Shown: in pieces, positions 1 to 37,726 of the stretch | How positions within the stretch are numbered: position 1 is the first letter of the stretch | How the letters are laid out: each line of letters begins with the position of its first letter | Origin: a virus | Virus record (IMG/VR): IMGVR_UViG_3300028635_000021 | Span: 1 to 37,726 of that record | Length of the DNA: 37,726 bases | Reading direction: 5' to 3' (one strand) | Translations under genes and position numbers: made by a program | Notes under the pieces: generated by a model | What the model saw: only the letters and a program-made list of their open reading frames with translations | Told to the model about the DNA's origin: nothing | Database searches by the model: none

Positions 1-127
1 AGAAGGTTGACGGTTTCATCCCTCCCCAGCATTTCCCCCAATGGCGTAGCCTTCTGTGCTGGTGCTTTTCCATCAGCAACAGCAAGAGTTTTGAGCTCAG
101 AGGGAGAGGGAGAGGGAGAGGGAGAGG
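1..127. repeat. Terminal direct repeat, copy 1 (identical to 37600..37726). This is the overlap of a circular or terminally redundant assembly; unit length 37,599 bp.
   Basis: Bases 1-127 (agaaggttgacgg...gggagagggagagg) are the same string as the last 127 bases of the window. Confidence 0.95.
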
Positions 128-470
128 CTTCCGTTTGCTCAGGCTTGCTTGCGTTTGCTTCGGTTTGCTTGGATTCTCCACCCTTCTTGCCGGCATCCTT
201 TTTCTTTTGAAGCCAGGTGAAATGATTCTTTGCGCCGACAACGGTCACGAACTCACCATCCACCTTGGCGAACACCGGGATCAAAGCTTCCGGAAACTGC
301 TCTTTAAATTCATCCACGGAGATCCGCTTACCTTTACGGAACTTGTCCTGGCCGAAGCGAATCCAGCGCAGCGCCACCCCCAAGGCTTCGTCGTAACTTT
401 TGATCTTGTCCGCGCCGGTGACCCGGCCAACGTCTACGAAAAATTCGTCTTCAATATTGATTCTTGGCAT
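1..470 (-). CDS. 5-prime part (aa 1-157) of a 264-aa hypothetical protein that wraps around the contig junction and continues at 37599..37275. The N-terminal basic domain is followed by a Lys/Gly-rich stretch and an (SP)4 linker. It may be a DNA-binding or replication-associated protein.
   Basis: ATG at 470-468 follows ggggggaataag. Hand translation MPRINIEDEFFVDVGRV...KKGGESKQTEANASKPEQTEASPSPSPSPSELK... stays open to base 1 and is in frame with ORF 37275..37640 once the 127-bp overlap is collapsed. It is absent from the ORF track only because it has no stop at this end. Confidence 0.7.
   Translation of the reverse strand, partial: MPRINIEDEFFVDVGRVTGADKIKSYDEALGVALRWIRFGQDKFRKGKRISVDEFKEQFPEALIPVFAKVDGEFVTVVGAKNHFTWLQKKKDAGKKGGESKQTEANASKPEQTEASPSPSPSPSELKTLAVADGKAPAQKATPLGEMLGRDETVNL
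99..127. repeat. Hexanucleotide microsatellite (GAGGGA, about 4.7 units) encoding the Ser-Pro linker of the wrapped gene. A second copy lies at 37698..37726 inside the terminal overlap.
   Basis: agagggagagggagagggagagggagagg read directly. It ends exactly where the assembly overlap ends. Confidence 0.9.
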
Positions 471-648
471 CTTATTCCCCCCGGAATACAGCTTCCGCGC
501 ACCGCTGCCTTGAGCGTCTTGCGTCGAAAGTTTGTGCTTTGATTTAAAAGTGGATTTGATAAGCTGTGAGTCCGTCGATTCGAGCAGGGTGCCACCTGTG
601 AATAGTTCCAAGCGGCGGAATCTCCAACACACAAAACATCATCAAAAA

Positions 649-671
649 AATGTACGGAATTTGTACGGCAT
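649..671 (+). repeat. attP arm-type repeat, copy 1 (aATGTACGGAATTTGTACGGCAT). It contains two TGTACGG heptamers.
   Basis: Perfect 23-bp direct repeat with 890..912. The two copies flank the tRNA-like core next to int. Confidence 0.8.
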
Positions 672-793
672 ACTTCGCATATTGGGCGGACTTCGCCGGA
701 CGTGAGCGGACGGCAGTCAGAGGCTAAGTCATTGACGACACTTGCAAACGTGCGAAATGAATGGTCTCTTGATTTTGGTGATTCATCTATCCC

Positions 794-843
794 ACTTTCT
801 TCTAAGCAGTAGGTCGCACGTTCGAGTCGTGCCGGGATCGCCA
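794..843 (+). other. attP core: the 3-prime part of a tRNA gene (anticodon stem-loop, variable loop, T-arm, acceptor 3-prime strand, CCA). The anticodon-loop-like cttCTaa would imply tRNA-Arg(UCU).
   Basis: T-arm gcacg/ttcgagt/cgtgc at 816-832, acceptor strand cgggatc at 833-839, then g and cca at 841-843. The loop cttctaa is at 799-805. No D-arm or proper 5-prime acceptor strand lies upstream, so this is a fragment and not a gene. Confidence 0.7.
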
Positions 844-889
844 AAACTTCCAAACACATACAAGATCTGACCAGTCTAAAAACTCCCTC

Positions 890-912
890 AATGTACGGAA
901 TTTGTACGGCAT
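890..912 (+). repeat. attP arm-type repeat, copy 2.
   Basis: Identical 23-mer to 649..671. It lies 10 bp from the int stop codon. Confidence 0.8.
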
Positions 913-921
913 GGTCTGTCT

Positions 922-1998
922 TCATGTCAGCGTCACCTTGGCGATCTCTGCCTTGAGGTTCTCAGGGAACAGATGCGAGTAGACGCGTTGAACCATTTGA
1001 ATTGAAGTGCCAGCGATCTTCGCAACCGCGAAGGGGTCCACTTTTGCCAGAAGCGCGTGGGTGATAAACGAATGCCGGTGGTCGTAGTTCCGCCCGGCAA
1101 TCCCGGCCGCTACAGACACCCGCTCCCATGGCCCGCGAAAGCCATCCTTTCGCATCGGCTTGGACGGATCGTCTCGGTGCGGGAACAGGAAGGGTGAGTC
1201 ACCACTGGCTGCCAATTGCTGCACAAGTAGGGCCCGGGCGGCAGCATGGATCGGCACCGGTCGCCCGCGCTTGGTCTTCGTGTCGATCTTCTTAAGGCGA
1301 ATCATGTCCGCCGGCAGATCGATCCGGTCCTTGGCGAGTTGGGTAATTTCTGACGGGCGCATTCCCATGTATTGTTCCATGACGGTGAACAGGTGGAAGG
1401 CAAGCCCTTCCTTCGCGGCTTCAGTTCGGATGGCCGCAAGTTTATCCACGGGGAAAGCCTGGCCGATCGATTCTTCTTCGCGCGCCGCTTTGAACTTGGC
1501 ATCGGGATCGAAGAGCTCAGGTTTCTCGGTCATCTTCTTCTTGCGCTTGCACCAAGTCAGGAATGAGGACAAATACTTCCGCATGTTGGCGAACTGGATC
1601 TCCGGGTTTTTGGTGCGCTCGAGTTCAACAAACTCAGGCCAAGCGTCTTCAATCTCCATCAATGATTTGCCAGTGAAGAACGGTAGGAACTTTGTTTTTC
1701 CAAACTGTGTGTATTCGTAAAGGGTCTTTGGTCGGGCGACAGCGGTCTTGTCCCCGGCCTCTTTCGCCTTGAGGAACGCCGGCCATACATCTTCGAACAT
1801 CTCTTTAGGCTTGTGCCAATCGACACCAAGAAGGATGCAGTTCTCAATGTCGTCCGTCATGCGAACGGCGGTGCTGAAGTTCTGAGTGCTGAGAGATTCC
1901 TGCACCACCACGCCACGCTTCTCGAAGCGCGCCCAGTAGAACTTTCCGCGCCGCTTGATACGCGTGTCTTTTGTCGGCTGCCAAACCTTACCGCTCAT
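922..1998 (-). CDS. int: Tyrosine integrase (site-specific recombinase).
   Basis: 358-aa ORF. The C-terminal catalytic signature is ...NYDHRHSFITHALL... (H-x-x-R) and ...MVQRVYSHLF (catalytic Tyr). It is adjacent to xis and the tRNA-like attP. Confidence 0.9.
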   Translation of the reverse strand: MSGKVWQPTKDTRIKRRGKFYWARFEKRGVVVQESLSTQNFSTAVRMTDDIENCILLGVDWHKPKEMFEDVWPAFLKAKEAGDKTAVARPKTLYEYTQFGKTKFLPFFTGKSLMEIEDAWPEFVELERTKNPEIQFANMRKYLSSFLTWCKRKKKMTEKPELFDPDAKFKAAREEESIGQAFPVDKLAAIRTEAAKEGLAFHLFTVMEQYMGMRPSEITQLAKDRIDLPADMIRLKKIDTKTKRGRPVPIHAAARALLVQQLAASGDSPFLFPHRDDPSKPMRKDGFRGPWERVSVAAGIAGRNYDHRHSFITHALLAKVDPFAVAKIAGTSIQMVQRVYSHLFPENLKAEIAKVTLT

Positions 1999-2171
1999 AG
2001 CTTCTTCACGTCTGCCTTGAGTTCGTCGGGAACGAACCTAGTCTTGCGTCCGATCTTGTGATAGCGAATCTTTTTCTTGGCCATCAACTCATAGACTGTG
2101 GACCGCGATACCTTCATGAAGGCAATCGCATCTTCAAGATCCCAAAGAGATTCAATTTTCTTTTCCCCCAC
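1995..2171 (-). CDS. xis: Excisionase / AlpA-MerR-type helix-turn-helix DNA-binding protein (58 aa, GTG start).
   Basis: Hand translation VGEKKIESLWDLEDAIAFMKVSRSTVYELMAKKKIRYHKIGRKTRFVPDELKADVKKL. Its stop overlaps the int ATG (ATGA). It is below the ORF-track size cutoff. Confidence 0.75.
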   Translation of the reverse strand: MGEKKIESLWDLEDAIAFMKVSRSTVYELMAKKKIRYHKIGRKTRFVPDELKADVKKL

Positions 2172-2179
2172 GTGTCCCC

Positions 2180-2383
2180 CTAATTGAGTTTGATCTCAGT
2201 CCATTCGCCCATTGAATTCTTAAACAGCTTTACCCCACGCTCTTTCTCTATGTCCGGAAGAGATCGATCGCCGCTACAGCCCACGCAAGGTGCAACAAAG
2301 TTCATTGGCTGTAAGGTCATCCAGCGCTTTCCATCGCAGAGCCCGCACTCGCCTTGTTCGTTAGTTCCGTACATTAGTTCCAT
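2180..2383 (-). CDS. Small Cys-rich (zinc-ribbon-like) hypothetical protein.
   Basis: 67-aa ORF with C-x-x-C ... C-x-x-C (ECGLCDG ... APCVGCSG). It is packed directly upstream of xis. Confidence 0.55.
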   Translation of the reverse strand: MELMYGTNEQGECGLCDGKRWMTLQPMNFVAPCVGCSGDRSLPDIEKERGVKLFKNSMGEWTEIKLN

Positions 2384-2772
2384 CGATTCCTCTTTCCCTT
2401 TACAATCTGACTAAGGCGCATCTTTACTGCCGGCGAGACGTTCTTGCGTGCAAATGTGAGTGCGCGGCGCAGCCGCCCAACCTCCTTGCGAAGACGCGTC
2501 GAGGCCTGGATGTACTCCTTGAAGATCTGTTCCTTCTCAAGCTTCAGAACTTCGAAAGACTTCTTATCCACAGCTGCGATGTGTTCGCTCATGAACGGGT
2601 TATTTGGATGAGGTCGAACGATGTGGCCAGTCACTCTTGGTTGCATAGCACCCCCATAAAAGAACTCGAGCCCGTCTTGTATTGAAGGAACGCTATTGGA
2701 CAATTGTGGTTTATAGACGGGCTCAAGAAAGTCTCCTTTAAGTGAACGCCTCGAGAGTTTTACAGGACCCAT
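2374..2772 (-). CDS. Hypothetical protein (132 aa).
   Basis: ORF in the operon orientation. It is preceded by the structured untranslated region. Confidence 0.55.
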   Translation of the reverse strand: MGPVKLSRRSLKGDFLEPVYKPQLSNSVPSIQDGLEFFYGGAMQPRVTGHIVRPHPNNPFMSEHIAAVDKKSFEVLKLEKEQIFKEYIQASTRLRKEVGRLRRALTFARKNVSPAVKMRLSQIVKGKRNRWN

Positions 2773-3247
2773 TCCCGCTAAGTTATGGGTGTCCCAAGGC
2801 GCTCACTTAAAGTGCCCCGATTCGTTCGGGGCCGACGCAACCGTATGACGGGCCGGTTGACCTTCGGGTTTAGTTAACGACTTTCCTTCGTCGAGCGCCT
2901 TGATTTATTCAGCCCCGCTATGTCTCACCGACACGCTACTGTGGGTCTTCTACGCTCGCACTCAACCGTTCGACCAATCCGGTAAGGCTTTTCTAAAAGT
3001 CCGAGGCCGGTCGCGACTCCGGCACCCGTCGCTCCACTGCCGTTGAGCGACTCTTGGCAGAATTCACGTGTCTCTAGTGGAATCCTTGGTCAGGTATATT
3101 GGACCGCCAATTCCACAGCTTCCCACGCCGCTCGGACAAAACTTCAAACTCTCAACAACATCAGCACTGCCCATGCAGAGCCGAGAATGCAAACAACACA
3201 AATCAAATTAAATAACCATGCAGCTGCGCTACTCACCCCGACTCTCA
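2773..3247 (-). ncRNA. Candidate structured RNA or long structured leader of unknown class.
   Basis: 475 nt with no ORF of 60 aa or more in the operon strand, inside an otherwise gap-free operon. Several helices are present: 2795-2804/2893-2902 (10 bp), 2828-2835/2909-2916, 3006-3010/3019-3023, 3028-3034/3045-3051 and 3077-3084/3109-3116. Two of these have pairs that are G-U only in the minus-strand transcript. Confidence 0.35.
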
Positions 3248-3589
3248 TCAATCACCCGATGCCATGGCAGTGCGTTCGTCGCGAGCCTTTGCCAAAAGTT
3301 CCGTAATGAACTTTGAATCTGCCTTGCTCAAGTCATTCCGCAAAGTCGCGCGCATATTCTCAACACAGCGAACAAGGTCATCAAAAAGGTTCACGCGTCT
3401 AATCAGTTCATCAACCAACTTCTGATCATCTCTGAATCCTTTGATCTGATAGAACGAAATTAGGGTGCTGCCTTTTGAGTCTTGAATCTTGATCCACTCA
3501 TCCGGAGAAAGCTCCGCGCCAGTGATGCTGCAGAACTTCGGCTTCACTTCATGCACTGATGTTAGCGGTGTCTTGAATGGTTCGCTCAT
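3248..3589 (-). CDS. Hypothetical protein (113 aa).
   Basis: ORF in operon orientation, with a 4-nt overlap with the upstream ORF. Confidence 0.55.
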   Translation of the reverse strand: MSEPFKTPLTSVHEVKPKFCSITGAELSPDEWIKIQDSKGSTLISFYQIKGFRDDQKLVDELIRRVNLFDDLVRCVENMRATLRNDLSKADSKFITELLAKARDERTAMASGD

Positions 3590-3816
3590 GTTCCAATCCT
3601 CCGAATACCTTTGAGCTTTAAAACTTCAATCATCACCGGCTTGAAGTCCGGTTGAAACAAATGGGCAACGGCCTGATCAAGTTCTTTCTGAACTTGAGTG
3701 CGCTCACTTGGTTTCCAATTGCGCGCAATCTCAAGCTGGCCTTCCCAAATCTTCCGGAACTTCGGACACATGTTGGGATGATCGGCTGGGTTACTCACGC
3801 GACTTCCTCGCCACAC
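3586..3816 (-). CDS. Hypothetical protein. The track start is a GTG at 3816; an alternative ATG at 3771 would give 61 aa.
   Basis: ORF in operon orientation. The start is ambiguous because 3795..3816 overlaps the upstream micro-ORF. Confidence 0.5.
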   Translation of the reverse strand: MWRGSRVSNPADHPNMCPKFRKIWEGQLEIARNWKPSERTQVQKELDQAVAHLFQPDFKPVMIEVLKLKGIRRIGT

Positions 3817-3962
3817 TCTTCGCGCTCACAATCGCCGACCGTGTCGCCCTCGAAGTAAACACCACGCCCACAGCATGAACGCCCGACTTCGCAATACTCT
3901 TTGCACACAACGCACATGCCGGACTCACCGATACATGTGTCACACTTTTCTGCTTCACTCAT
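3795..3962 (-). CDS. Cys-rich micro-protein (55 aa, 10 Cys).
   Basis: Hand translation MSEAEKCDTCIGESGMCVVCKEYCEVGRSCCGRGVYFEGDTVGDCEREECGEEVA. Its ATG overlaps the exonuclease stop (ATGA). It is below the ORF-track cutoff. Confidence 0.5.
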   Translation of the reverse strand: MSEAEKCDTCIGESGMCVVCKEYCEVGRSCCGRGVYFEGDTVGDCEREECGEEVA

Positions 3963-4690
3963 GCGCTCACCGAATTGCCTTCAATGATCTTGTTAGTCTC
4001 AGCGATGCGCTTCCATTGGTCGCCATACTTCACGCCAAGGCTTGCAAGCATCTTGTCCATGTCTTCAAGGAATGCAGGGATCTCGTCGTCAAAACGCTTC
4101 TGCACTTCTTCATCGCGAGGAATGGTCACGTACTTCATGGGCTGCGCAAACATGCGCGGATCAGCCTGGCCGAAGTCCCACTCACCTGCATCAAGAACAC
4201 GAATGCAGAATTGAACTTGCTTGTACCATTCCGGCTTAATCTTATCGGCGCACAAGAACTTGATATAGTTTGCGGTCCTATAGGGGCATTTAATCTCAAC
4301 GCCCTTCAGGTCCGTGACAAGACCATCGGGCGAACAGCCTTCACGGAACTTGTCGTCTTTGAATACGAATGTAACGGGCTGAACAGTAAGGCCGGTTTCA
4401 AACTCGTAACCGGCGCGCACGCCTGCCTCATTCTGTTTTCCCCAGCTCAATGCCTTGGCATCGATCTCTTCAATCTCGCTCGTACAAACCTGGCCCACCA
4501 GATCACAGAGATACGTTAGGCGCGTTTCTGAACCAGGCTTGGCAAGAGCATCACCAATCTTGCTTGCTGACAAAACACCAAGCTTTATCCTGAGCCAAGC
4601 CTCAGAGCCTTGTTCCGCGCCAATTGCGGAAATGCCGTATTGCTTTTCAAACTTCGCAAGGAGTGCATCAATCTCAGCCAGCTTCTTCAT
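3959..4690 (-). CDS. YqaJ-type viral recombinase exonuclease (lambda Exo-like PD-(D/E)XK).
   Basis: 243 aa. The N-terminal ...GSEAWLRIKLGVLSASKIGDAL... and central ...GCSPDGLV...GVEIKCP... are typical of the YqaJ family. It lies immediately downstream of RecT. Confidence 0.85.
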   Translation of the reverse strand: MKKLAEIDALLAKFEKQYGISAIGAEQGSEAWLRIKLGVLSASKIGDALAKPGSETRLTYLCDLVGQVCTSEIEEIDAKALSWGKQNEAGVRAGYEFETGLTVQPVTFVFKDDKFREGCSPDGLVTDLKGVEIKCPYRTANYIKFLCADKIKPEWYKQVQFCIRVLDAGEWDFGQADPRMFAQPMKYVTIPRDEEVQKRFDDEIPAFLEDMDKMLASLGVKYGDQWKRIAETNKIIEGNSVSA

Positions 4691-5636
4691 TCACAGTTCC
4701 CTTCTTCTTGCGCGCATTTAGCGCCAAGGCGTTCAACATGTTTTTGGATTGTGTGATCTCGGTGGCGGTCAATTCATCAATCGATCTGATCTCGCGGCGG
4801 TGAGTGGCCACTAAGTAATTCAAATACTTTTCTTCTGAGCGGTCGAGTTCGACCAAGAACTCGCGAATGGTCTTTAGGTCCTTCGCTCTTGCGTCTTCAG
4901 TCGGAGCGGCAATCAAGGCCGGTGCATTCAGGTCAACGCCGTCAGCCTCATCACTTGCGGCCACTGCTTTATCAAGGCGAGTGCGGTCCGTCTTCGGCCA
5001 AGACTTGTAACCACGGCGGATGACCGTCTTCTTGTCCATCTCAACTTCATCCGTAACCCAGGGGCATGTCTTGGAATTGTCGCGAACAAATGCCTTCCAC
5101 GCCTCTGAGCGGTCACGGATTGCATGGATGTCCTTGATTGACATGTAATCCACCAAGTACTCAGCATCCGGAGTCTTGGCGACAACATACGCGCCGACAA
5201 CTTTGCCGCGCTCGCCGAACGGGTTGAACTCATGTTGGGGGGGCGTGTTCAATCCTCTGTGCAGGAACGTATCGTTAGCGCAAACTACTTCGGCCTTCGC
5301 CCAAAGAATTGCCCCTGCATCGGTGGCAAGCTTTACGAGTCCTTGATAAGAAACGTCTAAGCAGATCTTGCCTTTGCGAGGAACCAAGTAGGCAAGCTTC
5401 TCAACGGGCGAGAGCGTGAGTCCAATTGCCGCCACATTCAAGACTGCATCTTTCAATGAATCTTGGTTTGCTGCCGCAACTCGAGTCAGGTACTCGTTCC
5501 CCTTCAAGATCTGCAATGCGTATCCACACTCTTGCGCGAACGTCACAGCGTTGTGGGTTTGCGCAAGCTTGTTGAACTGAGGCTCAAGTCCCTGAACAAT
5601 TTGAGTCACGGAATTGAGGTTGTGTTGCGCGCTCAT
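4674..5636 (-). CDS. recT: RecT-family single-strand annealing protein.
   Basis: ...DAVLNVAAIGLTLSPVEKLAYLVPRKGKICLDVSYQGLVKLA... is RecT-like. The start is placed at Met7 (5636), which overlaps the upstream stop (TAATG). Confidence 0.85.
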   Translation of the reverse strand: MSAQHNLNSVTQIVQGLEPQFNKLAQTHNAVTFAQECGYALQILKGNEYLTRVAAANQDSLKDAVLNVAAIGLTLSPVEKLAYLVPRKGKICLDVSYQGLVKLATDAGAILWAKAEVVCANDTFLHRGLNTPPQHEFNPFGERGKVVGAYVVAKTPDAEYLVDYMSIKDIHAIRDRSEAWKAFVRDNSKTCPWVTDEVEMDKKTVIRRGYKSWPKTDRTRLDKAVAASDEADGVDLNAPALIAAPTEDARAKDLKTIREFLVELDRSEEKYLNYLVATHRREIRSIDELTATEITQSKNMLNALALNARKKKGTVNEEAG

Positions 5637-5887
5637 TAACCGCGCTCCAAACAATGAGTCAGCACGCGCTGAAGTGCTTCGGCAATCTCGGGCTTACCCT
5701 CAGCATCAGCCTTCAAAATCTCGGGTGCGAAACGATTGCGTAGATACTCAGTCATTGCGTCCATCGCGCCACCAACTGGATTAGGTCGGCGAACCTTCAA
5801 GATCATTTGAGTGCACGCCTCGCGAAGGTTCGAAGGCGTACCAGATAAAATCTTCGGAGCCCCTGTCATGTTTCCATCCTCGCGCAC
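5636..5887 (-). CDS. Hypothetical early protein (83 aa).
   Basis: ORF in operon orientation. Confidence 0.5.
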   Translation of the reverse strand: MREDGNMTGAPKILSGTPSNLREACTQMILKVRRPNPVGGAMDAMTEYLRNRFAPEILKADAEGKPEIAEALQRVLTHCLERG

Positions 5888-5944
5888 GAATGCGCCTTGC
5901 GCCCTTGACGGGCGTTCACGTTCAATCTAATTGCCATTCAAATT

Positions 5945-6190
5945 TTAAGAGGCCTTCGCCTTGCCCTTACTCAGGGCTGCAAGCGCGTCTTCAATGATCT
6001 CCATCGTCCGGCGGTGCAAACGACCGGGCGAATATGAACCATTGATAAGACCGCGCGTGGTCGATTCCCCAAGTCCGCCGGTTATCAACGCTAACCAAAC
6101 CGTGCGGTACCCATGTTTCTTAACTGCCTTTGGCACTTCGGCCATGAGTTCTTCACTCGTCATGCTGAGAGAATACGCATTATAGCGCAT
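5945..6190 (-). CDS. First gene of the leftward early operon. Possibly a Cro-like small regulator.
   Basis: 81-aa ORF divergent from the XRE repressor gene. It has a weak HTH-like stretch, WLALITGGLGESTTRGLINGS. Confidence 0.45.
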   Translation of the reverse strand: MRYNAYSLSMTSEELMAEVPKAVKKHGYRTVWLALITGGLGESTTRGLINGSYSPGRLHRRTMEIIEDALAALSKGKAKAS

Positions 6191-6257
6191 GAATTCAACT
6201 GGAATCTTGCGTTTTGGTGCAGTTCACACTGCGCGATAGCGCAAGTAGGCTCAACCA

Positions 6258-6695
6258 GTGCAGATTTATCGATCCCATTTTGGGCAAAAATTAAAAGCCG
6301 CGCGGCAGTCAGCGGGCCTAACTCAGGCAAAGTTCGCCGAGGATAAGCGCGTTGGCGTGGACCCAACTACTGTGTGGCGGTGGGAAAAGGGAGAGGTGTT
6401 TCCTGAGGACTTCAGGATGCCAGGGATCTATCAAGTCCTTGGCGTGAATGAAGCATACTTCAACCCGGCGAGCGCTCCCCCGCGAAAGCTTTCGGCAGCT
6501 CAGAAGCGACAATTAGTTGAGGCTGATCCGACTTCGTGGAGCCACCAGACTGTTGCCCTTCTCCTTGAAGAACTCGCAGCTGCGCCCGAGAAGTTGCGCG
6601 CCGTTTCGCTCGCGTTGCTTTTCCAGAACTGGGATCTGGCTGCAAAGTACAAGAGTGATCTTGCGGGTCTAATGCCCAAGTCAAAAGCGCGTTAA
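6258..6695 (+). CDS. XRE/CI-type HTH repressor without a recognisable S24 autocleavage domain.
   Basis: GTG start. The N-terminal FGQKLKAARQSAGLTQAKFAEDKRVGVDPTTVWRWEKGEVFP matches the HTH_3 pattern. The C-terminus is helical with no Ser/Lys peptidase motif. Confidence 0.8.
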   Translation: MQIYRSHFGQKLKAARQSAGLTQAKFAEDKRVGVDPTTVWRWEKGEVFPEDFRMPGIYQVLGVNEAYFNPASAPPRKLSAAQKRQLVEADPTSWSHQTVALLLEELAAAPEKLRAVSLALLFQNWDLAAKYKSDLAGLMPKSKAR

Positions 6696-6907
6696 ACACG
6701 TCTCGTGGATCCATCATAGTTGCCCCCTTGCAAACCAGCGTACATCCCACAGCAGGGTTTAAATCATTTTAATGTAAACATGACGTTCGATTTACGGACA
6801 TTGCCGGATAAGATCAACACTAATTTCATTAGTGTTCACATATATTAATCGAAGGATTGCACCAGTTTGGCACGCCTTCGCTAAATTGTTCTCGGCCTAT
6901 ATCAAGT

Positions 6908-7444
6908 ATGGTTTATCATTTACTTATGTTTAGAACAGTGTGCCTTTTGTTTATATGCATAAGTATCGCAGCTTGCGCCAAGGATGAGGAAACAAGTACT
7001 CAGCCCGCGGCGGCCGCTCAGCGCATTCCTGAAGAATGTACTTATCAAGTCACTGCCGCCCACACATTTATCGATGGCTATACTTTCAACGCGGACCGAT
7101 ATGACTGCGCACTTCAGTCGCGGATGTCATGCAAACTTTACGATGCAGGTGATGACCAGATCGAACTGCTGTGTGAAGAAATCAACCCGGCGCTGCCCCA
7201 AGGTGTTCCCTCAGGGTGCACGTACCAAGGCGGCAGCTCGACTTCAACTGTCCACTGGTTCATTGGGTACGGCCTTCTTTATTCAGAGGCATACACTTGC
7301 GGGTCGATCGGCGACGGCCTGGCTTGCACATACTTCACCCACCCAGGGAATCAATGCAGTGACACCAATGGAACCGCCGCCGATGATTGTGGACTCTATG
7401 AAGATGATGAAGTCCACGAAGAGATTCGCTGCTCTAAGTTCTAG
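6908..7444 (+). CDS. Cys-rich secreted lipoprotein (moron-like).
   Basis: The start is placed at Met18 of the track ORF. The signal plus lipobox is MVYHLLMFRTVCLLFICISIAAC. The mature part has 10 further Cys and an internal CTYQ...GY...Y.C duplication. An AT-rich region lies upstream. Confidence 0.65.
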   Translation: MVYHLLMFRTVCLLFICISIAACAKDEETSTQPAAAAQRIPEECTYQVTAAHTFIDGYTFNADRYDCALQSRMSCKLYDAGDDQIELLCEEINPALPQGVPSGCTYQGGSSTSTVHWFIGYGLLYSEAYTCGSIGDGLACTYFTHPGNQCSDTNGTAADDCGLYEDDEVHEEIRCSKF

Positions 7445-8025
7445 TTAACGTCAGTCCATGCGCCATTCGCCACGCCCACAGCGCTCCACAAGTTTGCACT
7501 CGTGGCCTCAAGCGTGATTGAAGAACCGATGTCAGTACAGCGAATCTCATCACCTGCAGAGGGTGTGATTGCGGCACCAGTGCCAGCGGCAACAGAGTTG
7601 ATCACTCCGATTACATCAGTCCCGTCCGCCGGATCGATGTCCATATCATCCGCTGTTCCGCAAATGAATGTATAGCGACAACCCAAAACGGTGGATGCTT
7701 CGGGCAAGGGCTGAACAGCCGCGCCGGCACTAATCACAGTCGAGCCGCATTGTGCAGCTGTTAGCGCGGTGGTGGATGCAGTTACGCGATTCTGTAAGAA
7801 ACCGTTGAGCTGGTCTCCGCCATCACCAGTGACATCACCAGTTGCCGTGAGGCTTACCGGCGTGACCGTGACCTTACCGCTGCTGATTGTACAAGACAGA
7901 CCGGATGCACACTGGATCTTGTGTGCCCCGCCAACGCGGTCGCCGGAAGAATTGTAAACCGTAAACGCCGCGTGAACATCGGCACAGAAAAACGCGGCCA
8001 TGAGAACTGAAAGAAGAAAACGCAT
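7441..8025 (-). CDS. Secreted protein with a cleavable signal peptide (moron-like).
   Basis: MRFLLSVLMAAFFCADVHA|AFT... is preceded by a perfect AGGAGG 5 nt upstream of the ATG and by its own 81-bp intergenic region. Confidence 0.65.
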   Translation of the reverse strand: MRFLLSVLMAAFFCADVHAAFTVYNSSGDRVGGAHKIQCASGLSCTISSGKVTVTPVSLTATGDVTGDGGDQLNGFLQNRVTASTTALTAAQCGSTVISAGAAVQPLPEASTVLGCRYTFICGTADDMDIDPADGTDVIGVINSVAAGTGAAITPSAGDEIRCTDIGSSITLEATSANLWSAVGVANGAWTDVN

Positions 8026-8106
8026 GAAACCCTCCTATAGGTTTTGTCTATCGTCGCAATTGCATTGATAGGTTAATCCTATGGATGGCTAGAATTCAAG
8101 TCTCGC

Positions 8107-8763
8107 TTAAGCGGCCTTCTTCTTAACTAATTGAACGTGAGGGCGATCCCAAGACAGGAACTCAACGGACACTCCAGCACGTGCAGCCGCAACCTTCATC
8201 TGTCTGCGCATCTCCGCGAATTTCGCGAGGTATTCAGGATCATCCCAATCTTTGGGATTCTTCGGGATGGGGTGAGGGTATGCATCGAATGCTGTGGACG
8301 GCATGGTGTTGTGGCGCGACTTCGGCCACGGGGCTTTCGAATACCCGCCGCGGACAGCTGCATCTTGGTCTGCCTTGTTGCGATGCCCGGTAGTGACAAC
8401 AACAGGAAAGATCTTCTCAAGCTCAGCGGCCATCTTCTGAAGATCGGGGTGACACTGAGCCAGGTTCTTTAAGCTTCGTTCATTATATTTGAAGTCACCC
8501 GTCTGAACAGGCTGCTCTCGTTCATCGGGCTTTTCGGCAAGCGCCGCGACGGCAAGCTTTAAGTGAGCGAGCGTTGTGGTGCCACAGCGGCCATCAACCG
8601 TGAGCTTCCGACTTTGCTGGAATGATCGCACCCCGGCATCAGTGCGCGGTCCGAACTTCCCATCAGCTTCGCCAATGTTAATGCCCAAGGTGATGAGCAT
8701 TCTTTGGATCTGTAAAACCTGAGGGCCTCTGCTGCCTTCTTTATAGATCGCCATTACTTGCAC
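8107..8763 (-). CDS. Endolysin: N-terminal peptidoglycan-binding domain plus C-terminal M15-type (T5-like L-alanyl-D-glutamate / VanY-like) peptidase.
   Basis: GSRGPQVLQIQRMLITLGINIGEADGKFGPRTDAGVRSFQ matches the PG_binding_1 pattern. ...GHRNKADQDAAV...SRHNTMPSTAFDAYP...WDRPHVQL matches the H-x(6)-D ... H zinc-peptidase pattern. Confidence 0.85.
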   Translation of the reverse strand: MQVMAIYKEGSRGPQVLQIQRMLITLGINIGEADGKFGPRTDAGVRSFQQSRKLTVDGRCGTTTLAHLKLAVAALAEKPDEREQPVQTGDFKYNERSLKNLAQCHPDLQKMAAELEKIFPVVVTTGHRNKADQDAAVRGGYSKAPWPKSRHNTMPSTAFDAYPHPIPKNPKDWDDPEYLAKFAEMRRQMKVAAARAGVSVEFLSWDRPHVQLVKKKAA

Positions 8764-9029
8764 CTTTGCTTAGCAATTTGGATGACTGTGTCTGTCCAGT
8801 CTTCTAGTTCGTTGAAGTCATCAAGCGAAACGGCTTGAGCGTTTTCCATGCGAGGATCATTCAGTGCACGGTTCTCACATTTTTTAGTTTCGGAATTGCA
8901 GCAGCGCCATTTGCTGAACTTGATCGAGTAAGTACACTTGTCGTGTTCAGGCGCATCCGGAACTTCTTTGCCACAGCCAATCGCGCTAAGGCTTAGAGCC
9001 ATTGCGATGCAAGCGATCAGACGCTTCAT
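8754..9029 (-). CDS. Lipoprotein, putative o-spanin.
   Basis: MKRLIACIAMALSLSAIGC lipobox. Its start is embedded in the 3-prime end of the i-spanin-like gene, and it lies between the holin and the endolysin. Confidence 0.6.
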   Translation of the reverse strand: MKRLIACIAMALSLSAIGCGKEVPDAPEHDKCTYSIKFSKWRCCNSETKKCENRALNDPRMENAQAVSLDDFNELEDWTDTVIQIAKQRCK

Positions 9030-9207
9030 TGAATTCCTCTTCTGTTTGAGCGTTGTTCAAATCTTCCGATGCTTCTTTGCGTTCTTGTGAGCGCTTCTCA
9101 GCTTCGGCCTTCGCCTTCGCATCGGCTGCATCCTGGGCTTGGCGAACCAAACCCAGGAGCTCCAGAACCAGGCGAATGAGAGACCACAGTCCTGAAAGCC
9201 AACTCAT
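8986..9207 (-). CDS. Putative i-spanin (N-terminal TM segment plus charged coiled coil).
   Basis: MSWLSGLWSLIRLVLELLGLV is followed by QAQDAADAKAKAEAEKRSQERKE... It overlaps the lipoprotein gene by 44 nt. Confidence 0.6.
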   Translation of the reverse strand: MSWLSGLWSLIRLVLELLGLVRQAQDAADAKAKAEAEKRSQERKEASEDLNNAQTEEEFNEASDRLHRNGSKP

Positions 9208-9404
9208 TACTTAGGCTCTTCTTGCTTCGGCTTGCGCGAGAACTTCGAGAGGAAGTCCAATGCTGATTGCAAAGCCTTCTCCGGCTGATCTCCAGGGATG
9301 AGCATCGCCAATGCGATCAGCGCACCAAGTGCGACAACTGCAGACTCGATGATGACCTGGTAATTCGCGAGCAACCATTTTCCTAGTTCTAGAACATTAT
9401 CCAT
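9207..9404 (-). CDS. Putative holin.
   Basis: 65 aa with a hydrophobic core, VIIESAVVALGALIALAMLIPG, and a charged C-terminus. Its position is within the lysis cassette. Confidence 0.55.
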   Translation of the reverse strand: MDNVLELGKWLLANYQVIIESAVVALGALIALAMLIPGDQPEKALQSALDFLSKFSRKPKQEEPK

Positions 9405-9420
9405 TCGCTTCTCCTTTGGC

Positions 9421-9615
9421 TTAGTTAAGCCGGTTTAATTTCCATTCCACGTAAACAATTAGAATTGCGGCAACGACTCCATTCAGCCAGCCACTGGCTT
9501 TTCCAAACACACCGCGAGCTCCGCGCAATTCAGCCATCTCTTCGCGCAGCTTCTTAATGTCCGCGCGCATCTCCTGATTGAGTTCTAGTAGAAGAGTGAG
9601 TCGGTCGGATTCCAT
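9421..9615 (-). CDS. Small membrane protein (coiled coil plus C-terminal TM segment). Possibly a holin partner or antiholin.
   Basis: 64 aa, ...WLNGVVAAILIVYVEW... It lies between the tail fibre and the holin. Confidence 0.45.
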   Translation of the reverse strand: MESDRLTLLLELNQEMRADIKKLREEMAELRGARGVFGKASGWLNGVVAAILIVYVEWKLNRLN

Positions 9616-9618
9616 CGA

Positions 9619-11592
9619 CTATCCATTCCAGCCCGTGACGCGCCAACGCGCATTCCACATGATTTTGTCGCCGCTTGCCCACGTGAAAGGGATGTTGGAA
9701 GAGGTATTTGCCTGAGCCCCGTAGCTGCCCGACGCAGCAGAAGCACTTAAAAATACGGCGCTCGATGAAACGGTATGAACTTTGCCTTCAAAATATGTGG
9801 AGTTACCATTGTTGACGAATGCAGATTGTCCCAAGGGGTGAACTTTCGTACTTGGCGAAGGATATACCGCGGGATCAAATGCATAGGCTGCCGGAACAGT
9901 AACGGTAAGCTGTGTTAGGGAAAATGCACCACTTGCAGTGGTGATGCCTTCGACTTCTAACCATTGCCCATTCCGCGTGAGGCTTACGGATGTAGAACAA
10001 TTGGACTCACTATCCGTCCACGCTTCTGTGGCCGAAAAGGCAGTGCGCCTTTCAAGGATGAGCCAATTCGATCCATCACAAACAATCTTTAACTTTTCAT
10101 ATTGTGTGTTAAGCGTCGTCGTCGTGGCGCCGTTAATGGTTTCCGAGGAATTGCCGTCAACGGTGATAGCGTTCGCCGAAGAGTCCGTCTTGATGATCTC
10201 AAGTACAGCTCCGGAGTTTCCCGATGCCGCGGGCAGATTTACCGTGAATGCACCGCCACTCGCATCACAGCGAATTACATCGTCTGACGTGGTGGCCGAA
10301 TAGGTGCTTGTCTTAGATGAAGTAACGGTGACCTTAGCCACCGCTCCGGTCGCAAGCTTAGGCCGCGAAACAGATCCCTCTTCCGGTGTCGCGAGTTCAA
10401 GCGTTTGAAAGTTGGTTCCATCGTAAACCAATGTGTAAACGCGCCCGGTTGTAATGTTACCGGCGACAAGCGCGGCGCCGGACTGAGTCTTCAAATCTTT
10501 ATTGCCAAGGCCAGAGACGTTTACGGTCACAGCACCGGTGTTTGTATTTGTGGCCTTGAAGGCAACGCGAATGCCATTGCTGTAAGAACCAAGCGCCGGG
10601 CTTGTGGTGAGCGTTATGGCGTCACCAGTTCCGCCAACTGTTCCGGCCCAGAGAAGTGTGGCTGCGCTCGCAGCATACGCAGCGGCGTTCGATTCGCTCA
10701 ATGCGGCAGCGGCTTCGCTCGCGGCTGCGTTTGTTTCCGACGTCGCGGCGGCGGTCTCTGAGGCAGCGGCAGCCGTTTCGCTCGCGGCGGCATTGGTCTC
10801 CGAAGTCGCAGCGGCAGTTTCACTTGCGGCGGCCGCGGTCTCACTCGCAGCTGCATTTGTTTCCGATGTTGCGGCAGCGGTCTCTGAAGCGGCGGCGGCG
10901 GTTTCGCTTGCAGCTGCGGCGGTCTCTGAGGCGGCTGCGTTTGTTTCCGACGTCGCGGCGGCAGTCTCTGAGGCAGCGGCAGCGGAAGCGCTTGCAGCTG
11001 CGGCAGTTTCGCTTGCATCAGCTGCAGTTTCAGATGCGGCGGCGGCCAATTCAGACGCAGCGGCCGCGGCAGCACTTGCAGCGGCTAATATCGCTTGCTC
11101 ATCAGGATCATAGTCGGAATTCTCGAAGACACCCTCGGCAGTCCACTTGAGTGTCTTGCCGGTGCTGGGCTCCGGAAGCTCAGCGCCTTCCGAGGAGCTT
11201 GTGACCGGGAACTTAAGAGCTCGCCCGATGCGCTCTGCAAGCATAATGTTTTGAATGTGAAGTCGATTAATCTCGGCTTGAAGATCATAGGTGCTGATGT
11301 TGTTCAGCAGAGACAAGTCATACTCTGAGCCAAGCCCAGGCACGTTGATGATCAGCACATCAAGTGTTGAAGCCGGCGCGCTCAACATTGTAATCGAGCC
11401 ACCCTCGGCACTTTCATTTAATGAGACCGTGTAATCCGTTGTGAGCGTCTTTAATGTACCCACGCCCGTTGAGCGAACTATCGTGTATACAAGCAGGTCG
11501 CTCGCTTGGATCACCGCGAAGTCAAAAGTGAACAGGACGGTCGATGCGTCCCCTGTGTGCTTAATCCGATTTGTCTCGTTACTGACTGCCAT
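9619..11592 (-). CDS. Tail fibre protein with a long Ala-rich heptad stalk.
   Basis: 657 aa. The N-terminus ...IKHTGDASTVLFTFDF... resembles podovirus fibre N-termini. It has about 20 SETAAAx heptads and a C-terminal beta-rich domain (...KLKIVCDGSNWLILE...). It is the last virion gene before lysis. Confidence 0.8.
   Translation of the reverse strand: MAVSNETNRIKHTGDASTVLFTFDFAVIQASDLLVYTIVRSTGVGTLKTLTTDYTVSLNESAEGGSITMLSAPASTLDVLIINVPGLGSEYDLSLLNNISTYDLQAEINRLHIQNIMLAERIGRALKFPVTSSSEGAELPEPSTGKTLKWTAEGVFENSDYDPDEQAILAAASAAAAAASELAAAASETAADASETAAAASASAAAASETAAATSETNAAASETAAAASETAAAASETAAATSETNAAASETAAAASETAAATSETNAAASETAAAASETAAATSETNAAASEAAAALSESNAAAYAASAATLLWAGTVGGTGDAITLTTSPALGSYSNGIRVAFKATNTNTGAVTVNVSGLGNKDLKTQSGAALVAGNITTGRVYTLVYDGTNFQTLELATPEEGSVSRPKLATGAVAKVTVTSSKTSTYSATTSDDVIRCDASGGAFTVNLPAASGNSGAVLEIIKTDSSANAITVDGNSSETINGATTTTLNTQYEKLKIVCDGSNWLILERRTAFSATEAWTDSESNCSTSVSLTRNGQWLEVEGITTASGAFSLTQLTVTVPAAYAFDPAVYPSPSTKVHPLGQSAFVNNGNSTYFEGKVHTVSSSAVFLSASAASGSYGAQANTSSNIPFTWASGDKIMWNARWRVTGWNG
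10660..11091 (-). repeat. Tandem 21-nt (7-aa) coding repeat array with a 63-nt higher-order unit.
   Basis: aa 168-311 of the fibre: SETAAAA/SETAAAT/SETNAAA units repeated. The complementary strand gives long mirror Ala-rich ORFs. Confidence 0.9.
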
Positions 11593-14133
11593 CTATTCTT
11601 CTCCTGCTATGAGCGAGGGATCAATGCCTTCAAGTCCTTGTCCAGGCGACCACCAAAACTTCTGCCCAGATTCCTTAGTCAATTTCCGCTCAAGCTTTCG
11701 CATTCGCCGATCGAACTGTGGATCCACAAGTCTTTCGAAGTTATCTAAGATCAATCTTTCCAGAGCCAAACGCCCATACCAGAGGGAGCCAAGCGGAATG
11801 TTTCTCTTTGCCACTCTAAATAGATCTCGCCCCGGATTGGCCTCATCGCCTTCAAAAACTGCCCGGTCAAAGTTGCCTTTAGTCGCGGTGTAAATGTCCT
11901 CGAAAAGTCCAGGGATCGGACCCATGGCTTCGGTAATTGGATTGCGGCCAAACCTCGAGTAGTCGCCTAAGAAGAAGTCACCCATGAGGCCAAGGCCCCC
12001 GCCCTGAAGCATCGCTGCCATCCAGAACTTTGGGTTGTCCATCGGGTTTGATTCTTTCGTGGTCTTACCTTTGACAATCTCTTTGAGCTGCATTGCGAGC
12101 CCACCGAGAAGTGTGGTGCCAATCATCGTGACTGCTAGGTGATCGAACTTGCGCTTGTTAAGTGGCGCGCTTCCTAAGAATGCATTGCTAAGCTTCGCGT
12201 CCCCAAAACCTGCCCGGCGCATTGCCGGAAGCAGATGAGTCATGATCACCGTGATTGGGAAAGACTTAAACATTGTGAGCGACGACATAACCGCGCGACT
12301 CGCAGTGGCCGGACCACCGTCGCCAAGAAGCGCGCCGGATGTAATTGCGCGAGTGGAGAGTCGAACTTCGTTTGCGGCGGATTGCCTTAGGTACATCAGC
12401 CAGTCGTCAATCTTGTCCGCAACTTCCTTGGCTCGCGCCGGATCTAGCTTTGAATCCACGCGAAGTTCACTTGTGATGAGGAACTTGCCTTCACCAGCAT
12501 TAACCAGATCGGCCTTTGCGAGCTCATCCCAGTCACGCTTGTTGAGTTCAAACTTCTTAAGATTGGCTTTTAGATCAGGATCAAGATCTGCCCACCCAGT
12601 TTTACGGGCGAGGGTTTCAGCGAGTGTCGCCATTCCCTCTAATGCAATCGAGTCTTGAGTTGCCTTAGTCATTGCGCCAAGGCCCGACATTTTGTTGGTC
12701 ATGCCGGAAAGCCATCCGGTCCACCCAGACATGCTGTTCTCACCAGCAAAGCGGGCATCCTCAAGGACGGAACCAGCGATGGATTCAACTATGTAACCGG
12801 AACGACGTGCAATCTCTTTGGCTTCAGACCCACCGCTTAGAGATTGAAAGTACTTGCCCATGGCTCGCGTGGCGCTAAGTCCGTTGATCTTCGCTGTGAC
12901 CGCAATAAACGCTGTATCTGAGATTGCGGAGATCGAGGCGCTTCCAAGCATCGCTGACCGGATCCAATTCTGTGTCCCAGAGAATAGACGCCAAACGGCT
13001 GAGTCGGTGTCCCCGCCCTCAAAGCGCGAAGTCAAAATCCTGAACTGCGCATCCGTCCACTTCTTCTTCCATGTGGGTGAGCCTGCCGCATCGATCTTGA
13101 AATTAAGAAAGCGTGCGAGCCCAGACGGCCTGGGCCCCATGACCTCAAGAACGCCAATGTCTTTTGAAATGGAATCGACGGAACCAAGAAAAGCGCTGAT
13201 CAAGCCCTTGTCGCCCACTCCAAACTTCGCGTTGTACTCGAGGAATGCATTCGCATCTTTGAATTGCATGAAGCGGGACTTGGTGCGCTTCTGATCAATG
13301 TCAGATCCGCGGCCCATGGGCGCTTCGCCTTTTCGACTGAGCTCTAAAAGATCAGATCTTCCGGCGGTTACAATCGAGTCATATTCTTTATAAAGTATAC
13401 TTTTCAGCTTCTCGGCGGTGAAACCCGCACCCGTTGATTCGTCGATCATCTTCTCGCGATCGAGGCGCGCGAGAGTGTAATCCACCCATTCGTCTTTTGA
13501 GACTTTGCGGATCGATTCCTTCTTATGAACTTGAGGGAAATAGTTTTCGATCTTACCAATGATTCCGCCGGCTGATTTGTAGCGCGCGTGCAAGTAGTCG
13601 AACGTCTGCTTCATCACATCGGCGGCTTGCCTGGCCGCTGGCTCATCCACGGCTTCCCCGAGTAAATGGCGAACGCCTTTGGCAAACGTGTCGTAGTCGC
13701 GGCCAGTCTCTAGGAAGTTCGCCTTAAGCGTTTCAGCGGCCTTGTCCATAAACTTATAGGCCATCTTCTGAACCGATTGCCCGCGCCAGGCTGCGCGCTG
13801 ATACATGTCGGCCGCGTACTTGGGCGCGAAAGACGCCTCATCTTCGCCGGACTCTTTTAGCTTCTCGGCGTAGTCTGCATTCACTTCTTGTTGCTTGAGT
13901 GCGGCTTGCCTTAAGTTCCGCTGAGCTTCATCAATCAATTGCCTACGGCCCTGGAGGAAGTCTTCAGCCGCGAGCTCAGCCGCTTCTTCAGAGCGCCCGG
14001 CAAGGAAGTATTTCTTGGCGCGCTCATCAACTTGTTTGAAGATCTGTTCGGCCTGCTCCTTAGTGATCTCGCCGGACGTGACTTTGCCAATGATGCAATC
14101 TTTAAACTTCACTCGCCACCCCCAAGGCCACAT
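11593..14133 (-). CDS. Large internal virion (ejection/core) protein with C-terminal hydrophobic segments.
   Basis: 846 aa in the T7 gp15/gp16-equivalent position. Hydrophobic stretches include LAVTMIGTTLLGGLAMQL and FWMAAMLQGGGLGLMGDFF. Confidence 0.6.
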   Translation of the reverse strand: MWPWGWRVKFKDCIIGKVTSGEITKEQAEQIFKQVDERAKKYFLAGRSEEAAELAAEDFLQGRRQLIDEAQRNLRQAALKQQEVNADYAEKLKESGEDEASFAPKYAADMYQRAAWRGQSVQKMAYKFMDKAAETLKANFLETGRDYDTFAKGVRHLLGEAVDEPAARQAADVMKQTFDYLHARYKSAGGIIGKIENYFPQVHKKESIRKVSKDEWVDYTLARLDREKMIDESTGAGFTAEKLKSILYKEYDSIVTAGRSDLLELSRKGEAPMGRGSDIDQKRTKSRFMQFKDANAFLEYNAKFGVGDKGLISAFLGSVDSISKDIGVLEVMGPRPSGLARFLNFKIDAAGSPTWKKKWTDAQFRILTSRFEGGDTDSAVWRLFSGTQNWIRSAMLGSASISAISDTAFIAVTAKINGLSATRAMGKYFQSLSGGSEAKEIARRSGYIVESIAGSVLEDARFAGENSMSGWTGWLSGMTNKMSGLGAMTKATQDSIALEGMATLAETLARKTGWADLDPDLKANLKKFELNKRDWDELAKADLVNAGEGKFLITSELRVDSKLDPARAKEVADKIDDWLMYLRQSAANEVRLSTRAITSGALLGDGGPATASRAVMSSLTMFKSFPITVIMTHLLPAMRRAGFGDAKLSNAFLGSAPLNKRKFDHLAVTMIGTTLLGGLAMQLKEIVKGKTTKESNPMDNPKFWMAAMLQGGGLGLMGDFFLGDYSRFGRNPITEAMGPIPGLFEDIYTATKGNFDRAVFEGDEANPGRDLFRVAKRNIPLGSLWYGRLALERLILDNFERLVDPQFDRRMRKLERKLTKESGQKFWWSPGQGLEGIDPSLIAGEE

Positions 14134-15455
14134 GCAGAGATGGATGAGAAGAACTTCTCATCCTCATCAAACTTGGCGCGAAGCTCCGCCGCGGACACGT
14201 CGCCTTTTTCTTCATCCATAAACACGCGCTCATCCGACTTGCCCACACGCTCATCAAAGTCTGCGCGCTCGCGCGCCTTGTATGCCGGACTCTCATACAT
14301 ATCTAAAAGTTCCTGTTGGCGCTGGACCTGGGGTGCGTCCACGTCATTAAAATCGAAGATCTCGTTGCCCCTGGCAGGCGCCTCGGCTTTGACCACGGGC
14401 GAATCTTCCACCATGCGCTCATGGATCTTGGCTGTGGATTCATCCATCTTTGTACGGTCAAGGCTTCTAATCTGTTCATCGGTGACGGGAATCTTTTCTG
14501 GATCGATGGGCCTGCCAGCGTTGGCGGCTGCGTCCACTTCACTAAGCGCCCGCGCGTGAGCTTCCGGATCAACACCCTCGCCAAGGCGTACTGGGCTCGC
14601 TTCTTCCATATGCAGGCGTCTTGATTCGTATGTGGCAGCCGCGGCGGCTAGGGGGTTGTCGCGCTCAGAGAACTTCGATGCGAGCTCAAGCATCCCAAGG
14701 CTTCGGGCTTTGGCGATCCCTGCAGGAATACCCTTCATCACACCAGAGATTCCGGCACCGAAGACGGCGGCAAGGCCAGCGTTTTCAGCTAGGTCCTTTA
14801 AGCCGTATTCATTTCCAAGTTCCTTCTGCCATTCTGATATGTGTGGATGTGAAATGATCTCAGCGCCGACGTTAACACCAGCTTCAATGAGCGCCGTCTT
14901 TATGATGCCCGCACCAACTCCAGCGCCTAACGGCATGGTGGCAAGGTTAAGCGGATCCATCGCAGATGCGGCAACCCCGCCGGCCAGCGACCCAGCAAGG
15001 CGCGAGGTATCGGTCGCACCAGCCTGAACCTTTTCTGTCGTAGCCAGCGATGCACGCGCCTTGCTCTTTACAATCTCGGCGATCTCGCCTGAGGTTCCGA
15101 TGTCTTTGAACCTATCGGGATCTTCGGATTTAAGCTTGGTCAGGTATTGATCAATGGCCTCGCGGCGCTTCTCATGATCCTCTGGGTTCGCCGCCCAGTT
15201 TGGCTTCTCATAGTCCTCGCCAACTTGGCCCTGAAACACATCTTGATATATGTCGCGCCCGGTGACTTCCTTGTATTTACGGTCTCGCGCAACCCTCTCG
15301 CGGTCTTCATAGAACTCTTTTGAATTGAATAAGTAATTGCGCGAGGTCGAATCAAAAGCCGCACTGAAGACATCACCAAAATCAGTTGCCGGACTTTGAG
15401 CAACCTCAAAGCCTGTGTCCAATTTAGATTGATCGATCAGCCCAAAGACGCTCAT
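14109..15455 (-). CDS. Internal virion protein.
   Basis: 448 aa, assigned by position in the core-protein run. Confidence 0.5.
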   Translation of the reverse strand: MSVFGLIDQSKLDTGFEVAQSPATDFGDVFSAAFDSTSRNYLFNSKEFYEDRERVARDRKYKEVTGRDIYQDVFQGQVGEDYEKPNWAANPEDHEKRREAIDQYLTKLKSEDPDRFKDIGTSGEIAEIVKSKARASLATTEKVQAGATDTSRLAGSLAGGVAASAMDPLNLATMPLGAGVGAGIIKTALIEAGVNVGAEIISHPHISEWQKELGNEYGLKDLAENAGLAAVFGAGISGVMKGIPAGIAKARSLGMLELASKFSERDNPLAAAAATYESRRLHMEEASPVRLGEGVDPEAHARALSEVDAAANAGRPIDPEKIPVTDEQIRSLDRTKMDESTAKIHERMVEDSPVVKAEAPARGNEIFDFNDVDAPQVQRQQELLDMYESPAYKARERADFDERVGKSDERVFMDEEKGDVSAAELRAKFDEDEKFFSSISACGLGGGE

Positions 15456-17245
15456 TTTTTGCCGCCGGCCACAAGTTCATCACTGACCACAACGGCCTTA
15501 GGGTCTGGGTTGATCTTTGGTGATCTGGCAGCATTCGCGTAATCGCGCCACGTCTTGCCGGGCGGCTTACCCGCTTCGATTGCCTTTAAGTCTAAATTAA
15601 ACGGCCGCTTGTTCTTGTCGAGTGCGAGGCCTTCCTCAGTAAAGATCCAATATTGACCTTCACCCACGGCTTTAAGTTTGATGCGACCATTGGCCTTCTT
15701 AAGGTTTATAGGATCACCGCTTGCCGTGCGCGGAACATCGCCCAGAATCTTTTCAACTTGATTGTCCCTGAGCTCATCAACCAGATCTTCAAACTGGTCT
15801 TCATTCAGGAACTGACCCTGCTTGCCTCGAAAGCTTGCGGTCTTTACACCATTGATATCAGCGACCGGGCCCATCACAGACTTAAGGGCTTCTTTTAAAT
15901 CGTTATCGACAAAGTCTTTCGGACTCTTGCCGCGCGAGAAAACGTTGTTGGTCATGAGTGCGGTGGCGGCTTGCTTGATAGCTAGGCGCGCGCCCGGATC
16001 TTCAATGGCCGTCCCCACATACGCTTCGAAAGCTTCTTCAACTGCCGAATCAGCCGGCGCGTCCACGGGTTTACCTGTACCCTCAGGACCTCTGCGAAGA
16101 AGAGTCATGCCCTTTACAATGCCCGCCGCTGAGTTCTTATCGTCACCGGCAATCATCATGGCTGCAGATAGGCCCGGCTCTTTCGCAAACAACTGACGCC
16201 CAATTAGCGCCTTTTGTTGCGGTGAGATCTTGTCATCAAGATTGTTCATTAGGGCTGCAGCATCCGTTGGCGACCTGGCCATAAACGAATCAGCTAAATA
16301 GTCCACTTCGCCGTCTGAGAGGAAGGGAATCTCCATTGCGTGTTTCTTTGATTTTTCTGCAATAAAGGATTCGCGCTTGGTGAATGAGTTGATGATGGAT
16401 TTTGGATCACCCTCGAGTTGCACAGGCGGAAGGCCCTTAGTCTCACCGATCTCGGTCAAATATTTCCAAGGCTGCTTTCCCTTTAATGACAAGAGCTTCT
16501 CTTGGCGGTTTTGAAACATCTCGCGTTTGCGATCGATCATCTCATAGGCGCGCCGAGTGTTGTCCGCGCCCAAAACTTCATCGTATTTCTTTGAATCCAA
16601 TAAGCGCTGGGCATCGCCAAGGCGGTCCTTCTCAATCATCCCTTGCACAAGGTTAGCGGTGATCTCGCGCTTGCCCACTTGATTGATGCTATCGACCGCT
16701 TCTTTGGACATGGCCGTGCTCGCGGAAACGAGAAGCATGTCGTGCTGTTTGAAGATGTCTTCTAATTTATTCGGATCAGCCGTACGGAAGGCCTCAAGCT
16801 GAAGCGTTTGGCTTGAGCGATCAATGTCGTCACCAATGTTCTTAACCAATTGCTGGTTTGCCCACTGATTGCCTTGAACTGAAAGCCTACGCTTTAAGTC
16901 GTCGCCCATGCGCTGCAAGCTTGATCTCGCCTGGTCACTTGGCGCAGCTCCGCCGATCTCTTCGATGTCCTTTTGAATAGCCTCTTGCAGCGACTTTTCT
17001 TGTCCCAAGGGGTTTGAAGCATTGTTCTTCTGCCAATCGATCATGCGCTGGCTTGCCCTGGTTTCAAGGTCAATTGCGCGCGAAGAAAGGAAGTTAGCTT
17101 CCTGTGCCTGGCGCTGACGCTGAAAGAAGTCTTGGGCGGCATCGGCACCGGAAGCTATGATGTTCCCTATGTCATCAGCCCGGTCCACATTGGACGGGTT
17201 TGCCAGCGAGGCTTGTTGCCGTTGGTACTCTGGAATTCTTCCCAT
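15452..17245 (-). CDS. Internal virion protein.
   Basis: 597 aa, assigned by position in the core-protein run. Confidence 0.5.
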   Translation of the reverse strand: MGRIPEYQRQQASLANPSNVDRADDIGNIIASGADAAQDFFQRQRQAQEANFLSSRAIDLETRASQRMIDWQKNNASNPLGQEKSLQEAIQKDIEEIGGAAPSDQARSSLQRMGDDLKRRLSVQGNQWANQQLVKNIGDDIDRSSQTLQLEAFRTADPNKLEDIFKQHDMLLVSASTAMSKEAVDSINQVGKREITANLVQGMIEKDRLGDAQRLLDSKKYDEVLGADNTRRAYEMIDRKREMFQNRQEKLLSLKGKQPWKYLTEIGETKGLPPVQLEGDPKSIINSFTKRESFIAEKSKKHAMEIPFLSDGEVDYLADSFMARSPTDAAALMNNLDDKISPQQKALIGRQLFAKEPGLSAAMMIAGDDKNSAAGIVKGMTLLRRGPEGTGKPVDAPADSAVEEAFEAYVGTAIEDPGARLAIKQAATALMTNNVFSRGKSPKDFVDNDLKEALKSVMGPVADINGVKTASFRGKQGQFLNEDQFEDLVDELRDNQVEKILGDVPRTASGDPINLKKANGRIKLKAVGEGQYWIFTEEGLALDKNKRPFNLDLKAIEAGKPPGKTWRDYANAARSPKINPDPKAVVVSDELVAGGKK

Positions 17246-17254
17246 GATCTTCCC

Positions 17255-17725
17255 CTAGTCCATCCCGGTTGAAAGGTAAGACGTGCCGCCGCTGTACGAC
17301 TTGGTATTCACGCCGCTTGAAGGAGTAAATCCACCACCCCCGCCGCCACCCATTCCGCCCATTGCGCCGCCCATCTTGGCCATGCCATTGGTGACGCCAC
17401 CGATAAACTGAGCGCGGCCTTGGGCCGCAACCCCATGCGCTTTGTTTCGCCCGGACTCTCTGAGCCTTAGGCGATCGGCAAGGCCTTTAGATCTTGTCTC
17501 TTCAATTACAAGAAGTGGTGAGCCATCTAAGATCACCCCGCTCTTTGCGTAACGGGATTCTTGCTCAGACATGAGCTTGTTGTTTTCGTCTTCCATCTGA
17601 AGCGCCTGAGCTTCAGCATCGTTCATGATGTTCTTGGCTTCTTTGCGTGATTCACTGGCTGCGCGATAGCCGCCGTAAATGGAACCCGCCGCGCCCACGC
17701 CAGCCATTACTGCTTCAGCACCCAT
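17255..17725 (-). CDS. Small internal virion protein with a Gly/Met-rich C-terminus.
   Basis: 156 aa, ...GGAMGGMGGGGGGGF... It occupies the gp14-equivalent position. Confidence 0.5.
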   Translation of the reverse strand: MGAEAVMAGVGAAGSIYGGYRAASESRKEAKNIMNDAEAQALQMEDENNKLMSEQESRYAKSGVILDGSPLLVIEETRSKGLADRLRLRESGRNKAHGVAAQGRAQFIGGVTNGMAKMGGAMGGMGGGGGGGFTPSSGVNTKSYSGGTSYLSTGMD

Positions 17726-18179
17726 CTGTTAACCTCGCCCAAATTGCATAGTCTTGTTTCTTAGAGCCGAACTTGCGAAGGACGCCTTCCTTTTCGAAAC
17801 CAAGGAAGGTCATCCAGCGCTCATGTAAATCATCGTTAAGGCAAAGTGTCTGAAGGCGGTGGAAGTTGTTCTCACTCAAAGTTCGGTTAAGCTGCCACCG
17901 AAAGAACTTCGCATAGCCAAACTGATGAAGCACAACGTCTTTCGAGGGAAGTTGCCAAACCGTTGCCACACCAGCACTAGCCGGACAAAGCCCAACGGAT
18001 GCCACATGCTTGCCTTGCTTGGTGATTGTCCATGCTTCGCCAGCGGATTCGAAAAACACAAGCTCACCTGCCGCGGCCTTTAGGCCCATCTCGCGGTAAA
18101 GTTCGCGCTCATGTTCACGGAGCTCACTGAGTGTGATATCTCGCGCCTCAAATGGTTTAAGTGTAAATCCGAACATCAA
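17715..18179 (-). CDS. GNAT-family (RimJ/RimL-like) N-acetyltransferase.
   Basis: The C-terminal half ...FHRLQTLCLNDDLHERWMTFLGFEKEGVLRKFGSKKQDYAIWARL matches the Acetyltransf_3 pattern. It lies between the tail tubular B-like gene and the core proteins. Confidence 0.6.
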   Translation of the reverse strand: MMFGFTLKPFEARDITLSELREHERELYREMGLKAAAGELVFFESAGEAWTITKQGKHVASVGLCPASAGVATVWQLPSKDVVLHQFGYAKFFRWQLNRTLSENNFHRLQTLCLNDDLHERWMTFLGFEKEGVLRKFGSKKQDYAIWARLTDGC

Positions 18180-20539
18180 GTTTCAGTCTCCACTTCAGAT
18201 GCGATCATTGAGACCGTGCACGGGAGCGGCTGATTTTGAACGATGTAAATGTTCTTCTCCCTCTCGGATCTGTCGAAAGGAGGGAGCTTCTTTTCACCGG
18301 TAAACAGAGGGATCGGTCTGTCGGCCTGGTGAGGTGTCGAGCGGAATTCGATCTGTTCTAATTTATAAGGATTCGTTCCATAGCTTGCGCCAAGCGAATT
18401 TATGAACTTCACCACAAGACCAGTCAGACTCTTTAACCTTCCGGGGCCAGACGCCAACGGCATAGTCTTAATTAGGCCGCGATAGTGAAGGCCCGCACTC
18501 ACATAAGCCGCCTGTTGGTCCAATGTTATAACGCCAAGACTTGAGACAATCTTAGGTGCATGAACGCCGCCGTCTGCCACGATGGTTGCTTCCGCGTGAG
18601 CTAGATGAGTTGCACCTGTAATGCTGTTTGTGGTGAGCGCCCAGTCTCCGACTGCGAGTGCATCTGTACTTGAGAATTGTCTTAGGATCTTACAGACAAC
18701 GGTGGTGGCGCTTGTGAATGTGATGATCTCGGCGCGTCCGTATCCGTTCTTCTCCCAGATCTCTCGGCCAACATCTCCAGATACAAAGACGTTTCCACTT
18801 GCCACAAAGTTAACAGCAAGACCTGTCACCGCTGCAGGAGTGAGCGTGTAGTCCTGATCATATCCGTCATATGAGAGTGCGGAATCTAAATGAAGCGCGC
18901 GGATTTGTTGATGATAGAGCGCATCTTTAAAGTCTTGATCATCTTCTTCTTCGCGTGTGGATTCGGTCCCTGAATAGTAATCTTGCCGGCGCACATACTC
19001 CGTGGGCAGATCCATAGTTTCAATGTAACTGACAGTTGAGCCACCGATCTCACGCTCTACGATGAACCACACTTGATCGGCACCCGTGGCCGTTGGAATT
19101 ACCGCCACGTCTTTAAAGGAATCCGTTGGATAAGTCTTATGCGTATGCCAAGCCAGCACGTTTTCTTTTGGATCAAGGTTTAAGCCAACAAGGCTTCCAT
19201 CCCAAAGCACGCACCAAAGAACATTCGGAGTGCCGCGCTGGTAAGCCATCTTACGGACACGCCCTCTTAAAACTTCATCGGCATACTTCGTTAAGTCATC
19301 GGGCTCGAATTTCCCGGTGGCCGGGTTCACGCCAAGGGTTAGCGCTTTCTTGCCGTCTTTTCTGATAAAGACCGGCTGATCACTAACGAGTTCCGGGCGA
19401 ATCGCCGCAACGCCTTCGTTTGTGATGTCTCTGACAAGTACATTCGTCGGAGTAACCGCATCGTTGTTTCCCCCGCCTGACATCTTCATTGCGCCCTCAG
19501 ACGCACCAATAAAAAGAAAATCAGAAGTTCCGATTAAAACTTGGATTGAATTCAAAAGCCTTGAGGCTGCGGCATAAGAGATTGCGTTCGCAGCCGCGGT
19601 GCCTGAAGTGTGAGTTGTAAACGCGCCAGCATCAGAACCACGAATGGCTTGCGGGGTGTCGATGATGTTCCCGTAAACAAGGCGCTGCTCAAAGAACGTG
19701 ATGGACTTTGGCCACTTCGAACTTGAAAACGGATCACTGCCTGAGCGCGAATAGGCTGCGCATGTCCAATCGAGTTCGTTCGAAGGCCTTGTGATCTTTC
19801 TCGGCTCGCACGTGGGGTGCACGATGTACATCACGTCATGCGCCTGGGCGTACTGCATCTCTAAGAATTCAGGTGCTGTGAATTCAACCCAGTCCGGGTC
19901 AATCGTAGTCTTCTCAAAGAAGTCATCAAACTCAGAGCCAGATGGTGTCTCATCATTCGGGACGCCGTCGTCAAAGGCCCGGTAAGGCGTAAGGCAGCCG
20001 GCGATCTGAAAAACCTTAGAGCTTGGCGAAGAAGTAAATGAACCGGTGAACTTACGCTGAACGCGGAAGTTATTAGCGTCCACCACTCTGATGACCCAAG
20101 GACCGCCGTTGTGGTTTGGCGAAACAAGGCCTGTGATCATAATCTCACAAAAATCAGGAAGGCCGTGGCCGGTGAGCTCATAACCTGTGTTGTCTATATC
20201 GTATTCGTAAACGCTGGTGATGGGCCCGATACCCGTTGGATCTTGAAGGAGCGCTCCGTCTTTAAATACGCGCATCCGTCTGTGAGTGAACTCGAGCATA
20301 TAGCTCTGCTCATCGCTGAAAACAAACGGCAAGAGCGTGGCGATCGAATCGGTCTCGCGGACAAATCTTGTGCCTTCGCGAAAGCGTGCAGGCCCCTGAC
20401 TGTAAGGGATGAAATTGATGAGCTGTTCGCAGCCAAAGAAATAAAACGGTAAGTCATAGAGCGCTTTGAGCTTTTGGCTCAACTGCCCAGCGGAGAATCG
20501 GATCTGTGTGATGGCTGACTTAAACCCCATTCGCGTCAC
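18176..20539 (-). CDS. Tail tubular protein B-like (nozzle).
   Basis: 787 aa. Its size and order match T7 gp12. Confidence 0.65.
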   Translation of the reverse strand: MTRMGFKSAITQIRFSAGQLSQKLKALYDLPFYFFGCEQLINFIPYSQGPARFREGTRFVRETDSIATLLPFVFSDEQSYMLEFTHRRMRVFKDGALLQDPTGIGPITSVYEYDIDNTGYELTGHGLPDFCEIMITGLVSPNHNGGPWVIRVVDANNFRVQRKFTGSFTSSPSSKVFQIAGCLTPYRAFDDGVPNDETPSGSEFDDFFEKTTIDPDWVEFTAPEFLEMQYAQAHDVMYIVHPTCEPRKITRPSNELDWTCAAYSRSGSDPFSSSKWPKSITFFEQRLVYGNIIDTPQAIRGSDAGAFTTHTSGTAAANAISYAAASRLLNSIQVLIGTSDFLFIGASEGAMKMSGGGNNDAVTPTNVLVRDITNEGVAAIRPELVSDQPVFIRKDGKKALTLGVNPATGKFEPDDLTKYADEVLRGRVRKMAYQRGTPNVLWCVLWDGSLVGLNLDPKENVLAWHTHKTYPTDSFKDVAVIPTATGADQVWFIVEREIGGSTVSYIETMDLPTEYVRRQDYYSGTESTREEEDDQDFKDALYHQQIRALHLDSALSYDGYDQDYTLTPAAVTGLAVNFVASGNVFVSGDVGREIWEKNGYGRAEIITFTSATTVVCKILRQFSSTDALAVGDWALTTNSITGATHLAHAEATIVADGGVHAPKIVSSLGVITLDQQAAYVSAGLHYRGLIKTMPLASGPGRLKSLTGLVVKFINSLGASYGTNPYKLEQIEFRSTPHQADRPIPLFTGEKKLPPFDRSEREKNIYIVQNQPLPCTVSMIASEVETET

Positions 20540-21141
20540 TCATAAATGTCACCGCGACGGGTTTTGATTCCGCGCCGGGCTGATCTTAGGCGTGAGCGGT
20601 GGATGCGTTTAGGTGGAGATTCTTGTCCGTCAGTGGCGTGAGCATCGGCGCTGGCTTCATCAAGAAGCTCTTTGAAGTCGCCAATCATATCCTTCTTGCC
20701 GCACCCAGGAGCCAGGTACATCGCAAGATCAAGCTTCAAGACTTCAACGGCTTGCGCGTCCCACTTGGAAATATTGGTGCAGTCATAAATGTAACGAAAG
20801 TTCAGCGTGCCGGATTCGTTGCACAAGAGTGTTCCGTCTTCGATTGCATAGTCAACGAGGCCCAGGTCGGCTGCGTCCACGAATCTTATAAAGTCAGACG
20901 GCAATTGATAGGCGGTGGAGTATTCGTATTCAGGCTCAGCAGCAAGCGCTGGCAGGGATACGCGTTTGGTTGCGAAGTTCCAGGTGTGGCGTCGAAGAAC
21001 CGCGCGGCGTCTAGCGTCGTACCAACGCGCAACACGCTTACCTAATCTGTCCGTTGGGTTGGTGATGTTCGCAATGGGTTCTTCACTAAGAAGATCCAAG
21101 CTTGCATTGCACACATCTAAACCGGAATTAGGAGCGGCCAT
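20536..21141 (-). CDS. Tail tubular protein A-like / adaptor.
   Basis: The start is placed at the ATG at 21141, behind gaaagggtgttg. ...CNASLDLLSEEPIANITNP...RWYDARRRAVLRRHTWNFATKR...YQLPSDFIRF fits the podovirus gp11-type pattern. Confidence 0.65.
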   Translation of the reverse strand: MAAPNSGLDVCNASLDLLSEEPIANITNPTDRLGKRVARWYDARRRAVLRRHTWNFATKRVSLPALAAEPEYEYSTAYQLPSDFIRFVDAADLGLVDYAIEDGTLLCNESGTLNFRYIYDCTNISKWDAQAVEVLKLDLAMYLAPGCGKKDMIGDFKELLDEASADAHATDGQESPPKRIHRSRLRSARRGIKTRRGDIYE

Positions 21142-21220
21142 CAACACCCTTTCAATCAAGAAAGGGTGCGAGCACAACTAAGCGCCCGCACCCCAGGAGG
21201 GGAAGCAAATCAGAAAGGGC

Positions 21221-21700
21221 TTAGCCCTGCTTGACCCACAAAATTGCGGAGATAGTTCCGGCAGCCGAACCAACTGTGTTTGCAGTCAGAACGATGTCGT
21301 AGGCCGGAAGGCGCTGAGCTTGAGTGTGACCTGCAAGTTCGAATAAACGCTTGCCACGGTTTTCAATGGCAACGTCTTTCAAACCATCAAGAACTTTCGA
21401 CGCACTCGAAAGATCAAGGCCGTCGGCCAAGTTGTCCTTATCGATGACTGCGCCGAGGTCAGGCTTGTAAAAGCCAACATCGTAATCAGTGCCCGCGGTG
21501 ATCGCATCGCACATGATAGTCATCGAAACCGGAATCAAGTCAGCGGCGAGGCCTTTGAACAAACGGTATTTCGAACCATCGTCGTCAGCTGCGAGCGTTT
21601 CAAAGGTTACGAACAAAGGCCAAGCTTGCGAACCGGCTGCGCCTTGCGAGCGGTTGCCAGCTGCCACATCAGAATTTACATATTTATCTTGAACTGCCAT
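21221..21700 (-). CDS. Capsid-associated protein (possibly a decoration or cement protein).
   Basis: 159 aa, directly downstream of the major capsid gene. Confidence 0.45.
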   Translation of the reverse strand: MAVQDKYVNSDVAAGNRSQGAAGSQAWPLFVTFETLAADDDGSKYRLFKGLAADLIPVSMTIMCDAITAGTDYDVGFYKPDLGAVIDKDNLADGLDLSSASKVLDGLKDVAIENRGKRLFELAGHTQAQRLPAYDIVLTANTVGSAAGTISAILWVKQG

Positions 21701-21718
21701 TGTGTGTTCCTTTCGACC

Positions 21719-22609
21719 TTAGGCCGTTGCTCTGATCTTTTGGATCAATTTGTCCTCAGTACGAACGGCACCGAGTTCACCGATAATTTGCACTTGAGTC
21801 GTTTCATACAGGTCAGGGCGATCGATGATCTCAATAGAGAACTCTTTCGACATACCGACCATCATCGCGCGCGTGGACATTGCGAAGCATGAGCGCTCGC
21901 CACCAGCAACAGGAAGCATGGGGTTTGCGACCGAAGCACCATACTTAACGATGTGGAAGCCTGCAGCCTTTGTGATCTCACCGGCGTCAACAACGATGTT
22001 CTTTGTGAAGTCACCGCTGATCAATTCAGTCTCGCCCATAAGTTGCTTGTGCTCTTTACCAGCCAAACCAAGAACGAACTTCTCGGGAACGTCGTTACCA
22101 ACTTCGTTTTCAGTGAAGTTCTGCATGACTTCCAAAAGCTTTTCGTAAGTCAAGCCAGAGGTTGCATCGATTGCGGTGTAACCCGAACCGGTTGCATAAG
22201 TAAGAGTGGTGCCGAACTGTTGGCCGGTAAGAACATCGGCGAACATCTTTTCAATAACAACGCGGTCAAACACACGGTCCATTGCGCGGATCATTGCTTG
22301 TGCGTAGCCTTGCTCAGGCGAGAGAAGCATCGAGCGCACGTCTGATTTGTCGATCGGCAAAGTAACCGCGAAGCGGCGCTTTGTGATCTTACGACGTGTG
22401 TGTTCGATAGAGTCGAACTGAACGGGTTGGTGGCGTCCGGTGATCTCGCGCGCTTCGACGATTCCAAGACCGTCGTATGCCCAGTTCTCACCCTTCATCG
22501 GGCGAACTTGAACGTAGGGTTTTAAGCGTGCTTGCGACTGTTGAGCCGCAACGTGAACCATGTCAGAAAACTGCGTTACTAACGCTGCATCAATTGTGTC
22601 ATTAGCCAT
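21719..22609 (-). CDS. Major capsid protein.
   Basis: 296 aa, following the scaffold gene and a long structured leader. The order is portal, scaffold, capsid. Confidence 0.7.
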   Translation of the reverse strand: MANDTIDAALVTQFSDMVHVAAQQSQARLKPYVQVRPMKGENWAYDGLGIVEAREITGRHQPVQFDSIEHTRRKITKRRFAVTLPIDKSDVRSMLLSPEQGYAQAMIRAMDRVFDRVVIEKMFADVLTGQQFGTTLTYATGSGYTAIDATSGLTYEKLLEVMQNFTENEVGNDVPEKFVLGLAGKEHKQLMGETELISGDFTKNIVVDAGEITKAAGFHIVKYGASVANPMLPVAGGERSCFAMSTRAMMVGMSKEFSIEIIDRPDLYETTQVQIIGELGAVRTEDKLIQKIRATA

Positions 22610-22713
22610 GTTGGCTTCTTCCTTTCGGATTACGGGTTAACGAAAAAACTTCTGGTTGAACGTTTCGTCGTGCTCCCCGTCTCGAAAGGACGGACACTTC
22701 TTATCTGTTTCGC

Positions 22714-22750
22714 GGATCGGCGGATGGCTTGGCCCATCAGCACCAGGACC
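22714..22750 (-). promoter_or_regulatory. Candidate late promoter A: GGTCCTGGT-N20-GCCGATCC, upstream of the capsid gene.
   Basis: The same 9-mer, the same 20-nt spacer length and a similar downstream octamer occur at 30385..30421. GCCGATCC resembles the sigma-28 -10 consensus GCCGATAA. Confidence 0.35.
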
Positions 22751-22811
22751 CACTGAATCAGCGGGCTCCCCTGGATTTGCTTATTCTAGGCTTGATCAGC
22801 TAAATGCTGTG

Positions 22812-23690
22812 TCAAGCGGCCTTGGGTTTCTTCAATGCGCCGACCTTCTTATAAATCGCATCGACTTCAGCCCTTACCTTGTCGTGATTCAGGCTCATGG
22901 GGTTCTGGAAGTCTGGGCTTGCCATGAGTGCACGGGCCTTAGTTTGAAGCTCTTCAGCCGATTCACCTTGAGGTGCGCCACCATTGCCATCTAAGCGTGT
23001 GCGGTCTTCACCCACATATTTGGTCTGGATCTGGTCAGCCAGTGCCGCCATGACAATCAGAGCGTTGTTGTCGAGGTTGGCCAGAAGGGGTTTTAAATTC
23101 GCCGGCACAATTGAATCGATCAATATTTGACCAGTCTTGAGCTTCTCATCCATCTTATCGCCAAAGAGTTCCTTTGCTTTCGCGGTGAACTCAGCGTTGA
23201 TCTTGGCGTTTTGATCTTGAACAACGCGGTCAATGATTGACTCGTATTCCTTTACAAGACCCTTCGCTTCGCGCGCACCAATCCCGTACTTATGCAAGAT
23301 GCCCTTCACCTCGGTGTCGATCGCCGGATCAAAAGCAGCGCCTTCTTCGCGCTCAAACTCATATTTGTCCGCGGCCTCGGGTCTTCCGTTGGCTGCATAA
23401 TATGCATCCCATGCTTCGGGGGCTGCATCATCTGCCGGGCGAAGTTTGCCCTGCTTACCTAGTAAGCCTTGAAGGTTGTCCATTTGCTTGAACACATCTT
23501 CATGGGACTTAAACGCCGATGCCCAGGGCTTCTCGCGGTACGCTTCTGGGATCGACGTGCGAAAATCCTGCGAATTTCCAGCGGGCGCGGCTGGTGTTGC
23601 TGGTGTATTGGGAGTTGCCGGCGGGGTTGCTGGTGCGGCTGCAGCCGGCGTGGCCGGCGCCGCGGGTGGCGTGACGTTCTCTGTGCTCAT
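22812..23690 (-). CDS. Scaffolding protein.
   Basis: 292 aa with a Pro/Ala/Thr-rich N-terminus and a helical, charged remainder. It lies between the portal and capsid genes. Confidence 0.65.
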   Translation of the reverse strand: MSTENVTPPAAPATPAAAAPATPPATPNTPATPAAPAGNSQDFRTSIPEAYREKPWASAFKSHEDVFKQMDNLQGLLGKQGKLRPADDAAPEAWDAYYAANGRPEAADKYEFEREEGAAFDPAIDTEVKGILHKYGIGAREAKGLVKEYESIIDRVVQDQNAKINAEFTAKAKELFGDKMDEKLKTGQILIDSIVPANLKPLLANLDNNALIVMAALADQIQTKYVGEDRTRLDGNGGAPQGESAEELQTKARALMASPDFQNPMSLNHDKVRAEVDAIYKKVGALKKPKAA

Positions 23691-23692
23691 AT

Positions 23693-24016
23693 CTATTCCT
23701 CCTTGGTGGGTTCTTCTTCTTTTCTAAATTCAATGTCCTTTAAAACTTCCACATCGATGAGCGCCCTGAGCTCACGATAAAAGTCTTGGCGCTGGGCGAA
23801 GTAACTGGTCAGTGAATCCATGATCTCGCCGGTTTGTGGATTAATAGCTGTCGTCGTCGTAAACCAATGGCACTGCTCCGCAATCCATCGAAGAGTGCGC
23901 TTGCCGTCTTCTGTGGCGAACGTGCGATTGATTGAGCCTAAGATGCGCGGTTCAGTGTTAGAAACCGCTTGGCGCGCCTCACGGCGAGCCTTGGCCTTAT
24001 CGTAAATGTTTCCCAT
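23693..24016 (-). CDS. Hypothetical head-module protein (107 aa).
   Basis: ORF between the portal and the scaffold. Confidence 0.5.
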   Translation of the reverse strand: MGNIYDKAKARREARQAVSNTEPRILGSINRTFATEDGKRTLRWIAEQCHWFTTTTAINPQTGEIMDSLTSYFAQRQDFYRELRALIDVEVLKDIEFRKEEEPTKEE

Positions 24017-24039
24017 ACCCCTCCCGAATTCTGCTTAAC

Positions 24040-25740
24040 TTAGGCCGCGGGCTTAATGTTCGAAGCCTCAGCTGCAATCGCAACCTCTTGCGCCGCCTGT
24101 TGTGCTTGTGCCTGCTGCTCCATGATCTGAGCTCTTTGCTGACGAATCGCTTCGATCTTATCTCGCGCGGCCAAGATCTCAGGTGGAGCGCCATTGTTCC
24201 GCGATAAGATCTCAATGGCTTTATCACCCTCGAGCCCATCAAGAACGTCCACATTGCCCTCAGCCTGAGCGATCATGAGTGCGTCCTGATATGTGCGGCG
24301 GATCCCGTTTGCCTCTTCTGCTTCCATCATGCGCGCAGCCGGCGAGAGGAACTTGATCTCGTAGAACTCTTTGCCGCCCAGAATTAGCTTTGCGATCTCA
24401 TCAGGGATGATCACCGGCTCTTCGCCTTTAGACATGGCGATCCTGTGCTCAATTGATCCCTCAATCAGTCCAAGTTTTCCAGCGCGGTACATGATCGATG
24501 TTGCACGCTCTGTGATGTTTTGAAGAACTAAGTTTTGGCGGCTAAAGACTTCGCCTAAAGATTCACCGCGAAGCTGAGCTCTGAATTGAACTTCACCAAG
24601 TGTCATCTCGGTCTGGTTGTTGAAGTCAATCAGGCGGTCGAGCATAAAGGCTGAATTGATGTTTGCCTTGATCTCTTCAATGGCCTTGTCCGCCTCTCTA
24701 ATATTGCCACCGTCGTAAAGCGGAAACACAGGTGGACCACCTTTAAGTTTGGCTGAAGCCTTAAAGATGTTGGTTGCACGCGGACTCATATCAAGCTTCG
24801 CATTACCTAAGATTGAATCCGAATACATCGCGGTTGGCGGCTCCAGTTGCATTTCAATTGCATACATTCTGGATTCTCTGAGCGCGTTTAATTCAAGGAT
24901 GTCGGGCAAAGCATTCATTGCAGGCGAGCGTCCATATGTTTCGCCTCTAAGCTTTTTGTGAAAGCCGACTTCCACCGGCATCTCAGGAAAGCCCGACTCC
25001 AGGATCTCATGCTTAGTGTCGCGCTCAACGTGGACCGATCTGATTGGCATATTGAGATTGGATAGGTTTCCAGCCTTCAAGTCTCTTCTGCGATCGATGA
25101 AGTGAATGATTGAGAACTTCTCTCCTAAAGTGTGCGGATTCTTTGCACGCTCCTGGAGGTTCGGGCTTAAGTTTTCCAATCCATAGGTGTCGATGATCTT
25201 GCGGAGCTCCCAGCAATACTCGCGCGAGATCTCAAGCAGTTGACCATCGCGCCCGTGGCTGATTCCCATCTCATCCACACCCCAAGCCTCAAAGCTTAAG
25301 TCGGATTCAGTGCCGGGCCATACGCCAAGGCCAGCGGTACCGAAGCAAAGCTCATCGGCCATATATTCAGAGTATGCGTTTGCAAAGCCAGCCTTAGGAT
25401 CATCGAGGGCTGCGCGCATCGTTTCATTAAAGAACTCGAAGTATTTCTTAACGTCGTTTGAAGCCTTTAGTTTTCTCGGCGGCTGCGCTTGAAAGGACTT
25501 AGAGCCTGAGCGCCAAAGCATTCCGATTAACGCGGCTGAAGACTTCGTACAGGCATCAACGCCTGTTGAGTCGAACAGGTTCTCGTTAAGCATTGAGCCT
25601 TCGGATTGCTTTGCAGTGAAGCCAAGCTTTTGTTGGCTTACGTACTCGCCCAATATTTGGAAGTACTCAAGCCATGGCATCTTGTTCTTCTTGATCTCAT
25701 CCGTACGCCGGACAACGTAAGCGCCTGTAGTTTCTTGCAT
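24040..25740 (-). CDS. Portal protein (podovirus head-to-tail connector type).
   Basis: 566 aa, downstream of the large terminase, with a C-terminal Gln/Ala-rich tail. Confidence 0.75.
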   Translation of the reverse strand: MQETTGAYVVRRTDEIKKNKMPWLEYFQILGEYVSQQKLGFTAKQSEGSMLNENLFDSTGVDACTKSSAALIGMLWRSGSKSFQAQPPRKLKASNDVKKYFEFFNETMRAALDDPKAGFANAYSEYMADELCFGTAGLGVWPGTESDLSFEAWGVDEMGISHGRDGQLLEISREYCWELRKIIDTYGLENLSPNLQERAKNPHTLGEKFSIIHFIDRRRDLKAGNLSNLNMPIRSVHVERDTKHEILESGFPEMPVEVGFHKKLRGETYGRSPAMNALPDILELNALRESRMYAIEMQLEPPTAMYSDSILGNAKLDMSPRATNIFKASAKLKGGPPVFPLYDGGNIREADKAIEEIKANINSAFMLDRLIDFNNQTEMTLGEVQFRAQLRGESLGEVFSRQNLVLQNITERATSIMYRAGKLGLIEGSIEHRIAMSKGEEPVIIPDEIAKLILGGKEFYEIKFLSPAARMMEAEEANGIRRTYQDALMIAQAEGNVDVLDGLEGDKAIEILSRNNGAPPEILAARDKIEAIRQQRAQIMEQQAQAQQAAQEVAIAAEASNIKPAA

Positions 25741-25749
25741 GTGGTTCCT

Positions 25750-25995
25750 TTAGGCTGCGATCTCGTCGCGAGCGATCAGATCTTTAAAGTCTTCATCACG
25801 CCCGATCTTCTTTAATTTCGCGCGCAAGGTTCTGCGATCCACACCTAGGACTTTAGCGGCTTGGGTTTTATTTCCCTCACACGCTTCCATGGTGGACAAG
25901 ATCACAAGGCGCTCAACCGCATCTAAGCTCATGCCGGGCTGAAGCACGATTGCGTTTGCTGGAAGCTGGCCGTTTGGAAGCTTTGGTGTACTCAT
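25750..25995 (-). CDS. Small Fis/NtrC-type HTH DNA-binding protein.
   Basis: ...LDAVERLVILSTMEACEGNKTQAAKVLGVDRRTLRAKLKKIG... matches the HTH_8 pattern. Confidence 0.7.
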   Translation of the reverse strand: MSTPKLPNGQLPANAIVLQPGMSLDAVERLVILSTMEACEGNKTQAAKVLGVDRRTLRAKLKKIGRDEDFKDLIARDEIAA

Positions 25996-26271
25996 TTAAA
26001 TCCCTCCAAGAGCTGCGCGTTTGGGCATAAGCGGGTTCTTGATTCCCATCGGTGCCGTTTGATTAAGTCCAAGGAATCCTCGGCGGCGCTCTTCTAAGCG
26101 CTTCTTCTCTTCAGCCGCGCGTGCAGCGTCGGCTTGGCCGGCGGCGATCGAATCGGAGTCATTAAGACCGCCGAGTTCTTTATGCGCCTGGTTCCCACTG
26201 ATGAGCCCGTAACCAAGATTGCCTGTAACGAAAGTACCAAGGGCTTGTAAGCCGCCTCTTTTTTTACCCAT
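25996..26271 (-). CDS. Hypothetical protein (91 aa).
   Basis: ORF abutting the terminase stop. Confidence 0.45.
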   Translation of the reverse strand: MGKKRGGLQALGTFVTGNLGYGLISGNQAHKELGGLNDSDSIAAGQADAARAAEEKKRLEERRRGFLGLNQTAPMGIKNPLMPKRAALGGI

Positions 26272-27822
26272 CTATCTTCCTTTTCTTAAGCGTGACCTAG
26301 TTTTCATATTTGATTCGCGCTTACCTGCAGACGCCGCATAGGAATTCGCGTGCTGAACGGGGTAAGCAAACGTGAGTGCAAGACTATCTGCCATGTCCGG
26401 GCTGAAGCCGAATTCCTTCTTGATCTTTTCTTTAGGCGTAAGAACTTTGCGGCTTGAGGAGTTGAGTTTGAAGTCAGGGATGATGGCTAAGTCTTGGTGC
26501 AGCTGATCACAATTCGGGATTGATACATGGCCGGCTAGCCAGTCTGCCATGTCACCATACATCTCAGCGCGTTTATTTAAATAGACTTGGGAGTTTGTTG
26601 CACTTTCGCCAAAGTGAACGCCGTGGACCACATCATCAAAGCCAAGCTCATGTAAGCGATCGATTGCGCCGTGACCATAGGCCACATCAATGAAGACGGC
26701 AGCTGGCTTGTGTTCCTTTATGTATGTTCCAACAATTCCCACAAGCTTCATCTCGTTCATCGTTTCGCCTTTAGACGGATCCCAAACGTGTTGCGCGGGC
26801 ACTTCTCGCCCACGACGGAATGTAATTACAGTTCTATCTCCGTCGCGTGCTGGATCAACCCCAAGGATGAGCGGTGCAGGCTTGTCGGTGATCTCGGATT
26901 GCCTGGCCTTCATGATATGCGTGGGCTTGATAAGTCCACCGCCTGAGACTTCAAATGCTTCGTGGACCGTTGCCGGGTACTCGCGCTTGAATGCATCGAC
27001 CGATTCAAGTTCGACAATCTTAGCCCTTCGCCAGGCCATTTGGCCTAACGACAGGTCATAAAGATCCCGGTACTCAAGCTCTTCTTGATTGAGTTCGAAG
27101 TCGTCTGGAATCTCGCGCGAATATTCCGGCTGCCAAAACCAAGGAACAAAGCAGAGTTGAAAGTCACCGCGTCCATTAAGCGCATCGATGGCCATCTGGT
27201 GAAACATATTGCCCATGCCGTTTGCCGTGGACTCTAACCAAATCTCAGTGCCACGAAGACCGGGAACGGTTTGAAGTGCACCCTTTCTGATGTCCTTTGT
27301 GTTTTCCCAGTAGGCAACTTCTGACCCATGAAACAGGCGGTTTGTTCTGGATCTTCCGGCCGCTTTACTGCCCGCCGTTGCCACTGCATATCTAGAGTCA
27401 AGATCCGCAAAGACCAGTTCCTTTTCGTTTGAGTGCGCGGTCTTCGGCCTGACTCGCGGATCAACGTTGTCGTGATAACGCTTCACCATCTCGAATAAGT
27501 TCTTAGTCGCATCGTCAAGGTGAGTGATGATGAAGGCGTTCGTTCCCTTTTGGCGTGTGGTCTTGTGATAAAACCTCGCCTCAATATATGTGGACATCCC
27601 TTGTTGGCGTCCTTTGACCACGATGATTCGAACCCAGCCGGTTTCCTGAAGTTGGCGTTCGGCCATGTCGTGGGCGTATTTCTGCGCGCGGTTAAGCTCG
27701 AGCGTTTGAATCACCCCGCCTTCTTTGGGCAGGATCTTAAGTGGTGAAACCTTCGCAAAGAACTCGAAGTCCGATTGAAGTCTGTGATGTGTTTCGATTT
27801 GGCGTGAGGTTAGGCGACTCAT
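26272..27822 (-). CDS. terL: Terminase large subunit.
   Basis: 516 aa. It has a Walker-A-like VVKGRQQGMSTY and a C-terminal nuclease-like half. It lies next to the small terminase and the portal. Confidence 0.85.
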   Translation of the reverse strand: MSRLTSRQIETHHRLQSDFEFFAKVSPLKILPKEGGVIQTLELNRAQKYAHDMAERQLQETGWVRIIVVKGRQQGMSTYIEARFYHKTTRQKGTNAFIITHLDDATKNLFEMVKRYHDNVDPRVRPKTAHSNEKELVFADLDSRYAVATAGSKAAGRSRTNRLFHGSEVAYWENTKDIRKGALQTVPGLRGTEIWLESTANGMGNMFHQMAIDALNGRGDFQLCFVPWFWQPEYSREIPDDFELNQEELEYRDLYDLSLGQMAWRRAKIVELESVDAFKREYPATVHEAFEVSGGGLIKPTHIMKARQSEITDKPAPLILGVDPARDGDRTVITFRRGREVPAQHVWDPSKGETMNEMKLVGIVGTYIKEHKPAAVFIDVAYGHGAIDRLHELGFDDVVHGVHFGESATNSQVYLNKRAEMYGDMADWLAGHVSIPNCDQLHQDLAIIPDFKLNSSSRKVLTPKEKIKKEFGFSPDMADSLALTFAYPVQHANSYAASAGKRESNMKTRSRLRKGR

Positions 27823-27861
27823 GCTGCGCCTCGATTGGACAATAAGATCAGCACGCTGACT

Positions 27862-28239
27862 CTATTCATCCTCAACCCCAATCTCATCAAGGAAGTCCAC
27901 ATACGTTCCACCAGCTTGAAGATCTTCGGTCTCAGCTGCAGGCCTGCCTTCTTCGCGGTCAAATATAAGAGCCGCGGCCTTTGGATTCTCAGCCGCTTGT
28001 TTCATCTGACCGAACACAATGCGGTCACGCTCAGTTAGTGGGCGGCCTAGCTTTCCTTCTAATACGCGCAAGATCTCTTTGTTGGGATCATCGTGAAGAA
28101 CAATCGCCGGCAACTCCATGATCTCTCTGATCACAGTACGAAGACGCTTTCCCTTTGGAGCTCCGGCAGGATTGCCAGACTGCCCAGGAGGAAACGGCTT
28201 GAGGTTTGTCAGTGACTTAGCGTTCTTCTTTCCTGCCAT
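27862..28239 (-). CDS. terS: Terminase small subunit (DUF5681-like).
   Basis: The start is placed at Met15. MAGKKNAKSLTNLKPFPPGQSGNPAGAPKGKR is the characteristic N-terminal motif. Confidence 0.7.
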   Translation of the reverse strand: MAGKKNAKSLTNLKPFPPGQSGNPAGAPKGKRLRTVIREIMELPAIVLHDDPNKEILRVLEGKLGRPLTERDRIVFGQMKQAAENPKAAALIFDREEGRPAAETEDLQAGGTYVDFLDEIGVEDE

Positions 28240-28402
28240 GTTTCTTCTTGTAAGGAGTGATGCATATTCCACACCATGCACGCGAGATCAGCGAGCCAAC
28301 CTCATTACCCCTTAACATCTTTGTGTTTTCGCCATCGGATACAGCAATTTCTGGAGAAGTTTCGAGGCCGCAATGTTCGCAATACTTTCGAAGTTCAATC
28401 AT
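28217..28402 (-). CDS. Small Cys-containing protein.
   Basis: MIELRKYCEHCG...AWCGIC... The start is placed at Met8 of the track ORF, overlapping the upstream stop. Confidence 0.45.
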   Translation of the reverse strand: MIELRKYCEHCGLETSPEIAVSDGENTKMLRGNEVGSLISRAWCGICITPYKKKHGRKEER

Positions 28403-28608
28403 CACTCGCCTTCCTTCCACCACTTAGGTGCGGTCATCGCGTAAGTACTAGAGCCTGAGGTCATGGGCTCTAAACATTCACGGCATTTGAAATGGTCTTT
28501 ACGCGAATAGAGTTTTGAATCGGCGGACGTGTACTCAACGCTCAACACAGTGTCGGTCTTTACCCAGTCGTGCTTGTGCTTGAGGATGGATTTCTGTTCG
28601 CCAGCCAT
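28402..28608 (-). CDS. Small hypothetical protein (68 aa).
   Basis: ORF in operon orientation, with ...HFKCRECLEP... Confidence 0.45.
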   Translation of the reverse strand: MAGEQKSILKHKHDWVKTDTVLSVEYTSADSKLYSRKDHFKCRECLEPMTSGSSTYAMTAPKWWKEGE

Positions 28609-28755
28609 CTATACCCACACCACATTGATATGATCGAAAATCCAAAAAACTAGTTCGATCAGCTTCCAGATCGCGAGAGGCCACGCAATGAAGGTGGAGA
28701 TCAGAACGAATTTATAGATGCCGTCAATAACGTCGCCAAAACTATTTCCGTACAT
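28609..28755 (-). CDS. Membrane micro-protein (48 aa).
   Basis: Hand translation MYGNSFGDVIDGIYKFVLISTFIAWPLAIWKLIELVFWIFDHINVVWV. It exactly fills the gap between its neighbours (TGATG overlap upstream; the stop abuts the next ATG). Confidence 0.45.
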   Translation of the reverse strand: MYGNSFGDVIDGIYKFVLISTFIAWPLAIWKLIELVFWIFDHINVVWV

Positions 28756-28955
28756 CATTCCTCCAATATAATTGCGATCACACGGCCATCGCGTGAGGTG
28801 ATCAATCCATACCCATGCTCATCGGGCGGCCACATCTCGGCGGCACCTTTGAACTGAACCCACATAAGACTCATTGCCTCGCCGGATGAATTAACGCGCG
28901 ATACATTTATGCGCTCACCCGGCTTCGCGTTGGGCTTATACTCTTTGACAATCAT
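28755..28955 (-). CDS. Hypothetical protein (66 aa).
   Basis: ORF in operon orientation. Confidence 0.45.
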   Translation of the reverse strand: MIVKEYKPNAKPGERINVSRVNSSGEAMSLMWVQFKGAAEMWPPDEHGYGLITSRDGRVIAIILEE

Positions 28956-29032
28956 TCAATTTCTTCGATGAGCATTAAGGCGAGCACCGTCAGTGAGATG
29001 CCGGCCGCCATGCCGATCCAGAACAAATCCAA

Positions 29033-29407
29033 TTAGGCTTTACCGAACTCAGCGGCACCAGCTTTGCCCTTACCCTTGCCTTTGCCTTTAGCCGGTGTTT
29101 TCACGGGCGCTTCGTCGGCTTTACCGAACTCTTGTGGTGCAGTCTCAACAGGAGCTAGGTCCGCCTTCTCAGGCTTTCCTTTGCCGCCCTTTAAAGTTTG
29201 GCTTTCAATCCCACACGTGCGAAGGCGTTTGAAGTTTGCAAACTTCTCTTTCAAGTACGGTTCGATAAGTTTGTTTTGAATCACTGAAAGCGCCTCGCCG
29301 TCGCATACATCTAGTTCAAACGTGGCTTCATAGAGTGCCTTTGGCTGAGCCTTATCTGTGGTGATGTACTCGCCCTTAACTCTGATGACATAGATCTGTT
29401 CTTTCAT
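29033..29407 (-). CDS. Hypothetical protein with a (KG)n C-terminal tail.
   Basis: 124 aa, ...TPAKGKGKGKGKAGAAEFGKA. Confidence 0.5.
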   Translation of the reverse strand: MKEQIYVIRVKGEYITTDKAQPKALYEATFELDVCDGEALSVIQNKLIEPYLKEKFANFKRLRTCGIESQTLKGGKGKPEKADLAPVETAPQEFGKADEAPVKTPAKGKGKGKGKAGAAEFGKA

Positions 29408-29416
29408 GTGGTCTCC

Positions 29417-29644
29417 TTATTGTTTTGGTACGTAAACTTGAATGATTTCGGCCTCGCTCACCCATTCGGACACGTGTCGCTCGCTTTGTTGATTGAACGC
29501 ATAATGAATTCCGTTTCGATCAATGCGAATCGCTGCAATCTTGGCGTAAATTTCATATCCTTCGGTGCGGATAGAGCTGTGCGGCGGATAGCCCATGAGT
29601 TCTACGACTTGACCCACCTGATACTTCGTTCTGATTACTGGCAT
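29417..29644 (-). CDS. Hypothetical protein (75 aa).
   Basis: ORF in operon orientation. Confidence 0.45.
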   Translation of the reverse strand: MPVIRTKYQVGQVVELMGYPPHSSIRTEGYEIYAKIAAIRIDRNGIHYAFNQQSERHVSEWVSEAEIIQVYVPKQ

Positions 29645-29884
29645 CTACTTCCCCTCCATTACAATCCAATCGAATGCGAGCAGAGCGGGCTGAGCTGGAA
29701 GCCACGTCTCTTTCTGTTCATCACGGCAAATCTCAATCACGCCGATGGCTGAAGGGTTCTCTTTGTTCACCACATACTTAAGGTGAACGCCGCTTGGCCA
29801 CTCTTTGCGGCGAACCTTATTGCCGGCGCGCAAGTGCCTGAGCGCACGCCCAAAATCAATGTGAAGTACAAGCTCACTCGCCAT
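29645..29884 (-). CDS. DUF2829-family protein (the family that includes Thoeris anti-defence Tad2).
   Basis: The start is placed at the ATG at 29884, behind agaggaagcc. MASELVLHIDFGRALRHLRAGNKVRRKEWPSG...TWLPAQPALLAFDWIVMEGK matches the FG-AL-L-G-KV-RK-W ... W-P-Q-LLA-DW-IV pattern. Confidence 0.7.
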   Translation of the reverse strand: MASELVLHIDFGRALRHLRAGNKVRRKEWPSGVHLKYVVNKENPSAIGVIEICRDEQKETWLPAQPALLAFDWIVMEGK

Positions 29885-30269
29885 GGCTTCCTCTAGTGCG
29901 AAGCCTAATGAGACCGGCACGGCAGCCATGAACGACGGATCGGAACACGTGGTCTTTAATCTGTTGAGCCTGAGGGAGATCCCCGAAAGCAACAAGGCAC
30001 GGGTGCGTCTTCTTGTCGGGATCTTTCGTCTCGCCATACACCCATCCTTGCTCGAGCTTCTCTTTCATCCACGATTCATGCGATGCGGGAGCCCAATGAT
30101 TGCCGGATAAATGGAGCTCAACGCCCTTGCGTGCGCTCTCTTTCTGCCAGGTCGGAGCCTTTGGCCAGGGCAGCTGAGAGTCGTCGCCTAGCGATTGGCA
30201 ATAGGCACGGTTTGCTTCATGACAAATGTGGGCGATCAAGTCGATGTCGTCTTTGCTGAATTTGTCCAT
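29874..30269 (-). CDS. RyR-domain protein.
   Basis: The start is placed at the ATG at 30269, behind ggaga. ...SHESWMKEKLEQGWVYGETKDPDKKTHPCLVAFGDLPQAQQIKD... matches the RyR (PF02026) pattern. Confidence 0.7.
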   Translation of the reverse strand: MDKFSKDDIDLIAHICHEANRAYCQSLGDDSQLPWPKAPTWQKESARKGVELHLSGNHWAPASHESWMKEKLEQGWVYGETKDPDKKTHPCLVAFGDLPQAQQIKDHVFRSVVHGCRAGLIRLRTRGSHGE

Positions 30270-30384
30270 TTCAATCTCCATTGTATGCGTTTAAATATTT
30301 CATCTTCTGTGTTTGCCTGCAGGATTTACAGAGCGAGAAGCCTTCATAGATTCCTGTTGTCTCGTTAAGCGTCTTTCGAACCTT

Positions 30385-30421
30385 GGCTCGCTGACATCCT
30401 AGGCAATTCTTGACCAGGACC
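30385..30421 (-). promoter_or_regulatory. Candidate late promoter B: GGTCCTGGT-N20-AGCGAGCC, 20 nt downstream of the sigma-factor stop and upstream of the RyR-to-terminase-to-virion gene string.
   Basis: It shares the 9-mer, the spacer length and the CGAnCC core with 22714..22750. Confidence 0.35.
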
Positions 30422-30440
30422 TTTGGGCGACTTCGGGTGG

Positions 30441-31196
30441 TCATTCACTGCATTGCCTCTGTTCAGAGCCTTCATATTCTTGGACAAGTCTGCGCAATCG
30501 AATCGCGTGTGTCGCAATAATTTGGCATACACGGCTTTCAGAAACTTGGAGTTGTTTGCCAATTTGTTTCATGCGCAAAGCTTCAAAGAAGTAGGCGTCC
30601 AATATTCTTTTGGTGCGCGGAGCTTGGCGCTCAATGTATGTGGCAACTAGTTCAAGAACACGCTTGTGGTGAATCTTGTTGATCAGCTTTTCTTCTGTGG
30701 TCTCGCCGCCGGTTACAACTTCCATTAAGGACTTGCGATCGATGTCTCGAATCGTGCCCTGATGCTCCATTGAAACCACGGTCAAGGGCTGAGCCATTGT
30801 TTCTAGGGTGAAGGCTTCTTCTGTGGAGCATCCGAGGTGCTTTCCAACCTCATCGATTCGTGGCCGGCGGCCGTATTCCATGGTCAAGAACTCAACGGCT
30901 CTATCGAATTCCTTTTGTCGATCGCGAACAGACCTGGGCGCAATGTCCACTGAGCGCAACTCATCAAGCATCGCGCCGCGGATGCGGAATTCTGCATAGG
31001 TCTTGAATTTGTTCTCGCGCTTGCGGTCGAACTTACGGGCAGCATCGATGAGGCCCGTGTTGCCGGCGGACACCAAGTCATCTCGTTCTATATTGGATGG
31101 AAGGCGCGCAATCATCTTGTCCGCGACAAAGCGGACCAGCTTCTGATTCTCTTCAATCAGTTCGAATTCATCCTTTAGTTCTTCGGCGGCGCTCAT
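30441..31196 (-). CDS. Sigma-70-family sigma factor of the FliA/sigma-28 type.
   Basis: 251 aa. Region 2 is DLVSAGNTGLIDAARKFDRKRENKFKTYAEFRIRGAMLDELRSVDIAPRSVR (compare E. coli FliA ...RIRGAMLDELRSRDWVPRSVR). Region 4 is LRMKQIGKQLQVSESRVCQIIATHAIRLRRL. Confidence 0.9.
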   Translation of the reverse strand: MSAAEELKDEFELIEENQKLVRFVADKMIARLPSNIERDDLVSAGNTGLIDAARKFDRKRENKFKTYAEFRIRGAMLDELRSVDIAPRSVRDRQKEFDRAVEFLTMEYGRRPRIDEVGKHLGCSTEEAFTLETMAQPLTVVSMEHQGTIRDIDRKSLMEVVTGGETTEEKLINKIHHKRVLELVATYIERQAPRTKRILDAYFFEALRMKQIGKQLQVSESRVCQIIATHAIRLRRLVQEYEGSEQRQCSE

Positions 31197-31396
31197 GCCG
31201 GTTCCTTTTCATCATCGATCGCATACTTCTTGCGCATCGCGATTCGCTTCTGGTGCTTGATGATCATCTCGATCACCGGCACTGTGCAGTCACCGATCAC
31301 AGCCAGGGCATCGACAGGTACACCCTTCTTGTGGGCTTTATAGATCTTCTCTGCGAGCTGGAATGGCACGCTGACCACGTAGCCCGAACTCATCAA
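31193..31396 (-). CDS. Hypothetical protein (67 aa).
   Basis: ORF overlapping the sigma-factor start by 4 nt. Confidence 0.45.
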   Translation of the reverse strand: MMSSGYVVSVPFQLAEKIYKAHKKGVPVDALAVIGDCTVPVIEMIIKHQKRIAMRKKYAIDDEKEPA

Positions 31397-31725
31397 GCCT
31401 TCTTCTTGCGGCGAACTGACGGCAGATAGGCCGCTAGCTTCTTAAGCATTCCGGTTTCTTTGGTCAGAAGTACGGTGATGTCTGTGAGAGCTTGATTGTA
31501 AGCCATGACCATAGACTTCTGAACGAGTCCGCCCGTGTGCTTTTGAAGTTGGGCATACTTTGCGACCATCGGTGCACGCTCACGCGCAATTGCCAGCGCC
31601 GCCTGGAGCTCAGGAGTTAGGGCTTCGATCCCGACAGCTGAGCCGGTCAGTGTGGACGCAGCTTTCAATGTTCTTCGATGGTACACAGATAGGACAAAAC
31701 GCTTCACCGCTTTGAAATACTTCAA
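31393..31725 (-). CDS. Hypothetical protein (110 aa).
   Basis: First ORF leftward of the divergent control region. Confidence 0.45.
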   Translation of the reverse strand: MKYFKAVKRFVLSVYHRRTLKAASTLTGSAVGIEALTPELQAALAIARERAPMVAKYAQLQKHTGGLVQKSMVMAYNQALTDITVLLTKETGMLKKLAAYLPSVRRKKKA

Positions 31726-31768
31726 TCAATCCCTCCTGGACTTGTGGTTTAAGCGTGAATTGGGCGCG

Positions 31769-31800
31769 GACAATTCTCGAACAATTGGTCAACAATTGTT
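31769..31800. promoter_or_regulatory. Three ACAATT repeats phased at exactly 11 bp (operator-like). The third lies within the palindrome AACAATTGTT.
   Basis: gACAATTctcgaACAATTggtcaACAATTgtt, with copies at 31770, 31781 and 31792, in the 120-bp divergent intergenic region. Confidence 0.5.
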
Positions 31801-31845
31801 TGAACTGGTCTGGAAGCGTGGCGGTGAACTGCGCATAATTTATGC

Positions 31846-32130
31846 ATGAGCACTGATAACGATGCATTCAGCAATCCCCCAAAGAGGAAGCCTTTGAAGC
31901 ATACCAATCAGTACATATCAGATGACCATGAAGCTAAGCTTGAGGTCCTTAAGCGGATCAACTTCAGGGGCACTACGGATCAAATGCGCCGGGTCCTTGA
32001 GAAGGAAATTGATCGGCTGTATGGCTTGGCTCAAATGATCGGCGGGGTGAAGCCTGAGCGCGTGGTGGAAAACACCACTCCGGATCTCTTCCTTGATCAC
32101 CGGAGCGCCTCTAAGGCCTTGGACACATGA
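31846..32130 (+). CDS. Putative ribbon-helix-helix regulator.
   Basis: 94 aa. ...KHTNQYISDDHEAKLEVLKRINFRGTTDQMRRVLEKEIDRLY fits a strand-helix-helix layout. CATAAT ends 7 nt before the ATG. Confidence 0.5.
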   Translation: MSTDNDAFSNPPKRKPLKHTNQYISDDHEAKLEVLKRINFRGTTDQMRRVLEKEIDRLYGLAQMIGGVKPERVVENTTPDLFLDHRSASKALDT

Positions 32131-32173
32131 TGCCAGAGTCTGTCATGAAGCCGCAAGACAGGGTCTAGGTTTC

Positions 32174-32377
32174 ATGGGTAAACGCCGCACAAAGTCCGCG
32201 CCCATCGTGGATGAAGTCACGTACACGCCTAGAATTGCCAAGGACAAGAGAAGCTTCGCGCTCCTGATGGAATCCACTCGCCCGAAGAGCTATTATGAAT
32301 ATTTGTCTTTTATGCAGGCGTGGGTTCACAACGAACTGAAGAAGTTGGGCGTGGAGCCGAAGGGCCCGGCGCAATAA
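32174..32377 (+). CDS. Small basic protein, possibly a second RHH-like regulator.
   Basis: The start is placed at Met28 of the track ORF (MGKRRTKSAPIVDEVTYTPRIAKDKRSFALLMEST...). The start is uncertain. Confidence 0.4.
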   Translation: MGKRRTKSAPIVDEVTYTPRIAKDKRSFALLMESTRPKSYYEYLSFMQAWVHNELKKLGVEPKGPAQ

Positions 32378-32412
32378 AAAACCCGCCTGCTCCCCCACGG
32401 TTACAGACGGGT
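32376..32412 (-). terminator. Intrinsic terminator of the minus-strand accessory operon.
   Basis: Minus strand: ACCCGTCTG - 14-nt loop - CAGGCGGGT, followed by TTTTT. The stem is 9 bp, including one pair that is G-U in the minus transcript but a C/A mismatch in the plus transcript. Confidence 0.65.
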
Positions 32413-32437
32413 CTTATGGTATCGCGTTTGAAGCGGA

Positions 32438-32527
32438 CTAGCGCTTCATTTTCTTAGCGGTCTTAGCCTTGGTGATTTTCTTCGCGCTCTTCTTAGCGCC
32501 TTTTTTCATTCCCTTTTTTGTCGCCAT
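32438..32527 (-). CDS. Lys-rich basic micro-protein (29 aa).
   Basis: Hand translation MATKKGMKKGAKKSAKKITKAKTAKKMKR, behind gggagggtaat (strong SD). It is the last ORF before the terminator. Confidence 0.5.
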   Translation of the reverse strand: MATKKGMKKGAKKSAKKITKAKTAKKMKR

Positions 32528-32528
32528 A

Positions 32529-32759
32529 TTACCCTCCCATGGGTTGGCTTGTTGTAACACTCTCTGATTTAAAGATGTTCGCGCGAACCGCGCAATCTTT
32601 TGCTTCCAATAACTTTCGCAGTGCAGTGGTGCGCTCCGGATTAGCCGGCAGAGTTTTGAAAAGCGTCTGGGCTAACTCTCCAAACGGTTTACTGATTGTC
32701 TGCAGGTGCGCTGGCAGATGGTCGTATGCGAAGAACTGCATGATGTGCTCATGGTACAT
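32529..32759 (-). CDS. Small helical hypothetical protein (76 aa).
   Basis: ...FFAYDHLPAHLQTISKPFGELAQTLFKTLPANPERTTALRKLLEAKDCAVRA... looks like a conserved small phage protein, but I cannot assign a family with confidence. Confidence 0.5.
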   Translation of the reverse strand: MYHEHIMQFFAYDHLPAHLQTISKPFGELAQTLFKTLPANPERTTALRKLLEAKDCAVRANIFKSESVTTSQPMGG

Positions 32760-33030
32760 TGTGAACCTCCTTGGTTCTGTTGTTTGGGTCTTCGTTCCTA
32801 AGAATCCGTTGCTGCATCCGCGCGCGCTCGAGCTGTCTCACCCTTTCGGTGCGCTTTAAAGACTTGTACTTCTTCTTGAAGTAATCGACGTGCATCCCTA
32901 GATATAGAGCCGTCTGGTATAGGTTGCCTTGGTGCTGGGTCACGGCATTGAAGATGTAGTCACGCTCCCATTCATCGCGCGCGAGTTTGAATCTTGATGG
33001 TTGCTTCACGTCTTCTTCTCCAATCTCCAT
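32749..33030 (-). CDS. Small Fis/NtrC-type HTH protein.
   Basis: ...ERDYIFNAVTQHQGNLYQTALYLGMHVDYFKKKYKSL... matches the HTH_8-like pattern. Confidence 0.55.
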   Translation of the reverse strand: MEIGEEDVKQPSRFKLARDEWERDYIFNAVTQHQGNLYQTALYLGMHVDYFKKKYKSLKRTERVRQLERARMQQRILRNEDPNNRTKEVHNVP

Positions 33031-33257
33031 CTAAGGTGTGCAAGTTCTTCGGCATACGCTTCCATCAGGGCCCCTTTACTTTTCCGAAGCTCCTTCAATT
33101 CTTGCTTCATTCTCTTATTCGAATTCCTGACGGCGTTGAGGTATCTCTTTTCCACCACTTCAATCGGCACGCTGCCCGTGCGGTTGATTGCTTCTTCTGC
33201 ATCTGCGAAGGCAAGGTCAGGGCTGTGCTCAAACCGAACCAGATGCCAAACCTTCAT
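33006..33257 (-). CDS. Hypothetical protein (83 aa).
   Basis: ORF in operon orientation. Confidence 0.45.
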   Translation of the reverse strand: MKVWHLVRFEHSPDLAFADAEEAINRTGSVPIEVVEKRYLNAVRNSNKRMKQELKELRKSKGALMEAYAEELAHLRWRLEKKT

Positions 33258-33490
33258 TCGGTTTCTTCCAGCTCGCCGCTGAACCCTAGTCCCGCCTGGG
33301 CGGGTGATCCAAAGAAGTCCGCCGGGATTCTTGTCCGTACATTTTGTGCTGCCTCGAATCGTTCAGGGAAATACTTCCGCTTGTCCTCATCACTTAGGCA
33401 ATGGAAGCAGGCGAACAAGATCTCGGCACCCTCGCCCACGTTCATCAGATCATCAGTTGTGCGCTGTTGGCCGCAGCCGTCACACTTCAT
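33254..33490 (-). CDS. Zinc-ribbon-like small protein.
   Basis: MKCDGCGQ...FACFHCL (two C-x-x-C pairs). Confidence 0.5.
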   Translation of the reverse strand: MKCDGCGQQRTTDDLMNVGEGAEILFACFHCLSDEDKRKYFPERFEAAQNVRTRIPADFFGSPAQAGLGFSGELEETE

Positions 33491-33683
33491 TGATCAAGCT
33501 CCCTGTTTCCTTGGGCTCAAAGCATCGCTTGCCTGACTTGAGGTAAGCTTCACCCTCTGGCCCGTTCATCTTCTTGTGAGCATCCTCCAGCTTGTCGCAG
33601 TAGTAACCATTGGGTCCTTCGCCTTCCATCACATTGCCTTCGTAGTGATTCAGCCAAAGACAGTTCGCGCAGTTCTTCTTCAT
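33480..33683 (-). CDS. Cys-containing small protein.
   Basis: MKKNCANCLW...YYCDK...KRCFEP. Confidence 0.45.
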   Translation of the reverse strand: MKKNCANCLWLNHYEGNVMEGEGPNGYYCDKLEDAHKKMNGPEGEAYLKSGKRCFEPKETGSLINEV

Positions 33684-34051
33684 TCGTTCCCCTTCAGCCG
33701 CGCGATCTCGCCGGCATATTCGAACACTCGCGCCTCTTCCGCTTTGAGCAGGGCGCGGGTTTCATCAAGCTCCACCTTGAGTGCGTCGTGCGCGGACTTC
33801 TCGATGACATGAATCAGTCCGTATTGCCATTGCAACGGTCCCTGATGTGGATGCTTTGTATAGGCGTCACCGAAATAGATCGACTCTTCATCATCCTTCT
33901 CATGCTGATCCTCATCGATCCAAAACTCACGCGGCTTTGCGCTGGCCGGGGTGGGGTTGATGCGAGCGCGGTCCTCTGCTTCAAGCTTGTCGAGATTGCA
34001 CCACTGGCACGGCATTGCCATCTTGTGGGTCGGGCATCTGTCGGGAGTCAT
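33680..34051 (-). CDS. Hypothetical protein (123 aa).
   Basis: Its ATG overlaps the GT2 stop (ATGA). Confidence 0.5.
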   Translation of the reverse strand: MTPDRCPTHKMAMPCQWCNLDKLEAEDRARINPTPASAKPREFWIDEDQHEKDDEESIYFGDAYTKHPHQGPLQWQYGLIHVIEKSAHDALKVELDETRALLKAEEARVFEYAGEIARLKGNE

Positions 34052-35541
34052 GTATCACCTTGATCTTTCAGAACAGTTAGATTTATCCAGGCATTGAAGA
34101 GCGTGAAGAACGTAGTCGGAGCAAAGTCCTCGAACCGATCGAGGCGCTTGCCAATCCCAATTAGCGTGAGTGTTGTAGATATACAGATGACATAGAACAT
34201 TGCATTTCTAAATTGTAAGAAGCGCTCAACCTTCTTTGTGTTTCCCGACGGCTGCCATGAAACGAGCTCGCCCCTTAGCTTATCGATGAACGCAAAGAAG
34301 TAAGCATAGCTCGCGACTTGTCTCGCGCGTGGTGCATACAGCCCGAACTTGTGCGTTGTCCACATTGGAACAACAAGGAAGCCATAGAGAAACGAAGGGA
34401 AACTAAAGACTAGGTTGTACCAATGAACAAGCTCAGGGAAAAACCAGATAAGAATTAGACTCGGCATTGAGATCAAAAACACAGTCACGCCGCTTGAAAT
34501 ATAGAAGAGCATTCCACTTAGGTAACAAGCCTTCTGCATGATGGTTAGATTCGATGTCCAAAATTTCCGACTTAGGAATAGCGAGATTGAGCCCGTTGCC
34601 CAGCGGTATTGCTGCAGAAAGAAGCTCTTTAAATCATTCGGGCATATGCCACGCGCGAGACACACCGGAACATACTTCACCCGCCATCCAGCGTCCGTAA
34701 CCATGAAGCCAGTGTGCACGTCCTCAGAGTATGCAATCGCAGCGGTTCCACCAAAGGGTTCGAGCGCTGACCTTCTATAGAGAGCGTTGGAGCCCACACA
34801 AATGGGCGCTCTAAAGTGATCGCGTGAAACTTGGATCAGCCGATAGAAAAGTTCTTGAATATAACCCGCACCCTTCTCAACCCACGTCTGCTCATTGAGC
34901 ACGCTAAAGAACTGAGGCGTCTGCACAATCGCGGTTGTTGGATCATTGTGCATATAGATAAGCGTCTCTTGGAGGAAGTTCGGATGAGGACAAAAGTCAG
35001 CGTCGAAGACTACGAAGAAATCTCCGGACGTTTGAGCAAAGGCGTTTCGTAAATTGCCAGCCTTCTTAAGCTCCCCTGGGTTGGCGCGCGTAATGTAGTT
35101 GAAGCCAAACTCTTCAGCCAAAAATTTCACATGCAGATCAGCTGCATCGTCGAGAACAAAAACCTTTAGGCTCTTGTAGCTAAGTCTCGAGATATGAATC
35201 CATGTATTTCGAAGTACCTCAAGGGGTTCGCCACACACGGGCAAGTAAACGTCAACGGATCCCATGTCGTAGTTGAACTGAAGACTTGAAAGAACTCGAT
35301 GCTGTTCAAAATCAAAGTCGCGCCCGAGAAGGCCAATCAAATAAGATAGCCCTAGGTACACAGTCATGACGACCGCATAAGCTGAGAAGAAGAACAATGC
35401 TGGATGTGCGGTGACGTATAGCCAAAGACCGACAAGCAAACTCAGGACACTCAAAACTCCCGGCGCATACAGGGAGTATCGCCGGGGTTTCGAATACATG
35501 AACCGCTCGAAGTCTTCGGGCGCTTTCGGTAGAACTACCAT
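34048..35541 (-). CDS. Integral-membrane processive family-2 glycosyltransferase of the BcsA/CrdS (cellulose-synthase-like) type, without a PilZ domain.
   Basis: 497 aa. Ordered motifs are VFVLDD, KKAGNLRNAF, VVFDADF, QTPQFF, VGSNALYRRSAL, SEDVHTGF and QQYRWATG (Q-x-x-R-W). There are two N-terminal and several C-terminal hydrophobic segments. Confidence 0.85.
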   Translation of the reverse strand: MVVLPKAPEDFERFMYSKPRRYSLYAPGVLSVLSLLVGLWLYVTAHPALFFFSAYAVVMTVYLGLSYLIGLLGRDFDFEQHRVLSSLQFNYDMGSVDVYLPVCGEPLEVLRNTWIHISRLSYKSLKVFVLDDAADLHVKFLAEEFGFNYITRANPGELKKAGNLRNAFAQTSGDFFVVFDADFCPHPNFLQETLIYMHNDPTTAIVQTPQFFSVLNEQTWVEKGAGYIQELFYRLIQVSRDHFRAPICVGSNALYRRSALEPFGGTAAIAYSEDVHTGFMVTDAGWRVKYVPVCLARGICPNDLKSFFLQQYRWATGSISLFLSRKFWTSNLTIMQKACYLSGMLFYISSGVTVFLISMPSLILIWFFPELVHWYNLVFSFPSFLYGFLVVPMWTTHKFGLYAPRARQVASYAYFFAFIDKLRGELVSWQPSGNTKKVERFLQFRNAMFYVICISTTLTLIGIGKRLDRFEDFAPTTFFTLFNAWINLTVLKDQGDT

Positions 35542-35912
35542 AGATTAATCGTGAGCTTTCCAATGATCTCTTGAACTACGGTGTCTTCCGAAAGCTCACC
35601 TTCACGTGGGCGATATGCCAGACGAATACCCGGAGACACAGTCAAGAATTCGCCCACGAATATATCCACGGAGTTCTTCGTGACGAACCACTTCGAGTAA
35701 GAGTCACCCTCATCTTCAAGCATAGAGTCACCAAAGCCAGTCCATGAATTCAAAGCAGCTCTATCAGAAATGAGAGTCTCATAAATCCCAAGGCCAACCA
35801 TGTAAGTGGTTTGTTCATTCTTCGGATTATATCGCGGCTCGAAAGATAGCTTGCCGCTTGCGAACACAGAACCAGTAAAGAACATAAACATTAGAATCAA
35901 AGTTGCACGCAT
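35535..35912 (-). CDS. Small exported protein, possibly an outer-membrane beta-barrel.
   Basis: The start is placed at the ATG at 35912, behind tagggggtatttat. The signal peptide is MRATLILMFMFFTGSVFA. It has alternating hydrophobic strands and ends ...GKLTINLW. It overlaps the GT2 start by 7 nt. Confidence 0.55.
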   Translation of the reverse strand: MRATLILMFMFFTGSVFASGKLSFEPRYNPKNEQTTYMVGLGIYETLISDRAALNSWTGFGDSMLEDEGDSYSKWFVTKNSVDIFVGEFLTVSPGIRLAYRPREGELSEDTVVQEIIGKLTINLW

Positions 35913-35959
35913 ATAAATACCCCCTAAGGTCTTTGCGTTTTGTTTTCTTGAAGATGAAT

Positions 35960-36199
35960 TCAAAAATCTGTTGTGCCATTCCTTCGCTTTGCGAGCGCAG
36001 CATCTAGCGGTTCACCTAGAATGAACTCCATACTTTTCGTTTGTGCTTTCCCCCTTTCAAAATCGAATTCAATTACACTTGAGGTCTTAATAATTTCGCC
36101 GTCCTTAAAACGTGGATGATCGTATATATACCCAAAGACTTGATTCTGTGGACCTATATACCAATGCTCGATTCTCGGGCGCTTGCCCGTCTCGCTCAC
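35960..36199 (-). CDS. Hypothetical protein (79 aa, GTG start).
   Basis: GTGA overlap with the upstream micro-ORF and a 4-nt overlap with the track start of the downstream ORF. Confidence 0.5.
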   Translation of the reverse strand: MSETGKRPRIEHWYIGPQNQVFGYIYDHPRFKDGEIIKTSSVIEFDFERGKAQTKSMEFILGEPLDAALAKRRNGTTDF

Positions 36200-36357
36200 T
36201 TCTTCTTCCTTGGTTTCTTCGGAGTGAACTTATCCACGTACACAGTTCGCGCAGTGGTGTTGGTGATCACTATGCCGCGCACCTTGGTGTTATCACCTGG
36301 CGCAAGCGGATTGCCTGAGCGCTTTGTTGGACGCTTTAGAATTCGGATATTGATCAT
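36196..36357 (-). CDS. Basic micro-protein (53 aa).
   Basis: Hand translation MINIRILKRPTKRSGNPLAPGDNTKVRGIVITNTTARTVYVDKFTPKKPRKKK, with ATGA and GTGA overlaps at its two ends. Confidence 0.45.
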   Translation of the reverse strand: MINIRILKRPTKRSGNPLAPGDNTKVRGIVITNTTARTVYVDKFTPKKPRKKK

Positions 36358-37079
36358 GTATCCCCTCTCTTAATTAAATCAGTCATTGCCTTAACCATGT
36401 TCGCACCAGTCTGAAGGCTCGCGGCCAACGCATTTGCCGCTGAGATTGCTGTTTCAATCCGGTGAGTTTCCACCCGTTGAGTTCCTTCCTTTGACTTCGC
36501 TAGATCCGAATCGGTTACGCACTCTTCGATTAAACCCATCAACCTGTCTGCGGACTTGTTCAGTAAATTCAGCGAACGAAAGGCGGCCATCTCTAAATTC
36601 GCGCGTGAGTCGCCTGATTGCGCGGGCTGGGTTTCGCCGATCGCGGCGAGCTCGCTCCTTGGCGGCGTTTGCGTCTCGCTCTGCTTGGTATCGTTCTCGG
36701 GCGGCGGCATTAACCGCGGCTTGGTCTTTTCTGTTTCGCTCGAGTCTGGCTGCATTGATTCGCTCCTTGTTGGCATAGTAGTAGTCTTTGGCTCTTTGGC
36801 GCGCGCGCTTGATTTGTTCCGGCGTTTGGTTCCGGACCCTTCTTCTTTCCAGGCATCGCGCTCTATACTCCGCGTTCTCGGCAATGCGCCGACGGTAACG
36901 CTCTCGATCTTTCTCTCGACGTCTGGCAATACTTTCCGGGGACCGCCCCATTTTTCGAACTCCTGTGCACAGTGAAGCGAATGAAACCTCTGGGTGCTGG
37001 CCGGCGTGACACGCATGACTTGACCGCAGTTACCGCACGGCCGTGACTCAAGCGTTACAGTTAGAACTTCGGTCAGCAT
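36354..37079 (-). CDS. Hypothetical protein: N-terminal zinc ribbon, low-complexity centre, helical C-terminus.
   Basis: 241-aa ORF, ...CGNCGQVMRVTPASTQRFHSLHC... The centre overlaps an alternative frame that looks more protein-like. Confidence 0.5.
   Translation of the reverse strand: MLTEVLTVTLESRPCGNCGQVMRVTPASTQRFHSLHCAQEFEKWGGPRKVLPDVERKIESVTVGALPRTRSIERDAWKEEGSGTKRRNKSSARAKEPKTTTMPTRSESMQPDSSETEKTKPRLMPPPENDTKQSETQTPPRSELAAIGETQPAQSGDSRANLEMAAFRSLNLLNKSADRLMGLIEECVTDSDLAKSKEGTQRVETHRIETAISAANALAASLQTGANMVKAMTDLIKRGDT
36454..36951 (-). CDS. Nested alternative-frame ORF: Arg-rich protein with R-x-R-x-x-Y / Y-Y-x-N-x-E repeats.
   Basis: 165 aa, lying entirely inside 36354..37079. Its codon choice (GCC, AAC, GAG, ATC, TAC) looks more like the rest of the genome than the overlapping frame does. 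Whether it is translated is unresolved. Confidence 0.35.
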   Translation of the reverse strand: MGRSPESIARRREKDRERYRRRIAENAEYRARCLERRRVRNQTPEQIKRARQRAKDYYYANKERINAARLERNRKDQAAVNAAARERYQAERDANAAKERARRDRRNPARAIRRLTREFRDGRLSFAEFTEQVRRQVDGFNRRVRNRFGSSEVKGRNSTGGNSPD

Positions 37080-37330
37080 GTCGCGCTCACCGATTCAAAG
37101 AGTGGAAGCTGCCCCTGTCTACGGCTCTGCAATTCATCTTCGATCGCCTCTCGCTTGCTCCGGCGGCGATCGAACTTCTTGTAAGCATTGTGATAAGCGG
37201 ACCGCGCCTTGAGCTCTTCCGACCGGGCTTCTGCTAATGCGTTCTCGAGTCGCTCGATAGCGCTCCGAAGTGGATCAGCCTGCATTGGCGTCCCCTTGTC
37301 CGACGAAAACCAGAAACTTCTCTTCAACAC
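37073..37330 (-). CDS. Hypothetical coiled-coil protein. The likely start is Met16 at 37285.
   Basis: ...MQADPLRSAIERLENALAEARSEELKARSAYHNAYKKF... Confidence 0.45.
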   Translation of the reverse strand: MLKRSFWFSSDKGTPMQADPLRSAIERLENALAEARSEELKARSAYHNAYKKFDRRRSKREAIEDELQSRRQGQLPLFESVSATC

Positions 37331-37599
37331 CGGGACTGACTACGTACGGTTTGAACTCGGCGGCCGGATCGAACGGCGGCTCTGGTGAATAGGGACCCGG
37401 CGGCTTAGGCTTGACCGGCTTCAGCGTTTTCACTTCCCGGTTTATCCAAGTCACAATCTTGGTGGGCCAGTGTGCTATATCAATTGGCTTCTTCTCCGCG
37501 GCGTAATGGTTGACGCAGTTCCGGATGGTGGCATTCAGTGAGGCCTTCGTGAATCGTTCAAGCAGATCGTCTCGTACGGACTCAGGCAGCTGATTGAAT
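37275..37599 (-). CDS. 3-prime part (aa 158-264) of the junction-spanning gene that starts at 470.
   Basis: This is track ORF 37275..37640. Its in-window TTG start is an artefact of linearisation, because the frame is continuous with 470..1. Confidence 0.7.
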
Positions 37600-37726
37600 A
37601 GAAGGTTGACGGTTTCATCCCTCCCCAGCATTTCCCCCAATGGCGTAGCCTTCTGTGCTGGTGCTTTTCCATCAGCAACAGCAAGAGTTTTGAGCTCAGA
37701 GGGAGAGGGAGAGGGAGAGGGAGAGG
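37600..37726. repeat. Terminal direct repeat, copy 2 (identical to 1..127).
   Basis: Exact identity read base by base. Confidence 0.95.

Follow-up and report, generated by a model that had tools for sequence, protein, structure and literature searches.

Two long hairpins in the operon sense at the 3′ edge of a non-coding stretch in the exo-xis region of a temperate phage

Gene content around the non-coding stretch

The window analysed here is the whole 37,726-nt (37.7-kb) stretch of DNA from a temperate phage. On its minus strand the genes follow the order RecT, YqaJ, small ORFs, a gap, ORFans, an HTH_17 excisionase and a tyrosine integrase. The exo-xis region is here flanked by recombination genes (RecT and the YqaJ exonuclease) on one side and by xis and int on the other. 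The original prediction had described positions 2773-3247 as a 475-nt, ORF-free and helix-rich island between tightly packed genes and had proposed it as a candidate large structured RNA. The gene context was as described: the interval lies in the largest stretch of the window without a codon-supported ORF, the neighbouring genes around this stretch abut or overlap, and the minus-strand ORF listing for the interval is empty at lengths of at least 60 aa. Gene callers placed no gene in the island in three independent assemblies. The island most likely represents the non-coding portion of the exo-xis region, which forms the variable segment of the leftward early operon. The coordinates of the individual features are given in Table 1.

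Table 1. Features of the non-coding stretch and of the adjoining gene
Feature	Position	Strand	Remarks
Candidate mini-ORF	3144..3248	minus	34 codons, MRVGVSSAAAWLFNLICVVCILGSAWAVLMLLRV + stop; predicted single transmembrane helix
Spacer without detectable signal	2903..3143	minus	local hairpins 3116-3077 and 3051-3028
Metastable multi-hairpin domain	2793..2902	minus	closed by 10-bp helix 2902-2893/2804-2795
Helix A	2812-2792 with 2756-2736	minus	21-bp uninterrupted RNA helix; 35-nt loop
Helix B, terminator-like	stem 2727-2715 with 2677-2665	minus	13-bp G+C-rich stem, then UUCUUUUAU (2664-2656)
Probable ribosome-binding site and start	2644..2655	minus	GGGGG (2655-2651) + AUG 2646; context uaugggggugcuAUG
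Downstream ORFan gene	2374..2646	minus	90 aa from AUG 2646 or 72 aa from AUG 2592

A frameshift-corrected ORF spanning the region, which had been named as one way in which the large RNA could fail, was not found: all six frames hold several stops and the sequence is identical in the ENA, JGI and Logan assemblies, and we rejected a frameshifted gene on these grounds. We also rejected the plus-strand ORFs, including one of 87 aa at 3043-3306, as they have no Shine-Dalgarno sequence, are of low complexity and match no family. A comparison of the translated frames of the gap with protein families gave no match. No promoter-like sites were detected on either strand between 2300 and 3800. Searches with blastn and megablast against phages, E. 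coli genomes and plasmids returned only 26-nt chance matches. ARAGORN reported neither a tRNA nor a tmRNA, and there was no tRNA-like match in 2600-3450. A retron ncRNA was rejected for want of a reverse transcriptase. A nut/boxB site was rejected in a check made by eye only, in which the pentaloop ACGAA was not GNRA-like and the likely early promoter region lay 3 kb away.

At the upstream edge of the interval we identified a candidate ORF of 34 codons, which had been overlooked because it is shorter than the 60-aa threshold of the original prediction. Its start codon, ATG at 3248-3246, shares an ATGA with the TGA of the 113-aa gene, and 3 nt upstream of this ATG there is a GGGTGA. The hydropathy of the product (GRAVY 1.77) is the highest of all 95 ATG-started ORFs of 30-45 aa in the six frames of the window. 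The codon score of −0.11 is ambiguous; the ORF was not called by the gene callers. Judging from its sequence, it is probably a missed gene for a membrane peptide that is translationally coupled to the 113-aa gene. The AT-rich tract noted earlier at 3190-3225 turned out to be the U-rich coding sequence of this hydrophobic ORF. The arrangement resembles type I toxin-antitoxin loci in that a hydrophobic peptide of ~34 aa with a single predicted transmembrane helix, comparable to the small hydrophobic toxins of such loci, lies beside highly structured RNA. It differs from them in that the mini-ORF is coupled to an upstream gene and is not located in its own tightly folded mRNA, in that we detected neither an antisense promoter nor an antisense RNA, and in that the peptide has no protein-family match.

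On the other side of the island the downstream gene had been listed with 132 aa from AUG 2772, and the structure at the 3′ edge of the island runs into this supposed gene. The gene calls in the three assemblies give 72 aa in two cases and 90 aa in one, the latter on a Logan contig (P0003), and none of them uses AUG 2772. The context of AUG 2646, uaugggggugcuAUG, matches the start of the phage's own xis gene, uagggggacacGUG, with GGGGG-N4 in both. For AUG 2592, the start of the 72-aa call, we found no Shine-Dalgarno sequence. AUG 2772 is base-paired and lacks a properly spaced Shine-Dalgarno sequence, which most genes here have. The 72-aa part had a codon score of 0.28, the stretch 2647-2772 one of 0.08 and the stretch 2593-2646 one of −0.29. 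In the AlphaFold2 model of the 132-aa reading, residues 1-58 had pLDDT values below 50 and almost no secondary structure, whereas residues 59-131 formed helices with pLDDT rising to about 90-96 from residue 81. AUG 2646 is the likelier true start, and the 132-aa version is probably over-extended, the gene being 90 or 72 aa long.

Folding statistics and strand specificity

For positions 2773-3247 the folding energy was compared with that of dinucleotide shuffles, a control that had been proposed together with the prediction. The z-scores were about −1 on both strands (−0.96 for minus, −1.07 for plus), and the description of the interval as helix-rich does not hold over its length. The 120-nt windows across 2820-3269 gave z-scores between +0.44 and −1.86, and those in the spacer covered the same range on both strands, as shuffled sequence would. 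Within the interval a z-score of about −3.2 was reached, equally on both strands, solely at 2790-2909, where the 10-bp helix closes a domain. With the boundary helices included (2580-3150) we obtained −4.92 for the minus strand compared to −2.07 for the plus strand, and for the window 2730-2849 the values were −6.65 and −2.94, respectively. The energy excess is specific to the minus strand, and the 200-nt window with helix A ranks second of 251 genome-wide. The significant structure covers the 3′-terminal ~160-250 nt and lies in large part outside the coordinates originally given; its strongest parts, helices A and B, straddle or exceed the right-hand boundary. As for a structured RNA of 475 nt, ~105 nt are a probable mini-ORF and ~240 nt fold like shuffles. 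The island is most likely composite, consisting of the mini-ORF, a signal-less spacer and a two-hairpin 3′ module, and not one RNA.

Most of the individual pairings that had been listed are present in the sequence. The spacer hairpins 3077-3116 and 3028-3051 show pair probabilities of 0.98-1.00, yet they do not go beyond chance. The spacer contains no minus-strand ORF of at least 30 aa apart from one of 45 aa that starts with TTG (3064-3201), which has a codon score of −0.24 and is non-coding. The 8-bp pairing 2828-2835/2909-2916 was found as well. Both this pairing and hairpin 3077-3116 contain one position that is G·U in the minus-strand RNA and C·A in the plus-strand RNA. The hairpin with the CGAA tetraloop exists, though its stem is just 3 bp long. 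The 10-bp closing helix is a perfect inverted repeat (2795-2804/2893-2902), but it is excluded by the much stronger helix of 21 bp.

The proposal that any functional RNA would have the sense of the operon was supported. All six non-Watson-Crick positions that we examined are G·U in the minus-strand RNA and A·C in the plus-strand RNA. Four of the six sit in inverted repeats that came from a strand-neutral search of the DNA, and for all four mismatches to be G·U in the minus-sense RNA the chance is roughly 0.001-0.01 absent selection on the RNA.

Hairpins at the 3′ edge of the island

Helix A consists of 18 Watson-Crick and three G·U pairs. Its three mismatches at the DNA level are G·U only in minus-sense RNA, and its continuity over 21 bp exists in the operon-sense RNA only. 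Among the non-palindromic inverted repeats of the whole window it ranks first, and every other Watson-Crick/G·U helix of the genome is shorter, with a maximum of 15 bp on the plus strand. None of 150 genome shuffles reached a helix of this length. The predicted pair probability is 0.99 at a dG of −39.4 kcal/mol. About 22 bp of dsRNA fit into RNase III (PMC6212723). With 21 consecutive pairs, where about 20-22 bp are needed, helix A fits the size of a substrate of this enzyme. AUG 2772 is located in the loop and is itself paired in an inner stem of 6 bp (2790-2785/2772-2767). An inner hairpin begins 12 nt past a UGA in helix A, and for this reason selenocysteine read-through was considered; it was rejected, as the frame upstream lacks a start codon and holds a further UAA.

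The domain 2793-2902 includes the hairpins 2859-2838 and 2832-2814 and has a dG of −47.1 kcal/mol in isolation, with a folding z-score of −3.3 on the minus and −3.1 on the plus strand. It is the predicted fold until about position 2745 has been transcribed, and afterwards the 21-bp helix displaces it. The full fold has −109.1 kcal/mol, compared to −97.3 kcal/mol with the 10-bp helix enforced. In these folding models the 10-bp helix is predicted solely as a co-transcriptional intermediate. We found no antiterminator pairing that would compete with helix B, which is intact in both states.

The stem of helix B has 13 bp with eight G-C pairs and one G·U, a pair probability of 0.94 and a dG of −22.2. 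Its loop measures 37 nt and holds only a weak inner stem of 3 bp. On the minus strand only, helix B has the stem and the immediately following U-tract of an intrinsic terminator, and no terminator-like hairpin was found on the plus strand. Across both strands of the genome there are two sites with a stem of at least 10 bp directly before a U-rich tail. The other one is a canonical short-loop terminator (21194-21163), and both tails start with UUCUU. In shuffled sequences we counted 0.12 such U-tailed sites with stems of at least 13 bp per strand. Helix B sits 10 nt before the Shine-Dalgarno sequence of the AUG 2646 gene. Loops of intrinsic terminators typically have 3-10 nt, and a simple terminator scan gives no call at helix B.

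The position of AUG 2772 allows another reading, in which the 132-aa ORF is genuine, helix A exerts fold-back translational control by masking the start in read-through transcripts and helix B is intragenic. From 2772 onwards the frame is open, the codon score between 2647 and 2772 is intermediate, AUG 2772 lies exactly in the loop of helix A in a geometry that fits start-codon occlusion, and an alternative structure that removes helix A exists. We regard this reading as quite unlikely. A terminator-like hairpin with a U-run within the gene would abort its own mRNA, and the probability that 42 codons stay open by chance is ~0.13. The spacing of the Shine-Dalgarno sequence, the gene calls and the predicted disorder of residues 1-58 likewise speak against this start.

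The original prediction had left open whether the interval is a stand-alone ncRNA or a riboswitch-like leader and had suggested a scan with Rfam. With Rfam 15 at gathering thresholds there were no hits in the whole window, and at E-values up to 10 the sole match in 2600-3450 was snoZ266 (E = 2.4), which lies inside the 113-aa gene and is noise. The scope of Rfam includes tmRNA, RNase P, group I/II introns, riboswitches, GOLLD/ROOL, ribozymes and CRISPR repeats. A layout like that of a leader before the next gene is plausible. The riboswitch part of the proposal found no support: no family with a conserved ligand-binding aptamer matched in Rfam at E-values up to 10, and the terminator-like hairpin stays whole when the pairing changes.

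A discrete structured ncRNA of several hundred nt, or a riboswitch-like sensing leader, on the operon strand and acting via a tertiary fold is on balance improbable. Such an RNA would agree with the largest non-coding stretch of a densely packed genome, with the operon-strand folding excess over 2580-3150 (z = −4.92), with a multi-branch domain that alternates with a long helix, and with the terminator-like 3′ end at 2656, which could define a stable 3′ fragment. As in GOLLD, ROOL and riboswitch leaders, a long non-coding phage stretch with predicted multi-branch structure occurs on the sense strand of its neighbours. Unlike these RNAs, it has no Rfam match and no conservation, the folding excess is absent over most of its length, and those helices that are significant belong to simple hairpins with long stems. 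Some 60% of the interval (2820-3269) is shuffle-like, both strands of the interval as first delimited have z-scores of about −1, part of it is a likely mini-ORF, and neither a promoter-like site nor a homologue in any collection searched was found, the region being missing from relatives.

Relatives, known systems and a possible role of the 3′ module

The 113-aa, 132-aa and 67-aa ORFs returned self matches only when compared with 5.8 billion proteins, as did the 132-aa ORF in a full HMMER search of 1.84 billion proteins. Look-ups of exact proteins showed that all public copies are the same phage and identical, which leaves a single sequence as the basis for selection on the helices. No viral contigs carrying both flanking proteins were found, and scans for the DNA pattern of helix A in genome, metagenome and viral collections gave no matches. 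Via the integrase and YqaJ we identified relatives among viral contigs (L004/L008, L007 and, as a remote integrase match with 24% identity, L009). The same searches found none in the genome collection and only two 1.1-kb fragments in the metagenome collection. The region is absent in the relatives according to blastn, tblastx, an inverted-repeat search and a covariance model of helices A and B. The original prediction had named a protein gene in its place in relatives as an outcome that would refute the RNA, and this was the case in both relatives examined. A comparable hairpin is absent at the same position in these two phages, so the element is not conserved across the lineage.

The whole segment from the 113-aa to the 67-aa gene is unique to the present phage. 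This, together with the unrelated genes in the equivalent interval of the relatives, is typical of high-turnover moron regions and would suit an island that is evolutionary debris, that is, one or more decayed accessory genes in a fast-turnover mosaic region with hairpins that are only incidental for mRNA stability. The frame of the downstream ORF has mildly elevated codon scores (−0.03 to −0.13) from ~2925 to 2670 despite stops, which hints at a decayed upstream extension, and the central 240 nt are without signal. We nevertheless consider decay unlikely. A 21-bp helix (0 of 150 shuffles) beside a U-tailed 13-bp helix (0.12 expected) is hard to obtain in this way, all four mismatches are G·U in the transcribed sense, the translated frames match no protein family, and compact phage genomes seldom retain 0.5 kb of useless DNA.

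Directly downstream of int, at 799-843, there is a 3′ fragment of tRNA-Arg(UCU), which is the best-conserved DNA common to both relatives (L004 and L007). On this sequence match we place attP at 799-843, away from the island. A site that acts as DNA (attP, a replication origin or an inverted repeat bound by a protein) is thus very hard to reconcile with the island, even though a large non-coding stretch lies close to the int-xis module and GAGCGCC-like cores occur there in three copies of alternating orientation (2745-2751, 2798-2804 and 2893-2899). Repeat searches found neither iterons nor tandem repeats in the region, a composition check showed that it is not AT-rich, the spacings of 35-37 nt between the arms are unlike those of operators, and a G·U pattern found exclusively in the minus sense is meaningless for duplex DNA. 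The core AAGGCGCTCAC has no other exact copy in the genome, and a dispersed repeat element was rejected. Near-matches to this core are enriched in general (30 compared to 13.5 expected).

We tentatively interpret the 3′ module as cis-acting punctuation of the exo-xis region, a barrier for processing or termination and not a large ncRNA, and consider this role quite possible if still somewhat short of probable. The long loop of helix B, far beyond that of typical intrinsic terminators, the missing counterpart in the two related phages, the failure to find an antiterminator pairing for helix B and the intermediate codon score of 2647-2772, which leaves AUG 2772 some chance of being a real start, count against it. 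From the sequence features, the statistical excess and the strand specificity we infer termination, cleavage by RNase III and a regulatory consequence. During transcription the 110-nt multi-hairpin domain would form first and the 21-bp helix would then take over. This helix, with the size of an RNase III substrate, would hide the spurious start AUG 2772, and helix B with its U-run may act as an intrinsic terminator or stabilise a 3′ end. Barrier and processing point together would uncouple the upstream recombination and accessory genes, in expression as well as in stability, from the block of the 90-aa gene, the 67-aa gene, xis and int, which would be expressed solely from read-through (antiterminated) or processed transcripts. 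The presence of RNase III in the host and E. coli-type terminator rules are assumptions.

In lambdoid phages N-antiterminated transcription must pass the tL terminators before it reaches xis-int. For lambda and phi24B internal intrinsic terminators (t1-t5) have been predicted in the exo-xis region transcribed from pL (PMC4195576). Like these, helix B is located on the operon strand between the recombination genes and xis-int and combines a G+C-rich hairpin with a U-run amid accessory ORFs; by analogy, distal expression should be lower unless transcription is antiterminated. Helix B differs from the lambda examples, which have short loops, in its 13-bp stem and 37-nt loop, and the 21-bp helix and about 350 nt of untranslated RNA come before it. 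The sequences are not similar, and we identified no antitermination system for the present phage.

RNase III sites and regulatory hairpins also occur in other phage early transcripts, among them lambda sib (retroregulation of int), the lambda N-leader site and the intercistronic R sites of T7. Helix A shares with the lambda and T7 sites a near-perfect intramolecular duplex of about two turns in an intercistronic position of an early polycistronic mRNA. It adjoins the integration and excision genes, and cleavage, if it occurs as in those systems, would separate or destabilise the flanking cistrons. Unlike sib, which lies downstream of int beyond attP, helix A is located upstream of xis-int, and the R sites of T7 have internal loops that helix A does not have.

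A role of the 3′ module beyond passive punctuation, as a co-transcriptional RNA switch and/or the source of a released trans-acting RNA, appears doubtful, with only a small chance of being correct. In the first version the 21-bp helix and the metastable domain of four hairpins would be competing states, and stabilisation of one of them by a phage or host factor could possibly gate expression of the excision/integration block. In the second, a cut by RNase III in helix A and termination at helix B could possibly yield a stable 3′-end RNA of ~90-160 nt.

Two strong hairpins before the next gene are fairly ordinary operon punctuation. If they work as proposed, one unusually long RNA helix and a terminator would be the way in which a temperate phage other than lambda separates recombination and accessory expression from xis-int, in the poorly understood exo-xis region. 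The wider significance is limited because the element occurs in just a single uncultivated phage and evidence of conservation is lacking. For the annotation of this phage the corrections are a downstream gene of probably 90 or 72 instead of 132 aa, a probably missed gene for a membrane peptide of 34 aa, and an attP site at the tRNA-Arg(UCU) fragment.

Genomic setting and relatives

The window comprises the complete, circularly permuted genome (about 37.6 kb) of a temperate phage that has not been cultivated, and its minus strand carries almost all genes. The phage recurs in identical form in metagenome assemblies from ENA, JGI and Logan, several of them unrelated (ENA ERZ27257504 and ERZ27257494, JGI 3300028629, Logan SRR8476335; copies L001-L003, L005 and L006, 100% identity). 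Across 2300-3700 all public copies are 100% identical. The gap, the gene-free stretch between the 113-aa ORF and the ORF listed as 132 aa, is located in the leftward early operon, in a segment that corresponds to the lambdoid exo-xis region.

Features of the early operon and of the elements compared with it
Feature	Position	Strand	Description
RecT	4674-5654	-	first in listed order, toward integrase
YqaJ exonuclease	3959-4690	-	after RecT, then small ORFs
113-aa ORF	3248-3589	-	after small ORFs, just before gap
Mini-ORF	3248-3144	-	34-codon frame MRVGVSSAAAWLFNLICVVCILGSAWAVLMLLRV; ATG in ATGA overlap; GGGTGA 3 nt upstream
Helix A	2812-2792 with 2756-2736	-	21 consecutive pairs: 18 Watson-Crick and 3 G·U
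Helix B	2727-2715 with 2677-2665	-	13 pairs, 1 G·U (minus-specific); 37-nt loop; then directly UUCUUUUAU
ORF listed as 132 aa	2374-2772	-	directly after gap; then 67-aa ORF
HTH_17 excisionase (xis)	1995-2171	-	after 67-aa ORF
Tyrosine integrase (int)	922-1998	-	after excisionase
attP core candidate	799-843	+	tRNA-Arg(UCU) 3' part: anticodon loop CUUCUAA, T arm, to ...GGGATCGCCA; int stop at 922
Canonical intrinsic terminator	21163-21194	-	13-bp stem, 9 G-C pairs, 6-nt loop, tail UUCUUGAUU

The 113-aa, 132-aa and 67-aa proteins returned only self matches among 5.8 billion proteins, and the 132-aa ORF again matched nothing but itself when 1.84 billion proteins were searched with full HMMER. The whole segment 2180-3589 (113-aa, mini-ORF, 90/72-aa and 67-aa ORFs) is ORFan when compared to billions of public proteins. 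Neither searches with DNA nor pattern scans gave a match. The integrases of two related phages, L004/L008 and L007, share about 50% identity with that of the window, and L004/L008 also has a YqaJ that is 53% identical. In both of them the corresponding interval upstream of xis (in L004/L008 between exo and xis) holds other, tightly packed protein genes, which, judged by the refutation that the original prediction had set itself, counts against a conserved structured RNA, although the test is weak as the relatives are distant. We found no hairpin comparable to those of our phage in L004/L008 or L007, and a covariance model of helices A and B had no match in them.

Coding content and folding of the gap

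The original prediction described 2773-3247 as an ORF-free, helix-rich candidate for a large structured RNA. The minus strand of the gap indeed lacks ORFs of 60 aa or more. Nowhere else in the window is there a longer stretch without a codon-supported ORF, and the gene callers placed no gene in the gap in three assemblies. A frameshift-corrected ORF was looked for and rejected: there are several stops in every frame and the sequence is identical in independent assemblies. The stretch could also be debris of one or more decayed genes, but the hairpins above chance speak against this origin, and we consider it unlikely.

An ATG that overlaps the stop codon of the 113-aa gene (ATGA at 3250-3246) opens the mini-ORF. 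When all ATG-started ORFs of 30-45 aa in the six frames are ranked (95 in total), this frame has the highest hydrophobicity (GRAVY 1.77). Its codon score of -0.11 is ambiguous and no protein-family match was found. We regard it as a probable gene for a small membrane peptide. The AT-rich tract that had been noted ahead of the supposed RNA consists of the U-rich codons of this mini-ORF.

The helices named in the original prediction also exist, among them a perfect 10-bp repeat (2795-2804/2893-2902) and two hairpins (3028-3051, 3077-3116). However, 2773-3247 shows no excess of folding over dinucleotide shuffles (z -0.96 on the minus and -1.07 on the plus strand). All 120-nt windows across 2820-3269 had z between +0.44 and -1.86, and within the gap only 2790-2909 exceeded this, with z of about -3.2 on both strands. 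Rfam gave no match to known RNA families in the gap. The earlier observation is partly confirmed and its interpretation partly supported: there is structured RNA in the operon sense, but it is not large and most of it lies outside 2773-3247. A discrete large ncRNA or a riboswitch-like leader is accordingly very unlikely.

Two hairpins ahead of the downstream gene

The only above-chance features of the gap region are two long operon-sense-specific hairpins, helices A and B, located shortly ahead of where the next gene probably starts. In a strand-neutral inverted-repeat search of the whole window, 2736-2756/2792-2812 was the best non-palindromic inverted repeat, and a 13-nt pair (2665-2677/2715-2727) adjoins it. 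Repeats of this kind could also mark a DNA-level site. Yet 4 of 4 mismatches in the two repeats are G·U in the operon-sense RNA, for which the chance without RNA selection is roughly 0.001-0.01, and we regard such a site as highly improbable.

The three G·U positions of helix A become A·C in plus-strand RNA. Its predicted fold has a dG of -39.4 kcal/mol and a pair probability of 0.99. No other Watson-Crick/G·U helix that the genome could form is as long (plus-strand maximum: 15 bp), and when the genome was dinucleotide-shuffled 150 times, 21 bp were never reached. The 120-nt window 2730-2849 had z -6.65 on the minus compared to -2.94 on the plus strand, the extended region 2580-3150 had -4.92 compared to -2.07, and 2725-2915 had -5.26. 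In a 200-nt scan of the genome minus strand 2701-2900 ranked second among 251 windows. The length of helix A matches the size of RNase III substrates, about 22 bp (PMC6212723).

Because 2795-2804 falls in its 5' arm, helix A cannot coexist with the "closing helix" (10 bp) of the original prediction. Folding of the growing transcript predicts that a 110-nt multi-hairpin domain (dG -47.1) forms first and is displaced after 2756-2736 has been transcribed. The total energy was -109.1 kcal/mol, compared to -97.3 kcal/mol with the 10-bp helix enforced. Helix B is the same in both folds and hence there is no terminator/antiterminator logic.

Stems of at least 10 bp with a U-rich tail occur at only two sites in the genome, helix B and 21194-21163; shuffles lead us to expect 0.12 sites per strand for stems of at least 13 bp. 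The second site follows a structural gene, between a 159-aa gene (21221-21700) and a 213-aa gene (20536-21177), and helix B, U-run included, resembles this other long-stem terminator.

AUG 2772, at which the 132-aa ORF supposedly begins, lies in the 35-nt loop of helix A and is paired in a 6-bp inner stem, an arrangement that would suit fold-back control of translation if the 132-aa gene were real. This AUG has no spaced Shine-Dalgarno sequence, whereas AUG 2646 is preceded by GGGGG-N4, a context as at xis. The gene callers are split: a 90-aa product (P0003) from AUG 2646 was called in one assembly, and 72 aa from AUG 2592 in two of the three other assemblies inspected. The codon score was 0.28 in the 72-aa part, 0.08 across 2647-2772 and -0.29 across 2593-2646. 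In the AlphaFold2 model of the 132-aa reading, residues 1-58 have pLDDT <50 and nearly no secondary structure; residues 59-131 are helical, with pLDDT rising to about 90-96 from residue 81 onward. Taken together, these observations favour a start downstream of AUG 2772, with the 132-aa gene distinctly unlikely, and the non-coding region therefore most likely spans 3143 to at least 2647.

The operon-sense specificity of the hairpins, the RNase III-substrate length of helix A and the terminator-like look of helix B lead us to propose a cis-acting processing/termination module. The island would then consist of the mini-ORF, a spacer and this module, which would separate the downstream 90aa-67aa-xis-int block; we infer RNase III cleavage, termination and a regulatory effect from these features. 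Regulatory hairpins and terminators are a known type of element in phage early operons, to which such a module would belong; it is seen here in a single ORFan segment.

Probable attachment site and other elements

The gap was rejected as attP, since int is followed directly by a 3' fragment of tRNA-Arg(UCU), the most conserved DNA that the phage shares with both relatives (78-84%; L004 5625-5683, L007 8148-8192). Rfam reports a partial tRNA match at 771-840 (18 bits, E=0.99). The stretch 799-843 is the probable attP core, which would imply integration into a host tRNA-Arg gene. A 163-aa ORF (434-925, minus strand) overlaps the end of int and crosses the fragment; it failed the codon-score filter, yet is listed by gene callers, and may be at least partly spurious. 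Neither iterons nor tandem repeats were found in the gap, nor a promoter-like site on either strand of the gap region.

The helix-A core pattern AAGGCGCTCAC has 30 near-matches with at most 2 mismatches, compared to 13.5 ± 4.1 in shuffles (30 reached in 0 of 100). They are dispersed through coding regions on both strands of the whole window, and the excess probably reflects oligonucleotide or codon bias, not a repeat element. A second strongly folded operon-strand stretch (35401-35600, minus strand; dG -82.2 kcal/mol, z -6.10, 200 shuffles) covers the junction of a 142-aa gene and the ATG (35541) of a 497-aa gene. It includes a long, irregular hairpin near 35470-35510 and could control translation or processing where the 497-aa gene begins. 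An imperfect 27-nt overlapping palindrome at 8037-8082 (ATAGGTTTTGTCTATCGTCGCAATTGC / GCAATTGCATTGATAGGTTAATCCTAT), in the short gap between a 194-aa (7441-8025) and a 218-aa gene (8107-8763), both on the minus strand, could be a protein-binding site.

What the first reader, a model, noticed from the sequence alone, without database searches (positions are those of the whole stretch)
34048..36199. Phage-borne minimal beta-glycan synthase module: BcsA-like GT2 without PilZ, a small exported barrel-like protein and a 79-aa partner
Seen in sequence: the 497-aa ORF carries, in the canonical order, the motif set of processive cellulose/curdlan-type synthases. These are VFVLDD, KKAGNLRNAF, VVFDADF, QTPQFF, VGSNALYRRSAL, SEDVHTGF and QQYRWATG, flanked by hydrophobic segments. 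The ORF stops after the C-terminal membrane segments with no PilZ domain. It is joined by 4-7 nt start/stop overlaps to a 125-aa protein. That protein has a cleavable signal peptide, alternating-hydrophobic strands and a terminal ...INLW, as in outer-membrane barrels. Upstream of that lies a 79-aa protein. Established knowledge: the Q-x-x-R-W GT2 enzymes polymerise and translocate beta-glycans, and BcsA normally needs its c-di-GMP-binding PilZ domain plus BcsB/BcsC partners. Inference: this virus carries a compact, c-di-GMP-independent three-gene unit for making and exporting a polysaccharide. It could remodel the envelope of the infected or lysogenised cell, for example by masking receptors, excluding superinfecting phage, or building biofilm or cyst matrix. 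I am not aware of such a trio described as a phage system.
Basis: partly seen in the sequence, partly recalled or inferred. Interest (0 to 1): 0.8.

Follow-up and report, generated by a model that had tools for sequence, protein, structure and literature searches.

The report
Phage cellulose-synthase-like enzyme with small partner
A complete 37.6-kb phage genome carries a two-gene cassette, found in many different phages, that pairs a stripped-down cellulose-synthase-type enzyme with a tiny secreted beta-sheet protein of a previously unnamed family; it probably lets the virus coat its Gram-negative host with a sugar polymer, but no product has been shown.

Summary
The 497-aa ORF (34048-35541, minus strand) is a full membrane-embedded processive GT2. 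All BcsA catalytic motifs align, and a confident model (pLDDT 92) matches BcsA best (TM 0.74, E 1e-24). The protein ends 5 residues after its last membrane helix, so it has no PilZ or other C-terminal domain.

The 125-aa signal-peptide protein (35535-35912) is a true partner. It lies upstream on the same strand in every testable member of one phage clade of the GT2 tree. Its stop lies within -10 to +15 nt of the GT2 start in 22 of 26 unique loci. The two genes co-diverge (Mantel r 0.77). It is absent from the chlorovirus, fungal and actinobacterial relatives.

The 79-aa ORF is not part of the unit; it has no homolog in 134 related loci. So this is a mobile two-gene cassette, not a trio.

The partner has no Pfam or PHROG family. 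It is predicted as six long amphipathic strands and resembles small outer-membrane barrels only weakly. Polymer identity, export route and benefit to the phage are inferred.

Chlorovirus A473L is the nearest viral precedent.

Verdict: new variant of a known kind, moderately high interest.

The parts
34048..35541 (-). Gene for a 497-aa PilZ-less, BcsA-like membrane GT2 synthase. Predicted layout: two N-terminal membrane helices (residues 21-72), a GT-A domain (96-300), an interface helix carrying QQYRW (304-322), membrane helices 334-356 and 369-394, an interface helix at 402-423, a loop with invariant W429 and G433 at the gating-loop position, and membrane helices 439-464 and 467-492.
35535..35912 (-). 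Gene for the 125-aa conserved partner. It has a Sec-type signal peptide (residues 1-18, ...VFA|SGK) and then six predicted long amphipathic beta-strands. W57, W75 and the C-terminal W125 are invariant. It has no Pfam, PHROG, NCBIfam or PADLOC family.
35535..35541 (-). A 7-nt overlap (ATGGTAG) between the partner's stop codon and the GT2 start codon, implying translational coupling.
   Evidence: The same tight junction (-10 to +15 nt) occurs in 22 of 26 unique related loci.
35920..35925 (-). A Shine-Dalgarno-like AGGGGG, 7 nt upstream of the partner's ATG. It supports the 125-aa start rather than the upstream TTG.
   Evidence: sequence read directly. Public gene calls also give 125 aa.

Best explanation
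This is a mobile two-gene phage cassette. SHOWN: the downstream gene encodes an inner-membrane, processive-type family-2 glycosyltransferase. It has the complete catalytic core and membrane-channel architecture of bacterial cellulose synthase BcsA, but no PilZ or any other C-terminal domain, and no BcsB is present. The upstream gene encodes a roughly 105-aa (mature) secreted all-beta protein that is inherited with the synthase and translationally coupled to it. INFERRED: the synthase polymerises a beta-linked glycan from a UDP-sugar and threads it through its own channel into the periplasm. The most likely product is a beta-glucan made from UDP-glucose, because the closest characterised structures are cellulose and mixed-linkage glucan synthases. 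With no c-di-GMP gate, activity would be set simply by phage transcription. The small partner would act on the envelope side in a Gram-negative host. Most likely it is an outer-membrane-inserted, probably oligomeric, beta-sheet protein that passes the polymer across the outer membrane or anchors it there. The infected cell would then become coated with phage-specified polysaccharide. Plausible benefits are blocking adsorption of competing phages or clumping host cells. This would be analogous to the hyaluronan or chitin coat that chloroviruses put on infected algae. The overall confidence of 0.5 breaks down roughly as follows: enzyme class about 0.9, functional pairing with the small protein about 0.8, outer-membrane role of the partner about 0.4, and the biological purpose about 0.3.
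For: Enzyme identity. Pfam gives GT2 families plus the C-terminal part of Cellulose_synt. NCBIfam's best hits are CelA/BcsA. D, DxD, (S/T)ED and QxxRW align with BcsA and are invariant in 34 homologs at 44-71% identity. The AF2 model has pLDDT 91.9, and its best structural match over the whole length is BcsA (E 1e-24, TM 0.74), followed by CesA, CslF6 and HAS.

Partner linkage. The partner is present upstream on the same strand in 32 of 135 loci, and all 32 fall in one GT2 clade. The one clade member without it (L010) is cut by a contig end. Only these two genes recur among neighbours in 33 loci. The junction is -10 to +15 nt in 22 of 26 unique loci. The distance matrices are correlated (Mantel r 0.77; 0 of 5000 permutations reached it). 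Searching from the partner side gave a GT2 directly downstream in 7 of 7 loci, and again in L147.

Envelope role. The partner has a signal peptide and six strands of 11-15 residues. One strand face is hydrophobic but variable; the other carries conserved charged residues. Turns at one end are short (3-4 residues) and two loops at the other end are long and variable. The terminal W is invariant. The fold matches with the highest TM-scores are OmpX/OprH and phage 'outer membrane protein-like beta-barrel' proteins. The partner is absent exactly where I believe hosts lack an outer membrane: chloroviruses and other giant viruses, fungi, Actinomycetota and Saccharibacteria.

Diderm host. The lysis cassette contains an i-spanin-like and an overlapping lipobox o-spanin-like gene, and the portal is nearest to those of podophages of Proteobacteria.

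Real, complete phage. The window has a 127-bp terminal repeat, and identical genomes were assembled in about 31 samples with different start points.
Against: No product, activity or localisation has been measured. The partner's resemblance to outer-membrane barrels is not significant (PDB E >= 0.026, TM about 0.5; viral library E 3e-4 at best), and six strands cannot close a membrane barrel as a monomer. The partner is not strictly tied to this GT2. In L148/L150 it overlaps a 330-aa unknown protein, and in L149 it sits between HNH genes beside lysis genes, with no BcsA-like GT2 in view. The sugar specificity is open, since NodC, PgaC and HpnI profiles also match weakly. No promoter or terminator sets the cassette apart, so the timing of expression (lytic or lysogenic) is unknown. 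The spanin assignment rests on sequence features only, with no family hits. No integrated copy of this phage was seen.
Confidence: 0.5

Rival explanations
1. The enzyme is the same, but the small protein is a soluble periplasmic glycan-binding or guiding factor, doing roughly the job of BcsB's periplasmic domains, and not an outer-membrane component. The polymer would then stay in the periplasm, or leave through host machinery. A periplasmic glucan could itself hinder DNA entry by other phages.
For: Only six strands are predicted, and there is no significant OMP fold or family match. Three tryptophans (W57, W75, W125) and Y44 are invariant or nearly so, as in carbohydrate-binding surfaces. The C-terminal residue pattern (hydrophobic at -1, -3, -5, -7 plus a terminal W) is not the classical beta-signal register (read).
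Against: The conserved residues lie on the polar face of the strands while the hydrophobic face is variable, and the short-turn/long-loop alternation is membrane-barrel-like. The highest-probability fold matches are membrane barrels. The partner is absent from all lineages whose hosts, as far as I know, lack an outer membrane. A cellular relative of the GT2 (L070) has a clear outer-membrane-type protein, ending ...GIAYRF, in the same upstream position. That protein is not homologous, and it is a single case.
Confidence: 0.25
2. The GT2 makes a GlcNAc-containing polymer or oligomer (chitin-, PNAG-, hyaluronan- or Nod-factor-like) rather than a beta-glucan.
For: NodC (E 5e-16) and PgaC (E 2e-11) profiles match. 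The gating-loop position carries W-x-P-(S/T)-G rather than BcsA's FxVTxK; from memory, chitin and hyaluronan synthases have a WGT-type motif there. Chloroviruses, whose A473L is a sister of this enzyme, also make hyaluronan and chitin using other GT2s.
Against: BcsA/CelA profiles score far higher (177 against 59 and 43 bits). Structure ranking puts BcsA, CesA and CslF6 above HAS. The phage carries no UDP-sugar-supply genes among the ORFs I scanned.
Confidence: 0.15
3. The enzyme is not a polymer exporter. Instead it adds one or a few sugars to a membrane lipid or envelope glycan, in the manner of ceramide-glucosyltransferase or HpnI, or of serotype conversion, changing the receptor directly.
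For: Glyco_transf_21 (E 2e-12) and HpnI (E 5e-13) profiles match. Phage serotype-converting GT2s are the well-known precedent (own knowledge).
Against: The enzyme has the full BcsA-like six-helix channel with three interface helices, plus QxxRW and the QTPQFF and CVGS motifs that hold the acceptor chain. No GtrA/GtrC-like partners are present. GtrB-type folds do not appear among the top matches.
Confidence: 0.08
4. One reading: an obligate three-gene unit that includes the 79-aa protein.
For: The 79-aa ORF is on the same strand and ends 47 nt upstream of the partner's start.
Against: It has no homolog in 134 related loci, including the closest one, L007. No third family recurs in more than 5 of 33 loci. 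Its only family signals are weak and unrelated to glycans: phrog_11960 (E 4e-7) and DUF6634 below cut-off.
Confidence: 0.03

Closest known systems
Bacterial cellulose synthase BcsA (E. coli, Cereibacter sphaeroides; PDB 9b8v, 4p00, 4hg6)
   Same: The GT-A catalytic core with D, DxD, (S/T)ED and QxxRW, the QTPxxF and (F)CxGS acceptor motifs, three interface helices and the channel-forming membrane helices. It is the best sequence match (E 5e-33) and the best fold match (TM 0.74).
   Different: The phage enzyme has only 2 N-terminal helices, where BcsA has four by my recollection of its structure. It has no PilZ domain, no C-terminal extension, no BcsB/BcsC/BcsZ genes, and a W-x-P-(S/T)-G loop instead of FxVTxK. 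It scores far below the NCBIfam equivalog cut-offs (177 against 699 bits).
Chlorovirus PBCV-1 A473L ('CESA CelA-like', six membrane helices, product unknown; PMC5408694)
   Same: It belongs to the same roughly 495-520-aa PilZ-less family. Identity is 43-47% over the full length, including the N-terminal LPxxPxxxEKYxY motif, and it too is virus-encoded. L103 is identified as PBCV-1 from its contig length of 330,611 bp and an adjacent ribonucleotide-reductase small-subunit gene on the opposite strand. That identification rests on my own knowledge of the PBCV-1 genome and is an inference.
   Different: The host is eukaryotic, and there is no small partner gene. No function is known for it either, so it offers no mechanism to borrow.
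Chlorovirus hyaluronan and chitin synthases (CvHAS, PDB 7sp6 and others)
   Same: A virus-encoded, self-sufficient, unregulated processive GT2 that coats the infected cell with polymer. This is the best functional analogy.
   Different: It is more distant in fold ranking (E 1e-12, TM 0.45-0.5), uses a different sugar, and needs no outer-membrane step.
PilZ-less beta-glucan synthases: S. meliloti BgsA with BgsB, fungal AfTFT1, barley CslF6 (mixed-linkage glucan)
   Same: BcsA-like GT2s that work without a PilZ domain. AfTFT1 alone suffices for polymer production in yeast. BgsBA is also a two-gene unit.
   Different: BgsA binds c-di-GMP through a C-terminal domain that the phage enzyme lacks. 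BgsB is not related to the phage partner as far as I tested (the partner has no family hits). A link between the phage enzyme's fungal homologs and the AfTFT1 lineage could not be established, because no Aspergillus protein appeared among the top 120 relatives of P0119.
Small phage-encoded outer-membrane beta-barrel-like proteins (cyanophage 'outer membrane protein-like beta-barrel' / DUF680; OmpX/Ail/Lom type)
   Same: Similar size (112-125 aa), a signal peptide and a long-strand beta meander. They give the best TM-scores, 0.5-0.6.
   Different: There is no significant sequence or profile similarity. Six strands are predicted rather than eight. None of these proteins is known to partner a synthase.

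Membership tests
Processive membrane-embedded GT2 synthases (BcsA/CesA/HAS/CHS/NodC superfamily) | A GT-A domain with D, DxD, (S/T)ED and Q-x-x-R-W in canonical order | tested here: met
   The motifs lie at residues 127-132, 180-182, 272-274 and 310-314. They align to BcsA and are invariant in 34 homologs.
Processive membrane-embedded GT2 synthases (BcsA/CesA/HAS/CHS/NodC superfamily) | A membrane channel formed by helices flanking the GT domain, with amphipathic interface helices | tested here: met
   The AF2 model has pLDDT 91.9 with 6 membrane helices and interface helices. Its full-length fold match to BcsA has TM 0.74 and E 1e-24. This is a prediction, not an experiment.
Processive membrane-embedded GT2 synthases (BcsA/CesA/HAS/CHS/NodC superfamily) | Polymerises and translocates a glycan | not testable with these tools
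   This needs expression and polymer analysis.
Bacterial cellulose synthase BcsA proper (NCBIfam TIGR03030 / NF008558 equivalogs) | Score above the curated equivalog cut-off | tested here: not met
   177.3 bits against a cut-off of 699.1, and 145.6 bits against 992.
Bacterial cellulose synthase BcsA proper (NCBIfam TIGR03030 / NF008558 equivalogs) | A C-terminal c-di-GMP-binding PilZ domain | tested here: not met
   There is no PilZ hit, and the protein ends 5 residues after its last membrane helix.
Bacterial cellulose synthase BcsA proper (NCBIfam TIGR03030 / NF008558 equivalogs) | A BcsB partner, plus BcsC/BcsZ, in the locus | tested here: not met
   The neighbours have no such families. The only large ORFs in the genome are virion proteins. 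No such family recurs in related loci.
Bacterial cellulose synthase BcsA proper (NCBIfam TIGR03030 / NF008558 equivalogs) | The FxVTxK gating-loop motif | tested here: inconclusive
   The loop at the equivalent position (424-438) carries W429-Q-P-S-G433, with W and G invariant. It may be a variant of the motif.
PilZ-less ~495-aa 'CelA-like' family that includes chlorovirus A473L (uncharacterised) | Full-length similarity including the N-terminal LPxxPxxxEKYxY motif, and the same 2 + 4 helix layout | tested here: met
   Identity is 41-47% over residues 1-494 to chlorovirus and giant-virus loci. The motif is seen in L103, L100, L045 and across the clade.
GtrB-type phage serotype-conversion GT2 (non-processive) | A bactoprenol-phosphate glucosyltransferase profile and architecture, with GtrA/GtrC partners | tested here: not met
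   There are no such profile hits. The top hits are processive synthases, and there are no GtrA/GtrC-like neighbours.
Outer-membrane beta-barrel proteins (for the 125-aa partner) | A cleavable Sec signal peptide | tested here: met
   The conserved n-h-c region ends AFA|SGK across 28 family members. It was read from the sequence; no dedicated predictor was available.
Outer-membrane beta-barrel proteins (for the 125-aa partner) | A closed barrel of at least 8 membrane-spanning strands in one chain | tested here: not met
   The AF2 model (pLDDT 80.7) has six strands. A barrel would require oligomerisation, which was not testable here.
Outer-membrane beta-barrel proteins (for the 125-aa partner) | Amphipathic strands, short periplasmic turns with longer outer loops, and a C-terminal aromatic residue | tested here: met
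   All six strands show face asymmetry in hydropathy. The turns at 30-33, 49-51 and 87-89 are short, and the loops at 65-73 and 101-111 are long. The terminal W is invariant. These features are suggestive, not specific.
Outer-membrane beta-barrel proteins (for the 125-aa partner) | A significant sequence or fold match to a known OMP family | tested here: inconclusive
   Pfam, NCBIfam and PHROGs give nothing. The PDB profile search gives nothing below E 0.24. Foldseek against the PDB gives a best E of 0.026, with OmpX/OprH at TM 0.51-0.53. The viral library gives E 3e-4 to 0.1 against OMP-like phage proteins.

The most novel reading that the evidence does not exclude
The cassette is a complete, self-contained trans-envelope polysaccharide secretion system made of just two proteins. 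One is an ungated synthase-translocase in the inner membrane. The other belongs to a new family of roughly 105-residue proteins that oligomerise into an outer-membrane conduit or anchor. It would be the smallest synthase-dependent exopolysaccharide system known. It would be confined to viruses, spread among unrelated phages, and used to wrap the infected Gram-negative cell in a virus-specified glycan, as the bacterial counterpart of the chlorovirus hyaluronan/chitin coat.
Probability: 0.3. Interest if true: 0.8.

Novelty: new variant of a known kind. Interest (0 to 1): 0.62.

Why it matters
Phage glycosyltransferases known to alter the host surface are, to my knowledge, non-processive serotype-converting enzymes. 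A processive polymer synthase that is conserved across many phages would be a different way for a virus to remodel its host. If the two genes suffice, they would define a minimal, signal-independent route for making a polysaccharide and getting it across a Gram-negative envelope. That would be useful as a model for how synthase-dependent systems work, and as a compact tool for producing beta-glycans. The small partner would be a new envelope protein family with 294 clusters and no annotation. The family tree also links phages, giant algal viruses, fungi and brown algae at 41-47% identity, which points to virus-mediated exchange of wall-polymer synthases. Finally, the cassette offers an experimentally tractable bacterial handle on chlorovirus A473L, whose function is still unknown.

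Tried and rejected
1. The 79-aa ORF as a third component was rejected.
2. The downstream 123-aa ORF, joined by the 4-nt overlap, was also rejected as a component. Its only similarity is a weak one to unrelated small ORFs in L003.
3. I could not link the enzyme to the biochemically proven fungal mixed-linkage glucan synthase AfTFT1. The fungal homolog lineage (P0119) listed no Aspergillus protein among its top 120 relatives, so no claim is made.
4. The pseudomonad 'orphan BcsA-like' proteins are GH17-GT2 fusions of about 870 aa, which is a different family.
5. The Streptomyces relatives are not the CslA-GlxA system: the neighbours in L085 are a PMT-type protein and a large Ig-repeat protein.
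6. The 218-aa OMP-like protein upstream of the GT2 in the gammaproteobacterial locus L070 is not homologous to the phage partner (hhalign probability 1.5%). It is a positional analogue only.
7. Neither protein matches a known anti-phage defence component (PADLOC).
8. Promoter and terminator scans found nothing above chance, and there are no tRNA genes, so expression timing and the attachment site remain unknown.
9. The 330-aa protein coupled to the partner in L148 could not be identified with Pfam, PHROGs or PDB sequences.
10. Host identification did not get beyond 'Gram-negative, probably proteobacterial'.


Full report
THE OBSERVATION. The three minus-strand ORFs exist as described. They are a 497-aa ORF at 34048-35541, a 125-aa ORF at 35535-35912 and a 79-aa ORF at 35960-36199. 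The 125-aa ORF has an ATG preceded by an AGGGGG Shine-Dalgarno-like site; the mechanical ORF list extends it to an upstream TTG. The seven quoted motifs lie at residues 127, 159, 177, 207, 249, 272 and 310. The stop of the 125-aa gene overlaps the start of the 497-aa gene by 7 nt (ATGGTAG). The 4-nt overlap (ATGA) joins the 497-aa gene to the next ORF downstream, which is 123 aa. A public gene call used a later start (P0001, 483 aa). The first 14 residues are conserved in homologs, however (consensus MxLPxAPxDxEKYxY), so the long form and the overlap are correct.

THE SETTING. The window is a complete phage genome. It carries an integrase, a RecT/exonuclease pair, an endolysin, a tail fibre, internal virion proteins, a tail protein, a major capsid protein, a portal, a large terminase and a sigma-70-family factor. 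It has a 127-bp terminal direct repeat, and independent assemblies read across its ends at 100% identity. The identical GT2 was found on contigs of about 37.6-37.7 kb in about 31 sample blocks, and never on a longer contig. So the phage is recurrent and circular or circularly permuted, and no integrated copy was seen. The portal is nearest to those of podophages of Proteobacteria, at 25-39% identity. The lysis region reads holin-like, then i-spanin-like (73 aa, N-terminal membrane helix), then an overlapping 91-aa lipoprotein with lipobox LSAIG|C, then the endolysin. I take this to indicate a Gram-negative host. That assignment rests on sequence features only, because the spanin candidates hit no family.

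THE ENZYME. Pfam places the 497-aa protein in the GT2 families, and its 272-365 region in Cellulose_synt. No PilZ domain is detected. NCBIfam ranks CelA (E 4e-52) and BcsA (E 1.5e-42) first, far ahead of NodC, HpnI, PgaC and MdoH, but well below the equivalog cut-offs. The alignment to E. coli BcsA matches the following motif pairs (BcsA / phage): ilDDg / vlDDa, kAGNinn / kAGNlrn, fDcDh / fDaDf, QTPhhF / QTPqfF, fcGSc..iRR / cvGSn..yRR, tEDahT / sEDvhT and QriRWarG / QqyRWatG. These residues are invariant in 34 homologs that share only 44-71% identity with the query. The AlphaFold model is confident (pLDDT 91.9, pTM 0.90). It shows two N-terminal membrane helices, the GT-A domain, an interface helix carrying QQYRW, two membrane helices, another interface helix, a loop with invariant W429 and G433 where BcsA has its gating loop, and two final membrane helices ending at residue 492 of 497. 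Foldseek ranks E. coli BcsA first (E 1e-24, TM 0.74). Cereibacter BcsA follows, then plant CesA and barley CslF6, then hyaluronan synthases. Non-processive GT2s come far behind. It is not GtrB-like, the catalytic residues align, and one neighbour co-occurs with it.

THE PARTNER. In the first two related phage contigs examined, a 118-122-aa gene overlaps the GT2 start. Its product aligns with the window's 125-aa protein at 38-46% identity. A profile of this family hits 32 of 135 loci collected through the GT2. The hit is always on the same strand and almost always directly upstream. On an identity-based clustering of the GT2s, these loci form one coherent clade. The only clade member without the partner (L010) is cut off 248 nt upstream of its GT2. 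Among 26 unique clade loci, 22 have the partner's stop within -10 to +15 nt of the GT2 start. Clustering all neighbouring ORFs within 5 kb in 33 loci finds no other family in more than 5 loci, so the backbones differ and only the pair travels together. The backbones include roughly 35-45-kb phages and jumbo-phage-like contigs of 113-210 kb. The two proteins' distance matrices are correlated (Mantel r 0.77; 0 of 5000 permutations reached it), and the partner evolves faster, with mean identity 26% against 47%. Searching from the partner side recovered seven loci, all with the GT2 directly downstream, and L147 as well.

EXCEPTIONS. In a divergent sub-branch of the partner family (P0137, P0138), the small gene is not followed by this GT2. 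In L148/L150 it overlaps the end of an unidentifiable 330-aa protein with a WIDCDVLF motif. That phage also carries an epimerase/dehydratase, a split transketolase, a 2-hydroxyacid dehydrogenase and a radical-SAM enzyme upstream. In L149 the small gene lies between HNH endonuclease genes, next to a GH25 lysozyme. The pairing is therefore very strong but not absolute.

WHAT THE PARTNER LOOKS LIKE. It has no Pfam, NCBIfam, PHROG or PADLOC family. An exhaustive profile search of 1.84 billion representatives finds 294 clusters, all stand-alone proteins of about 105-130 aa. The family has a signal peptide ending AFA|SGK. G40, W57, G59, G61, W75, D83, P94, G95 and the C-terminal W are invariant. The model (pLDDT 80.7) has six antiparallel strands of 11-15 residues. 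Each strand has one hydrophobic but variable face. The other face carries the family's conserved polar or charged residues (K21, E25, K79, D83, R97, E115, K119). Connections at one end are 3-4 residues long, and two at the other end are long, variable and of low confidence. This is the pattern of small outer-membrane barrels, but six strands cannot close such a barrel alone. Fold searches give nothing significant in the PDB (best E 0.026). The hits with the highest TM-scores are OmpX and OprH (0.51-0.53), and the viral library gives marginal matches (E 3e-4 to 0.1, TM 0.45-0.60) to phage proteins labelled outer-membrane-protein-like beta-barrel, DUF680, Opacity or porin.

WHERE THE PARTNER IS MISSING. 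The partner is missing from the sister group of the phage clade. That group comprises chloroviruses, including what I take to be PBCV-1 A473L, other giant viruses such as a 752-kb contig with poxvirus-type late transcription factor and protein kinase genes, and fungi. It is also missing from the Actinomycetota, Saccharibacteria and Chloroflexota relatives. To my knowledge these hosts lack an outer membrane.

A SINGLE POSITIONAL ANALOGUE. One cellular relative just outside the clade is a gammaproteobacterial contig in a neighbourhood of heptosyltransferase, epimerase and GT2 genes. It has a 218-aa protein ending ...VVSFGIAYRF 33 nt upstream of its GT2. That protein is not homologous to the phage partner. 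This is a single analogy and nothing more.

THE 79-AA ORF. It has no homolog in any related locus, including L007, whose GT2 is 70% identical. Its only signals are a weak PHROG of unknown function and a sub-threshold DUF6634 match. It is a neighbour, not a component.

MECHANISM. The following are shown: the enzyme's family and predicted architecture, the absence of any regulatory domain, the conserved coupling to a secreted beta-protein, and the viral and probably Gram-negative setting. The following are inferred. First, the enzyme polymerises a beta-glycan and extrudes it into the periplasm; I consider a beta-glucan most likely, because cellulose and mixed-linkage glucan synthases are its nearest characterised relatives. 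Second, its activity depends only on phage transcription. Third, the partner handles the polymer at or across the outer membrane. Fourth, the coat benefits the phage, for example by excluding competitors or clumping hosts, as proposed for the hyaluronan or chitin fibres that chloroviruses induce. The timing of expression is unknown. The cassette lies in a run of small same-strand genes between the integrase and a pair of opposite-strand genes, upstream of the sigma factor and the structural genes, and it has no recognisable promoter or terminator of its own.

COMPARISON AND NOVELTY. As an enzyme, this is a member of the BcsA/CesA/HAS superfamily, and of an uncharacterised PilZ-less sub-family of about 495 aa that already includes chlorovirus A473L, described as 'CESA CelA-like' with six membrane helices (PMC5408694). 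It is not a BcsA equivalog, because the score, PilZ and BcsB criteria all fail. Isolated-phage records hold only a distant relative: Synechococcus phage S-CBWM1, 35% identity over 61% of the query, annotated 'putative cellulose synthase'. PHROGs holds two matching families of unknown function. Literature searches found no description of a phage synthase-plus-small-partner cassette. That library is not exhaustive. What is new is the conserved, virus-restricted pairing with an unannotated small envelope protein, and its spread across unrelated phages. I rate it a new variant of a known kind, with interest about 0.6.

Noticed in passing
window 1-127 and 37600-37726: There is a 127-bp terminal direct repeat, and the window's end contains a (GGGAGA)n tract. 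Other assemblies read straight across the junction at 100% identity, so the contig is a complete circular or circularly permuted genome of about 37.6 kb.
   Followed up: yes
window 8754-9615 (minus strand): The lysis cassette is of Gram-negative type. It has two small holin-like membrane proteins (9421-9615, 9207-9404), a 73-aa i-spanin-like protein (8986-9207) and an overlapping 91-aa lipoprotein with lipobox LSAIG|C (8754-9029), all just upstream of the endolysin (8107-8763). None of the small proteins hits a Pfam family.
   Followed up: partly
window 9619-11592 (minus strand): The tail-fibre protein contains a long, near-perfect tandem array of Ala/Ser/Glu/Thr-rich units (...AAASETAAAASETAAATSETN...) covering roughly residues 180-300.
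   Followed up: no
window 6857-7444 (plus strand): A cysteine-rich 195-aa ORF lies on the opposite strand to almost all other genes. It has a lipoprotein-like signal (...LFICISIAAC|AKD) and no family hits. It could be a moron or a surface protein.
   Followed up: no
window 30441-31196 (minus strand): The phage encodes a sigma-70-family factor (regions 2, 3 and 4), lying between the early small-gene block that holds the cassette and the structural genes. A sigma-like gene also lies near the cassette in the jumbo-phage-like locus L138.
   Followed up: no
window 34001-36000: The cassette has lower GC (46.5-48.4%) than most of the genome (mostly 50-58%), and its AT skew is reversed (+0.12 to +0.13 against mostly negative elsewhere). 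This fits T-rich membrane-protein codons, horizontal acquisition, or both.
   Followed up: no
window 33680-34051; L003 9005-9280 and 9277-9558: The 123-aa ORF downstream of the GT2 shares a 'KPREFW ... (I/V)HVIEKSA(H/Y)' motif with small ORFs that lie upstream of the cassette in another phage. This looks like a small phage protein family of unknown function, unrelated to the cassette.
   Followed up: partly
L148/L150 (contig SRR30224745_139284) and L149 (JAWVGZ010014253.1): Divergent members of the partner family occur without the BcsA-like GT2. One overlaps a 330-aa unknown protein with a DxD-like WIDCDVLF motif, in a phage that also carries radical-SAM, 2-hydroxyacid dehydrogenase, epimerase/dehydratase and split-transketolase genes. 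The other lies between HNH endonuclease genes beside a GH25 lysozyme.
   Followed up: partly
L070 5252-7506 (Gammaproteobacteria MAG, 535-kb contig): A cellular relative of the GT2 lies next to heptosyltransferase, epimerase and GT2 genes. Directly upstream of it is a 218-aa outer-membrane-type protein (ending ...GIAYRF) that is not homologous to the phage partner.
   Followed up: partly
L100, L117, L127 (one 288,047-bp giant-virus contig); L103 (330,611-bp contig): One chlorovirus-sized genome carries three paralogues of this GT2 (34-46% identity to the phage enzyme). Another carries one copy next to a ribonucleotide-reductase small-subunit gene, which fits PBCV-1 A473L.
   Followed up: partly
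P0100, P0119, P0148-P0252 (proteins, not loci): Fungal proteins (Dothideomycetes, Sordariomycetes, Leotiomycetes, Agaricomycetes) and brown-algal proteins share 45-48% identity with the phage enzyme. That is closer than the bacterial cellular relatives (about 40%), and suggests gene exchange between viruses and eukaryotes. Some fungal members carry an extra PF01670 (GH12) domain.
   Followed up: partly
L106 2847-3281: A second, weaker partner-like ORF (E 2e-9) lies about 2.7 kb upstream of the regular partner-GT2 pair in one phage contig.
   Followed up: no
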